From assembly GCA_051362555.1 (NCBI GenBank), contig CM120649.1:17808567-17872566 (forward strand): a stretch of DNA of 64,000 bases, in the 5' to 3' direction. This stretch comes from Lingula anatina. Taxonomy: Eukaryota; Animalia; Brachiopoda. The translations under genes were made by a program, and so were the position numbers. The notes beneath the pieces were generated by a model. The model was not told the DNA's origin, searched no databases, and saw only the letters and a list, made by a program, of their open reading frames with translations. Within the stretch, counting starts at the first letter, position 1, and each line of letters opens with the position of its first letter. Shown piece after piece: positions 1 through 64,000 of the stretch.

Positions 1-797
1 CCCCCCCCCTTATAGGGCGAACAGTGCTATTTTAGAACTATTATTCAAAATTCTAATTTTAACATTGGTGTGATTTTTTTTTTACAGAATTCAAAAGGGG
101 GGTCAAGACCCCCCTCACACGCCTCCCCCCCCATCCACCACTGCATGTTATTCATTCGAAATCGATTAATAAAGTGTAATTAATCTGATTAATTTCAATT
201 ATTAGATTATCTATGATCTTATATGAATATTTCAGCTGCAAAAGAGTGAGGGGCTACTAATTACTATTATCAAGTATACTCGGTTATATAACAGGTACAT
301 GTGTAGGCCTACAGTATATGATAATACGGATTGTTTTGCCCATTTATAAATAATACAAGCCATTGTCGACACCCTGAAACATGTTATCTGTATTAAACAT
401 TCATTTCAAAATAATCATGTGAAAATGCTTGAAGTTGTAAATAATAAATAACGCACGTTTATTTACATACATGTAGTGCATAAATCTGTTCCTTCCAACG
501 CTGTTTCAACTGTTCTCATATTCATAATACATGTATAATTCCTTAAAACGACACACACAAGAAAACACGTAAACATAATATATTTTAATTGTGACTTGCT
601 CTTAAGTACATGTATGTTTATCCCTATTTTCTTCATTTCTTCTATTTCCTTGAGCTTAAAAGGGTCATACGTCTACGTCATCATTTTGTGAATGGGAATA
701 CAGCGCACTAAGTAGTATGAAAAATAACTAGTTTTCACACGAAGCCCTCTATTGGCAAAATCCCCTAGCCCATCTTAGAATATTACTTCCGAATTAA

Positions 798-1171
798 TAC
801 GGCAGTGAACGGGGTTAAAATATGAATTCGGAGTGAGGTTTACGAATTCGGAGTGAGCTTTTTCAATTCGGAGTGAGGTTTACGAATTCGGAGTGAGGTT
901 TACGAATTCGGAGTGAGCTTTTTCAATTCGGAGTGGGGTTTACGAATTCGGAGTGAGGTTTGCGAATTCGGAGTGAGCTTTTTCAATTTGGAGTGAGGTT
1001 TACGAATTCGGAGTGGGGTTTACGAATTCGGAGTGAGGTTTGCGAATTCGGAGTGAGCTTTTTCAATTTGGAGTGAGGTTTAAGAATTGAGAGTGAAGTT
1101 TAAGTATTCGGTGTGAGGTTTAGAATTGGGAGTGTCGTTTGGAATTTGGAGTGCACTTGTGGGCCACCGTA
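798..1171. repeat. 20-bp minisatellite array (about 16 units, 823-1152) bounded by short inverted ends TACGG...CCGTA; probable non-autonomous DNA element
   Basis: Units gaattcggagtgaggtttac and variant caattcggagtgagcttttt stay in exact 20-bp phase and degenerate to the right; tacgg at 798 and ccgta at 1167-1171 are inverted. Confidence 0.8.
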
Positions 1172-1906
1172 CACCAGGTTCTCTTTTCTTTTCAAATTAC
1201 GCACGCTACATGTATCATTCATTTTACGAACAGAAAAAGCAAACTGTACTTAGTAAGCTAAGAGTAAGAAGGTATAATTTTATGTTAGAATGCTGCCCTC
1301 ATTTCAGTCGGGATTCAGCGTTGAAACTACTTAGTTGTAAAAGGATTAACGGGGAATCTTTTCAGTGTCGATGCAAACAGAGGTCAATTCTTTCCTTGAA
1401 AGTCTTTTAACTGAGAAAACCGCACGAGTCCCTGAGTGTCATGTGTAATTCAGCCGTACATGCTGAAAAAAAAAAATAAATTTAAAATATATAAAAAAAT
1501 AATGGGGTCAGCTTTGGCCATGGGTGAATTACTGTGGCCGTTTGAAAAGGAGAAATAAATTAACTTTAATCTTTAACTTTTGACCAAAAATCTGATCTAT
1601 TTTAGTTCAAGGCTAACCTGTAATAATCTTTGAGACTTTTGTCGCCCAACAGTTTGTTCATGAACGCGTTACTGCTTGTCGGAAAGTATTGAATACGTCA
1701 TTCTTCAGTGCTCCTCATGCCGCGCAAATGACGTCATCAATGTTTCCTTCTGGATCAGTTTCGTTACACGAGTGGACGTTGGTTTGGGCATACATATATA
1801 TGTACATGTACAAGCATGTTATGGCAAGGAGTAGTTTGGTTTTAAATGATTACAGCACGTTTAAAAGAACGAATAGAGTGTAGAAATTGGCTCGAAAATT
1901 CATAGT

Positions 1907-4896
1907 ATGGATGAGTGGTGGAAACGTTTGCAGGACTTCCGTGTGTCGGAGAAGGTTGGGTTTTTGGTAGAAAATCCATTGGTAAGTTAGATATTGGCTA
2001 TATGTTATTAAAATCCATTGCTAGTAAGGCTATGTTGTCCTTGTTATATCAGGATAGCAGGCCTTTTGATTTTAATGATAAGTCCCCAAGGATCGCTTTT
2101 TTTTTAATTGCCATGTTTTTTTTAAAAAGACTACATCTTAATTATAATGTTTTATACTGGGTACAAGTACGACACGCGCAAAAAAATTATCTGTGATATT
2201 TTCAGTACGTTATTTGTTTAGGGGTAATCCATTTTTATCATTTTCACAAGTCTACAAAGAGTAAACTTTTTACAGACCCCTTCCACGCCCTTCAGAGCGT
2301 ACAAGGCGTACACTAAATATGATAACCCTGGCCAGCACACCCACTGGATGCCAAGATCATCATTTTTATTATTTTCCATAAGTGAACAGCGGGTATTACC
2401 CCCCCTCCCCACCCCGGGGTATGGTTTGTAGACTTATGGAGTATGGTTTGTTGACTTGTGGAAATAATGATAAAAGTGGATGACCCTTAACTGCTAGTAT
2501 ATGCACCTTTTACTGTAACAATTTAGACATTCATCTCGGAAAAAATTGACAAAGGCAACACACAATGTAAACAATACTACTGATGTTTTCCTTTAACAAA
2601 CAATTTAAGAAACATCACATTATATGTGGTTGTACGACGACTTATTTCTGGTTAATACCTTGAATGCTTAACTTTCGTGTTAACAGTGCACGCATGTTAT
2701 TCTTCACTATTTAAGAATCATTAAAATTCTCATCAAATTCAGTATGGCCCAATATTAATAGAAAAAATCAGAGAGGGGAGTGGTTAAAACAGATAAAATG
2801 TATAGATAGTCTGTCGTGATACTTATACGTGTACGTATGACTATAGTCCACAGGAAGTGTCTAACCTAACCGTGTTTCTTTGCTCCTTTTGCATGTCTTT
2901 ATGACTTAGCGTTTGGTGTCCACAATGATACAACTGTGTAATAAGGAAAGTTGACATTTTTATCAATTTAATTACGTGTGGCAAATATTTTGAGCGTGTA
3001 TATAACCATGACAGAATCTGTTCCAGTTCGAAACCAGTCTTAATGGTGTCTTTGCATTGTTAACAGCATTATGGACAAGTTAATTGACCAAGTTAATTGG
3101 CCAAGCTGCCAGTTTGTTTGTACGGCATGTGCAATTATGTAAGGGATGTCTTAGACTAAGCTGCCAGTTTGTTGGTATGGCATGTGTAGAGAATTTTTCA
3201 GATCAAGGCACATATTGTGATACTAACAATTGTGGTAAAAGAGATATAGTTGTATTTCATCACCTGTGATTTGTAAAATTCATCCGAGGATGATACTTTT
3301 TAAGAAACTTAATGTTGAAAGAATAGGCATGTAGATTGATTTAGTAACATTTTCTTAAGAAATGTTAAATTAAAGGCGGGCTGCCATTTGTTAGTGTGTT
3401 ATTTCAATTATCTTGGTTTTGTACAGATTATTCATGTAGGAAAAAATCTGTCTATTAATATTTTGTTGACCTCTTTGGAAATATCTGCATTTTTTAAAGG
3501 ATTTATTCACACTTTGTAAATTATCCTGAAGAAAATGCAGATTGGGACTGAGCCTGTGATATACATTTTACTTATAAAACATTTGTTCACAGTCTGACCG
3601 TTACATGTACTCAGTTTGCCTGAGGTTATTTTATATTGCTGATGTTGCACTGTGTACATATGTGTATTTCTTACACAATTCCCAATTATAACAACTGAAA
3701 TGGAATTGTGATTAAAGATAAAAAAACCTATCATAACTTAATTTATCATACAGGTGCTTACCATAAGAACAAAAATCCTAAAACAAAATTTAAGGAGAGC
3801 CGACATTGAAGGTGGCAAGCGAGAAGCTCCCTTGCTATGTAATAAAAAGGATATCCGAATTGGGAGCATACATCCTCCAGGTGGATGCACCCTTAAAGGT
3901 TCTGTCAACGGGTCTAATTTGAAAATTTATGTCACAAATGAATAGATAGAATAAATTTTCACTTAAATGAAAATAAATGTATGCAATCTTCTCATGTGTT
4001 ATTCTTCATAATGATGTTTTTTCATTCAGTTTGTCAATATCAAAATAATAAAAGGTAGCGACACAGGTTATTTTAATACACAGATATTATTATTTATTAT
4101 ATGTAACTTTCAAATAAATGTGACAGAAAAAATCAGAGCGGACATATCAGGAAAAAACAGCCCAGCAGGCATAGTGGCATTGGATCAATGTTGAAAACAG
4201 GTTGGATCGTTGATCATTCTAAATTCAACATCAACTCAATGTTGATCCAGCCACATCAAAACGCCGTCATAATGTGACGTTGATTCAACGTTGTATTTTG
4301 GGCGTCGTGATGCTAGACATGGATTGTAATTTAAAATATTATTGAGTCGATGTAGATTCAGTATTTTTAATTATTAAAAACGTGATACGATGTTTATATA
4401 AGGCCTATATATGACATAATGTATTAAAATGAATTTATGGCAGCTGCATGGTATATATGTATGTTGCCATGGGTAATAATTAGTTCTAGCTTATAAACAT
4501 CAAAAACAGTGGCGTAAAATCCACTTCAGGCTTGTTTTAAATTAAAATATTAATTTACAACAGTCTTGCGCGGTGCGAATTGTAGAATCTTCGGGCTATC
4601 GTAACCGCAATAACCAGCATATGATGAAAGCTTAAATAAACTATTGTAGTGAATACCCCGCCATCATCCATGATGTTCAATTGATCATTGCGTCCGGAAA
4701 AAAATCAAACAGAAATCAAAAGTGTAGCGAACTTTAGATCGAAATATGAAAAACGTTGCTTGTTTTTCAGATATACATTCTAATAAATTTCCTCGCAAGG
4801 TCAGCTAACACAAGGATGATTAAATCCAGCTAAAATGTGTAGTGAAGTTAATGATGTTAATAGTTCACGGTATCCTTTGATAGATAGATAGACATT

Positions 4897-4971
<75 letters not shown>

Positions 4972-5825
4972 CGTTGAAAAAATGAGACAAACAGGCGCTT
5001 TGAAATGTGTTTAGGAGCTAAACCCTGTTTTACAGTGTACGTTATAATTGTGTACCTGTGTTTTTAATTGAATAATTATATTTAAAAAAAACATTTCAGG
5101 TCGTTTTTATGTCTTTTCATGCAAGAATGTTGTCTAACAACTTGGGTTGATAAAACGTTGTTATCTGACGTTGATACAACGTCGTAATTTGACGATGATC
5201 CAATTTTCAAATCCATTGTTAATCCAACGTCTTGTCAACGTTGAAACAACATGATTTGCCCGCTGGGAGGACCTATCCGGACTTGCACTTGCATTCCTTG
5301 CCATGGGACTTGCATTCCTCAATAACTGTTGTCCCACGGAAGTAAAATCCTAGTAACGTTTGTCCTAGGCATCCATTCCTAGAAACGCTAGACCTAGGGC
5401 TTGCATGTCTGGTGGGACTTGTGTTACTAGGACTGCCATTCCTTTCACACCGGCCTAGTAAACAAGGCTACTTGTCGTTTCACCTAGATGCACATGTGCC
5501 GGTAGTTTGATGTAAAAACTAATGCACGTGGACAACACAGTAAAATTATGCCTAAATAAACGAAAACCAAACATTGGTCTCTGTAACGCGTCTGTGACAA
5601 GCATTGTGAGAGTATAAATTAAAGGAAATGTCAGTGGAAATTTCAAAAAGAGAAGTGTTAAAATGGCGATCAAGGCTTTGGCAAGAGGAATATTAATTAA
5701 CAAATAGCGCTTCCTACCTTTCTGTTTCAGGACCACCTGTCGGAATATTTCCTTCCTTGGGAACAGCTCGGGAAGAAGGCTGCCAAGTTGGATGCGGGAG
5801 AACTGAAAGACCAAGTTAAAAAGGT

Positions 5826-5869
<44 letters not shown>

Positions 5870-7534
5870 TGCCATAAAACCAATCATTGAAATGCTTTTG
5901 GAGAGGTAACACTATATCATCCATGACCCAGTTATTCAGTTTGGTTTCTGTACTAATCTCGTTTGGAAGTGTAACTGTATAAACTCACACCTGTAATTCC
6001 CATTTTTCCAGTCATGACTCTAAGCTTAGGTTTTCTAAGTTCAAACTCGCCGTTTTATTTCAGTTACCATGTCTGGACTACACTCGTCTAAGGAGTTATG
6101 AAGAGTACTGTTTAGCCCACAGCCTGTTGTCTACAATTGCACACTGTTATGTTTGGCAGGACAGAGATAAGGGCGTGGTACCTGAGGTATGATTATATTA
6201 AACATTGGATTATCTTGAACCATCGTATGAATAATTATATTATATTATATTATATTATATTATATTATATTATATTATATTGCAGGTTCTTCCAAGGGCT
6301 GTTGCTGTTCCTTGGTATCACGTGTCCCAGTACCTAGGACTTAACCCTGTCTACTGCTACATGGCAGGTATGCTGGCTAACTGGAGGAAGGAATCGGAAG
6401 ACAGCTGGTTTGTCTCTTGCTTAACAATAATCTTCACCATCATCAATTTTTATTGATTACGTCTTCTGTGGGTATGCGTTAGTGCCAAAGTGAACTTTAT
6501 TTGATAAACACATATTTCAAGCGTAGGCTCCGTAAACTATAATTGCTGTTTGTGATCACGAGCCTCAGATTTGTGAACTCGAACGCCCAAATTAACGGCT
6601 TGACGTGGCGCTGGTTAGTCCTAATTTTGTACAGTTCTTAGACCTAACCAAAGCCGTCGTCTTCGAGCTAAAGACACACACATTTAATGTTGCCTGTTTT
6701 TGTGACTTCGAGTTTCGATACAAGTGATATTGGACACATTGCTCTATGATTCGTAACAAATCTGTGAGCGTAAACAGCTTACGATGAAGCAGTTTACGAT
6801 GATATGATTCTACCTTTTATGAATGTACATAATATATTTATAGCGTTGCTAAGCTCAATATTTTAATCTTTAATATATCATTTCAGCGACATTGACATCA
6901 TTTGCGGCGCGCCCGGGACTCCCCACACCGACTGGTTTTTCAAAGTTTCAATTCAAATCGAAATTGACTTTGGCAAGGGAGTCAAGGTATTAACGTTTGT
7001 GGTAGTGTCCCCGTTTTCTTGCCTAGTCACTTCGGGTAAAATAAAATGATCCCCAAAATTATATAATTAAATTTAACTTGACAAAATGGACCATCCGTAA
7101 ATGATATAAATTTTCTCACACATGCCTATCTTAATTGAATAACTTTATTTCTTCCTCCGTCACTCACGCTGAAGAACTGAAGCACGTATGCGTGCGCAAA
7201 GATACAAAACTTGTCTCGCAGACTGAAGACCGCTACTGAGATTAGAGTTCACCAGTTGCGTTGAATGGGAAGGATAGATAGAAATGTCCATACATGTATA
7301 TGTAAACAAGGCCTTGTCTAAAGACGAGAATACAAACGGCGTGACTTGGGACCATGTCACTAATAACTGACAACAGATGGCTAGAATTTTTCTTAAATTT
7401 CAGGATATAATTAAAACATATCAGTCGTTGGCGACAGGTGATGACAACGGTTTGATAGAAGGTTTGCAAGGGATAGCAGACACCATTCAGAGGATGCAAC
7501 AAACACTGTCCAGAATGCACGGTATGGATGTGTG

Positions 7535-7593
<59 letters not shown>

Positions 7594-9709
7594 ACAGACA
7601 CACACAGACACTGTTAACAAATGCATGTAGTGATAAGTAATTTACCGTTACTATTTGACGATTCAAATATTTAAAACTTAAAAAAACGTTACTCTTTCAA
7701 AGAATTAAAGGTATTTTTAATTGTTTTATAATATTGTATCAAAAATAGTGAGCTTAAATTCACATCAAGATGATTCTTCTGATATAGGCCTTTACAAGAA
7801 CATGAAGCGATGCACATTTAGAGGTTAAAAGAAAATTGTTTAAATGGAGCTTTGCAACTGATGGATCAGAGACCTAGAAATAAAGATGTGATGGCTTATT
7901 TGTATTTCAGCAATTGCAAATTAGTTTGTGTTCATTTTTGCTTTGTGTTTGTTTTGTCACTATGTGGATTAAAAAATTGTAGGGACTTTAGTGTTTATAG
8001 GTTTATTTCTATTTCAGTACAAATAAGTGTTACTTTACGCTACGTGGCCACTTTATATCAAGTGAATATAGTGAGCGGCAGTAAAACGCAGGCATAACAT
8101 ACATAATTGTATCTGACCCATTAAAACCCCTAAATTGTACAAGAATTAAAATAAATATATAGTTATGATACACCTTAATTGCTAGTATTTTCTTTTCTTT
8201 TTTTTTTTTTACAGAAAAACAAGACCCTTGGCCTTTTTATAATAAACTCCGACCGTTTTTCGAAGGGTAAGTCTTGAATGTTTGGTAACATAAAAACATT
8301 TTTTGAGATAAATACATAAATCTTATCATAAAATTGAACAAAAATATATCAACGAGTTTTTCTTAAATTTTTTTATTTATCTATTTTGCTAATCCGTGCG
8401 TCTTTGGCGAAGTATAATGGAGTTGTGAAGTAAAATGTTTAATTTTTTCTTCTCTGATAAAAAAAACTTCATATTGACCCACGTGTACACTGTATAATAC
8501 AATTTTGCAGCTGGGGAGCACAAAGCAAATTTCTCCCGGAAGGACTGATATACGAAGGTGTCTGCGATTCACCGTTACAAGTAAGTAGCGCATGCGTAAT
8601 GGATTTACACCAACCAGCACACCAGCGACCCCTGGCGGATTTGTCTCCCGATTAACTTTGTTGATGCAAGTCACCTATTGAACATAAAATGTTCCTTTTT
8701 TTGTTTTTTTATCTGTTAACCATCATTAACTACTGAAAGACGCACAGTGCAGGTTGTATGTCGTAGAAAAATCTATATCCCCTTTTGAAATGCTGTCTTC
8801 TACCAGTAGGATACAGCAGTGTTATGTCAATTGTATGTAAACAGAAAGGTGCGTAGTGAATATATGTGAATATCTAGTGAAAAACATCAAATTGCGGCCC
8901 AAGTATAATGAACAACACGTGAGGAAGATCCAAAATGTTATATTGTCTGTGAAATATACATTTACTTTGTTACAAGCCAACTACATGTACTCGAGTTAAA
9001 GTCATCACAAATGTTTTTTTTTTTCTGTTTTGCTGACACGGGATCCTAATCTACGTATTAAATAATTATTATCATTTTTAAAGTACTTGGGAGGGAGCGC
9101 CGCCCAGAGTTCAACCATCCAGACCTTTGATGCCATACTTGGGGTCAAACATACGGCAGGTAATGGACTCGGACTATACACTCGGACTATACAGTATCTG
9201 CTAATGAGCACGTGCGAATAAAATTATGAAAAACAAACTTTATAACGTCCACTTAAGGTTAAGATTTTTTTTTTTTTTTTTGAAAATTTTAAATTTTGGT
9301 TATAGTTACTGTATGTGCATGACTATACGAAATACGCAGATAAGGGAGGGCAATAAACGATACAAAAAACTTATCGATAAAATGAGGGCAGCATTTTTTT
9401 GTTTGAATTGATATGAATAAATTTGCTTGCCAACTGGCATTATTTGGTAAAGAGGGAGAGAGTATAAATCTGCAGTTTTGAAATTTGTAACCCTTTAATG
9501 ACTTTTTCAATCTAGAAGCAGTTCCATATCTCAGAAAAGTAAGGGAATATATGCCTGCAGGTCACAGAGAGTTTCTGAACGCCATAGAAAACGGACCTTC
9601 TCTCAGACATCACGGTAGGTGATATCAAACTTTAATGACTTATTCAAACATACATTTAGCCCAGCGACGTAAACATTCCTGGCGCTTTGAACTGACGTGG
9701 TTGTAACGT

Positions 9710-9755
<46 letters not shown>

Positions 9756-10747
9756 AGTGAAGGGGGTTATCTGCATTTCTGCATTAGCCCCACCTACCTC
9801 TTACATGATAAACCAAACATTTTGATTTTTTTCTTTTCTTTTTTTTTCTAGTGAAGCTTTTACACAATGATGGTGTACGAAAAGCGTACAACAAATGCAT
9901 CCAAGCACTCACTGATTTTCGATCATATCACTTTGCGATAATTGTGAAGTAAGTGACTGGATTTCTATAATGATCAGATTCTTAAACATACCATTTCCAC
10001 GTGTTTTAAAGTAGAAGTAAGTAAGTCAGTGTAAGTCCTTGTAAATCAATTTATTGCTCCAACAATCATGAATATAGATCTGTTATCCATGAACATAGGT
10101 CACATTGGAATATGAGAAATAAAGGTCACTATTGAAATACAAGAAATATTGGAAACATCAAAAACAGTGGATTATAAAATCAAACGAAAGATGTATAACA
10201 TTTGCTTCCATTTGCAGATATATTTTAGTGCAGTCGTACAAGAAAAATGGAGAATCTCGTTATGGCTCGGAGGCCCAAGGGGCAGGCGGAACATGTGAGT
10301 AAATCCATGATACTGGAAACTAACTACTAACAATACTCCTGTCCAGCTATTAAATTATATTAATTAAATCGCACTTAAAGGTGAGGAAATTATCATCAAT
10401 TTATTCCTTATTCGAGGCAGAACACTGATGGTGAAATTCCACCATGTTCTCTCTCATTTGCTTGATAATCGTTTATTTTAATTAAATTTGGTACATATGA
10501 TCTTAGTTAAATATAGTAACATAGTTATTTGGAACTGAACTTATTTTCAGATTTGGTCGCCTTCTTGAAATCAACTCGCGACCAGACAGCCAGGTGTATC
10601 CTTGGCGACAGCGAGACAGATCACGTGACAAAGCAAGCAGACGACACTGTTTTAGTAGGCTTGAAAATGGAAGAGAGACCTAGCTCGCCTCTTCTACACC
10701 CAGGGACGACTCGTATAATCAAAGCAATAGCAGATCCAGAGGTTTAA
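1907..10747 (+). CDS. IDO: Indoleamine 2,3-dioxygenase family heme protein (IDO / IDO-like), 13 coding exons, 432 aa
   Basis: Exons 1907-1981, 5731-5823, 6064-6186, 6286-6407, 6887-6986, 7404-7521, 8215-8266, 8511-8580, 9084-9159, 9516-9614, 9852-9948, 10218-10294, 10551-10747. All introns are GT-AG with compatible phases (1299 nt). IDO motifs: VSEKVGFL, AHCYVW, VLPRAVAVPW, LANW, WFFKVS, FYNKLRPF, GLIYEGV, GGSAAQSS, REYMPAGHREFL, FRSYH (proximal heme His), GAGGT, FLKSTRD. Confidence 0.95.
2221..2487. mobile_element. MITE with about 40-bp imperfect TIRs, PIF/Harbinger-like
   Basis: ggggtaatccatttttatcattttcacaagtctacaaa is inverted against tttgttgacttgtggaaataatgataaaagtggatgaccct; TTA/TAA flanks. 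A related single end occurs near 55399-55445. Confidence 0.7.
4161..5267. mobile_element. Non-autonomous CMC/EnSpm-like DNA transposon in IDO intron 1
   Basis: Termini cccagcaggca ... tgcccgctggg, 2-bp TSD AG on both sides, subterminal caacgttg/acgttga motifs at both ends, internal (TA)n at about 4899-4967. Confidence 0.8.
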
Positions 10748-11535
10748 AAAGGATATAAAAAAAGAGACAGTTAGTGCTATCTGTGATAACCAGTAAGAGG
10801 CAGCTATTGTATTTTATTCAAGGCATCAAAAGTTGATAAACTGCGTAAAAAATAAGGTCAATATAGTAATTTACTTTTAAAGTCTATTTTCATTGTACCC
10901 GAAACCTTTAGCAGGGCAGTTGAAAAGAAGAAACAAATACCAGTAACTTTATAATTATTAAGCATATTATTCAGGGATAAGTGTAAAAAGTTTATTATCT
11001 TGAACATATTCTTTGAACACAATTTGTTTCTTTTAAAGGAACTTTAGACAAAATGCAATAACCCGATATAAACGGTACCATTAACACAGAGATGAACAGA
11101 GTTGTTGCTTTTTTTAATTAATTATTTCAAATCTTTAATCTTTAACTACAGTATCTCTCTTTCTCTCTTTCTCTCTCTCTCTCTCATGTCACAATCACAT
11201 CCATGGGCAAATAAGCCCAGTAGGGCTGACAGATCTTGGAACAAATTTTCGCATGTGCATAGTTTGCACAAATAATCAGTACTACTAATAAACGTCCACG
11301 ATAGTGTTAATTGATAGTCAATAAAATTATTTCATCCACTCAACAATTATTATCTTATAATGTAAGATAACACCCTTTACCATTCGTTATTAATTGAAAG
11401 TGCTCTAAATTTGTATACACCGCTCACATTAGAGTCCGCGCACTCTTAATAAACGAAATGCTATACACTGGGATATATATTATATATAAGGCATATTGAT
11501 AAAGATAATAGATGAAGTTTTTATCCAGCGTATAA

Positions 11536-13173
11536 TTAGTGTACCCAAAGTTCGCGCACATAACCATTACTCTGGGTGAAGAAAGCCTTTGGGCAGGTAC
11601 CGCTCAGGAACAGTTCCGGTGCCCCTACGTAGTAACAACACGAGCCAATGGTGCCATGGTAACGCCACTGGCCGTTATTGGTGTTTTTCACCTTTAAGCT
11701 GTATATGCGACTGCTCTTGTTGTAGCCAGGGTCCCAGCTGTTGATGAAAATCATTCGCGTTGAGGAGGGGGTATCAGAGATCTGAGCGCATTGGTCCACC
11801 GGGAACGCTCCAGAGATGGTGGTCGACGGTGTGGAGAGAGACCCTGGGGGTTTCCCGTGACAGTACCAGTTGGAAGATCTGTACTCGCATATATCATTGT
11901 CGAAGGTGGTGACGAATACCCCAGCGGGTCCGACAGAGACCCCATGTACGTATTCCCCGGTGGGTTTACCCCTGTAATACCAGGTTGCCACCCCCGGGTT
12001 GGCTGAGGTGATGTACAGGGAGTACAGGTATCTGTTGGCTCCCACGACGAAAACCTGGGTTGAGCACGTGGCCAGGTTGCACGTGGCGATGGCGGCGGGA
12101 CCAATCTGAAACATAATCAATATTTTTTTTCATACATGTATTTCTGAACATGACGAGTCACCGCAACCATTGCTTGCAGTTGCATTGTGTTTTTGTATTG
12201 TTTAACAAACGTGGGCTCAGATTGACTTATTGAATTGTATCTTGTGACATATTGTCCATTTCACAGGGACTTTATCTAGATCTGATACTGGAAGTCTCCT
12301 TACGGGTTCCACTGAATTACTGGGCTATCCTCGCCTGGTCCCAAGTTGTAACCATCAGCTAGCCTTAGAGGGTATCACAAAATTCAATAGCATGTAAACA
12401 CGTAAAACGATGGGACTTTGCATATAGAGACCCTCCTTTTACTATGGAATCTACCCTGATGAGAGGGGCACTGTCCTCTAAATTTAATCTAACGTCAATA
12501 ATAATAATAATAATAATAGTTATAACACGATAACATATAAACGATACGATAATATACACATTTATCAGAAAAGATTCATATCATATCCTTTCTGTTAAAC
12601 ATTACAGCAAGTACTGACATGAACATGCAGCATTGTCTCACTTACCGACGTCCCCGGTGGTGTCCCGTGGTCTCGCCACTCCCAGGCGTTTGAAGACCAG
12701 GACCAATAATGTTCGTAAAGCCTGCTATTGGTGCCCACGGCAAACACACGTGCAACGCCCCCTCCCCCCGAGGTACAGGCACACCCTGAGTACCGCAACG
12801 TCACCCAACCGAATGGTTTGCCGTGAATCGCCCAGAGCCAGGTGCTGGAACCAGTGGACCAGTAGCGCTCGAAAAGCCGTCCTTTGTTGCTGATGATGTA
12901 GACCCTTCCATCTTTCATGACACACGGGGGACCGGCCAAATATTCATTGGACAATAACCCCCAGGGGGCGCCATGGCTAGCCCATATCCAGCTGGAGCGT
13001 TCTTGAAGTTTGCCGTTGCCGACCCCGAAGACTTTATCGCTCCATCCTGATTTCATGTAGGCCATTTCGGTGTAGACGGGAGGCTTGCCGTGATTGGCCC
13101 ATGACCACGTGTCCAGAGCGAGGCACGCGCCACAGAGGAAAAGTGCCAGAATTGGAACGGCTTTAAGCAGCAT
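11536..13173 (-). CDS. Secreted Trp-rich beta-propeller lectin-like protein (fucose-lectin/PLL/tectonin-like fold), 365 aa, 2 coding exons
   Basis: Exons 13173-12646 and 12105-11536 join in phase 0 (PPGTS|IGPAA; gtaagt donor, tttcag acceptor). Signal peptide MLLKAVPILALFLCGACLA. Seven repeats ending W-x-W-x-x-H-G-x-P, most preceded by VF/VY...(G/S)RL(F/Y)E strands. Confidence 0.85.
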
Positions 13174-13460
13174 TCTCAACCACTTGTCAAATGTATGAGG
13201 AGCCAGTCGGTGTCCTGAAAGATTATACAAATCAACACCTTGGTGTTAATTAAGAATAAAAAGCCATGGAGCCTGTTTGACAAAAGAAATTAAGCCGAGC
13301 TTGGTTTTAAAGAAATTACCGATAAATCCGTGTGTTTGAACCCATTAAAAACTATGATCATCCGTAAGTTGTGTTGATTGGGCATTTGTCACTACAAATA
13401 AGAAATAACATATATATCATATCAACAGTTGCTGTTTTTTTACCTTTGTTTTTATAATTT

Positions 13461-13920
13461 TGTTATAGTGAGGAATGACGACAGCAGTTTGGAGCTTTCG
13501 AACGTTTATTCACCGACTCTCTTTTTCACAGAATGTACAAGTTTTTATACACTATTTTCCATTCTCAAATTTCCCATTCTCATATTACAAAACTCTATTC
13601 AATATTTCCTAATTTAGTAATTTAAGTGAAACTTGTTTATGATTTAAAATATTTAAAATATTTTCCGAATTACTCATCTTGGATCCTGTCCAATTCAAGT
13701 ATACATGAGTTCTACACGTGTTAAACACGCGCAAATCGATAGAAAAATTAACCAACTATTTTGGACTCTGAAACGTTCCACCCTTTCCATCTTCGAGAAC
13801 AGTCTCTACACTCGTTGACACTTTAAGAAATTTACTTTGTACTCGATAACTTTCTACACATTTGATTCTGTTTTAATTGTTTTGTAATTGCCGAAAGTGT
13901 ATGTCATTTGCTTTACAACA
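13461..13920 (-). repeat. 3' LTR (460 bp)
   Basis: By eye identical to 20048-20517 except two substitutions and a 10-bp deletion; minus-strand TATAAAA and AATAAA (13510-13505). Confidence 0.97.
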
Positions 13921-14812
13921 TACACCCCTTCTTCAAAAGAATTCGTCCTCGAATTCTAAAACTTTACAACATACGCTCCTTTTTCATTTTTTCGAAAGCA
14001 AAGCAAATACTAAAGAATACAAAATACGTAAATTTTCAAAAAGATTAAATGATAAGGTCACATATATGTCATCAATTTAAATGTTATACGCAAGTTCGTC
14101 AATTTCTGCAAAATGAAATAAAATAATAATGAAAGAAAATAATGATTATCTTCCTTAAATACTTCATTTCTACCACAAAGTCATGCAAAAATATAACTAA
14201 GAAAAGTAATTCTATATAATTAACTTATACATAAAGTTAAAAACACATTCGACATGAAACAAAAAAAAAAAAAAAAATATCACCTGAAGGAAGATAATGT
14301 AATAACTTTTTTTAAGAAAATGCAATTCTTCATTCCGGGGTAATGTCAGTGACTGACTTGTCAAAACATCTCGTCTGTATTTTGTCAGTTTACTATGCCT
14401 TCCATTATGATGTGGCGTGAATCTTGTGATAACTTGTATTACATCGTTTGGATGTAACGTTTACTCATATGAATAAGATCAATCTTCTTTGTTAAAAAGT
14501 TCTTCAGAAACAAAATTGTCTACACTCAACACCGCTGAGCGTGCTGATGCTGCCACAACATTACAGTAAAAATTCATAGAATCATGATTTCAAAAGGTCA
14601 ATGCTCATGGCTTTTTCAGTGTATACTGCATTAACTTAGCCTCTTTTAGAAAAAAGAAAATAAGAGTAGACAGAAAAATAGTAAACCGGTTTACATTTAA
14701 GGTTCAGTTAAGCTGTCTCACTGTTGTCCAAATTATACATTTGACCTCTGTGTACTTTTTTACAACGTGTAAGTGTACTATCTTTTTATTTACCAAGAGA
14801 TGTGTTTCCTTT

Positions 14813-17623
14813 TCAATTTCTACGTTTTCTTCGTCTTCCTTGTAACGTCTTATTGATATGATAATCTCTTTTTAATGCATCTGAAATATTTTCTTCAGGT
14901 TCCCAGGAAGTGTTCTTATAACCCTTCCATTTTACTTTGTAATGTCTCTTTGTGTTTATATTCTTACAACATAACAATTTTTCTACTTCATAATATTCGT
15001 ACGCGTCTTGCTTACTATCCGATGCAAGTTCCGCTTTATCTGTGTCATGAACGTCTCTATCTTGCGTTTCACTGGTTGTTTTATTCCCATTTGATTTGTT
15101 GTCTTGCTCATAATTACTTTCATTCAGCCTTTCGTATTTATTGTAATCTTTAGGGTCATAATACATTTTCAATCTGTTTGCATGAACAGGCGACTTATGT
15201 TCCTTGTGTGTTTTACAATCTCTCAAATAATACGTGCACCCTGTTGATAATATCTTTGTAATATAATATGGTCCTTTGTACTTGGTGTACAATTTAGAAC
15301 TTAATCCTTTAGGTGTCATTGGAGTATATATCCAAACTCTATCACCTACTTTATAACTCGGTTGCTTTGATTTAAGGTCATACCTTGCTTTATACTGTTT
15401 CTGAGCTACTTCCCTATTCTTTGTTGCAATTTCTTTTGCCGTTTTAAGGGCATCTTTCAATTCTTCAATGTACTGAGGTAAATTTTTATTCTCATGATGT
15501 TCAGGGATTAAATCACTATCCAATGGCGTACGCATTTCTCGTCCAAAAACTAAATAATAAGGAGAAAACTTTGTAGACTGTGTACAAGGAGTTGCACGTA
15601 ATGCCATCATTACTCCTGGAAGGATATCAGGCCAATTAGTTTGATCTTTCTCACAGTATGCTCTCAAAGTTTGAGCAATTATTGAATTAGTTCTTTCACA
15701 GGCTGCATTGCTTTGTGGATGCCATGCGCTAGTATGATAGCGCTTGATATGGAATAATTTACACAGCGATTGAATAATTTGAGACAAAAAATTCTTTCCT
15801 CGATCAGAAACGAGATATGACGGACAACCATATCTTGTAAACACTTCTCTGTAAAGAGTCTTGGCGATTTCTTTGGCTTCCTGAGTTTTCAAAGGTATTG
15901 CTTCAGCAAAATTAGAAAAAGAACACGTTACCAACAAAATGTACTTATATCCTTCTTTTGATTTGATTAAGGGACCTAATATATCCATATGCATTCTTTC
16001 AAACACGCCTGCGATGGGTAAAGGATTCAAAGGTGCTGGAGCATCTCTACGCAAATGCTTAACCTTTTGGCACACTTCACATGATTTGACGTACTCCATG
16101 ACGTCTTTATAAAGTGACTTCCAAAAATACTTATTCCTAATGGAGGCAAAAGTTCTATCACAACCTTGATGACCGCCACCTGTCAAGGAATCATGATATG
16201 TATGTAAAACGTCGCTTCTGAGTGTTTCAGGGACAGCTAATTGTTTTATTATTCGCAGCTTCTCTGGCATTCCTCGCGAACGCGGTTGATAAAGGTGATA
16301 CAAAACGTCATCTCTCATCACGTATTGATCTGATTCTGCGATGATTTTACGCGCTTGTTTCAAGTCGTCGGGTAAATCGTTTAGTTCCAGATATCTTATT
16401 ATATCTTGAAATTCAGGACATTCACGTTGGTCTTGTTTTAATTTTTCTTTCTCGTCTACATTTGTAACATCAACAACGTTTATGTCATCACATTGACTTA
16501 AGTGCTGCTCACTTCTCAATTTGCTAGTTTGTTTCGGTAAGTACAGCCTAGCTTGGGTGAAATTTTTATCTTGACACCTGTCAGTATCATCCGCGCTTAA
16601 GTGACTATCGTTGCTAACGGTATCTAAAACATTTACTGGTTCATATTCGCGTCTTGATAGTGCATCAGCTGGGTTTGTTTTTCCAGGTCTGTGTATTATT
16701 TCAAAATCTAAGCCTTGTAATTTTAATGACCATCTGATAAGCCTGCCAGATGTATGTTTCACATTTTGTAGCCACGAAATTGCTTTATTATCTGTATACA
16801 CTTTGAAGTGATTGTTAGACAAATATTGTTCAAATTGCTTTATTCCTTCAATAACTGCTAAACATTCTAATTCGTGAATGGTGTAGTTCTTTTCCGCGTT
16901 GTTCAAAGATCTCCCTCCATACGCAATAACTCTATCATGGTTGTTGTCATTCTTTTGACCTAAAATATAACCTATAGCTGTCGTAGATGCGTCCGTTGTT
17001 AATGTAAACTCGCGCGACATATCTGGATAAGCCAGTATTGGTGGTGACATTAACGCTTCTTTTAATGTTTGAAATGACGCTTCACATTCAGGACTCCATA
17101 AGAATTGTACATCTTTCCTTAAAAGTTTATTTAAGGGATCTGCTATTTTACTGAAGCCTTTTATAAATTTTCTGTAGAAGTTACACAACCCTAAAAAACT
17201 TCTTACATCTTTAACAACTTTTGGTGTTGGAAACGATTTTATGGCTTCAAGATTTTTCTCGTCTGGTCTTATTCCATTTTTATCAATTACATGACCTAAA
17301 TATTTAGCTTTTGGTGTTGCAAACTTACATTTTGATGGTTTTAGTCTAAGGTTTGCAGATCTTAGTTTTTGGAATACTTGATTTAAATGTTTTAAATGAT
17401 CTTCAAACGTCTTACTCATGACCAAAATGTCATCAATGTATATCAGTATTGTTTTCCAATTCATGTCTCTAAAAATGTGACTCATTAAGGCCTGGAAGCT
17501 AACACCAGCGTTACGAAGGCCATACGCTAAACGTAAGAATTGGAAGTGTCCGTGGTGTGTGATGAACGCAGTCTTGTGTTTAGTTTCAGGGTCAAGAGGT
17601 AATTGCCAGTATGCGCCTGCCAT
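14813..17623 (-). CDS. pol: Gypsy Pol remainder: RT, RNase H, integrase, chromodomain
   Basis: RT YIDD; RNase H TTDAS...ELECLA...YTDN; integrase H..GHQG..CEVC, HMD, SDRG, ERTN; GPY motif; C-terminal YEVEKLL...YKVKWKGY..SWEPEENI. Confidence 0.95.
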   Translation of the reverse strand: MAGAYWQLPLDPETKHKTAFITHHGHFQFLRLAYGLRNAGVSFQALMSHIFRDMNWKTILIYIDDILVMSKTFEDHLKHLNQVFQKLRSANLRLKPSKCKFATPKAKYLGHVIDKNGIRPDEKNLEAIKSFPTPKVVKDVRSFLGLCNFYRKFIKGFSKIADPLNKLLRKDVQFLWSPECEASFQTLKEALMSPPILAYPDMSREFTLTTDASTTAIGYILGQKNDNNHDRVIAYGGRSLNNAEKNYTIHELECLAVIEGIKQFEQYLSNNHFKVYTDNKAISWLQNVKHTSGRLIRWSLKLQGLDFEIIHRPGKTNPADALSRREYEPVNVLDTVSNDSHLSADDTDRCQDKNFTQARLYLPKQTSKLRSEQHLSQCDDINVVDVTNVDEKEKLKQDQRECPEFQDIIRYLELNDLPDDLKQARKIIAESDQYVMRDDVLYHLYQPRSRGMPEKLRIIKQLAVPETLRSDVLHTYHDSLTGGGHQGCDRTFASIRNKYFWKSLYKDVMEYVKSCEVCQKVKHLRRDAPAPLNPLPIAGVFERMHMDILGPLIKSKEGYKYILLVTCSFSNFAEAIPLKTQEAKEIAKTLYREVFTRYGCPSYLVSDRGKNFLSQIIQSLCKLFHIKRYHTSAWHPQSNAACERTNSIIAQTLRAYCEKDQTNWPDILPGVMMALRATPCTQSTKFSPYYLVFGREMRTPLDSDLIPEHHENKNLPQYIEELKDALKTAKEIATKNREVAQKQYKARYDLKSKQPSYKVGDRVWIYTPMTPKGLSSKLYTKYKGPYYITKILSTGCTYYLRDCKTHKEHKSPVHANRLKMYYDPKDYNKYERLNESNYEQDNKSNGNKTTSETQDRDVHDTDKAELASDSKQDAYEYYEVEKLLCCKNINTKRHYKVKWKGYKNTSWEPEENISDALKRDYHINKTLQGRRRKRRN

Positions 17624-17666
17624 ATCTAAACTAGAAAAATATCTAGCACCTGATGTACCTATCGTT

Positions 17667-19823
17667 TCAAAAACATCTTCTAAACGTTGGTAGTGGCCAG
17701 TGCATGGGTTTTGTGACTTTGTTCAACTTCCGGTAATCAATCGCGAATCTGTATTCTCCATTTTTCTTTTTTACAAGTACTACTGGACTACTGTACTCGC
17801 TCATGCTTTCTTCGATTATGCCATGTTTTAACATATCGTCTACTTGTTTGACAATTTCATCTTTCAACTTTGGTGACGCACGATAAAATGTTTGTTTAAC
17901 AGGGATATCATTTATTGTGTCAATTCTATGTTGATACATATTTGCTGAACCTAACTCTGATAGATTGGTAGCAAAAACTTCACGATTACGTCCTAACAAA
18001 ATTTTCAACTGTTGTTTCTGATCTTCACTCATGTCTGAATCGGCAAAGTTTATATTTAATTCATCTGCATTCCGCAATGCTTCTTGATCTGATAACCTCT
18101 CACCTTTTTGTGCTGTATCTCCCTTTGACATTTCATTTAAAGCACTGACGCTTGCCAGACTCACTGAACTTGCAACAGCTAATATTGTTCTTTTAGGAAT
18201 AAAAATACTTTCATCGCTAGGGTTCATTATTCTGTAAGCGGATTTATTTTTATCAATGGAAACCAAACATTTTGCTCCGATAAGTTTTTTCTTTGACTCG
18301 AGCTTTCGTACTGGTTCTAGTAAAGCTACTGAAACAGAGGAAGAATGTGATATTTTCACTGGTATTAAGCATTCACATCTTGGTGGAATAAATTCTGATT
18401 TAAAGTTACGCACTAAACCTAATACAGGTGGACTATACAAAGGTAAGAGCAAATTATAATCAGGCAATGCCATGCTATCAGACGATAAATCAATTTTTAC
18501 ATTGTGTTTTCTTAAGAAATCTGTGCCTAATATCAAACCTCTTGGCAATTGACTAAATACGTGGACTTTATGCTTTATGATCACATCACCAAAACAAAGA
18601 GGTAACTCTACTTTTCCTAAAACTTTGATCACAGATCCATCAACAACTGAAACTTCTTTTAAAGATGGTTTTTCGTATGCATTTCGATCTTTCTTTCCTA
18701 GTTTTGATAAAAGAGATTCTGATACACAAGATATGACGGCACCTGTGTCAACCAAAGCATTGACATGTTGTTTGTCGATTTGAATTGATATTAGATTATT
18801 AGCTTGGTAATCGGAAATAATAGAAATTGGCACTTTTTTATCTTCAGTTTTGATATAAAACCTATTCCTCTTTCTTAGTCGTTTGTTTACACGTGTAGCT
18901 TGACAGACTTTCGCTACGTGCCCAATCTTACCACAAAAATAACAACTAAAACTGCGAGCAAAACAATTTGGTCTAAGATGCGTGTACTCACCACATCCTT
19001 GACATCTTGGCCATTTCTTTATCGGTTTGCTCTGTTGAGGATAACTCGAACGTTCAACTGGTGGTAATCTGTGATCTGGGCGTCGCAGATAAATGTTTCG
19101 CTGGAGCATACGTCTTGGGCCGTTGGCGTTGTGCCAGAACTTTTTGGGAGGCGCATAAGGACTCGCTCTTGGGGGTGCCAAGTTTCTTTCATCACTAGTT
19201 AGCTTTGGGTTTTGTACCATGTGGATCGCCGACTGTGCGCTGGTACGTACGGCATCACTGATGGAGTTCTGCAACGCGTCTATTTTCTCCGTTATCATCT
19301 TTATTTCAGTTCGTTGGTTTCTTTTGCTCGGCTGCACCGCATTTTCCGCGATGCGCGCATGGTGCATCAAGGACTCAAAATCAGATGGCTCCCTCTGCAC
19401 TACGAAGGGGCGGATCTCGGGGAGTATCCCGTTTATAATCACCGTAAGGGCCGTTCCCTCATCTAAACGCGCACGTTTGGCGTCGTGGCGCATTGCCGCA
19501 ATGTAGTTCTGCACCGGTTCTTCTGGCAGCTGATGCCGTCTAAAAAATTCTGAAGCTCTCGCCCACGTTTCTCCGTCTCTTAGTTGGTACCTGGCACGGA
19601 ACTCGCGGACGAGCAATTCCCAATTTTTTTGTACTGTAGCTGGCAACAACTCATACCAGTCTATGGCGGATTGCTTGAGCAACAGAGGAAACAAGGCGGT
19701 AATTTGGACTTCTTCTAATTTTTTATACAGTGTATAGTTTTCAAACTGCTTTAGCCACCTTTCGATATCTTCGTTTCCGTTACCAGAAAACTTTTCTGGC
19801 GCCAAAGATAAATCTGAGGACAT
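17667..19823 (-). CDS. gag-pol: Gypsy Gag-protease-RT(N-terminal) ORF, cut by a +1 frameshift
   Basis: Gag capsid-like start PEKFSGNGNEDIERWLKQFE; two CCHC knuckles (CQGCGEYTHLRPNC, CYFCGKIGHVAKVC); aspartic protease LVDTGA; RT start SSPVVLVKKKNGEYRFAIDYRKLN. Confidence 0.93.
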   Translation of the reverse strand: MSSDLSLAPEKFSGNGNEDIERWLKQFENYTLYKKLEEVQITALFPLLLKQSAIDWYELLPATVQKNWELLVREFRARYQLRDGETWARASEFFRRHQLPEEPVQNYIAAMRHDAKRARLDEGTALTVIINGILPEIRPFVVQREPSDFESLMHHARIAENAVQPSKRNQRTEIKMITEKIDALQNSISDAVRTSAQSAIHMVQNPKLTSDERNLAPPRASPYAPPKKFWHNANGPRRMLQRNIYLRRPDHRLPPVERSSYPQQSKPIKKWPRCQGCGEYTHLRPNCFARSFSCYFCGKIGHVAKVCQATRVNKRLRKRNRFYIKTEDKKVPISIISDYQANNLISIQIDKQHVNALVDTGAVISCVSESLLSKLGKKDRNAYEKPSLKEVSVVDGSVIKVLGKVELPLCFGDVIIKHKVHVFSQLPRGLILGTDFLRKHNVKIDLSSDSMALPDYNLLLPLYSPPVLGLVRNFKSEFIPPRCECLIPVKISHSSSVSVALLEPVRKLESKKKLIGAKCLVSIDKNKSAYRIMNPSDESIFIPKRTILAVASSVSLASVSALNEMSKGDTAQKGERLSDQEALRNADELNINFADSDMSEDQKQQLKILLGRNREVFATNLSELGSANMYQHRIDTINDIPVKQTFYRASPKLKDEIVKQVDDMLKHGIIEESMSEYSSPVVLVKKKNGEYRFAIDYRKLNKVTKPMHWPLPTFRRCF

Positions 19824-20047
19824 CTTCGTCTTTTTTCAGTTATTAATAGTTGCTAGGGTAATGACTTTTAGTTATTTTCATTACTCAGCATACTCGGTTT
19901 CCTCTGCGCTGAGACACTGACGATGTTTGCCTCTGGGTGGATGGTGTGAACTCATCGGTGTCTACGCTCCTGCTGCCGTCATCACCATAACTTTATCGCC
20001 GTTCCGCTTGCCTCGGTAGAGCGGGGATCGATTTTTCCTCCACCACT

Positions 20048-20517
20048 TGTTATAGTGAGGAATGACGACAGCAGTTTGGAGCTTTCGAACGTTTATTCAC
20101 CGACTCTCTTTTTCACAGAATGTACAAGTTTTTATACACTATTTTCCATTCTCAAATTTCCCATTCTCATATTACAAAACTCTATTCAATATTTCCTAAT
20201 TTAGTAATTTAAATGAAACTTGTTTATGATTTAAAATATTTAAAATATTTTCCGAATTACTTATCTTGGATCCTGTCCAATTCAAGTATACATGAGTTCT
20301 ACACGTGTTAAACACGCGCAAATCGATAGAAAAATTAACCAATCGGATCCAACTATTTTGGACTCTGAAACGTTCCACCCTTTCCATCTTCGAGAACAGT
20401 CTCTACACTCGTTGACACTTTAAGAAATTTACTTTGTACTCGATAACTTTCTACACATTTGATTCTGTTTTAATTGTTTTGTAATTGCCGAAAGTGTATG
20501 TCATTTGCTTTACAACA
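20048..20517 (-). repeat. 5' LTR (470 bp)
   Basis: Direct repeat of 13461-13920; begins TG, ends CA, followed by the PBS. Confidence 0.97.
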
Positions 20518-20774
20518 ATTTGTTTAAGACCAACTTTCAATATGGGATCTCTGTCACAAAACGTACGAATAATAGCGGCCCAAGCTTAGCCTTGTACGTC
20601 TCGTTTTTCGGAAAAAATCTTGAAGACTTAAGGGATTTTAACACTTATTTTGCGGTCTTTACACTAGGCTCTTACTCATAACTGTCCCCAATACCTAATT
20701 AATTTTAATTGTTGCCATATCCTTTCTTTCAAAGAGTTTATTGCAACAGGTAGCTTATTCTAGAGAAGTCTTAC

Positions 20775-20875
20775 CTCCAAATATTGAATGTTCAGCTCTG
20801 CCGTCGAAACGAAAACCAGTGTTGTTTTCCCTGTGTATGATGCCAGCTGTGATGTAATGGTGTATTTATATATAA
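20775..20875 (-). promoter_or_regulatory. Probable TATA promoter and non-coding first exon of the beta-propeller lectin gene
   Basis: Minus-strand TATATAAA at about 20873-20864, then about 65 nt without ATG ending in GAG|gtaaga (donor at 20774). A matching acceptor ctttcag lies at 13215, just upstream of the lectin ATG. Confidence 0.65.
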
Positions 20876-22299
20876 TTTAGCTGATGGTCGTCTATTCAGG
20901 AATATTCTATACAGAACCTACGGCCAATTTATCTTGCTTTGGTTTCTTCATGCCATCATTATGCATTTTTCTGTAATTTAGCTGTCGGCCCGCTATTAAA
21001 TTGCACCGGTTTCTATGCCGTGTTCAAAAAGCGAAAAGAAATGTGTTGACGCTTTGAGGAATCAACACATTCGCTCTTATTAAGCTGTCTACAAGGGGGC
21101 AAATGTCTTAAATTGATGGTTCAGGCAAACAAAGACCCACCCCTTTATAACAGTACATACATACAGAAAAAAGTAAATCCCAAACTTTCACCAACAAGAA
21201 ATTAAATTATCACGAGGATCAATGTCTACCCATGGAGTTAGCTTATCTTTTGGAGAAATATCCCACAGTGCACTGCGTCGTGACGTAGACTGGGCAGCAG
21301 GAAAATAAGTCTTGACCAGCGTATCTAGGGACTGGGGGCTTAATTATAAAAACCTTTACTGCCATTAGGACACCTTTAACGGTCTTTTCAAAGCTTAAAC
21401 CTGTCATGCATTGCGCCCAACCGAATACTATATGGCAATTGTTAGTCTTGGTTAATGGAGGTATATGTCAGGATATTTTTGTATTATTTTGACCCGTTTT
21501 AAGAAACCGTGGACCCCCGAGATCTACCTCTGGGAACGTCAGGCCGGAAGATATCCTCACATAACTTAATGAAAACCAAACTTAAACTGTAGAAACGTTG
21601 TTTTGTTAATTTCTTTTTCTTCTGAATCTTTTTAGTATTGAGAATTTTAAAAGTACATTTTGCCTTCAGGCATCTACCCCGCTCTGATCTGTGACTGGAA
21701 TACCTACTAGTACGTCACAGTCTCGCTAGGTACACTGCATTGTGGGATTGATTTGAGTAAATAACTTGGATCTACGTGGAAAGAGCGGTTCCTTTAAAAT
21801 TTCTGCATTTATTATTTTCTATTGATTCACAACGGTAGTAATTAGTACGTGTTACTTACTTAAAGATGTTTTCATTGAGTTTGGTTTTTATTCATGTTAT
21901 TGGAGTTTTTTTTAATAATCAGAAAAGCATCTAGAATGAACTGATCTGTTTTAAACCTAAATTCAAATTTTGTTTTATACCTGCACATACAGCACACAGA
22001 CATTTAAGTTAATCACGCCTCCTTTTTATTTTTTTATGTATTTATTTATTTATTTATTTACGTATAATTACTATTATTATTTTTGAGGGGGGGGGGGGTA
22101 AAATAAATGACAGTCAATGAGTTACCAGTATAAGCCTAATATTCGTGCAGAACAGACCAAAGGTTTTACGTCTGCCACACACGAAAGAAGTCTCCCCATG
22201 AGAAAGAGGAAAATTATTATCAATAAAAAATTCGCTGAAAAAAAGACAGAATATAACTTTACGGATATTGTGCCATTCCAACCGTCTTATGACTGGACC

Positions 22300-23450
22300 A
22301 CCATTGATGATTTCAACCGCAATTACAATACGAAACATTAATGTAGATCTCCGTAGTCCGAAAACTTAATATACAATTCAAATTTTAACATAAAATTCAA
22401 ATCCGGCCAAAGTACGAGGAGTTAATGGGTTTGTTTTTAAATTCTTTACATAAAATTATCTCATGCAAGAAACCATGCATGATAAGTGGTGTGACAACAT
22501 ACATCTATATTTTTGACTGTTTTTTGTCCATATGAACGTTTTTGATCGGAGAGTTCATTGATATGATGCAATATACAGAGGTATCATGCGACCAGATACT
22601 TTTTCCCTCTCATTCCACCCCTTCAGAATAATATTTCTGAAAATATATGGTGCAAGGTGAAGGATACTTTGTGCTGAAGTTTTCCAATGGACATTGGAGG
22701 TTTCAGTTGGTTAAGTTCTTGGTAAATATCCAGTGCCTGGAGTGCCTGGATATGCACACAAAATAGACTGTTCTAACAGACACGACGATATCAGAAATTT
22801 AAGTCCACCTTTGAATAAAAGAGAACTCAGTTTATTAACACTTAGTCTATTAACACTAAATTCTTGTGCTTTCCTAACGTTTTCATAATCAGAATCATGC
22901 CTTACTGTAAATAAACTAACTTGAATTTAGCCTAAACTTGACAGGCATTCATTAGATTTTCAACGTGTGTGAACAGCATCCAGCCCCGTTACTAGACCAC
23001 GCCTTCTTTGTCACGGGCAGATGCTATGACATTGCTGTGGGGAGGGGAGGGGCCATAGTTATTGGGAGTTTATAGGTTATAAGCCCTTTATATCCAAACC
23101 CGTTATTAAACCACTCCCCTTTGTCACAGTTGCTATGAAATTGCTATGGTTGGGGAGGGGCCTAAGTTATTGACATTATCTCAAGCAAAGAAACCATGAT
23201 AACAGTTTTGAGAATTTTGGTGCCCATGTCTATGTGCTTGACTGGAAAGTTCAATACAATATGATGCACTGACACAAACCAACGCCACCTCTTACTGAAA
23301 TAATTCAATGTTTTCAACCGCAAATAAAATACAAAACATTAATGTAAATTTCCGTAGTTCGACGACTTATTTCCTCGTTGATGTACAATTCAAATTTTGA
23401 TATAAAATTCAAATTCAACCTCGGCAAGGCACTTAATGGGTGTTTTTTTA
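22300..23450 (+). repeat. Old local duplications (22310-22440 ~ 23310-23450; 22435-22570 ~ 23175-23270; 22985-23070 ~ 23100-23172)
   Basis: Shared blocks such as tttcaaccgcaa..a.aatac.aaacattaatgta, tacaattcaaatttt...ataaaattcaaat and ctttgtcac...tgctatga.attgct..gg..ggg.aggggcc. Confidence 0.65.
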
Positions 23451-23731
23451 AATACTGCATTCAAAGCTGTCGCAATGATGGAGATATTTTTTGACAAATA
23501 ACACCTTTACTTTCATCTGTAATTCACTGCATTACTATTATGCCGGTGGTGCTTACATACGTATATTAATACGATATCTTTTTAAGGACATGAGTGGATT
23601 TTGGTTCTTCGGCAATTCTTCAGCAATTCGTCAGTTTGGGTTTTGAAAGGAGTGTCACCCCAGTGCTGCCAACACTGGAAACTGAATGTGGAAATCAAGA
23701 ATCAATTTTTCACCATTTCTGATTTAGTTCA

Positions 23732-23882
23732 GATCCGGCTGCTACATGGCCATTCTGATCTATAAACAGAGGCCTCGCTTTGTCGTTAACCACCACCCTC
23801 CCCAAACAGACGAAATGAAACTGGGTCTGAAGGTTTATCGTTGTACCAAGGTTATGGTTATGGTCACCGAGCTGACCTGTAA
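23732..23882 (+). pseudogene. Decayed paralogous copy of exon 3 of the CGPNYCCC gene
   Basis: ttcag acceptor then SGCYMAILIYKQRPRFVVNHHPPQTDEMKLGLKVYR, against SGCYEAIHIYKQRPRFAVNHDYPQPDAMKLGLKIYR at 25564. It then shifts frame and lacks the Cys-rich tail; no matching exons 1-2 were seen. Confidence 0.8.
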
Positions 23883-24629
23883 CTTTGATATAAGATTTAT
23901 TAAGAAGCGGACCCGATCTGAATCTTCTTTCTTTGAAAAGTGGCTTAATTATGATGGTATAATAAATCTTTCCATCCGCCGTTATCACGGATATGAGGAG
24001 AATTGTTCCGCATTCTCCGTAGCCACTAGTCCATATATATACCAGTAGTGACAGATATTTAGATAAACGTGCCTTTTTGAACGTGTGTCAACACAATTTA
24101 TGACTGCAGCCATTTTTGATAATTATCCTCAATTTGGCTGAGGAAAATTGTTGGCCTAAAGCAATATGCTTGTTATTATATTTTTTAATGTTACACGTCA
24201 GTACACTGGCAGATGTATTGCGTTGTTGAATTTCTTTATTGCATTATAATAACACCTTGGGTATGTGCAAAGTAAACTAATCTAAGTAAAGCTTGTCGAG
24301 TTTCAACTGAATTTGAAGAGTGATTTAAAATGGTGGTAAAAAATACACATAAATCTCGTGATTAAAGACGCGACCTTTATAAATAATGTATCATTTCACA
24401 TAAAATACATCATTCATCACTGCAACGTGCAAGTGTTTAATCATTATTTTGTTAAAACATAACTAATATTGGTACTCTAAACTTTTTTATCATTGATTTA
24501 TAGTCCATTAATCATGTAGAAGGAACTACGTGTTTTTCATTTCGTCTTGGTCAAACCAGGAAACTGTTTTTAACCAGAACAACAACATGACTCATCAAGG
24601 TCATTAATGCAAGTGGTCCGGTTTCATGG

Positions 24630-24638
24630 TATATAAGG
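24630..24638 (+). promoter_or_regulatory. TATA box of the small Cys-rich gene
   Basis: TATATAAGG about 90 nt upstream of the ATG at 24722. Confidence 0.55.
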
Positions 24639-24721
24639 ACGAGTACGGTTCGTGGCACCTTATTGACCGGAGGCTCTTTCGCTAAAAACGCTTTTTTTTT
24701 GTTTAAAGAGACCGCTTAGAG

Positions 24722-25747
24722 ATGGAAAAGCTGTTGGTTCTAAGTTTTTTGATAGGTGAGGACGTTATAACGTGGCACTCATATATAAAGGTCTTATTTC
24801 ATAGTTTTAGGGTGTTTTAGTATTGCAGTTTAAATATACAGTTTAAGTATACAAGCATGGTACATTTTAAAGGTCTTTTCACAAGACCTACTTAATTAAA
24901 AAAATAGCATCCTAAATGAAGAAAAAAAACAAAAAAAAAAAAAAAACAAATTGTTGTCTGTTACAGCCGCGGTCTGTGGGAAAGCAACCTGGGACCACTA
25001 CGACTACAACTACAACTATCTCGACGAAATGGCCGAATCTTTCTGCACTTCTGTCGCTCCTGCAGCAAGTATGGTATATGCCGTGAGGCGTAACTGCGCT
25101 GGGCAGACACCTACGTGTGACGGCGTGTGCAGAGCGCTTGCCGGGACTATGAGGGAAGATGTGAAAGGAAATATGGGATATAGCGGGTAAGTTTCTTCGT
25201 CTTTAAAGATTCAGTATTGTTATGTTAGCATGTTTTATACTACTACTACTACTACTAATAATAATAATGATAATAATTTATCCAGCTTATAAAGTTACAT
25301 ATTAATATTGCTGGTTGTGTATGCTACTGGACGACAGTTATAACTACTGGGCGCACTGAAGTTGCGGCGATATTATCGTATTTTTATTCCTTTAATAATC
25401 TATTTATATTGGCTCAGAAATAAACATGGACAGTAGGTAGCGGTTCTTGGATATCATGATAAGAATCTCCTTGAAACCATAAGTTTACTTTGGCTTGTCG
25501 GCATGGGCCAGTAATGCTCCAGCTTAATAAATCTGTATCTTCACAATTTCTCGTTTCGTTTAGATCCGGCTGCTACGAGGCCATCCATATATACAAACAG
25601 AGACCTCGCTTTGCGGTTAACCATGACTATCCTCAACCGGACGCAATGAAACTGGGACTGAAGATTTATCGTTATGGACAGCGGGCTGGGTGCGGCTGGA
25701 AGGCAAACCACTGCGGACCAAACTACTGTTGCTGTAGAGTTTGGTGA
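24722..25747 (+). CDS. Small secreted cysteine-rich protein of unknown function (145 aa, ends HCGPNYCCCRVW)
   Basis: Exons 24722-24755, 24967-25186, 25564-25747, GT-AG with phases 1 and 2 compatible (438 nt). Signal peptide MEKLLVLSFLIAAVCG; 10 Cys in the mature region. Confidence 0.9.
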
Positions 25748-27906
25748 AAAGCAAAGTAAACCGAGAATAGACGAACTGAATTAAAGTCGTACAGAAAAGA
25801 GAAATTGAATGCAGAATGCCTACAGAACAATGCTGAAACTCAATCTTGAACTTGTAGTCAAAGTTTATAATATGACATTGATGATGATAATTATAAAATA
25901 GTGAGGATGATGATGCATTTTTATTGACAACCAAAAAATTAACATTCACAGTGAAAATGCAATAGAAATCTAAAATACAAATTGGATTCAACCAAAATTA
26001 TATTTATGTATTAAAATACTTGGACTTCAGATTAAAGCGATATTTAAAAATGGAATTAGGTCTACTGATTTTTTAGGGTAATTTTTTTTGCTTGAGTAAA
26101 ATAAAATATTTATCTTATAATTTGCAAAATCATATTACCTCTTCTCCTAAGGGTATTGTAACCCATATTATTATCCAGTTGCCGAGGATGAGATTTTTCC
26201 AGCAACTTATTATTCAGTAATGCATCTTTCTTTGTGCTGATTTAAAACAATAAAAATTCCCTCGAAAATTCAAAATATCGGCGTTCTTTGTTGTAATTTA
26301 TAAGCATAGGTAGCTCAAAGTTTTAATCGTCAATTTAATAGCTTTCTATTTTAAGGTGAGATAGCAATCAGTATGGGACCTATCTTCATCCCTGAACAAG
26401 ATTTTACAACGAAAATTGACAGAGTTGACAATGAGTGTATCGGCTACAATCTTGTGGCGTCATTTTGGTTTAAATGTTTTTCTAATGTAGTTATGTACCC
26501 CTCATTACAGATTTTCATTAAAGAAAGGCGCTATTTTGTTTTCTTACGATAAAATCTGAACTAAGACTTTTAAAAAGAATCGCTTGCAGGCTTTAAGAGT
26601 AATAAATAGTGTCATTAAGTCGGCTTCGAAACGTTGATCGTGGGTGATGAGGTAAAAAAGAAAATTGAGAAACCGATTTTCAGTTTTATCCCAAATCGCA
26701 ATTATGACATCACGCGTAAGATGTGAGATTGTTAATTAGTTTCGTCACTGGACACTGATGATTTATCTACTACCCCAGAGAATGTATGTTATGCAATAAA
26801 TAAGGAGTTTTGGGCGAAGGGTGACAATATTCTTTGGAAGGTAGGTTAAAATTTAAAAAAAAAAACTGAACGAAGACAATTTTAGTGCAATAAATCGCGC
26901 ACAGGGACGGAAATGAGCTTCTTGTCTGTCATACTGCTTTTTATTAAGGAGACGTGTTGGTCCAGTGTTCGGTATATACCTGTATATATATATAGAAAGT
27001 CTTCCCCAACTAGTTATGTGACACATGCACAATCCACTACAAAGTGTGCTAGTTGTGCGATACAATTTACAACATTGTTTAATTTTGTGCACTACACTGT
27101 ATTTGAGAAGCCCTCGATATCAGACGGTGACAATCCTAACTCCGCCCCCCCCCCCCCCCCCCCCTAAATCTGAAGCCCCACGTGCTCTGACACACTATGT
27201 TCAGGTAGAAGGGTCAAAAACAATAGCGATGGCATGATTAACTACACTTGAGGTGGTTGGAAGAATAGTTTATCAGAAGACCTCGACATAGTTTTGAGAC
27301 TGTCACGAGGTGATCAACGTCTCGCATCTTCACCATTTTGAAAAGAGGTTTCTTCACGCATAGACGTGTTTGTGAGATCCTGCCCATTCTGTTTCAAATT
27401 ATGTGACAATATATATATAGGACGCAAGGATAATGGTTAGATTCTACTTTTGAATGATGAGAGTTTTGCCTGAAACTATTTTTCGGTGAAGGAATTTGAT
27501 TAGTTTAGTGATATATATTCAGACATGCAACTACTGATGTAGATCTTAAGTTTCGCAGCGACACTTTAGTACACGCACAGCAGGAATTGTAGTCACTGAA
27601 ACTGACTTCATCTTTTTGACGTCGTGCATATTCTGGACAAAAAAAACTACTTCTACTGATTTTATATGCATCGAAATTATTTTTGACCGGGACATTTCAA
27701 GAAGGAGAGACATCCGGGCTAAGCTGGTTTTCAAGTATTTATAGGAGCTGTGAGCAAGATAACATTTTGCTTGGTAGTTTAAAGAAACTCGAGCGCAGAA
27801 AGTCAAAGTCAAAGTCAAGGCCATGCGGTGACGGAATCAGGTAGGGGGAGTGGTTACCGTAAAAACTATTGATCGGTTAATTTGCACATATGGCGTCAAG
27901 ACGAAC

Positions 27907-27949
<43 letters not shown>

Positions 27950-30479
27950 CAAAATCGAAGTACAATTACCAATGAAGGGAAGTCTGTTGAACACAATGCC
28001 TCTCACTTTGTATCAACATTATTTGCACACGGTTATAATTTTGCATTTTGAGTACGTTGCTTGAGAATTTTTTTTTTGGTTTCCAGCTACTCTGCTTACG
28101 CGTAAAATACCTCTACTGTTGTAAGAAACCTGGGAAAGTAAGCCCAGGACCGAAGAAAACAGCATGACAGCATATCGTTTTCAAAATAGATAATCAGCTT
28201 TACTTAGACAAAGATATACTATTAAATACAACATGCGTCAGAAAACTTATACATGTATATCATGCGAAAACGTCCATGTTTGAGTCAATATGTCATTTGA
28301 AATACAATATGCGTTATTCCGGTAGGTTTTGCTGAAGTTTCATTTTGTAATTTCAGTTAAATTCTAGTAGCAGACGAAATATGGTTGGTAATGTGCAGGA
28401 TATCGTTTTATGGCATATGTTATATTGCTAAAATAACTCCGCAGTCTTTGTAATTGTTTATAAGGTATTGATCGGTTTCCTGGACCTATATCCACCTTAA
28501 AGACAGATAACATACTTATTGTGATGAATTTTGTTTGCTATTAAAATTTGAAAAACAGGTAATCTGAATTGCTTGATACAATCCACAGGCTGTCACAAGG
28601 TGATAACCTATGAATTGTATTAATAGGTTATCACGAGGTGATATATGCCCCAGGTGGGTGGAGCGGTAACCATCAAAACTATTTATCTCGCTGCTTATTT
28701 GCATATATATATTTAACTGATTTAACAAAGATGGCGAACACACACACACACATATATAACAAGAAAGATTTCCCATCAAAATACCTAAATCAAAGCACAG
28801 TAACTAATTAGAAAAGGGAAAGGTGTTGTACGTATTGAACAATGTGTGTTATAATAACCTGTAATGTTTAAATGAATATATCTTTATTATTTGCACACGT
28901 TAACATTTTTACTTTTTGCGTAAGTTAATTATAGTCTGTAAAAGAGTTACACGCTCCACAAAGGATCCTCATGTCAGTATCTATTCACAGCAATGGTCGC
29001 TGTTACGTCTGATCTCTTCTAGCTGCCAAGCGGCAAGGCATTCCTTGGGATAGGTTTTTAAAGTTCAATCTGGAATAACATTCCAGGCATCGGTCAAAAA
29101 TTGCCCAATTTGGTTCAGTTTTGCTGTAGGACATGTAGGCCGTTGATTCAGCGAGTAATGGCCTACTCACATATTGTCTATGTGGTTCAAATTTGGCAAT
29201 TTTGATCACCAAGGTAGCTCCTCATTTCTTTGGTTCTGTAAGTTATCTGCTATTAAAAGTGCTAGATGTGTTAACCGGCAATCTCACCGTGCAACCTAAA
29301 ATTGTTCTTAAGGTGTCCCCTGTCAAATGATAGCCAAATAGTTCCCAGATTTTTCCTTTATTTGATCTGGTGCAGGTTTTCGTCGATGACAACCATTGGT
29401 GTTTTGGCACCAACGTGGTTGGTATCCACTCCAAAATACTGACGCTGTCAATGACCCTTGTCACTTTAGACGTGGCACACGCTTCGCCGTGGGCCTGCTC
29501 TTGATGTCTGTAAACTCTGTTTGACTAGTTAAGCGGTACAGGTGAAATCCGACCTCAATAAAGAAAGCCACGCGGTTTCAGTGTTTTACCCAGAAACGGT
29601 CATGGTCCCCAATTCATTAGAGAAACAGACGGCGATGTTTTGCTGTTAATAGTGATATCCTCGGAGACCGCCTGGTATTCTAACCTGTTAAAACCAGTTC
29701 GGTATTCGCAAAGGGCCTTAAAAATGCGTTTTGGTAGCAATTTACCCCTCATTCGGAACGGACTGGGTGGTTTTTGTTTAGTTGCAGCAGCAGCATATCC
29801 CGAAAGACAATGGGTCCTGTACCCTGGTGGTAATATCACAGGGAACACTTTGGTCTGAGTTACTTCTCCAGCAGGTAACACAACAGCAGTGATATGTTTT
29901 CCAGAGAACAATTACAAACTGACTTCTCTCTACGTATATTTCTCTGGCTGAGAGATCTGGAGTCTCCTAAGACAGCAGGGACAATCCAGCTATCGGTTTG
30001 ACTGACCAAACTCACTCTGAGCTCTGATCTCCTATCTCTCTCTGATCTCTAATACAAAGTTCTTCTCCTTATATACTAATACACACAAAATACATTACAG
30101 TGATTCCTAAAACAAGTCAGAGATGTTGAAGCCAATTAACAGAATTAAGACATATTACAAGAGACTTTTAACATAATTAAAGTCAGACTGCTTTAAACTC
30201 CAACTTGGGGATTAAGCCATAAATAAAGTTATTCAATCCTTTTAAAACTGAAAACATCCTTTAAAACTTGGTAACAGTTATTTCCAATGAATAACATACA
30301 TTAACAGATTCATAAAATGTCATTATAAAAGAGACATCTGAACAATCTTTACCAAATGTTGATTTAATTTGATTTAAATGTGGAAGTTTCTAAAATGAAG
30401 TTTGGCCGTGAAATCACCACTATGACAGTAAGATTCCGATACATTGGGTATGGCCTCTGTGTAGGTACATCAGTCTGGG

Positions 30480-30670
30480 CATTACTCTATAAAACTGTGC
30501 GGACCGTTCTGTTTGGCGCAATAATCTGTCTGGCAATGTCTGTCTTTTTCGCGCCATTCTGCAACAGATTAGCAAATTTGTAAATTACTGCTTAACTCAT
30601 TTCACGCACTGTTAAACCGACCGCTTGCATGCAAACTTTCAAATTCTTCTATGTAGTTGTTGCCGACATA
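30480..30670 (-). pseudogene. Possible decayed Tc1-like transposase N-terminal HTH fragment
   Basis: Minus frame with stops reads VREMS*AVIYKFANLLQNGAKKTDIARQIIAPNRTVRTVL*, resembling the L..G.S...IAR.....STV paired-type HTH pattern; no DDE domain seen. Confidence 0.3.
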
Positions 30671-31488
30671 TGGATATTTTTTGACAGAACCATGATTTAA
30701 CAAAGCCAAGCCTTGACCAGCCCAAAGGAGCACTACCCAATTAAATCACTGCACATTACATAATACAGCACGCAACGGAAAAGGTAATCACTTAATTGGT
30801 AGAGACACACCTGACTACACACTTTCTCATACACATATCTTATATAAGATAGGGATTTTTAAAAAAAAAAAACGCATTTTTACCTAGGCACATCTTCAAA
30901 ACTGAAATATTCCATATTAAATGTCAAGTCTGTATACTACCTACATATGAAATTCTAAGTATCATGTGAAAACGTCGATATTTGAATCTGACAATCATTT
31001 ATAAATAGGAAACCCATTATGTATCTTACAACAGAATATTAAAAGACAACGCAACGGAGGTTAGTTGAGGATCATTAAAAACCATTAAAAAGGACCCTTT
31101 TGGAATAGGTGAATACAGAATATATCAATCAATTGCACAAACTGTCCTCGCTCACCCGTATGTGTGGTTAATGCACTGAAGTATGTTTGCAAAGTTTGAA
31201 AAATCGGTTATCTGAATAACTTTTAAGTTATTGTATTAACATACAATGTACAAAGTGTCACGAGGTGATCACAAAGTTCAACAAATAGGTTATTAATTAA
31301 TTAATTATCAGATGGACTTTGTCTAACTTACATAGATTCTGGACTGTCATGCGGGGACCATGAAGTTTGACAGATAGGTTATAAATTAATTATCAGATGG
31401 ACTTTGTTTAGTTTACATAATTTAGAGACTATCACGCGGTGATCACCAAGTTCAACAGATAGGTTATCGGGTGGGCTTTGTCTTAGTT

Positions 31489-31713
31489 AGGGACCATTCC
31501 CACAGATATTTGGATCGATCTATCTCCTTGCTTCTTGCTAAATTGCTTTCTGTCACACATAGTAAAGTTGTTAGGGGGTAACTATCTTTACCCTAGCTGG
31601 TTCGGTAGGCGTGACAGACACTTAAGCCGGTTAAGTTGATAGCAATTTAGTAAGACTCCCCAGGGAGTTAGACCGATCCAGATGGATCGATCTAGGCATG
31701 GAAACACAGTCTT
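31489..31713. mobile_element. MITE, member of a window-wide family of about 230-250 bp (Harbinger-like ends)
   Basis: Subterminal inverted motif gatcgatctatctcc...ttcttgctaaattgc / gcaatttagtaagactcc...ggagttagaccgatc; homologous in inverse orientation to 45101-45325. Confidence 0.7.
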
Positions 31714-32529
31714 AGAAACAGTCACGAGGTGAGTACCACCTCCCGTCTCCGTCATTTTGAAGAGACGTTTTTGTCGTACAAACGTGTGTAAAAGAGCCTG
31801 TTTCAATTTGACAAATTCAGCGAGAGTAGGACACGTGTTCAAAAGCTTGCCTCCATCTTAATCAGTGCGATTCCTTTTATATTTTACTGAGTTTTTTTTT
31901 GTGTAACTTACGATTTGTTGCGGATTTGTTGTGATATTATAAATACTATCTTATTTGAAACTGACTCTAAATTTTAATGGCTATGCTGTAATGCCAAGAA
32001 CCGCAACTGTTCATAATTAAATGGCGGTCCTCGGCGAGTGTAGCTGGTGAGTGTAGCCGTTTGGATCCCTGTAAATCAAAGGAGTGTTGGCTCACTAAGC
32101 AAATCTTTATATAATATTACGTCCCCGCGGCTCCCTGTTGTATTGCCTCCATAATTATCCACCTGATTGAACCTGTTTATTGTTTCCACCCGCGTCTCTT
32201 GCGCATCTCCGTGTTTAGGACAGATAGAAAGAAAGTCCCTCATGCTAGAAATGCTGTAAATTAGAGGCATTTTTGTGATCGATTGATCCTTCAGGTAGGC
32301 CCCTTAAATTTTGGTCAGTTGTTACCAATCAGGTGACCGAGGTTCACTGGTTTCTTGTGAAAGCTCATTAATCAGAAGTCAGATTATGTGCGGTACCACT
32401 TTCAAATCAGTAGCTATCTCTAAGTGGTCTTTTCATAACACACTGTTGCTTTAATGCCTCGTCTATAAAGATGTGGAAGGAAACATCAATAATATGAAAA
32501 CAATATAAAATAAAGCAATAATTTTTGTA

Positions 32530-33380
32530 TCATTATGCAGCTGAAGGATAGTTCTAAAGAAATCAGTAAAGTGAATTTTGTAATATTGCATAATCTGTAA
32601 ACAAATAAGGTCTGAGGTCAGCCGAGGTCAAATTCGGGGCATTTAAGGAAAAATAAACTAATAAGGTTATTTTTTAAAGGGAATGTAAGTCAAGATTATT
32701 GTTTTGTGTTTTTTTTCTGATAACGTTTAACCTTATTTAAGGGATTTCATGTGGTTTTACAATTAGCTGTATGAGACATTTATGAATGACATTAAGTGCT
32801 GTATGGGTGTTCAGACAATTGATAAATAGGCCTAATAAGGGTAAGGGGGGAAATGCTCACCATTTTATAGGTTTGTTAAATATTAATAAAAGGTATGCTC
32901 ATTTATTTAGCTGAAGGATAGTATTTTTTGTGTAAGTTAGCAATTAGTAGGTCAAAGGTCACCTGAGGTCAAATTTGAGGCATTTTCAGGAAATATTAAC
33001 CAAAAAAGGTTACTTAATTAAGCGGATTAAAATGAAAAATAATGTTTTGGATTATTTTTTATAAGTTGGTCTATATGTAAGGGAAATGTTGAGATTTTGA
33101 CTGTTTATTTTCCAAATGGAGACATTTTTGGAGGCAACAAGAGCTGTAGAGGGTGTTTTGTTCAAGTTTTGAATAATGGGGACGGGGGAGGAAAAATGCT
33201 CACCATGTAATTGGTTGCTAGATATTAATTCAAATTATCCTCATTTATTTTGCTAAAGAATTGCTCTAAAAGGTAAAGTAACCAAAATATATATTATTGT
33301 GCAATATAGCAATTTAAGTATGTAAAAATGCAAAGGTCATCTGAGTTCAAATTTAAAACATTTTCAGGAAAAATTAATCA
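32530..33380. repeat. Three degenerate copies of a repeat of about 340-380 bp
   Basis: aggtca..cgaggtcaaatt....gcattt..aggaaa recurs at about 32615, 32955 and 33335, with gctgaaggatag at 32540 and 32910 and aaatgctcaccat at 32851 and 33194. Confidence 0.65.
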
Positions 33381-34919
33381 AAAAGGTATAAAATCAAGGG
33401 AATGGAAATTAAATGTAATGCTTTGGATACCCCCCCCCCCCCCCCCAAAAAAAAAAGATGTTTCGTTTAATTTCTGAATGAATTCTGAATTAATGCTATG
33501 TAAAGGATTTCTTCGGCTGTTTAAAAACTCAGCACAGAAACAGCCTGTTTTAACCAATAGTTTTAACCACAAGTTAATTTGCGCTCCACTTTTTCGGTGT
33601 CCATCGTGTTGCTTTCATCGGGGAAAGCTGAGCTCATTATACATGTAATCTGTGCACGCACGACAGGAATTGCCGTGATAAAACTAACCCCGGCGATGTA
33701 TGTTTTTACCTTGTTGATGTTATGTACAAAAACTATAATTCTACTTAAGTTTCTCTGGGAGGTAATATGCATGCATTGTTTTTAGATCAGGAAGCAGGAG
33801 CACCACGAACGTGTTGACTTCAAAGAATCTATAGGATCACTCCTTGATGCGACTTTTTCTGTATGGCAAAGAAGCTCAAGAGCAGAAGGTCACGCGGTGA
33901 CGGAATCAGGTAGGAGGAGCGCTACTAGCTGACAAAAGTATTCACCCCCAACTTTAATTATTACATCTCTCTTTTCAGTTGATTTTCATTTTGGTATTAT
34001 AATTTATCAACCTTATTGCATAATTATCTTCACTTTCCTCGTGACGAATATCCCGGTAACTCCCTTCGCCACAAAAAGTTTTCATATAATTATTAAACAT
34101 AGCAAAAAATTCCTGTCTACTTTTGTAGTATTATAAACGTATTCATCTCGAAGTTTATTTATATTGTACATGGCGTCAACATATTTGCATAGATGACGTC
34201 AACAGATGTTACAAATATCCTTAGATAATCAATTTTGCAGCAGGGAACTATTTTCTCTGTGTGTGTCATAAATCTAGTTAGCGTAGAATATTAGCAAAAT
34301 GACTTCATATTATTTAAGTAGTTTTGGTCATGGGTAGGCCTTTATTTTATTTTGCCATTCATACTTATTTTATTGGAGGACCGTCGCACCGTCAGATGAC
34401 ATTTGAAACAAAGGGATGAAATGTTAGAGCCTTATGGGTCTATCTTTAAGTTACATGACAAATATCAATATTTTATTATCATTATTTGTCTAAAGGAATT
34501 TGATGATTATCATACCGTGTTCAAACATATTCGCTTGCGCCTAAAATGAGGGACGCCAACATACATGTACATGGATTAATATTTTTACTATTTCAGTCAG
34601 CTTATATAACCATTGTTGTTTTTTATTTAGGTTAATATTTCAGACAAACTTTTATAAACGCTGAGGGTTCAAACGCAAAATGGCCCGTATTCGACACACG
34701 ATCACTTTAAGTCATTTTTTTTAATAAAGCGGGACGATGGATGATTATCATTATGCTAACAAGCAGAGTGTGACACCAACTGTGGTTTCCTATCTGAAAG
34801 CTCAAAGCTGAAGTCACGTCGCTATACAAAGGGATTTCGAATTAACTTGAGTATTCAACGAACAGAAAACGAGCAACCAGCAGTAAAGTCAACGCAGCAG
34901 TAAACAAATACCTTTGTGC

Positions 34920-35200
34920 GTATAGAGAACAGTAAAGGAACTAACCCTCTGCTCAGAGCAGGGAGACCATGGTATACCACTGCCTCTGTGTGCTAGTAAA
35001 GAACAGTAAAAGGAAGCAACATTCAGCCCAGTGCAGGGCGACAGTCGAGATACCAGTGCAGGAAGGCAGCCGTTATACCAGTGCCTCTATGTGCTAGTAG
35101 AGATTAATAAAGGAAGCAAAGCTCGGCTCAGAGCAGGGAGACAGTCGATATACCAGTGCCTCTGTGTGCTAGTAGAGAATAGTAAAGGAAGCAACGGTCG
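34920..35200 (+). repeat. Degenerate tandem repeat of about 75 bp upstream of the Roco ATG
   Basis: agaa.agtaaaggaa.caa....gctcagagcagggagac...tatacca.tgcctctgtgtgctagta repeated about 3.5 times. Confidence 0.75.
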
Positions 35201-35714
35201 GCTGCCTTAATTTCTGTGCTATAAGAGTACAGGAACCAACAGTACAGGAACCCACAAAGCCTAGTACAGGAATAAGGTAACACTTTCATTACCTTTGTGT
35301 GAGTAAAGGGATTATACTAGTGCAGGAATGCTGTAAATATACCGGTATATTTGTGTGCTGGGAGACCACAACCATTGGAAACACAGTCAAGTGGAAGAAA
35401 ATTGGCAAACTTGAACGATTTGCTTTTTAATGATAGCTGCACAAAAACACACTCAGGCTCTGGTCTTCGTGTGATCCACTTACTTTAAGCAAAGGTTGAC
35501 ACCTTCCTATATCATGTTGCTGCTTCACACAATCTGGTTAACTTTCAAGGCAAATCATATCCTTTCCGACAACTTGGAGTGTAGCCTGGTCGTGAAATGC
35601 ACAGTAATTGGTGTATCAAACAGGGCGTTCACCCTTCTTTTAATTCCCGATTGGTAAAATAGTTGCGAATTATCTTTACGCATTTTCAGTTTCACATGTA
35701 CATGTACAATTAAA

Positions 35715-38700
35715 ATGGCTTCATCTAAAGACGATATGTTTGAGACTTTATATTGCCGAGAGTATGAAAACAAAATTCAAGATGGTGATGACGAAATTAT
35801 GACTTTTCCTTTAAGTGACGCAAATGAAAAATTGGATCACCAAGGTGATGCACATCAAACCTTCGATGGCGACCAAGAAAAACTTGACATCCTTATTAAA
35901 CTGGATGAAGATCCCTATTACCAAGGACCAGGCACGGACCAGGCAGAAACTTGGACAGACCTCAAACTTAGAGGGTTAAGACGCAGAATCCCTGAGAGCA
36001 TATCACGTTGTAAAAGCCTTAGGCTACTTGATATTTCCAATAACAGTCAATTGGACAAAGAGGAAATAGTGAAAGTCTGTGGGTTGGAGACCGTGAGAGA
36101 GTTAAACATGTCTAATTCCAGTATAACTACAATGCCGCCATACATAACCATACCCAAGCATTTGACGAAACTTAACTTGTCCCAAAACCAATTAACAGAA
36201 CTCCCGTTGCAGTTATTTAACCTCGTGAAACTGGAGGAGCTTGACCTAAAACACAACAACATAACATTCATTAGACCACAAGTAAAGCAATTTTGCAGCT
36301 TGAAGAAGTTAAACCTCTCCAACAACCCTTTAGGAGAATTCCCTCTCGAAGTGTGTAACATACAGATGCTGGAGTATATTTCCCTGGCGCAAACTGGCAT
36401 TAGAACAGTCCCACAAAATATAAAATTACTTGGAAACTTAAAAGGGTTATGCCTGTCGTCAAATTGTTTAAAAGAATTCCCATTGCCTCTATGTGAACTG
36501 GGGGAATTAGAGACCTTAGATATTTCAAGAAATGTCATCACTACAGTGCCACTTGAATTAAGGCAACATCAGCATTTGAACAAATTTGACCTGTCTCATA
36601 ACAAGTTGGAAGTACTTCCACTGCCAGTGTGTGAGTTGGTCACACTGGAGACACTTAACCTCAGTGGCAACAACATCACTACAGTGCCACCTCAGATATC
36701 ACGACTTAAGATTCTTAATGAATTTAACCTGTCTGAGAACAAGTTTGAAGAATTTCCGTTGCCAGTGTGTGAGTTGGTAAGACTGGAGAGACTTTTCCTT
36801 AAGGGCAACAACATCACTACAGTGCCACCTAAGATATCACAACTTAAGAATCTCAAGGAATTTGATCTGTCTGATACGAAGTTGGAAGAATTCCCGCTAC
36901 CAGTGTGTGAGTTGTTGAGATTGGAGACACTTATACTTTGGACAATCAAAATCACTACAGTGCCACTGCAGATTACACAACTTCAGAATCTGAAGGAATT
37001 TTACCTGTCTGGTAACACGTTGGAAGAATTCCCCCTACCAGTGTGTGAGTTGGTGAGATTGGTGACCCTTGTACTTTTGGCAAATGGAATCACTACAGTG
37101 CCCCCTAAGATTACACAACTTCAGAGTCTTAAGGAATTTTACCTGCCTAGTAACAAGTTGGAAGAATTTCCACTACCAGTGTGTGAGTTGGTGAGACTGG
37201 TGACACTTGACCTCAGTGACAACAACATCACTACAGTGCCACCTCAGATAACACAACTTAAGAATCTGAATTGGTTTGACCTGTCTGCTAACAAGTTGGA
37301 AGAACTCCCATTGCCAGTATGTGAGTTGGTAAGACTGGAGACACTTGTCCTTAAGGACAACAGCATCACAACAGTGCCACCTCAAATGACAGAACTTATA
37401 AATCTGAAAGTATTTGACCTGTCTAATAACAAGTTGGAAGAACTTCCGCTGTCAGTGTGCGAGTTGGTGACACTGGAGGCACTTGACCTCAGTGACAACA
37501 ACATCACTACAATGCCATCTCAGATATCACAACTTAAGAATCTGAAGGTATTTTACCTGTCTAATAACAAGTTGGAAGAACTTCCGCTGTCAGTGTGCGA
37601 GTTGGTGAGACTGGAAACACTTGTTCTTAAGGACAACCACATTTCTACAGTGCCACCTAAGATTACCCAACTTAAGGATCTGAAGAAATTTGATCTGTCT
37701 GATAACAAGTTGAAAGAACTCCCGCTGTCAGTTTGTGAGTTGGTGAGGCTGGAGACACTTATACTTGGGGGAAATCACATCACTACAGTGCCACCTCAGA
37801 TAACAAAACTTGAGGATCTGAAGGTATTTGTCCTGTTTAATAACATCTTGAAAGATCTTCCGTTGTCAGTGTGTGAATTAGTGAGACTGGAGATACTTAG
37901 ACTTTGGGGAAATCACATCACAACAGTGCCCCCTCAGATATCACAACTTAAGAATCTTCAGGTATTTGACCTGTCTAATAACATGTTGGAAGATCTCCCG
38001 CTGCCAGTTTGTGAGTTGGTGAAACTGGAGACACTTAACCTCAGAAGCAACAAGATCACTACAGTGCCCCCGCAGATTACACAACTAAAGAATCTAAAGA
38101 TCTTGGACCTACATGGTAACTGGTTAGATCTCCCGCTGCCAGTTTGTGAGTTGGTGACACTGGAGACACTTGTCCTCTGTGCCAATAAAATGACAACAGT
38201 GCGACCTGATATATCACAACTTAAGTATCTGAAGGAATTGAGACTGTCTAATAACAAGTTGGAAGATCTTCCATTGCCAATGTTTGAGTTGGTGAGACTG
38301 GAGACACTTGATCTCAGTGACAACAAAATCACTACAGTGCCATATCAGATAACACAACTTAAGAATCTGAAGGTATTACACCTTGTATGGAATAAATTAA
38401 TACAGCCACCACAGGAAGTAGCAGACAGAGGAAAAGAAGCCGTTTTTAGATATTTTAATGATCTTATCAGGACCAAAGCTACAACGTCATCAAGACTCCA
38501 GGTGCATATCCTTGGTGAAACATGCGTAGGGAAGACAAGTTTGGTGAAAACTCTGACATCAGGTACCCCTTTCTTAACATCTATGGCAGACAGAACACAT
38601 GTCATGGAGCAGATCGCGTGGTCGCCAAAGGAAGATGTTTTTCTCAACATAAAGGATTTTGGTGGTCATGAAGTCTACAGAGTTGCACATAACTTCTTCA

Positions 38701-41225
38701 TTTCAAAGGAAGCACTCACACTGATAGTGTTTGATCTCCAGGATGTACCTTTGAAATATAAAGCCACAGTCACAAGCTGGATAGATAACGTTTACAGCAG
38801 AGCACCAGATTCAACTATATTGCTTGTAGGTTCGCATGCAGACTGTCTGAGCAATGAGCAGGAGTTGGAAGCCAGAAAGAAAGAGGTTTTGTGTGATCTC
38901 GAATCTCACTTACGCGATAAGGCATCTAAATTAAGAACGAGTCTGGAAGAATTAGAGAAGAGGACTGAATTATTCAAAAACTCATATGCAGAGGCCTTCG
39001 ATGAAAAGATGATGCACATCAAGAGGCTAATAGAAAATCCACCACGTGTTGAGAAAAGTGTTTTTGTCACCAGTTCTAGAACTGGACATGGAGTGGCCAA
39101 GCTTAAGGAGGAGATAATCAGAAGAGCTAAAGTAAAGGAATTGACACTTCCTGAGGCATGGCTGCAGAAAGTGGAGCAAATAGAGAGAGCAAAACAGAAT
39201 GGGCAAGATCCTTTCCTAACTCTGGACACAATGACAAAGAAAACACCTACACAAATGCAGGGAGATGGCGATGCTCAACGTATCGAAGATGTATTGAATT
39301 TCTTACATGCTACAGGTGTTGTTCTTTGGTTCAGAGATAATCCGTTGTTGAAGACCTACGTATTCCACAGACAAGATGTTTTCATTGATATACTAAGAGC
39401 TGTCCTCTGCCACAATATTGATTCAATTCTTGTGTATGATACCGAACCTTTCAACAAGAAGTACAGCAAAAGGAAATTTGAATCAGCAAAGGAAGATGTA
39501 CTGCGAAGAGGTATCGTCAGCAAAACCATGTTGGAGTGTTTATGGTGGCGATTTAACTTTGGAAGACGCGACCTTGAAGCCATGTTAGAGTTGTTAGAGA
39601 ATTTTGAGATTTGCTACCTTGTAAAAGGTGCTGATGAAAACCAATACCATTTCCCATGGCTTCTGAATGAAGATAGACCCAAATGTATTTCCTCAAAATG
39701 GCCATCTGTTCCATCAAAAGAGAAGTTGCAAATTTCGACTGAGATCCATTTTCCAACTGCCTGTCCCCCTGGTCTCTATGAGATTGCAGCAGTGCATCTC
39801 CACGGTTGTTTAGGACATTACAAATCAACACGTCAAGACTGGAAAGATGGTTTTTATGCTGAACTCGACAGCCAGTTCCAAATGTGCTTTGAAAGAAGGC
39901 TCAGTGGAAGGTCACCCAATGGAGTTCTTCGACTTTTCATACGCGGTGAAGATCCCATTCAACTGAAGAAGCACATTCTGGTGATATTTCAGGATCTTGT
40001 AGACCTTGTAGAGAGAGAATGTCCTGGTTCTCCTCGCGATGAATTTGTGGTGTGTCCACACTGTGTACGAGAGGAGAAGAATCCACCAACCCTGTTTGAC
40101 TCCCCTAAGTTTTTACTTAGTGTTCCCCTTGAAGAACCAGCACCTTATCATCCATGTCCTGAGGAAGACCCTAACACTTTGGCCTCAGCAGACTACTTCT
40201 ATCCAGTTACGAAAGGTAAATACAATTATGCTATGATATCATATTCTCAAATTAGGTTGTGCATTGCACTATGGATTAATATATCTATTCATCAACTTGA
40301 GTGAATTATAATCTTTTGATATCAAAGATATTAGAGCAGGCATTCCCCACTTGTGATTATATTATTTAAGTTTTCCAAAGCAATGTTTGTGTATTGGTAA
40401 TCGGTCGTTTCTTTCGTTTAAATCTGAAGACAGCATTCATTTTTCTTTTCTTTTACAGGAAAAATGACAGCTGTGCACTGTACATCCCTTGACAAACACG
40501 CTAACCACACTGTGAAGATCATCCGTAGTACATTTAACGGTCTCTGCAAGATACTCAGTCGACTCGGTAAAACTGGCATATTAACTGAGGAAGAAAAGGC
40601 GGCAATTCTAGAGCCAGATGCAGATGATAGACTTTCAAGTTTCCTTAAAGGCAAGAATGATTCTGCCTTTTTCGTTTTTTGTGGTGCTCTTCACGACAGT
40701 GGACATGCGCAAACGGCTCGGATGTTGAGGTAGGTTTTTGAGAAGGCGTGCAGGTGCTGATTTCACAGTGGTACTTCGGCCCAAGCAAAAAATGGTCTCC
40801 TTTCCCCAAGTGTAAGTTAATATAACCACTGTTGTGATTCTGGCTCAACATATTGCATAATTACTGCCAAAATGCAACATAGATACTTTAAAGGCAGAAA
40901 AAAGAATTGTTCGATTCAAATTGACTCAACTTATTATCTTTAAACGTACCCTATTTTTTCTATAATTCACATCAGGTTACCTGACTTGGCTATGGAGCTA
41001 TCAGACGTCGCCCTCGGTGACGTATTGCAGAGATTGCTGGACCGAAGGGTGATATCAACGAAAGAAAATTACACCGTGCGACGTGAGCCAACCAAAGCAC
41101 TTAAAGTCATAGCCCTACTTAAGAAGTTAAGGGAGGGCAAGCGAGATGACGAGGCAGAGAGCGCCTTCATTGAATTCGGTAAAGCCCTAGATGAAGAAAT
41201 TGCCAAACGGAAAAACACTTATTAG
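35715..41225 (+). CDS. Roco-family protein (MFHAS1-like LRR-Roc-COR) with two C-terminal CARD/death-fold domains, about 1673 aa
   Basis: Exons 35715-40215, 40459-40729, 40976-41225 (GT-AG; phases 1 and 2 compatible). About 35 LRRs of 23 aa; Roc G1 GETCVGKTSL (near 38514), G2 DRT, G3 DFGGH, G4 GSHAD, G5 TSS; COR (LPEAW...FLHATGVVLWF...FPWLL...CPHC). Exons 2 and 3 each show the L...G(I/V).T.EE...I...L..K...AF..F..AL pattern of CARDs. No kinase domain. Confidence 0.9.
36618..38400 (+). repeat. Coding tandem array: 13 x 138-bp (46-aa, two-LRR) units
   Basis: PL(P/S)VCELV codons recur from 36618 to 38271 (1653 nt = 12x138 - 3; one unit has a one-codon deletion). Scaffold DNA is nearly identical between units. 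Confidence 0.95.
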
Positions 41226-43803
41226 GTATGCAATTTTTGAATATTAGATTTTGCAAAATTTTTCTAGTCATCGTAACAATATTATTATTGTTGTTGTTGT
41301 TGTTAAAATGCAGAAGCTTTATTGGCATCAATAACTTCATCAGAGTAGGTCAGCATATTACCACTACTGCTTGTACTTATGACACGTGAGCATATTAGCA
41401 TGTGCATTGATGTAATTTTGGTGACAAAATGGTGTTAAAAATTACAAAGAACATATTGTTGATGAATTGTTAAAAAGTAGAGCCCAGACTTAGTTTGTTA
41501 TACAATGGGTGTCAGATAATAATTAATACATTTAATTTATATATGATGTCACTGTCATATCATGCAGTCTACTAGGCCCTAGCACTACCATATTTTTGCT
41601 GATTTTATAGATGCACCACTTTCCTTCATCCGTCGTTATTGAGAACAGAAAGAAAGGGGAAAAGATCCGCCATTGCAGTCAACTGCCACGTTAACTTGGT
41701 GAAGTATATTACGTCACGAAGAGATTTCCGACCCGACTAAGAAAACTCAAACAGAAGAGCCCAAGAGCAATGACATCCATGTCTTTGGCAATGGTGAGTT
41801 GGAATTTCTCACAATATTTCGTGAAAGAGCAAACAGTGACTCTTTCAGTTATCACAGACGGCATTTTATGGATTTCCCCTAACATAGGAGCAAAGATGAA
41901 ATTCCTATGTCATTTAAAAGCGTGAAATTATCAGTAAAACAATTTAGTTCATGCACTCCCCTGCTACAGTCCATGAACTGCGCATGTTACATCTGTAATC
42001 TTTTGCATCCAACCAATCCAATATAGATTTAGACATTACTGAAATGTCGTCTTACAGTTTAAAAACTGATGCATATATATCAGACAGACTGAAACAATGT
42101 AAAATAACTTTATGATGCTGTTTACAGTTTGCAGTATTGAAGCTTTTATAAGTAGTTAGGTTGTTGCTTTATTTTTGTACAGGGATCATAACTTATAATT
42201 TTTTCACTCTTTAACATAGGCGAATACTGTACATAGTCTTATCTTAATTAAAAGGGTATTTCATGTGTAGATATTATGCCACAGATAGTTCTAAATTGTA
42301 AACATTGAGGCCAGTGTAAATATTTGGTATTATTACGTATTAACCATAGGTTACTATTCCGGAATTTACTAAATACATCATTTATAGATATTTTGCATTA
42401 TTAATTATTCATTAAACATATCACGTACCTCTGAGGTCATCAAAACAACTTTTGATATTTTTTTATTCAATTGAATTTTTTTACTTTCAGCTTGTATGAA
42501 TTTATTTTTATTGTAAAGGAAATATGTCTTTACCTTTGCTATATTAGAAAACAAATGTTGTTGACTGAAGTAACATAGTTTGAAGATGCATGAAGGCAGA
42601 TGGCCTTTAGTAGTATTTCTATATTTGTATATTTTTTATTTATTGAAATCAGATGGTAGAAATAACATATTTGCATTTTGAATTTTGGTGTAATATACGG
42701 TACTGCACACTTCTGCACACTCCCCAAAGCTGTCTACTGCACACTCTAGAGTGTGTTGCACATGTGCGGTACATTTGTAGCACATGTGCTGCACACTTCA
42801 TTTTTCTAAGGGATGTTATTTTATTTTATTGCTCTAAGATATGTGTACTGTATTATAGCAATACTGATTTCTGATTGGCAGATATGTAACCAACCATTTA
42901 AGGGACGAATTGAGAGCACAGAATGCTGTTTGAAATGAATTTTAATCATATTTTTGACACTTTTCAGTGAATGCCGACAAACATTTACACTATGTTCACT
43001 CAAAGTGCTTTGCCCAAAGGAATTTCCTGCGTTTTTTTTATCGATATTACATTATACATTTTGCAGTATTTTCAAATAAAAATGTTGAATATTTGGAAAA
43101 TTAGGATAGGTCATCAGTTACAAAACATGGTTTGTTTGACGAAAAGAAAAAACTATGTAATGCCTTAAATGTGTTCTATTTAAACTTTGTGGGTGGGTTG
43201 CTGCAGTGGCATCTGTAAAACTAAACTATTTGTGGTATTCTTCAGCAAGGAGGTGGCATTTTGTATAAATGCGAATTGAATATGCAGAGATGTATAAACA
43301 ACTGATCTGCCAGTTCATAAAAGCCATTTTAAAGTTCTTTATCATTAGACAGAAGTTAGTAACTAGAAAGTGTGTTTTAAAGTTGCAAAATGTTATTGTT
43401 ATACTCTATAGCTACTTTGGAACTTTATTTGTTTATTTTTACATTTTTATAATTTAGTTCCTATAATTTAAATTTTTTTCTTTACAATAGAAAGCAATAA
43501 CTCTAAATGTTTTTTCACAATTAGAATTATGTTTTTTTCGTAATTAGAATGATGTTTTATAATTTGAGTTGTTAAATTTAAGCAAAGGAAATGAAAATTA
43601 AATCCCTTCATAAATTTATAAAATATCTGAATGTAGTATTAGTTTAATTTGTGATGTTTTCGCCTAAACATATAGAGTTGAAAGAATAATACACTGAAAG
43701 TTAACTAAGGTGAAGAAAATGCTAGTGTTGAAGCTGTATCATGAAAAATAAGTGAATAAAAAGTAAAATAAACTTAACAATCTTTATTTTAAAACATTCA
43801 AAT

Positions 43804-43951
43804 CAGGGCCGTAGCCTGAACAAAATGCCAGGGGGGGCAGTAAGCGGATACGAGGGGGCGAAGCCCCCGAGGGGGGAGGGGGTGTCCCCCTACCACGGTG
43901 TGGAAAATTCTATTCCTTCCCCCCCCCCCTCCCCCGGAGGCTACGGCCCTA
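43804..43951. mobile_element. Short GC-rich MITE
   Basis: TIR cagggccgtagcc ... ggctacggcccta; caaat on both flanks. Confidence 0.75.
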
Positions 43952-44267
43952 CAAATTCAAATCAAAATTTAAACCAGGTACTATTTCGAATTGGCAGCCA
44001 TACTGGTTATACATGTATTCATACTGTCACTAACTGCAGGGTGTTCAAGTCTAATATACACTTTATTCCTATCCCACTTCAAGTTATCAGTGTGAAATAC
44101 TGTTTCGATATAAATGATGATTTTAATAATCTGTGGTTGGATGCATGTGAAAGTGTCCATTCGTTGATCAGTTAAAAACCACTCATAATCAGTTTATTAC
44201 TCAGAGTCCACAACTAGTTATCTACCTGACCTTTAAAATGCATCCCATGGCTCACAATGTTTCTTCT

Positions 44268-47200
44268 TTAAGAAATCTTTTTAGGGACTTTGATAGTTAC
44301 CTGAAAAAAGAGAGAGAAAAATTTCATATTCAAATCTTAATGAAAAGGAATTGATGTAAAATATAATATAACAAAAATCAATAAAACTAATAAATGATAA
44401 TTATTTTCTGCAATGCAAGTTTATCACAGTTAATAATTATCATGGTTACAGATACACTGTATAAATTAGCACTGTAAATCTGCTCTTCTTCCACTACACG
44501 AGATTAAACCATGGCTGTTCCACATTAAAGAATTAATTGGATTTAGTTTCATATTAATATTTATAAAATGATGTATTTATTCTAACATTCATCAACATTC
44601 ACCATGAAATTTATAAGAATTTAATAAAGGTCTACAAATATTCAGAATCTTCAATTCGATTCATTAAATCTTTAAACCTTGCATCTCATCCAAATACTAT
44701 ACATAACAGAATGTGACACAAAATTATAAAGACTTATAATGTCTTACAGTTTTTACTTCATAGTATTCTTTTAAGCCATTATAACAAAATGTGACACAAA
44801 ATTATAAAGACTTATAATGCCTTACAGTTTTTACTTCATAGTATTCTTTTAAGCCATCCTCTCCCCTGAAAAAAAAGGGGGTAAATTTAAATTTTAAACA
44901 AACATTTCTAAGAAGGACAAACTTAAGGCAATCCTACAAACATGAATCTGACCTCAATTTTTGGTCCAAAAATAGCTTATAAAAATAAGAAAATTAAAAA
45001 AGAAGGTCAGCCATAGATGGATAACGATATACCAGGCTGAACCCAAGGTAATGACTACACAAACCCTGATGGCACAATAAATAATTTACTAAAAACAGTA
45101 AGACTGGGTTCCCATAAAGCTATTACACTTGCAGATTGATCTAACTCCAAAGGGATTCTTGCTAAATTGTATTCTTAGTAAATGGCTTAAATGTCTGTTA
45201 CACCCACTGAAGCTGTTTGAGGGTAATTAACTTTTGTGCACACTTAAACTGAATGCAATTTAGCGAGAATCCCCTCGGAGATAGGTCGATCCTGCTAGTA
45301 TGATAGGATTATGGGAATGTTGCCTAAAGCACTCAGTAAGTGAAGACCTCCGCCAAGGCAGCTCAATTTTCATCATTATCAATCAGTGCCTCTCGCTAAC
45401 TACGTAATTACTCACAGTTCCCTTCCATGACCAGACTGTTTAAATCCACCAAATGGGGTCTGGGATGATGTGCAGTCATAGCAGTTAACCCTGAAGTGAG
45501 TAAATGAAGAGTTATGTGCAGAATGCATGAAAATAACAGGGGCTATGTTCTCTTAACTTAATAAACAACTGTTTGGCATTATTAATTAAGGTGAAAATAA
45601 AATGTTACCAAAATTTTTCAGAAAGTGTGAACTCTGATCCTTGTTAAAATGTTATGTACTGTATTGTGAGCAGGGAAACCTACACACAATTATATAAGTA
45701 GAAAATAAGAATTGTTGCTACTATTTAAATAACTGATTTTGAGGGTAGCAAAACCATCATCGTGCATCTGCATGTACTGACAGACAGTTGTACAAACAGT
45801 GACACACAAACACATACACACAGTCTCACACAGACACAAATGCATGCGCATGGATGCACAAACATACACTCACATACAGTCCCACACTCACCACATTGAC
45901 CCAGCCTGCAAGCTCTGAGCCACAGTAAATGCCTTGTTGATGTCTCTGGTGTGGACTCCAGCTGCCAGACCATATTTACTGCTGTTTGCTTTCTCTATGA
46001 CCTCCTCAAGAGTTTTGAATTTGAGGATGGTTTGAACTGGTCCAAAGATCTGCAAATCAAATTACAAAAATAGAAAGAGAGACAGCGAGAAAAATTATCA
46101 CCCTGAGCTCAGAGCTAACTTGACACTAACCTTTTCACTGTAGCCTATTCTCCATCGTGTCAACTAACCTCTGACCACATTCGATTGCCCCCGCCGCCCG
46201 CCAATCAAATTTAAAGCCCGCACTCAATGACTCATTGAACGATCTAGCCAATGAACGCGAACGAGTCAAAGCGCGCTTTGTTCAAATCCGGACCAATCAA
46301 AGATAAGGCTGAATATCAGGGACTTGCCGTAACCTGTGGGCAGCCAGAAAATACATCATCCCTCAGTAGATAATGATGCAGGGCATCAAACTGCTCTGGT
46401 TTCAATTCCGATATACTCCATGCTTTCTTTGTGTACGGTTATGCACTCGGAACTACTCGGATGTCTCCGCACTCGACAATAACTATGTTGTTAGTATGGA
46501 GCTTGCGGAATCAGCCGAGGATTGCCGATTGACGATCAACCAATCAGCGTTTTCACCAAACTTTGGTGAAAAATTTTGAAACATGGATTCGATTGGCTTA
46601 TATAAACTAGGTCAAACTATTTTCGTCAGAGGTTACTTGACACGATGGAGATAGGCTACAGTGAAAAGGTTAGTGTCAAGTTAGCTCTGAAGCTCAGGGT
46701 GAAAATTATGTACATGATAGCAGATTTATTACTGTTGACAGACAGAAAGTTAGATGGACAACCAGGTATTCCAAACAAACACAGAACAACATTGAATTTT
46801 ATTTCAAATTTCAGGCTAAGGGTATACTTAACTTTTGCCTGAAATTTTGAAAAATAACCAATAATACAACTACAGCATGTCACTATTATTATTATATATG
46901 ATGCACAACTTAGACTTATTGAAATACTTTTTGTCAAAGTTTCAATTCAAATGAGACGAGTTCAATCAAGGACAGCCTTCACATAAATGACATAATTAAG
47001 TTAATCACAATTTTGATAAAGAAATTGCATTTTTTCAAATTGACATGTGAACCAATTAAGGACACCAATTATGATCATAACTAGAGGATCAGAGAGGCGA
47101 TACCGCCTCCGAATATTGTACCACCAGCTGGAGCAAGCGCATTCGTATAGACCCCCACATACACAAAATAAGGGACACAGCCACCAGTCTTATGCTTTAT

Positions 47201-50200
47201 AAAAATGCAATCAACAAGAATTTTCAAAATACGCAAAAAATATATATAACTTAAAATGGTACAATCAAAGTTAAGTTAAGGTAGGTCAAAGGTCAATTTC
47301 AAGGTCACAGTAAATTGACTTTCTATTCAACTACAATAGCAGTGTAACTTTGGAGATAAAAGGGAAGCAAAATTTGCAAAGTTCAGTTCATGATGATAAG
47401 TAGGTCAAAGGTCAATTTCAAGGTCACAGTAAGATTGCCAGTATATGACTTCCTATTCAAGTTCAATAGTAACTATGGACCTATCTCTGCCAGTTTTGGA
47501 GATAAAAGGGAACCAAAATTTGCAAAGTTCAATTCATGATAAAAAGTAGGTCAAAGGTCAATTTCAAGGTCACATTAAGATTGCCAGTATATGACTTCTT
47601 ATTCAACTTCAATAGTAACTATGGACCTATCTCTGCCAGTTTTGGAGATAAAAGGGAACCAAAATTTGCAAAGTTCAGTTCATGGTGAAAAGTAGCTCAA
47701 AGGTCAATTTCAAGGCCACATTTGGATTGCCAGTATATGACTTCATATTCAAGTTCAATAGAAACTATGGACCTATCTCTGCCAGTTTTGGAGATAAAAG
47801 GGAGGCAAAATTTGCAAAGTTCAGTTCATGGTGAAAAGTAGGTCAAAGGTCAATTTCAAGGTCACAGTAAGATATCCAGTACATGACTTCCTATTCAACT
47901 TCAATAGTAACTATGGACTTATCTCTGCCAGTTTTGGAGATATAAGGGACTAAATGTTATAATTTTGGAGTTGCCATAATGTGCCATAAATTTCCTACGG
48001 AAAAAATTAATTAAAATAAAGAAAAGGTCATTTTGGTAAAAATTCCTGAAATGGGAGGTGCTCTGAAGTTTCAGATGTTCAAATTTGATGAAATAATGTC
48101 ATTTTCGACCACAAGTTGCCTGCTTTGCCTAGCCTTATGTTTTATTTTTCCGGAGTTCAAAATTTATTATCCATTACTGTACTGCACATTTTGCTTTAAC
48201 CACCAAAATGTACTTTTTGATACAGCGTAACTTTGCAGATAAAAGGGAAGCAAAATTTGCAAAGTTCAGTTCATGATGAAAAGTAGGTCAAAGGTCAATT
48301 TCAAGGTCACAGTAAGATTGCCAGTATATGACTTCCTATTCAACTTCAATAGTAACTATGGACCCATCTCTGCCAGTTTTGGAGATAAAAGGGAGGCAAA
48401 ATTTGCAAAGTTCAGTTCATGGTGAAAAGTAGGTCAAAGGTCAATTTCAAGGTCACAGTAAGATATCCAGTACATGACTTCCTATTCAACTTCAATAGTA
48501 ACTATGGACCTATCTCTGCTAGTTTTGGAGATAAAAGGGAAGCAAATTTTCCAAAGTTCAGTTCATGGTGAAAAGTAGGTCAAAGGTCAATTTCAAGGCC
48601 ACATTTAGATTGCCAGTATATGACTTCATATTCAAGTTCAATAGAAACTATCTCTGCTAGTTTTGGAGATAAAAGGGAGGCAAAATTTGCAAAGTTCAGT
48701 TCATGGTGAAAAGTAGGTCAAAGGTCAATTTCAAGGTCACAGTAAGATATCCAGTACATAACTTCCTATTCAACTTCAATAGTAACTATGGACTTATCTC
48801 TGCCAGTTTTGGAGATATAAGGGACTAAATGTTATAATTTTGGAGTTACCATAATGTGCCATAAATTTCCTACGGAAAAAATTAATTAAAATAAAGAAAA
48901 GGTCATTTTGGTAAAAATTCCTGAAATGGGAGGTGCTCTGAAGTTTCAGATGTTCAAATTTGATGAAATAATGTCATTTTCGACCACAAGTTGCCTGCTT
49001 TGCCTAGCCTTATGTTTTATTTTTCCGGAGTTCAAAATTTATTATCCATTACCGTACTGCACATTTTGCTTTAACCACCAAAATGTACTTTTTGATACAG
49101 CGTAACTTTGCAGATAAAAGGGAAGCAAAATTTGCAAAGTTCAGTTCATGATGAAAAGTAGGTCAATAGTCAATTTCAAGGTCACAGTAAGATTGCCAGC
49201 ATATGACTTCCTATTCAAGTTCAATAGTAACTATGGACCTATCTCTGCCAGTTTTGGAGATAAAAGGGAACCAAAATTTGCAAAGTTCAATTCATGATAA
49301 AAAGTAGGTCAAAGGTCAATTTCAAGGTCACATTTAGATTGCCAGTATATGACTTCCTATTCAACTTCAATAGTAACTATGGACCTATCTCTGCCAGGTT
49401 TGGAGTTAAAAGAGAAAGAAATTAGCAGAGTTCAGTTCATGGTGAAAAGTAGGTCAAAGGTCAATTTTAAGGTCACATTTAGATTGCCAGTATATGACTT
49501 CCTATTCAACTTCAATAGTAACTATGGACCTATCTCTGCTAGTTTTGGAGATAAAAGGGAAGCAAAATTTCATAAGTTCAGTTCATGGTGAAAAGTAGGT
49601 CAAAAGTCAATTTTAAGGTCACATTTAGATTGCCAGTATATGACTTCCTATTCAAGTTCAATAGTAACTATGGACCTATCTCTGCCAGTTTTGGAGATAA
49701 AAGGGAAGCAAAATTTGCAAAGTTCAATTTATGGTGAAAAGTAGGTCAAAGGTCAATTTCAAGGTCACAGTAAGATTGCCAGTATATGACTTCCTATTCA
49801 ACTTCAATAGTAACTATGGACCTATCTCTGCCAGTTTTATAGATATAAGGGACTAAATGTTATAATTTCGGAGTTACCTTAATGTGCCATAAATTTCCTA
49901 CAGAAAAAATTAATTAAAATAAAGAAAAGGTCATTTTGGTCAAAATTCTTGAAATGGGAGGTGCTCTGAAGTTCCAGAAGTTCAAATTTGATGAAATAAT
50001 GTGATTTTTGAACACAAGTTGTCTGCTTTGCCAAGCCTTATGTTTTATTTTTCCAGAGTTCAAAATTTATTATCCATTACCGTACTGCACATTTTGCTTT
50101 CACCACCAATATGTACTTTTTGATACAGCGTAACTCGAAAACCGTATGGAATACAAAAAAACGGAGACCACCCCCAGTGTTGGGCTTTACATGCTCTACA

Positions 50201-52325
50201 AAATGCAAAAAAGAATGGGTCTCTAGCATTAACGGTTCCCGAATTACAGACAGTTTTCAGTTTCAGTATCTTATGGCCGCTACACCCGTGAAAATGCACC
50301 GATTGACCCCAAATTCACACAGATGAAAGATGACCTGAAGGGTAATATTTTCCAATAATTTTATTGGTTAAGTCTGTGTGGTGTCTGAATAACAGGGCAA
50401 ATAATTTTTTTTTCGTAAAAAAATTCATTTTTTTGAAAATTTTTGCCCGTTTGACCTTGAAATAAAGGTCAAAGGTCAAATCCAAGGGCATATTTGAAAT
50501 CTACACATATGACTTTTGGAAAGCCGTCTGTAGAAATTTTTCCCATAATTCCTCTGTAGGGTAGATAATTAGCATTTAATTTTGCCATTTTTGGACAAGG
50601 GTGCATTGCAATGAGTGCCACACCTAGACCCCAATACCGATAAAGCCCAAATTTTACGTGGAACGAGTTGAGATTATAGGTGACCTAAATCCAAGAGATG
50701 GGTATGGGGGCCCTTACCGTCTAGGAGGAGAAGCGGTAACGGTAACATGGCGGCGGAGCCGGCGGAATGGACCGGACGGGACCAAAACCATGTGTACCGC
50801 CAGCGCTAACGCTGGTGGTACAATAACTGTGAAATTTACCTCCTCTCTTGCTATCCTCATATCATCTGTGACATCTGAGAAAACAGTAGGTTTGACGAAA
50901 TATCCAACGTCTCCCCAGCGTTCCCCACCAGCTTGGCAAGTGGCGCCCTCTTCTTTCCCAATGTTGCAGTATTTCATCACCTTGTCAAACATCTCTTGGT
51001 CCACCTTCAGAGTGGATGCAACATAAACATGATTCTAATGTAATTTAGGCACTGACTGATTGATCCAAACTTTTGATACATAAAGGGGAAACCATCCTAA
51101 ACAGTTACCGTAGTTAAAAGGAAAACATTTATTAATATGATGCAAAATGATACAATGTGTCTTATTTCTTCGTGCATTGTTCAAGAACAGTTATTGATCA
51201 ATGATGATGATTCATCTTCAACTTTGTCTGCAGCTACAGATACATAAAATATTTGTAGTTCTTGATTATTTTCTCACCAAAATGCCATAAAACTCTTATC
51301 CATCAATTTCTATTCAACATGCTTTGTAATTGTTCAAACACCATCAAATTCATCAAGTACCTCATTCTCACCTGAGGGCCTTGCTGTGTTTTCTTATCAT
51401 ACGGATCACCCACCACTCTCTCAGCCGCCATCTTTGCACTCCTCTTGACAAACTCGTCGTAAATCCCCTCCTGAACATATGTTCTAGACCCAGCACAGCA
51501 GTTTTGGCCGTGATTGTTCATAATGGCAGCATGGGCCCAAGTCACAGCTTCGTCCACTGAAATGTGGGAACATTTCCAATTGTGCTCTCCAGATTTTTTT
51601 AAGCAGAAAAAAAAACCACAAACAGTCACTACTAATTCATGGAGCAGTTATCCACTAGAATATGTTAAATGTAACATCAATTTCATTGCTGTTTATTTTT
51701 TCATCTTGAGGGAGAAAAAACACTAGTCATGTAATCACATTCTCTTCTTTTTCATTCTGTCATCACCAGAGCAAAAACTCAAGTCCAAAATGTTAACTCC
51801 TCTTCATTCTATCATTATTTTCATTCTTAAATCTTTAATCTTAAATGCTATTAAGCGCATAGGTCATCTCAGATTGAAAAATAAATCAATACAATGAAAT
51901 TAAAATCTAAAATAATTTGAGCTCACAATCAGCATCATCAAAGATGATATTTGGACTTTTCCCTCCCATCTCAAATGTTACCCGCTTCATGTTGCTCTTT
52001 GCTGCAGCCATCATCACTAACTGTCCAACCTGAATACAGCAAATTTATCCATATAATATATATAATTTGCACTTTTTGCATTCTAATTTCAAAGGATCTG
52101 TCGCAAAGAAACTACAGTACTAGGTAGTTCGAACTAACTCCACAGGAACTTGCACTGAATGTAATCAGACAAATATGCCTCCTCTTGTTTCTAACATGCT
52201 GGTATAATTACCAGCTTCTCTGTATTCTAGTCAACACCAGGAGGGTTGGTGTGTGTTGGTCTGTTAATTTAATTGCATTCTGGGATAATCCCATTGGAGT
52301 ACCAGTTAGTTCAAACTACCTTGTA

Positions 52326-52378
<53 letters not shown>

Positions 52379-55300
52379 CAGACATGAGCCTCGGTTTAAA
52401 AAAATAAAAACCCTCTGAACATTTATCATAACATATCTTTTCAAATCTCAGGAATCATCAGAATTGAATTAAAAAACTCGGAATTCCACATTTTTTACGG
52501 AAAAAGCTCCTGTCTGTAGAATGGAGACAGAGAGAAGGAAGAAGAAAAGAAGAATTACCTCAGTGGACCCAGTGAAAGCTATCTTGTCCACATCCATGTG
52601 TTCTGCCAGGGCTGCTCCTGCAGTGGGGCCATACCCAGGGACTATGTTTATGACCCCAGGGGGAAAACCAGCCTTAAATTTAAATACAGCATATAAATAA
52701 GTATGCTTAGAATGTATTTGCATATTACCATTTTCAGGTAATCTTTGTGTATATTTTTCATTTATTGTATCAAAGTGGAATGATTTTTGTATAACACCAT
52801 TTAATATAAATCTTTAGGTATACCATTATCATATGAACACATCTGAGTTAGTTTCCAATATGATGTAAAATTAATTTAAAAGTACTAAAAGAAAACATTT
52901 ATCAGCTGTCTCAAAATTGCACTTGATACAGCTAAAATTTAATATAACAGATACGATTCACCTCCACAGATAATGCGGCACAGAAGAGGGCTGTCAATGG
53001 CGTCTGTTCTGCAGGTTTCATTATAATTGTGTTGCCGCAGGCGAGAGCTGGTCCCCACTTCCAAGCTACCATCATCAGGGGATAGTTCCACTGTATTAAC
53101 ACAAATTCACAAAAAAAAAAAAAAAAAAATCAAAGAAATGCGTCTTTGTCATCCAATCTTTGATATACAACTATGCTGAGTTACACAATTGGTTAAAAGG
53201 TTTGGACTGTTAAAATTTACTGAGACAAAAATTTATGAACTTGTTGATGGAGTTGTTCTAAGAGATAAAGGAGTTAAACGTGCTTTCTGGGATTAAAATG
53301 TATCTTTAGAAAATCCAGTGTAAGCACTGAAGGCATGCAACTCTGTATAGATAGGGGGAAGGGAAAATGCAATACCCATGTAATATCCAAATTTCCGAAT
53401 AAATCTGGGGGATTTTTTATCTCTATGTTAGTACCTGCTGTGCAGAGAGCAGATTCAAAGAAAGCAAGGGCCAGAATGAACTCTCAAATATGAAATGTAC
53501 ATGACCCCTTATTTTGATAACGAACTCCCCTGCTACTGCAAGCCTTATTATGGGATAAGACTGTATAGGGGTGGGGGGGGGGGGGGAGGGGGGCAAATGG
53601 TGTATCCCAGGGCAAGGGGGGGGGGGGGCAGTGGACCACATGGGCTGTATACATGCACCTCAGGAAATTTTTTGAGTTTTGCTGCACCAAAACCTCACAC
53701 AAGGTTCCCCATTAAAGAATATTTAATGAAAGACATTTTGAAAACCGAACAGCTATAACTGCATCTTATGAAAGAGTTAGTACAAAGTGTTTTATTACAG
53801 AATAAACAAAATAATCAATGATAATAAAACAATAAAAGCATAAAATAAAATAATAACATACCGGGATAATCTGGCCACAAACTCCCACAGGGTGAAGTTT
53901 AGTGTAGGAAAAGAAATCCCCGTCTACAGTAAAAACCATCATAACAATCAGCAACAAATGAGTTAGGTTATTAGTGGTTATACAGTACGATCTTTGGAAA
54001 CAAAACATAAGTAAACAAAATTGTTTATACTAAGAAATTCAAGTTACTAATATTAGCAACTTTTTCAGGAAATGATGATCTCGTCTAAATTTACAAAGTT
54101 AGTAACAATTATTTCTTTCTCCAAACATTGTGTTTCTGTAGTTCTTTTTCCATATTATCTACTTTTCAGTAATTTACTGACTAATCATAGTTCCTGGTCC
54201 TTTTTTCACCTTTTAGCTGCAAGTTATCAACCAAACAATTATTAAAATCTCTGCCAAACTAACTAATAAAAAAAAACAAACCAAACAGTTAATCACTTAT
54301 TCTAGCAAGCAACCAAGCACCCCCCCCCCCCCCCCAAATTCATTAAAAAATGAAACAAACTATCATGGATTCCCTCATTGAGCAATACATGCACTCATTA
54401 TTTTATTCATCCATCCATCCATCCATCCTGCAAACCAGCCAGTCAACAAGCCAGCCAGCCAGAGCCCACAGAACAGATGATCCTAGGATCTACTGATCTG
54501 CAGATCAAATATGGCTGACCCATCATAAAAGGAAGCCACTTAATATCCTAATGGTATCATCGCCCCCCACACCTGCCATTAAACGGTTTAAATCTCGGCT
54601 CTAAGGTTTAATTGCCAGGCCCCTGCAGGGATGGCGTGTGTGGAGGTGTGGAGACCTGCAGCTACCTTTTACGATGGGTCGGCCATATTTGATCCACGGA
54701 TCAGTAGTTCTGAGGATCGTCTGTTCTGAATGCACTCAGAGAGACAGCAATCGACATGACAAGGGATTAACATACCCATGGGGATAGTTTTCCCATGTAT
54801 CTTGTCTGCATAGCCAGCGTAGTACTTAATACAGTCAATGGTCATCTGGAGGTCACCCAGGGAGTCCAGATATGGCTTTCCATTGTCCAGAGTCTCCAAG
54901 CTCTGAGGAATATAATTATTTAAGACATAGGGGTGAATTATAGGCTTAAAATGATAAATTCAACTGTATTCACATTGTATACGATTCTCTATGAGCATAA
55001 AATCTGAGTCCATGTTATTCACTTCTAAGAATAGGTAAAATAAAAACAAACAAACAAATAAACAAACAAGAAAGATATATACAAACTTACAGCCAGGTAA
55101 ACTTTATCTCTCTCCATCAGCTCACACAACTTGACCATCAGATTACCTCGCTGTGAAGCGTCCATTGTTCTCCACGGGGCGTCCAGGGCAAAGGCATCTC
55201 TTGCCGCCTTGACTGCCTTGTCTATGTCAGCCTAAAATGAACAAATTAATATCACATGCATACAATGTGTACATGCATCCCTTTCAGCATTGATTATATC

Positions 55301-56442
55301 AGTCTAAATTACTTTAAAATACTTGAACAAATGTGATATAAGACATTAAATACACAAGAAGACAAAAAAGTATATTGAAAAAAATTTTAAATACATAAAG
55401 GGTCATCCATTTCTGAATTTTTTTTTTCACAAGTCTACAAACTATACACTGTAGGGGAAGTTTTGGATTCCCTAGCATGCAATAATAAAATATATTTGCA
55501 ATTATACTTGTGTTTGTGTATTACTTGCAATATTGTCTATACCAGTAATTATTATTGAGCCACTATCACAAAGTGCAAAAATCTTCATTTTCTATTATTT
55601 TCATCCTTTTAATATTATCTTTTTCTTTTCCTCCACAATATACCTTATCTCCCTCCTGTACGTCACATATCTTCTCACCAGTGCATGGATTGATGGTAGG
55701 AAAAGTTTTCCCACTGACAGAGTCATGCCATTCATTGTTGATAAAGATCTGAATTCATAAAACATAATATCGTAAATCATCATAAAACATAACAGTTTAA
55801 AGCCAGTTTATAATGAGAATGTTCTTCTTTTTACTTTCTTTTTGTAACAAAAAAATGTTTTAGGCCAATGTAAATGTCAATTTTAAAATACCAAAGTGAC
55901 AAAAAATAATAATAATAAATAAATAAAAAATGAAGTGTCCAAATATCATTCCATAAAAGCCACAAAATGGACAATAGGATACCCAGCTGACCTTGTCTTG
56001 TATACCATATTTCTGGCCCATATATTTAGCACACAATGCCAAGTAAAAAATCTTGATGTATCAAATTCCACCTATGGTTCATGCAAGAATGCCACACTCT
56101 TCCAGGCCAGGGTCACATGTGCACTAGTGCATATTTTGGTATTTTGCATTTGAGTCCTTGAACCTGTGTTGAACTTTGGTGCCTTTACTTGACTTTGGGG
56201 ATATAATATGAATAGAGGCAAAGCACACGTACTAGTACTGTATGCACACAGGAATGTATGCACAGATTACTGAATATATATATATATATACATATACCCC
56301 AGTATGTGTACATATACAACTAAAACACTTTTGTATACAAGCACTCACAAATTAATTAAAATGCACACACATGTGCATGCCCCTCATATGCCCATCAGAC
56401 CCATATAGCTTGCCATTACAGCTTATACTGGATAATATAAAG

Positions 56443-56473
<31 letters not shown>

Positions 56474-56552
56474 ACACACGTACATGTGCAATAGTCATAC
56501 GTACCTTGGTATATTTGATCTCTGGAAAAAGCATCGCCTCCTGATCAGACAT
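44268..56552 (-). CDS. ALDH1A: Cytosolic class 1 aldehyde dehydrogenase (ALDH1A/retinal dehydrogenase-like), 14 coding exons, 494 aa
   Basis: Exons 56552-56505, 55748-55644, 55231-55091, 54902-54776, 53923-53862, 53090-52962, 52672-52559, 52029-51927, 51556-51372, 51004-50840, 46049-45892, 45490-45416, 44865-44826, 44300-44268 (1485 nt, all GT-AG). Motifs [44 protein letters not shown] (catalytic Glu), GQNCCAGSR (catalytic Cys), [16 protein letters not shown]. No mitochondrial leader. Confidence 0.95.
44703..44858. repeat. 78-bp tandem duplication covering most of ALDH exon 13 and its splice donor
   Basis: ataaca.aatgtgacacaaaattataaagacttataatg.cttacagtttttacttcatagtattcttttaagccat occurs at 44703 and 44781. 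Confidence 0.9.
45101..45325. mobile_element. MITE (same family as 31489-31713 and about 59787-59990)
   Basis: Inverted subterminal blocks gattgatctaactcc...gggattcttgctaaattg / caatttagcgagaatcccc.cggagataggtcgatc. Confidence 0.7.
46099..46701. mobile_element. 603-bp MITE with about 77-bp TIRs and 8-bp TSD (hAT/P-like)
   Basis: caccctgagctcagagctaacttgacactaaccttttcactgtagccta... is inverted at 46625-46701; AAAATTAT on both flanks (46091-46098, 46702-46709). Confidence 0.92.
47079..50824 (+). mobile_element. Non-autonomous Helentron/HINE (DINE-1-like) element carrying an internal satellite array
   Basis: Starts aactagagg with a short gaggcg..cgcctc inverted repeat; internal 146-bp tandem repeats; cgga-like microsatellite near 50750; terminal hairpin gtaccgccagcg-ctaa-cgctggtggtac followed by aa; no TSD seen. 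Confidence 0.75.
47270..50130 (+). repeat. 146-bp satellite monomers in higher-order repeats with a spacer of about 290 bp
   Basis: ta(g/c)gtcaaaggtcaatttcaagg-type motif at 47401, 47547, 47693 etc. (period 146); the spacer recurs at offsets 875 and 1028 (48033, 48908, 49936). Confidence 0.93.
54462..54737. mobile_element. MITE with about 70-bp imperfect TIRs in ALDH intron 4
   Basis: cagaacagatgatcctaggatctactgatctgcagatcaaatatggctgacccatcataaaagg is inverted against ccttttacgatgggtcggccatatttgatccacggatcagtagttctgaggatcgtctgttctg. Confidence 0.85.
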
Positions 56553-56714
56553 CTTTAAATTTAATCACTCTGCTTGCAGCTTATCTACAGTGCACCTAAA
56601 AAGTAAGTCAGTGGACAAGATATAGGACTCACGAGTGTGCTTTATCTTTAATCACATATCTATTACTACAGTAATTATACTAGTATACTTGCAACTTCAA
56701 CTTAAAATACTTAC

Positions 56715-56800
56715 AACTATCGACGTGCACAAGGGCCAATGCGATGTTTGCACTCCAGACAACACGTTGCAGAACTTGCACTAGCCCGGTTCACCAGGCA
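56715..56800 (-). other. Probable non-coding first exon of ALDH
   Basis: gtaagt donor at 56714 and tttttag acceptor at 56596, upstream of the ATG at 56552; the 5' boundary is approximate. Confidence 0.5.
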
Positions 56801-57684
56801 GATAGCCGCGACGCTGAGCCGACCTAAGTGTAATCTAGCAGACACCCCACTGACCTAGTTTCAATATACGTGCCCCACTTATGAAATCGAGGCCTGGAAG
56901 CGCGTGTTTTGTTTGAGCGTGGTATATAAACAGTCTACATATGAGTCTACATGGATATATCATAGAAGTAGAGAAAATATGTAGAAATATATGTCCGCTG
57001 GAGTAGGCCTAATCACATCTAATTTTATTTATTTTTTATTCAATGGGATGTATAGTCTCCTATAAACGAGTATAGATAGATAAACAAACAAACAAACAAA
57101 CAAATAAATAATTAAATAAATAAAAATAAATAAATATAAATATAGTGAATGAATGAATTCATGAAACAGAATGATGTACTTAATTAACATTTCACATTCA
57201 CATCGTTTTGATGCCCAGTAATGGATATAATATTGTTTCTAGTACTTTTTAGTTTTTTTGGTTTTCAACTTGAAGCACGCACTCCTTCGCATCGTCAGCT
57301 TGAGGCAGTTTGTAAAAGCAAGGAAGATAATTCCTTGGTTAAACAAAACAGCAAGCCATAATGTTACAAATATTTTTTCATAAACGTTCCCTGCATCAAA
57401 AGTATTGACAGCACCTACAGAAACTTAAAAGCTAATACGAATCCAGGAAATAAAATGATGAAAAAAAAATCAAAACTCCGTTTCCTAGCAAAGACCATAG
57501 AAGTAGAGAAATGCAAAGACCTTAAATTTTTACTGAATGAATGTGTATAATTTTGAACCTGGTGTCTTTTACGCGAGCATGGCAATCATTTTGATTTTAA
57601 TATATAAATTAAAGTTATTTGAATTTGAATTTGAATTCGAGCAAGAAGTTCTCACTCCTTGATTTGACTAAACTTTGTGGAACG

Positions 57685-57782
57685 GATTTTCGCGGAAGTA
57701 ATCATTGACTGAGCTCACGATTGCGCACGCGCCATTACCCGGCGGAAGCGGGATTCCAGCTGAGCAGCAAGCCAAGTAACAG
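57685..57782 (+). promoter_or_regulatory. CpG-rich promoter/first exon of an unidentified gene, divergent from ALDH
   Basis: Two ETS-type CGGAAG motifs (about 57693 and 57743), an NRF1-like tgcgcacgcgc, then a CAG|gtagtc donor at 57783. Downstream coding exons could not be identified with confidence. Confidence 0.45.
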
Positions 57783-58953
57783 GTAGTCTAGTCGCCTTGA
57801 ATTAGCTTTCCGCACACATATTTTAAGCTATAGATTAAAAGCTGATATATCGTGTGTAGTGTGTAATTTGTGAGTGTATTTAGTTGAGTTTAAGTAAACT
57901 TATTTTGCCCCAGCGAAACTTCAACTCCTGGGACAACGTGACTGTTTTCGGTTGTCGATGTAAACAACCTCAAAGCGGCAATCTTACAGTGATTTATGCA
58001 CGCGATATTCGTGACATTTTAACTCGAATTTAAACATACGATCCGTGGATTTTGTTCTCAATCCATGGCCTTTAAATATATGAATGATGAGTGCATCTGT
58101 TTGGCGTCTGTTTCTGTGAGATCGATACTAAGTTGAAATTGAATGTAGCAGCACGAAAATCCATGCGTTACCATTAGCACTAGCACTCCCTCTCAAGTTT
58201 ACATTTCCTGATACTGTCATGTGTACTGTATGTGTTTATGCATAAAAACTGCTGCACATTACTGTTAAAATGAATTTCACGATCAGACAGAACTGCATCT
58301 CTGATGTGTGGACTCTCAAATGTTGAGCTTACCCTGACTTTTCCTCACTTAGCACACTGCTGAGTAGCCAGTTAGCCAGTTTAGCTGTCTCAAGGTCTGT
58401 ATATAAGGTAACATTCATCTGCTCATCAACTAGGAGTAAGATTCACTTTTTCTTTTAGAATAGTTCTACCATTTTAGGGCTTACGATTGCTACAGTTTTT
58501 AACAAACAGCCTAGCATTGGGAAATAATCTGAATTGAGAAAAAAAGTTATAACTTATATAGGTTGTGTTCACATTTTCCAAAAAGTATGATGGCAGTAAT
58601 TCTTGATTAAAAGTTGGGACCTAAGCAGAAACTTGCTTTTTGTAAATATTTGAAATTAAAAAAAAAAATGGGATAATTAAATGTTTTTAAATTAACTTAT
58701 TATTCTGTTGTTCCCCAATAATCTTGATCATGGATGTATTTAAAGTTTGGTGTTCGAAATTTGTGAAATTTAACCTTATCATGTTCTAAGAAGCTGTTTA
58801 TCCTAAGCCCTTCTCTTGAATGCCAAGCTTCCTGGTTCTTAATTTCCAATTACTTTGAAGATTTGTCGCCATTTTGATTATTGACTGGTTGTAATCCTGG
58901 CATTAAGTCTCGATCACGGTAATCCTATGGAATCACTAGTGAGTAGTACGGCT

Positions 58954-59197
58954 TAGACCACATTCCCACAGGCACCATCAGTCTAATTTAGATCGATCCA
59001 ACTCTGAGGGCACTCAGTGTAACTGAATGACACGTCTCCTATTATTTCCAACGCACTCGTATAGTCACCAGCTTTTCTGTATTCTTCTTAATATCAGGAG
59101 GTGGTGGTTAATCTGTTTAACTGATTGCATCCATCCAGAGTCCCTATGGAGTTGGATCGATCTACATAGACTGATAGTGTGTATGGGAATAGGGCCT
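58954..59197. mobile_element. MITE (Harbinger-like; related copies at about 52120-52325, 60588-60842, 63077-63270)
   Basis: TIR gaccacattcccac...catcagtcta..tagatcgatccaactc against gagttggatcgatcta.atagactgatag...tgggaatagggcc with TTA/TAA flanks; internal accagctt.tctgta shared among copies. Confidence 0.8.
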
Positions 59198-60846
59198 AAC
59201 TTGGGTCTAAGAAAGTGGAGGCAAGAGATGCCCATGGTGTTGTTATGCAGTATTGTTTAATCTGTTACTCAGATATTGTAGTTAGAACTAGGAATATAAG
59301 CATGCAGACTGTTGCTTTGGCTTGATATTAAATGGATGGTTACATCGCTTATATTAGTTTTTTTTCTTTTAGTATATATATATATATGCCTTTTTTCATA
59401 CATATGGTGGACAGAATACAGAGAAAATAATGATGATACATACTATGTCATTTATATAAATCTGCAAGTAATCTTATTTTTTAGTGCATTGAAATATACC
59501 TATAGAAAGTACAGTTACTTCTAATGGATGTAATAATTTATAAACCCTATTGAGTGGATGATGCAGCACAGTATTTTTTAATCAAAATATATTTCTTTAT
59601 TAAAAAAGCATTCCTTGGGTCTTACATACAATAAAAAGGACAGTGAACTGTAGTAAGTACTTCTTGTCGGTCTCTGTGTGATTTTCTATTCTTAGAGAGC
59701 TCTGCTAAAAATTTTATTAAAAATCTTGTCCACAATGCGAGGTGATTCAGAGGGCACTGGGATTGGCAGCTTCACACTGATAACACTAGGGATACTTTCC
59801 CAGAGACTATCACACTAACTTTGGATCAAATTATCTCCGAGGGGATTCTCACTTAATTGCAACTAACCTGGGCAGCTTAGATGTCTGTCACGCCTGCTGA
59901 GGCCGATGGGTAATTAACTGTCATTTAGCAGCTTTAGTGTGCGTCCCAGACGTCTAAGCCGCATGGGCTGAAAGTAATTTGGTGAGGTTCTGTAGCCTTC
60001 GGAACTCAGGGTGGATGATGAATGGATAGTACTGGATTAAATCTATCTCATTGGATGATTTGTTTTCATCTCTGTATGACTAGCTGTTAAAAGACGAGAT
60101 GGCAGGTGTTTTCTCCTCACAGAAGCCATTGATCTACGCATTCTCTCCGTAAAAATGTATCATTATTATCTTCAGTGTAAAGGAGGTTTCAGAGCCAATT
60201 TCCTGACTGCCTCAGAATGCTCTTAAAGCAGAAGATGGCTCTAATGTGAGGCCTCTTAATGAGGGTTTCTGAATCTTTCATAGGATTCTTCCTTCTTTGG
60301 ACTATTTCCTCCATTCTCTGCTTGATTTCATTAAGAGAGTAACTCAGTTGCTAGGTTTTTTTTATGAAATTATCCAAACAGAAGCCAAGCATGTTGGGAG
60401 GGTTCAGTAAAGGAAAAGCGTTTTTCTTTTTAAGCATTCTCGTTTCCTTTCCTTGTTGAAGATCCTCTAAATTATTAATATAATTTGGTTGTGGACAGAT
60501 GATGATTTTCACCGTACCAGTATAACTGAATTTATTTGTCAGAGGTCTTTTACATATATAGATACTGCAGTTTTAGAATCTCTCCTTTAGGGCTCATTAC
60601 CAATGAAACTACCATTCTGTGTAGAACAATCCAACTCTGTGGGACTCTTGCTGAACGCAATCAAGTTAACAGATTAACACACCTCTTGTTTCTAACATAC
60701 TTACAGGATCACCAGCTTTTCTGTACAGTCTGCTCAACGCCAGGATGAGGCATTCTCGTCTGATTGCATTCAGCGAGAGTCTCCGCAGAGTTGGATCGAT
60801 CTATGTAGATCGATACTTTTATTGTGAATGAACCCTTGGTCCATGT

Positions 60847-61013
60847 CAGGCATGTAGCCAGGGGGGTTCGGGAGGTTCGAAAGAACCGCCCCTTTTGGTG
60901 GGAAAAGGTCCACTCTGAGTAAACTTTGATCTAGAATCATGAAGTTTTTATGGAAAAAGGTCCACTTTTTCAGAAAAAGAACCCCCCTTTTGAAATTGCT
61001 GGCTACGGGCCTG
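60847..61013. mobile_element. Short MITE
   Basis: TIR caggcatgtagccag ... ctggctacgggcctg; catgt on both flanks. Confidence 0.8.
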
Positions 61014-61624
61014 CATGTACTTGTGTAATATGCAGAATTACACATATCCCAGATATTGACGGCTGCTGCCCATGCATACACCTTTGACATTATCCTCAGA
61101 ATTATTGAGCTATCTACAATAATTACTAGACAGTAGGCTCTCAGAATTCAATATCCCCTTTGTAACAACATGACCGTGTCTCTTCCATATCCATTCTGCT
61201 TGGGGGCCGACGCGAACATGAAGAAGGTAAACCTATTGTTGTTGTTGTTCAGAGATAGAGAGTTAATTAATTTATATGGTTGGCTTTATTTCTCTCTTTT
61301 TTGATATTCCTTTTACTTCAAGCATGCTGTACTATATTGTAGATACTGTATTACAGTTACGATATCATAGGTGTGTTTTGCTGCTGCCGACGCTGTTAAG
61401 ATTTGACATACCATACATATATATTTCAAATTAAAAAAAAAATTAATATTTGGTTAAAGCAGTTAAAAAGTGAAGTGGTTATTTTACAGTCTCCGTCAAA
61501 CCCGATGCCAATGTAGAAATTTGAACAAATTCTTATTATTAGTATTGTTATTGGCAGGAGATACAGATTCATTGTAGTTCAGCGTATTACCCTGCTATTC
61601 TTTGACATTTGGATTTATTAGTGA

Positions 61625-61704
61625 GAATACTATCAGTTTCTCTCTCTCTCTCTTTGTCTCTGTCTATCTCTCTGTCTGTCTCTCTCTCTCTGTCTGTCTG
61701 TCTG

Positions 61705-61735
<31 letters not shown>

Positions 61736-61742
61736 TGCTCGC

Positions 61743-61797
<55 letters not shown>

Positions 61798-61800
61798 GTG
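61625..61800. repeat. Compound (CT)n/(CTGT)n microsatellite
   Basis: Seen directly; it produces the spurious ERERER/SLSLSL ORFs in the track. Confidence 0.95.
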
Positions 61801-61952
61801 GAAACTACCATGTGGTTCAGACGTATATTGTTATCATTAGAGTTGACAGGTGCTCTTACATTTGACTGGCACACAGGAATTACCCAGGCTACTGGTTGGA
61901 TGTCTTTCTATTACTAGTATATAGTTGGGCAGACTTTTGATATGACAGGCTT

Positions 61953-62910
61953 CAGGCCTTCCCAACTACCAGACTCGGCACCTACGGGTCCAGTATAAAC
62001 CGGTTTATCAGACCACACTACCCGTTTTCAAGGTGTGTGTCAGATCGCATTACAGAGTATCAGCCACCCCACCGATTTTGCCTGGTACGCGATGTGATAG
62101 CAATGATCCTAAGCGGGGTTGGAAAGTAGTGCATCTCATCTAGATTCATGCGCTGCTGCAATTTTCTCTGTTTATGCTAAAATCTGACAGTACCGCAATT
62201 TTTAACATAAAATTTAGGTTCGGACATAGCCAATGATGTTTTGTAAATAAGAACTTGCAAACTTATATATTAATTTAGAAAAGTAGACCTAATTTTGATA
62301 GCAGAAGCATATTCTGTCGGGGGTTAAATATTTTCGTGACTACCGGGATGGACGAGATTGAGGGCAGGGGTAATCCTAGAGAGGGGTGAGAAACGTCCAT
62401 TGTTCTCGTCAGCGCGGCTGTCCTTTTTCAGGGTTTGTACGCACGGACAGAAAATTTAAGTATTGTGGGAACGTTACTAATGAAGCCACTGGTAGTACTA
62501 GTAGATATCAGCCTGTAGTCTTGAACAAGCGCCTCGATGACGAGTGAACAGTTGTCAAAAACAAAAGACCCAGTAGTTCAACTACTGTTGATGCGTGCCG
62601 CAACGACCAAACCTAATTGCTCCTCAAGGTCACAAAACAATAACCGGTACTGACGGCTAGGCTCGTCTTAATCATATAAGTAGCGCGTTTCCACCCCCTG
62701 ATTGAGGGAGTCGTCTGTTGTATTCATGCGACTCCTACTTGACGAAAACGAGGCGCGATACCCAGATGACAGGTAGGCTTACAGAATTTGTGATAGGGTA
62801 TGATACTCTTTTATGCGATCTGACACACACCTTGAAAACGGGTAGTGTCGTCAGATATACCGGTTTATTCTAGACCCGTAGGTGCCGAGTCTGGTAGTTG
62901 GGAAGGCCTG
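61953..62910. mobile_element. 958-bp non-autonomous DNA transposon with TIRs of about 100 bp
   Basis: caggccttcccaactaccagactcggcacctacgggtc...caaggtgtgtgtcagatcgcat is inverted at 62813-62910; ggctt on both flanks. Confidence 0.92.
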
Positions 62911-64000
62911 GGCTTGCATTCTCTTTCATCAACCTTGATTTCCATAGTTCACTGTTGGAAGCTGGTCTCTGTTATCAGCAGAACAAGGTTTAAGGAGAAT
63001 TTCTAGTGATCTCTGAAATTCAGGGCGCTTTTATTCCTCTCGGTGTTTGGCCCGGTTATGGTAGCTAGTACAGCCTTAGGGATCATTCCCAGTGACACTC
63101 CATGGGGACTCCCACTGAATCAGTTAAATCGGTTACTGGTAAGCAGATTTACACATGTCCTCTTGGTGTTGACTAGAATACGAGACAGCTGGTGATTGTA
63201 CGAGCACGTGGGGGGAAAAAAGAGGTGGCGTGTTAATCTGTTAATCTGATTGCATTTAGGGAGAGTGAACCCTTAGATGTCCTTGATGTACCCTCTTTTT
63301 ATAGAAAAAGGTACCAATATGGCCAACACCCCAATAAATTCTATACTCTTAATCTCTTTAAACACTTTACTTTTTCAGTACAAGTATGTGATATTTATTT
63401 TCACTAGTGGGCTTATTATTGTGTAATGTATTTAAAAAACTGTATTAGTATTAATGTGATATTTGACTAGATAACTATTTACCATAATGTTTTCCATTCA
63501 GTTTTGGTGGCTATTTTGTAGTTATTAATCTTTTCATTCCATGCCGAGCAATCCATCATTTCAACATTATACTCCAGCTGAAATTATTTCATTGAGAAAT
63601 AATAGATCACAGAATTGAAATAGCTGCATGTGCACTTAATATGTTATAGACCATATTTCTTTAAAATGACTTCTGTGTATGAAAGGCTTTTTAATTAAAA
63701 TTTGTCTTTGATAGCCTCAAATCTTATTTTAGTAGAACTATTTATCACTTTAATATCTCACTGAGGCTGAGTTCAGTGAAAGAGAGAGAGCTGTTCTCTT
63801 GCGGCAGATGGCAAGTCATGATTTTTTCTCAGTAATTGGCTCTCAGTATTTGTACATCATATTATACGGGGTACTGGCTATCACTTTGTAGAACAGTGGA
63901 TCTTTATGTGAAATACTTGTGAAAGGTTGGCACTGAGTAGCCATGGTGTGTTGTCGTGTACAGAACAATACGTAAAGGAGAGTTACAGTTTAGAGGTCGC

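Follow-up and report, generated by a model that had tools for sequence, protein, structure and literature searches.

A kinase-free LRR-Roc-COR protein with two CARD-type domains, from an expanded Lingula anatina family, as a candidate NLR-like sensor

A gene of the brachiopod Lingula anatina, in a window of 64,000 nucleotides (the whole stretch of DNA that was analysed), encodes a spliced, kinase-free LRR-Roc-COR-CARD-CARD protein. The best reading of this protein is an NLR-like sensor that is not itself an NLR, and we infer an immune function for the gene. The chances appear about even that this member of an expanded Lingula family is a cytosolic immune sensor, in which the LRRs would bind a ligand from microbes or from damage and the CARDs would recruit a CARD caspase.

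Three coding exons on the forward strand (35715-40215, 40459-40729 and 40976-41225) join into a frame of 5022 nt that encodes 1673 aa with zero internal stops. Exon 1 (aa 1-1500), delimited by its open reading frame, Pfam matches, and splice donor and phase, encodes an acidic N-terminus, the LRR array, Roc and COR; exon 2 encodes CARD1, and exon 3 encodes CARD2 followed by the stop codon. Intron 1 (40216-40458; 243 nt, phase 1) lies at the COR/CARD1 boundary and intron 2 (40730-40975; 246 nt) is of phase 2; both are GT-AG introns with pyrimidine tracts. The joints 40215/40459 and 40729/40976, placed by an earlier note from sequence alone, proved exact: RefSeq models of L. anatina have splice points identical to these, and RNA reads cross both joints. 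That note had also taken a 1529-aa open reading frame as exon 1; the frame is indeed not the whole product, and its unspliced form was rejected in favour of the spliced frame, but the exon is probably only the first coding one. No second family member was found elsewhere in the window by tblastn with nine relatives as queries.

RNA-seq junction reads, proposed earlier as a check, were sought in seven of the nine listed same-species runs, with 6-30% of each run read. At 95% likeness, four runs yielded 5, 2, 22 and 4 reads, and none of these few mapped reads spanned a splice joint. At 85% likeness, predicted junctions 1 and 2 were crossed by 30 and 35 reads, respectively, in four runs, but these reads are mostly less than 95% alike and thus derive largely from paralogs or divergent alleles. 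All four reads of run X5 are 95-99% alike, and two of the four cross junction 2. The small number of reads at least 95% alike suggests that the window copy is weakly expressed in the mapped runs. It is nevertheless extremely doubtful that the window gene itself, irrespective of what the family does, is a duplicate that is almost silent or decaying: the reads at least 95% alike number 2 to 35 per run, versus 674 to 1505 family-level reads in three runs, but the 5022-nt frame is free of stops, the splice sites are canonical, all G motifs are present and dN/dS in the LRR core is 0.11.

The description of the protein as a kinase-less Roco GTPase holds, because Pfam finds Roc and COR and no kinase family in the three exons. 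Matches on exon 1 comprise LRR, Roc (E 8e-14; core at aa 930-1043, 38502-38843), COR-A (E 1.4e-10; aa 1146-1317, 39150-39665) and, weakly, COR-B (E 0.004; 39741-40215, up to the intron-1 donor), which scores above the Pfam cut-off in P0010, P0019 and other relatives. Roc and COR-A are above the cut-off and Roc is directly followed by COR, the arrangement that defines Roco proteins. The P-loop (GxxxxGKT), G2 Thr, DFGG and a G4-like xHxD are present, these G1-G4 nucleotide-binding motifs are kept in the paralogs, and the best PDB sequence matches are prokaryotic Roco proteins and LRRK2. Identity with LRRK or DAPK1 was rejected for want of a protein kinase domain in the Pfam scans, and identity with an NLR because the same scans found neither a NACHT nor an NB-ARC STAND ATPase, the NTPase being Roc. 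The earlier characterization of Roc-COR as a dimerising module is too simple: a bacterial Roco protein is a monomer when GTP-bound (excerpts of PMC11052575), the reverse of ATP-driven NLR oligomerisation.

Repeat analysis and Pfam identify 33 regular LRR units of alternating A and B types (aa 150-907, 36162-38435), 23 aa long in all but one (22 aa) and all within one exon. The DNA from 36536 to 38377 is a tandem repeat of 13.4 copies, at 79% matches, of a 138-nt unit that encodes two LRRs. The six closest relatives have 22, 19 (in a partial model), 27, 16, 14 and 14 LRRs versus 33 here. Variation is mainly on the binding face, and the N-terminal LRRs are fast-evolving: in a comparison that took in 25 of the 33 units, dN/dS was 0.11 in the LRR core, 0.37 elsewhere and 1.35 at six exposed concave positions (bootstrap 1.04-1.72), a modest excess drawn from units that share history and hence are not independent. 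The observed pN was reached by 5 of 18564 column sets. The likely source of new specificities is that 138-nt units, each a pair of LRRs, are gained, lost and mutated within a single exon.

The closest Lingula RefSeq model, XP_013414975.1 (P0004), has the same architecture and splice points as the window gene and is identical to it at 339 of 360 positions in COR, 84 of 90 in exon 2 and 83 of 83 in exon 3. It differs in its LRR number (22 rather than 33), its N-terminus (95 of 130 identical) and the lack of any identical LRR unit among the best matches, and may be an allele or a recent paralog. Its tail served for modelling CARD1, which is predicted to have six helices (pLDDT 94) and is closest to the CARD of Apaf-1 (Z 14.2, rmsd 1.4 Å over 87 residues), with that of caspase-9 at Z 13.2; CARDs occupy nearly all of its best 27 structural matches. 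Exon 2 is thus predicted to encode a six-helix death fold with CARD geometry. The Pfam CARD match is below the cut-off for exon 2 of the window gene alone (E 0.072) and just below it for exon 3 (E 1.3e-4; 22.4 bits against 23.9), but P0004 has two CARD stretches above it at 32.2 bits. CARD2 is a predicted CARD-like domain of five helices in both models, with no sixth helix. Its top ten matches are CARDs (Z 8.6-9.7, unrelated structures reaching at most 7.0), at scores that the tool flags for caution in helical bundles. The best Foldseek matches are CARD8 (TM 0.72) and RIP2 CARDs; CARD2 also resembles the NLRC4 CARD, and the CARDs of ARC and ICEBERG are among its structural matches. The expectation of two six-helix folds was thus borne out for CARD1, whereas CARD2 is predicted to have five helices.

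The two CARDs are barely alike (20 of 63 residues identical, E 0.018), and the introns that flank exon 2 differ in phase (1 and 2), making the exon asymmetric; on these grounds simple recent duplication of one CARD exon is not indicated and was rejected. At the COR/CARD1 boundary, the exon shuffling suggested earlier is plausible. Word-based searches of each CARD exon against longer proteins returned only family members (two and five matches), weak evidence that pointed to no donor gene or partner, and a protein atlas search with the CARD tail gave no usable match.

The survey of copy number envisaged in the earlier note, based on protein-database entries, yielded 22 Lingula-named relatives, annotated automatically as 'MFHAS1 homolog'. 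Three pairs are more than 98% identical and may be alleles, which would reduce the family to about 19 loci, most with one or two CARDs; the Pfam CARD cut-off was passed by 14 of the 19 relatives scanned. In a midpoint-rooted FastTree phylogeny that included no named vertebrate MFHAS1, the window gene, 19 Lingula-named rows and one further row form one clade (SH 100), within which a two-CARD clade of eight rows has growing LRR arrays. Tails within Lingula are CARDs only, whereas effectors are swapped across animals and within amphioxus. Among 32 relatives not named as Lingula and chosen for having a tail, there were 11 Death, five GT4-conflict and two CARD tails, one each of caspase, OTU, trypsin and FYVE/MYND, and ten with no tail match. 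One clade of ten rows (five named as amphioxus) combines caspase, Death, OTU and GT4 tails with closely related cores. P0067, the Roc-caspase of amphioxus, is known from an old hypothetical gene model in which the two parts might have been fused falsely. Fusions of Roc with a caspase have also been reported from Owenia (PMC11463336) and, in the part of a supplement that was searched, from a sponge (PMC8195603).

The architecture is not unique, although the earlier note knew of no characterised protein with it. Two CARDs follow Roc-COR in seven Lingula RefSeq models, and amphioxus XP_078673421.1 (P0088; ten cluster members) likewise has two CARDs (Pfam 106.8 bits) after an LRR and Roc-COR-like core (E 1.5e-35); it falls outside the Lingula clade, its CARDs are spaced apart, and by database name it is kept in several Branchiostoma genomes. 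Excerpts of PMC4104024 describe at least 17 ROCO genes in Trichoplax adhaerens, with Roc-COR joined to CARD, Death, LRR and TPR, and speculate on an NLR-like role for LRRK2 and MASL1; unlike the present account, those passages contain no LRR selection analysis. Vertebrate MFHAS1/MASL1 (Roco group 1) is likewise a kinase-free LRR-Roc-COR protein (excerpts of PMC6337361 and PMC3995007), but it is one of four vertebrate Roco genes and has no effector domain (excerpts of PMC6337361), whereas Lingula has two CARD-type domains after COR and about 19 loci. Prokaryotic counter-invader proteins combine fast-evolving LRRs, an AP-GTPase, COR and, at the C-terminus, an exchangeable effector (GT4, TIR, caspase or trypsin), have many paralogs, and are explicitly compared with NLRs, their defence function being a prediction (excerpts of PMC8195603). 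The Lingula family shares with them the variable LRRs (as non-independent repeats), several paralogs and, across animals, the variable effector; they are bacterial, animal examples being supplement rows only, and the searched part of that supplement held no match for 'COR+CARD'. The candidate LRR-ROCO immune receptors of brown algae are also an expanded LRR-Roc-COR family with diversifying LRRs, but there each LRR has its own exon, shuffled or alternatively spliced, and the available passages describe no death-fold tail (PMC11378527).

Variable LRR faces, family expansion and effector swapping in relatives uphold the NLR-like logic proposed in the earlier note. NLRs such as NOD2 and NLRC4, and RIG-I, similarly link a sensor repeat or domain to a nucleotide switch and a CARD output, and the Lingula protein matches NLRs in having LRRs with a variable binding face and a predicted death-fold effector. 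Its order is the opposite of theirs, LRRs first and CARDs last, and its switch is a Ras-like GTPase rather than a STAND ATPase or helicase.

Tandem CARDs of RIG-I and NOD2 signal to NF-kB/IRF transcription, and the Lingula protein might likewise be an immune sensor whose CARD pair engages a MAVS-like or RIP2-like CARD adaptor or kinase and so drives NF-kB or IRF transcription. The tandem itself and the resemblance of CARD2 to CARD8 and RIP2 speak for this, as do the LRR-Roc-COR-TIR and Roco-MyD88-like proteins of anemones and Aplysia, described as candidates for the TLR pathway (PMC5094078; PMC9334734). However, the tandem as a whole cannot be superposed on the RIG-I 2CARD (rmsd about 14 Å), apoptosome CARDs rank first for CARD1 and a caspase is fused in the same slot in relatives; we judge this output unlikely. 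Exposed LRR positions are variable in many non-immune proteins, and an MFHAS1-like or DAPK1-like signalling scaffold with a part in development, in stress or in routine cell death, its LRR array growing and drifting by unequal crossing-over rather than under pathogen-driven selection, would fit the 'MFHAS1 homolog' annotation, the DNA tandem repeat, the lower bootstrap bound of just 1.04 and the many non-immune roles of vertebrate Roco proteins (excerpts of PMC6337361). About 19 loci, variation of the binding face with core and convex positions kept, and conflict-type effectors fit an arms race better, and such a scaffold is quite unlikely.

Any recognition task would be consistent with high LRR diversity, including detection of same-species non-self, of a symbiont, or of tampering with a host protein (a guard). 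The two-CARD protein could also be a brake, its incomplete CARD2 capping the filaments of one-CARD paralogs; CARD2 has five helices in both models, and its matches ARC and ICEBERG are inhibitory CARD proteins. Guard or brake, these possibilities are very unlikely: CARD1 is complete, and expansion of the two-CARD clade to eight rows with growing LRR arrays would be unexpected of a simple brake.

For the caspase-recruiting immune sensor, the protein at rest would be closed, with its CARDs unavailable. A ligand bound by the concave face of the LRRs might favour GTP loading of Roc and opening of the LRR-Roc hinge, an opening observed in the bacterial Roco protein CtRoco, after which the freed CARD pair could assemble, CARD to CARD, with a Lingula CARD caspase (caspase-Y), giving cell death or an inflammation-like output. 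RIG-I is activated by CARD release, and activation here would resemble this rather than an NLR-type ring. CARD2 has no sixth helix and resembles the CARDs of CARD8, RIP2 and NLRC4, so that an adaptor might be the partner instead. As for the nucleotide, the active state may be opposite to that proposed, since toxicity of human MASL1 rises when GTP binding is lost (excerpts of PMC3995007). Six caspase-Y paralogs are reported from Lingula, along with the absence of APAF-1 and of caspase-2 (PMC11463336), but ordinary CARD-NACHT-LRR receptors are reported from it as well (PMC11508797), so that loss of APAF-1 requires no Roco substitute.

The idea of a Roco-type immune sensor has already been published for Trichoplax and Aplysia, for anemones, for brown algae and for bacteria. 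Among the papers open to our search, which did not extend to the early Marín Roco surveys or to amphioxus immune-gene surveys, none described the Lingula Roco family and none paired Lingula with MFHAS1; the family may already be listed in the Lingula immunome study published in Dev Comp Immunol in 2018. PMC6321704 and PMC12373286 mention neither Roc nor COR. A broader proposal, to which we give slightly less than even chances, is a second and largely overlooked class of intracellular immune receptors in invertebrates, parallel to NLRs: LRR, Roc and COR would share one exon, a conserved phase-1 intron would follow COR, and the exons swapped in behind it would encode Death, CARD, caspase, OTU, trypsin or GT4 effectors. 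The class would have expanded separately in brachiopods and amphioxus, and the CARD-tailed members of Lingula, without APAF-1, would be GTP-switched caspase-Y platforms. If so, animal innate immunity would have, in Roc-COR, an alternative to NACHT that is driven by GTP, many invertebrate 'MFHAS1 homolog' genes would be uncounted immune receptors, and CARD caspases would have candidate activators in a lineage reported to lack APAF-1. A kinase-free Roco protein with CARD output could also be a clean reporter of the active nucleotide and oligomer state of Roc-COR, which is debated for LRRK2.

The 1529-aa open reading frame claimed in the earlier note was found at 35715-40304 on the plus strand, and the splices proposed there (40215/40459 and 40729/40976) yield a frame of 5022 nt that encodes 1673 aa without an internal stop. 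Both introns are of the GT-AG type, with pyrimidine tracts and in phases 1 and 2, and RefSeq models of close relatives splice at the same residues: the two junction windows are 21/23 and 22/23 identical to those of P0004 (XP_013414975.1), the closest Lingula RefSeq model. Exon 1 (35715-40215) matches Pfam models of LRRs, Roc (E 8e-14), COR-A (E 1.4e-10) and, weakly, COR-B; Pfam gives no kinase, in agreement with the earlier description of the protein as kinase-less. The Roc domain possesses motifs G1-G4, and the closest solved structures by sequence are those of prokaryotic Roco proteins and LRRK2. The Pfam CARD model matches exon 2 (40459-40729) at E 0.072 and exon 3 (40976-41225) at E 1.3e-4, with 22.4 bits against a cut-off of 23.9.

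Of nine RNA-seq runs listed for the same species, seven were used for read alignment. At 95% likeness, four runs gave 5, 2, 22 and 4 reads, with no splice joint among those listed. At 85% likeness, four runs gave 1089, 1505, 674 and 4 reads; the two predicted GT-AG joints were crossed by 30 and 35 reads, and 18 further reads ran from the exon 1 donor to a slightly shifted start of exon 2. Because only 22, 35, 13 and 4 reads per run in this alignment are at least 95% alike to the window, the junction reads are mainly evidence for the family, and direct splice evidence for the window copy itself comes from two reads over junction 2 in run X5. The window gene is a real gene.

In a comparison of runs X7-X9 with X1, X2, X4 and X5, family-level reads at 85% likeness numbered 674-1505 in X7-X9, all of one study, versus 4 in X5 of another, with similar read numbers examined, which may reflect tissue- or condition-specific expression or animals of different lineage. 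On the 5' side, reads at this likeness cover 34801-35402 and none cover 35403-35703, and donor-like and acceptor-like sites lie at 35277 and 35689, respectively. A non-coding first exon is likely at about 34800-35276, continued at 35690-35714; no joint for it is among the joints listed. Five reads of run X8, with three starts, run backward from the end of exon 3 (41221) to the start of exon 2 (40455), and a GT donor directly follows the stop codon at 41225. The backward-joined reads may come from a circular RNA in which the two CARD exons are back-spliced, or from a paralog whose CARD cassette is repeated.

The tail of P0004, which is identical to the window at 84/90 residues of exon 2 and 83/83 of exon 3, was modelled, and the model (pLDDT 94, pTM 0.87) has six helices followed by five. 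The predicted CARD1 matches the CARDs of Apaf-1 (Z 14.2, 1.4 Å over 87 residues) and caspase-9 (Z 13.2); Foldseek is concordant with CARD matches, but gives no row down to E 0.001. Exon 3 of the window, modelled alone, has five helices (pLDDT 87), its ten top matches are all CARDs (Z 8.6-9.7), and the leading Foldseek matches are CARD8 and RIP2. By helix counts and structural matches, the modelled CARD1 has the complete CARD fold, and CARD2 resembles a CARD and ends in a long helix; the earlier note expected six helices in each, and the models give six for the first and five for the second. Between the two domains, 20 of 63 aligned residues are identical (E 0.018).

Eight of nine matches in a Roc-COR search are Lingula anatina models, mostly auto-named MFHAS1 homolog, and the Roc-COR of P0004 is 92% identical to that of the window gene. 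The protein databases hold 22 Lingula-named relatives, which correspond to about 19 loci because three pairs are more than 98% identical and possibly alleles; one model, P0010, looks like a fusion of two genes. Among 19 Lingula relatives scanned, 14 pass the Pfam CARD cut-off, three fall below it and two have no match. A midpoint-rooted FastTree tree of 87 Roc-COR rows (leaving out rows of less than 440 aa coverage and unnamed rows past P0090, and containing no named vertebrate MFHAS1) places the window gene with 19 Lingula-named rows and one unnamed row in one clade (SH 100), in which an eight-row subclade that includes the two-CARD genes is nested among one-CARD genes. Another two-CARD Lingula protein, P0073, lies outside this clade on a long branch. 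The lineage expansion is real and apparently undescribed: literature searches, which did not reach a Lingula immunome paper reportedly published in 2018, found no paper on this family, nor any on a tested Roc-COR-CARD protein.

Across 1.84 billion representatives searched, 98 proteins matched with E no higher than 1e-30, and the best 150 were listed. A tail of at least 60 aa follows COR in 51 of 157 relatives examined. Forty-three proteins, 11 of them Lingula-named, were picked for their tails or CARD matches and scanned; the tails of the other 32 matched Death (11), GT4-conflict (5), CARD (2) and caspase, OTU, trypsin and FYVE/MYND (one each), and ten had no tail match. Named carriers of Death tails include two bivalves, one annelid and one sea anemone. 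Amphioxus tails include CARD, two CARDs, Death, caspase, OTU, trypsin and GT4, and its expansion looks more varied than that of Lingula. The amphioxus proteins P0067, P0056, P0046, P0048 and P0029 are LRR-Roc-COR proteins ending in a caspase (QACRG motif), OTU, GT4-conflict glycosyltransferase or trypsin-like domain. A Cys motif at the end of COR is present in 72 of the 157 relatives, and 45 of these 72 end shortly past it. The dipeptide expected from read-through of a phase-1 GT donor occurs within one column of window intron 1 in 31 of the 45 short models, versus 0-4 of 45 at flanking columns, and in 8 of 27 long-tailed relatives with the motif. At the protein level, this pattern suggests wide conservation of the post-COR intron, and many seemingly tailless models may be truncated.

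The LRR array of the window gene comprises 33 regular units and is built on a 138-nt DNA repeat present in 13.4 copies; in the six closest relatives the arrays number 14 to 27 units. Substitutions were compared among 25 of the 33 units (13 of type A and 12 of type B, excluding units 1-6, 29 and 33), of which every exposed face is different. For the six exposed concave positions, the dN/dS ratio is 1.35 (1.04-1.72 when units are bootstrapped), an excess above 1 that is modest and derives from units that are not independent, versus 0.11 in the LRR core and 0.37 at the remaining positions. Only 5 of 18564 column sets have a pN as high as the exposed concave set. This is consistent with a binding surface on which selection is diversifying or relaxed.

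Comparable architectures have been described elsewhere. In Trichoplax there are at least 17 Roco genes, whose domains include CARD, Death, LRR and TPR (PMC4104024). Bacterial LRR-AP-GTPase-COR proteins, which carry at least 24 types of effector, have been presented as counter-invader systems resembling NLRs (PMC8195603); the supplements of that paper contain animal rows with COR+Death and COR...caspase, and the examined part of supplement file 4 has no match to 'COR+CARD'. Immune roles have been proposed for brown-algal LRR-ROCOs (PMC11378527), anemone LRR-Roc-COR-TIR genes (PMC5094078) and Aplysia Roco-TIR and Death proteins (PMC9334734), and a coral MFHAS1-like gene has lower expression on symbiont contact (PMC8861010). 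The sections seen of a Roco review recognize three groups, none of which combines LRRs with a death-fold tail (PMC6337361).

The window protein is a Roco protein and not an NLR, but it probably works like an NLR. A ligand bound by the LRRs would shift the nucleotide state of Roc, the protein would open and free its CARDs, and these would recruit a CARD caspase, a reading to which we assign an even chance. Since the bacterial protein CtRoco, when bound to GTP, is monomeric and open, with a hinge at the LRR-Roc linker (PMC11052575), CARD release is more likely than an NLR-type ring. The active nucleotide state is uncertain, because in human MASL1, of which complex formation is controlled by GTP binding, loss of binding raises toxicity (PMC3995007). 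APAF-1 and caspase-2 are reportedly missing from Lingula, which is credited with six caspase-Y paralogs, and a Roc-caspase is reported in Owenia (PMC11463336); CARD-NACHT-LRR receptors and gasdermin E are also reported in Lingula (PMC11508797). Signalling by the CARDs through an adaptor is a lesser possibility, and a non-immune scaffold is unlikely. A role in allorecognition, or as a guard or brake, is distinctly improbable, and that this copy is silent is very improbable.

The window contains several other elements. A Gypsy-type LTR retroelement with a chromodomain integrase occupies 13460-20517 on the minus strand, with gag-protease and RT-RNase H-integrase ORFs in two frames; its long terminal repeats are 99-100% identical, which indicates recent insertion. 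Adjoining it on the minus strand, two 192-aa ORFs (11536-12114 and 12595-13173, the second with a signal-peptide-like start) have no Pfam match at E 0.01 and may be parts of a single gene; their Trp/Gly/His-rich repeats are reminiscent of a beta-propeller lectin. A 146-nt satellite (47349-49852) and a 20-nt minisatellite (824-1153) are each present in about 17 copies.

Follow-up and report, generated by a model that had tools for sequence, protein, structure and literature searches.

The locus examined here lies in a 64-kb stretch of the Lingula anatina genome (that whole stretch is what we call the window) and comprises a gene with three intact exons, whose 1673-aa product has the LRR-Roc-COR-CARD-CARD arrangement of a Roco protein and follows the L. 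anatina protein XP_013414975.1 (here P0004) through to its final residue. P0004 and XP_013387908.2 (P0005) belong to the L. anatina RefSeq 'MFHAS1 homolog' family, which carries automatic annotation only. An open frame at 35658-40304, with its ATG at 35715, contains every LRR, and exon 1 closes on a phase 1 GT donor at 40216. The features of the gene, all on the forward strand, are:

35715..40215, forward: exon 1 coding sequence, with the N-terminal segment, LRR, Roc, COR-A and COR-B (homologous to P0004 as far as the junction)
35955..36617, forward: irregular LRR head, ~aa 81-301 (aa 116-301 share 78% identity with P0004)
36618..38408, forward: 13 tandem 138-bp units, each of 2 x 23-aa LRRs; positively selected columns 14, 16, 17, 19, 35, 37, (39) and 40
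37417..37470, forward: 54-bp identical tract, equal to 37555-37608 one unit downstream (p=0.004-0.006, two nulls)
37555..37608, forward: partner copy of the 54-bp tract (sequence identity)
38502..38843, forward: Roc GTPase, aa 930-1043 (Pfam PF08477 E=8e-14; LRRK2 Roc E=1.5e-12)
39150..39665, forward: COR-A, aa 1146-1317 (PF16095 E=1.4e-10)
39741..40106, forward: probable COR-B, aa 1343-1464 (PF25497 E=0.004, below the Pfam cut-off)
40459..40729, forward: exon 2, first CARD-like domain (PF00619 E=0.053 alone; 93% identical to P0004)
40976..41225, forward: exon 3, with the stop and the second CARD-like domain (PF00619 E=1.3e-4, narrowly below the cut-off; 82/82 identical to P0004)

When aligned with the Roc domain of LRRK2, the Roc motifs are intact, namely a P-loop (GETCVGKT) at 38514, a G3 motif (DFGG) and a G4-like HAD (in GSHAD). 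Judged by this order of Roc then COR, and by its intact G1, G3 and G4, the gene belongs to the Roco proteins, such that the analogy to the Ectocarpus Roco LRRs drawn in the original prediction has turned out to be apt at the level of Pfam Roc and COR matches. The codon at 38652-38654, adjoining G3, gives IKDFGG in the window as against INDFGG in P0004-P0011. The two CARD stretches of P0004 score E=1.1e-7, over the Pfam cut-off, whereas the single CARDs of the window each fall under it; the structure model for exon 3 is poor (pLDDT 58). Inspection by eye revealed no signal or membrane segment in the protein, indicating a cytosolic type, and neither NACHT nor NB-ARC was present among the 16 Pfam families matched, which do include LRRs. 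As for the 'MFHAS1 homolog' label, the architecture of MFHAS1 is LRR-Roc-COR with nothing further, whereas here two CARD-like exons follow at the C-terminus.

The GT..AG joint of the second intron (40729>40976) is spliced in three RNA reads of run X16; however, 203 of 225 X16 reads are just 90-95% alike and therefore probably derive from a related copy. In X10 (~6% of the run examined) two reads match at >=99% identity, so that the evidence for transcription of the window copy itself is thin. Run X19 yielded short pieces, most of them 90-95% alike, and none in the bins for flank or intron; as this would fit absence and a diverged population equally, the run was left out of account.

Elsewhere in the window lie a young LTR retrotransposon of the Ty3/gypsy type (13460-20517, reverse strand), with ~460-bp terminal repeats that are 99-100% identical and with ORFs for protease (17667-19835) and RT/RNaseH/integrase/chromodomain (14813-17722) that overlap in different frames; a satellite-like 146-bp tandem array at 47349-49852 (17 copies, 72% matches); and a 20-bp minisatellite at 824-1153.

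The repeat array

Tandem Repeats Finder reports a 138-bp array at 36536-38377 (13.4 copies, 79% matches), and the predicted 13 units, 138-bp period and intact frame all hold over 36618-38408. Each unit is made up of 46 codons, or two 23-residue LRRs, with a single codon missing from unit 11; pairs of units differ by 18-41 mismatches per 138 bases (13-30%; mean 22%, ~30 bases). All 13 strand motifs quoted in the original prediction are an exact match to columns 14-18. It had listed one strand motif per unit, and variation is indeed concentrated at the x positions; what it overlooked is that every unit contains two LRRs, and that the second strand (columns 35, 37, 39 and 40) is likewise hypervariable, with seven residues at column 40 and six at column 37.

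Across the 12 x columns of LxxLxLxxNx, defined a priori, pN is 0.40, versus 0.17 at 14 other exposed columns (permutation p=3e-4), while scaffold columns have a pN of 0.105 and a pS of 0.325 (dS ~0.43). The notion of a 'frozen' scaffold with unchanging synonymous sites is contradicted by these synonymous values and by the third positions, with just 8 of 46 being invariant; of 11 amino-acid-invariant columns, two use one codon. The scaffold is thus kept at the protein level, but is not frozen at the level of the DNA.

An AlphaFold single-sequence model for aa 256-925 (pLDDT 82) predicts a regular LRR solenoid whose strands fall on columns 12-14 and 35-37 of the unit; the top matches in a fold search with the LRR model are LRR solenoids, and SHOC2, a scaffold protein, is among the nearest solved LRR folds. 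By the established geometry of LRRs, the x residues would sit on the concave side.

Selection on the concave face

The concave-face codons evolve under positive selection. In our own GY-type implementation of a codon model, with the x columns fixed beforehand, the 13 aligned units (13 sequences, 12 x columns) gave omega_x values of 2.03, 2.19 and 2.27 on three trees (p=1.4e-4, 1.9e-5 and 3.9e-6), with omega_scaffold at 0.36-0.38 on the same trees, i.e. purifying selection. M2a fitted better than M1a on all three (p<=1.4e-4), and the sites that it picked, 14, 16, 17, 19, 35, 37, 40 and usually 39, are every one an a priori x column. The diversifying selection that had been supposed for this face, with a per-codon comparison of the units proposed as the check, is thereby borne out.

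Could these codons simply be unconstrained (omega=1), in an array that drifts through unequal crossing-over? Plain pairwise counting yields a dN of 0.57 against a dS of 0.43-0.46, a dN/dS of only ~1.2-1.3, and the sample of 13 sequences and 12 x columns is small. However, omega_x=1 is rejected on all three trees, none of 180 simulations under that null (three sets of 60, on 1, 6 or 46 tree segments; 120 of the total used reshuffled trees) attained the observed LRT or omega, and pN is as low as 0.17 at the other exposed columns. We therefore consider drift to be already largely refuted, and highly improbable.

History of the units

Adjacent units are more alike than under shuffled order (27.5 vs 30.1 differences, p=0.008) which, along with the 54-bp tract, bears out the idea of intragenic duplication or conversion; the tract itself is probably a recent conversion or duplication. 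A unit tree and a test for conversion tracts, as had been proposed, gave a mixed answer: the tree supports the pairs 3+4 (bootstrap 98) and 9+10 (91) and no others to that degree, and the neighbour signal and the one tract stand, but a homoplasy-distance test was significant at just one of four window sizes (p=0.36, 0.29, 0.11 and 0.011).

Assembly from recombining cassettes that recur in blocks fared worse. Against shuffled unit order, the best blocks of two, three and four units are unexceptional (p=0.34, 0.53 and 0.37), and tests of the two blocks actually proposed returned p values of 0.18-0.53. Units 5-6 were said to resemble 7-8, and here 5-7 differ at 18 positions but 6-8 at 28; units 1-4 were said to resemble 7-10, and here 1-7 and 2-8 differ at 19 and 22 but 3-9 and 4-10 at 31 and 32 (mean 30), which is chance level in both cases. 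Nor did blastn or tblastn find any orphan 138-bp donor cassette outside the gene within the 64-kb window. Joints such as 36658>38197 were considered as unit deletions and rejected: they keep the register, and they arise where diverged units are mapped to their best fit.

A related suggestion was that of somatic variation, in which the array would be put together in the manner of the lamprey VLRs from donor cassettes, possibly via AID-like deaminases. AID/APOBEC-like enzymes are indeed described for L. anatina in the available text of PMC5956068, and the genome holds many related LRR units, as seen from the high summed depth at unit 5. In lamprey VLRs the germline gene is incomplete, with flanking donor cassettes, whereas the Lingula gene is complete in the assembly and the window is free of orphan units. 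The units are moreover old, being 13-30% diverged with a dS of 0.43; a deaminase signature is lacking at the x codons, where C>T plus G>A changes make up a share of 0.25 versus 0.34 in the scaffold; and the array pieces of X1 and X2 are identical to the window array, with the proviso that contigs drop rare variants. Among proteins of <825 aa, with the 7983 best word-sharing candidates scored, 58 matches were found, none above 40% identity and none named as Lingula. With the gene complete, the units old and no deaminase bias, somatic assembly is unlikely, and indeed we give it next to no credence. What the repeats themselves suggest is a history of old tandem duplication with occasional local conversion, and not a fresh pool of cassettes.

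Relatives in Lingula and other animals

In a Roc-COR search, eight of nine matches were L. anatina proteins labelled 'MFHAS1 homolog' or uncharacterised, the best being 92% identical. A FastTree phylogeny of 143 Roc-COR rows (short-coverage rows dropped; no identified vertebrate MFHAS1 among them) places the window gene in a Lingula clade with a support of 100 and 28 rows, where the window is joined by 24 named Lingula proteins and 3 further rows. Four Lingula pairs are near-identical (Roc-COR distance 0.004-0.017) and may be haplotigs, which would leave about 20 loci; the family is lineage-specific and numbers about 20-25 members in Lingula. A further Lingula model, P0010, carries a COR-B/CARD module ahead of a whole second LRR-Roc-COR-CARD, either because gene models were fused or because the tandem arrangement is genuine.

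A separate amphioxus clade (10 rows, 8 named Branchiostoma) has homogeneous LRR arrays, with 72-94% self-identity in the named rows, and in those arrays that register cleanly variation is again highest at the x columns; three of four scanned proteins (P0057, P0069 and P0077) end in GT4-conflict, OTU protease or caspase domains. A bivalve relative (P0029, Sinanodonta) has a C-terminal Death domain. Rocos in other clades (P0039, P0042, P0019, P0128 and P0149) have LRR arrays that are 80-96% self-identical.

Two types of array: alleles or paralogues

P0004 is the sister of the window gene in the Roc-COR tree (100/99), with P0005 sister to both (85/92). Each of the 8 units of P0004 has T9 and L36, whereas the 13 of the window mostly have R9 and F36; no unit is held in common, and the closest pair still differs at >=26% of residues. 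Identity between the two proteins is 72% in the N-terminal segment, 78% in the head, 89% in Roc, 93% in COR-A, 96% in COR-B, 93% in exon 2 and 100% in exon 3. A parallel gradient is seen in the DNA of X6, whose contig pieces (depth 66-86) differ from the window, 5' to 3', at 41/348, 72/495, 32/433, 23/565, 26/587 and 6/568 positions (88, 85, 93, 96, 96 and 99% identity); these pieces presumably belong to one haplotype.

Over its 1421 letters, an X4 contig covering 34500-35926 shows 46 differences plus 40 gap letters, making for an upstream flank that is 97% identical, and at 8 listed sites in the 5' coding sequence the entire depth of both X4 and X6 has the other letter, which at four of five amino-acid changes gives the P0004 residue. 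In X1 the depth of the window type (49) and that of the other type (45) together come to about the flank depth (95), and the two types sum to the flank in X4 too; this evidence for allelism is one of contig depth and not of copy number, and none of the contigs runs across the whole locus. The X1 and X2 contig pieces show 0 differences from the window array (both runs come from the same study and are possibly the window's source). Another haplotype fails to align near 34973-35203, with joints at 34652>35092 and 35000>35334. Tandem repeats of 75/100 bp occupy 34973-35203, ~500 bp upstream of the ATG.

Given the P0004-type changes that lie behind this 97% identical flank, the two types are likely to be old alleles that differ in the number and content of their units, in keeping with the high allelic variation raised as a possibility in the original prediction. 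The competing view, that they are recent paralogues (a segmental duplicate with presence/absence variation) in which the array differences reflect birth-and-death between copies and perhaps also ectopic exchange originating in the P0005 lineage, strikes us as rather unlikely, although it has a number of observations on its side. At 0.09, the Roc-COR distance between the window gene and P0004 amounts to 5-25 times the values for the four near-identical Lingula pairs; the family is large; one alternative upstream type aligns in patches only; and on scaffold columns the window units lie nearer to those of P0005 (0.20) than to those of P0004 (0.26; p=0.004, for units that are not independent). Set against this are the summed depths in X1 and X4, the joining within one X4 contig of a window-like flank to P0004-like coding changes, the 99% identity of the 3' pieces of X6 together with the identical exon 3, and the 16% of residues that still separate the closest window and P0005 units. 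As P0005 is the next branch, the F36 array may also be an ancestral retention that does not require exchange between loci; a protein tree of 51 units is mostly unresolved (8 of 48 branches starred).

Discussion

Synthesising these observations, the reading that we favour, with moderate confidence, is that this is a Lingula LRR-Roc-COR-CARD-CARD gene likely to act as a germline-encoded, NLR-like cytosolic immune receptor, with a selected binding face and likely alleles that carry different arrays. In this model, 138-bp units would be gained and lost by unequal crossing-over over long times, x codons would be rewritten by point mutation and selection, and balancing selection would hold old haplotypes with different arrays (13 F36-type versus 8 L36/T9-type units); such selection would also explain the peak of divergence at the LRRs and its decay towards the 3' end. 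By domain logic only, we predict that a ligand on the LRR face might shift the nucleotide or dimer state of Roc-COR, and that the tandem CARDs may then cluster and recruit a CARD caspase or adaptor. CARD-caspase-1-GSDME components have been predicted in Lingula, according to the available text of PMC11508797.

An immune function is what the architecture suggests, and we have also weighed a quite unlikely alternative in which the array was diversified by some other conflict (allorecognition, gamete or selfish-element) or guards a fast-evolving host partner. Positive selection and deep haplotypes do not, after all, name a ligand, and the presence of SHOC2 among the nearest solved folds would sit comfortably with such a role; a cytosolic-type protein with CARD ends argues against it, as do the death, caspase, OTU and GT4-conflict effectors of its relatives, which conform to the counter-invader pattern set out in PMC8195603.

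Brown algae and bacteria are already known to possess hypervariable LRR-Rocos, and CARD-bearing Rocos have been catalogued in animals. Closest to hand is the L. anatina 'MFHAS1 homolog' family itself, which with its LRR-Roc-COR-CARD order and 46-aa double-LRR units includes the same gene or a sister copy, P0004 being unlike the window gene in its 8 units as against 13, with none in common. The brown-algal LRR-ROCO genes of Ectocarpus and kelps resemble it in forming an expanded Roco family of proposed immune receptors with tandem LRRs and positively selected concave-face sites (PMC3341825 and PMC11378527). They differ in that each 24-aa LRR is a 72-nt exon of its own, shuffled and alternatively spliced (same sources), whereas all of the Lingula LRRs lie inside one 4.5-kb exon, in 46-aa units and ahead of a CARD-CARD C-terminus; of the two brown-algal hallmarks, the Lingula gene shows selection at concave-face sites but does not have one exon per LRR. 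The available text of PMC3341825 contains nothing on alleles, conversion or unequal crossover.

The bacterial LRR-AP-GTPase-COR-effector counter-invader proteins (Kaur et al. 2021, PMC8195603) are similar in their fast-evolving N-terminal LRRs, Roc-COR switch, C-terminal effector or adaptor, and several paralogues per genome; the text, in the part available, describes bacteria, and the listed rows of its supplement include some animal APGTPase-COR fusions, another Lingula protein among them but not P0004-P0007. At least 17 ROCOs are reported from Trichoplax, with LRR, CARD and death domains, in a paper (PMC4104024) whose available text has no analysis of array evolution, selection or alleles, and Roco-TIR proteins are described for Aplysia in that of PMC9334734. 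Human MFHAS1/MASL1 is likewise an LRR-Roc-COR protein without a kinase and is reportedly linked to TLR signalling; unlike the Lingula gene it consists of LRR and RocCOR only (PMC6337361), with no CARD, and is a single gene in humans. Roc and Roco are absent from the available text of PMC6321704, PMC2575513 and PMC12373286. No account of positive selection or allelic array replacement in any animal Roco turned up in the literature covered; as that literature does not extend to the survey of Lingula immunity by Gerdol 2018 (PMID 29278680), an earlier description may exist.

Plant NLR alleles and animal NLRs combine sensor repeats, a nucleotide switch and a death-fold output, and undergo intragenic gain and loss of LRRs. 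The Lingula gene has the sensor LRRs and the death-fold output (its single CARDs being just under the Pfam cut-off), but in place of an NB-ARC or NACHT switch it has a Roc GTPase, and the order of domains is reversed.

We also put forward, more tentatively and at somewhat less than even odds, a broader view in which marine invertebrates run a Roco receptor system in parallel to the NLRs, whose LRR sensor and GTPase switch are followed by a death or effector end that varies between groups (CARD-CARD for Lingula, caspase, OTU and GT4 for amphioxus, Death for a bivalve). Homogenised, selected arrays would on this view have arisen independently in at least two phyla, with one Lingula locus maintaining balanced alleles of ancient origin that differ in their entire sensor arrays, much like plant R genes. 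Should the favoured reading hold, animals would have an example of a polymorphic Roco sensor coupled to CARDs, and the locus would be a candidate for heritable resistance to disease in brachiopods, as well as a natural allele series for the discovery of Roco ligands. On the broader view, the long-suspected role of LRRK2/MFHAS1-type proteins as immune sensors would become directly testable in animals.
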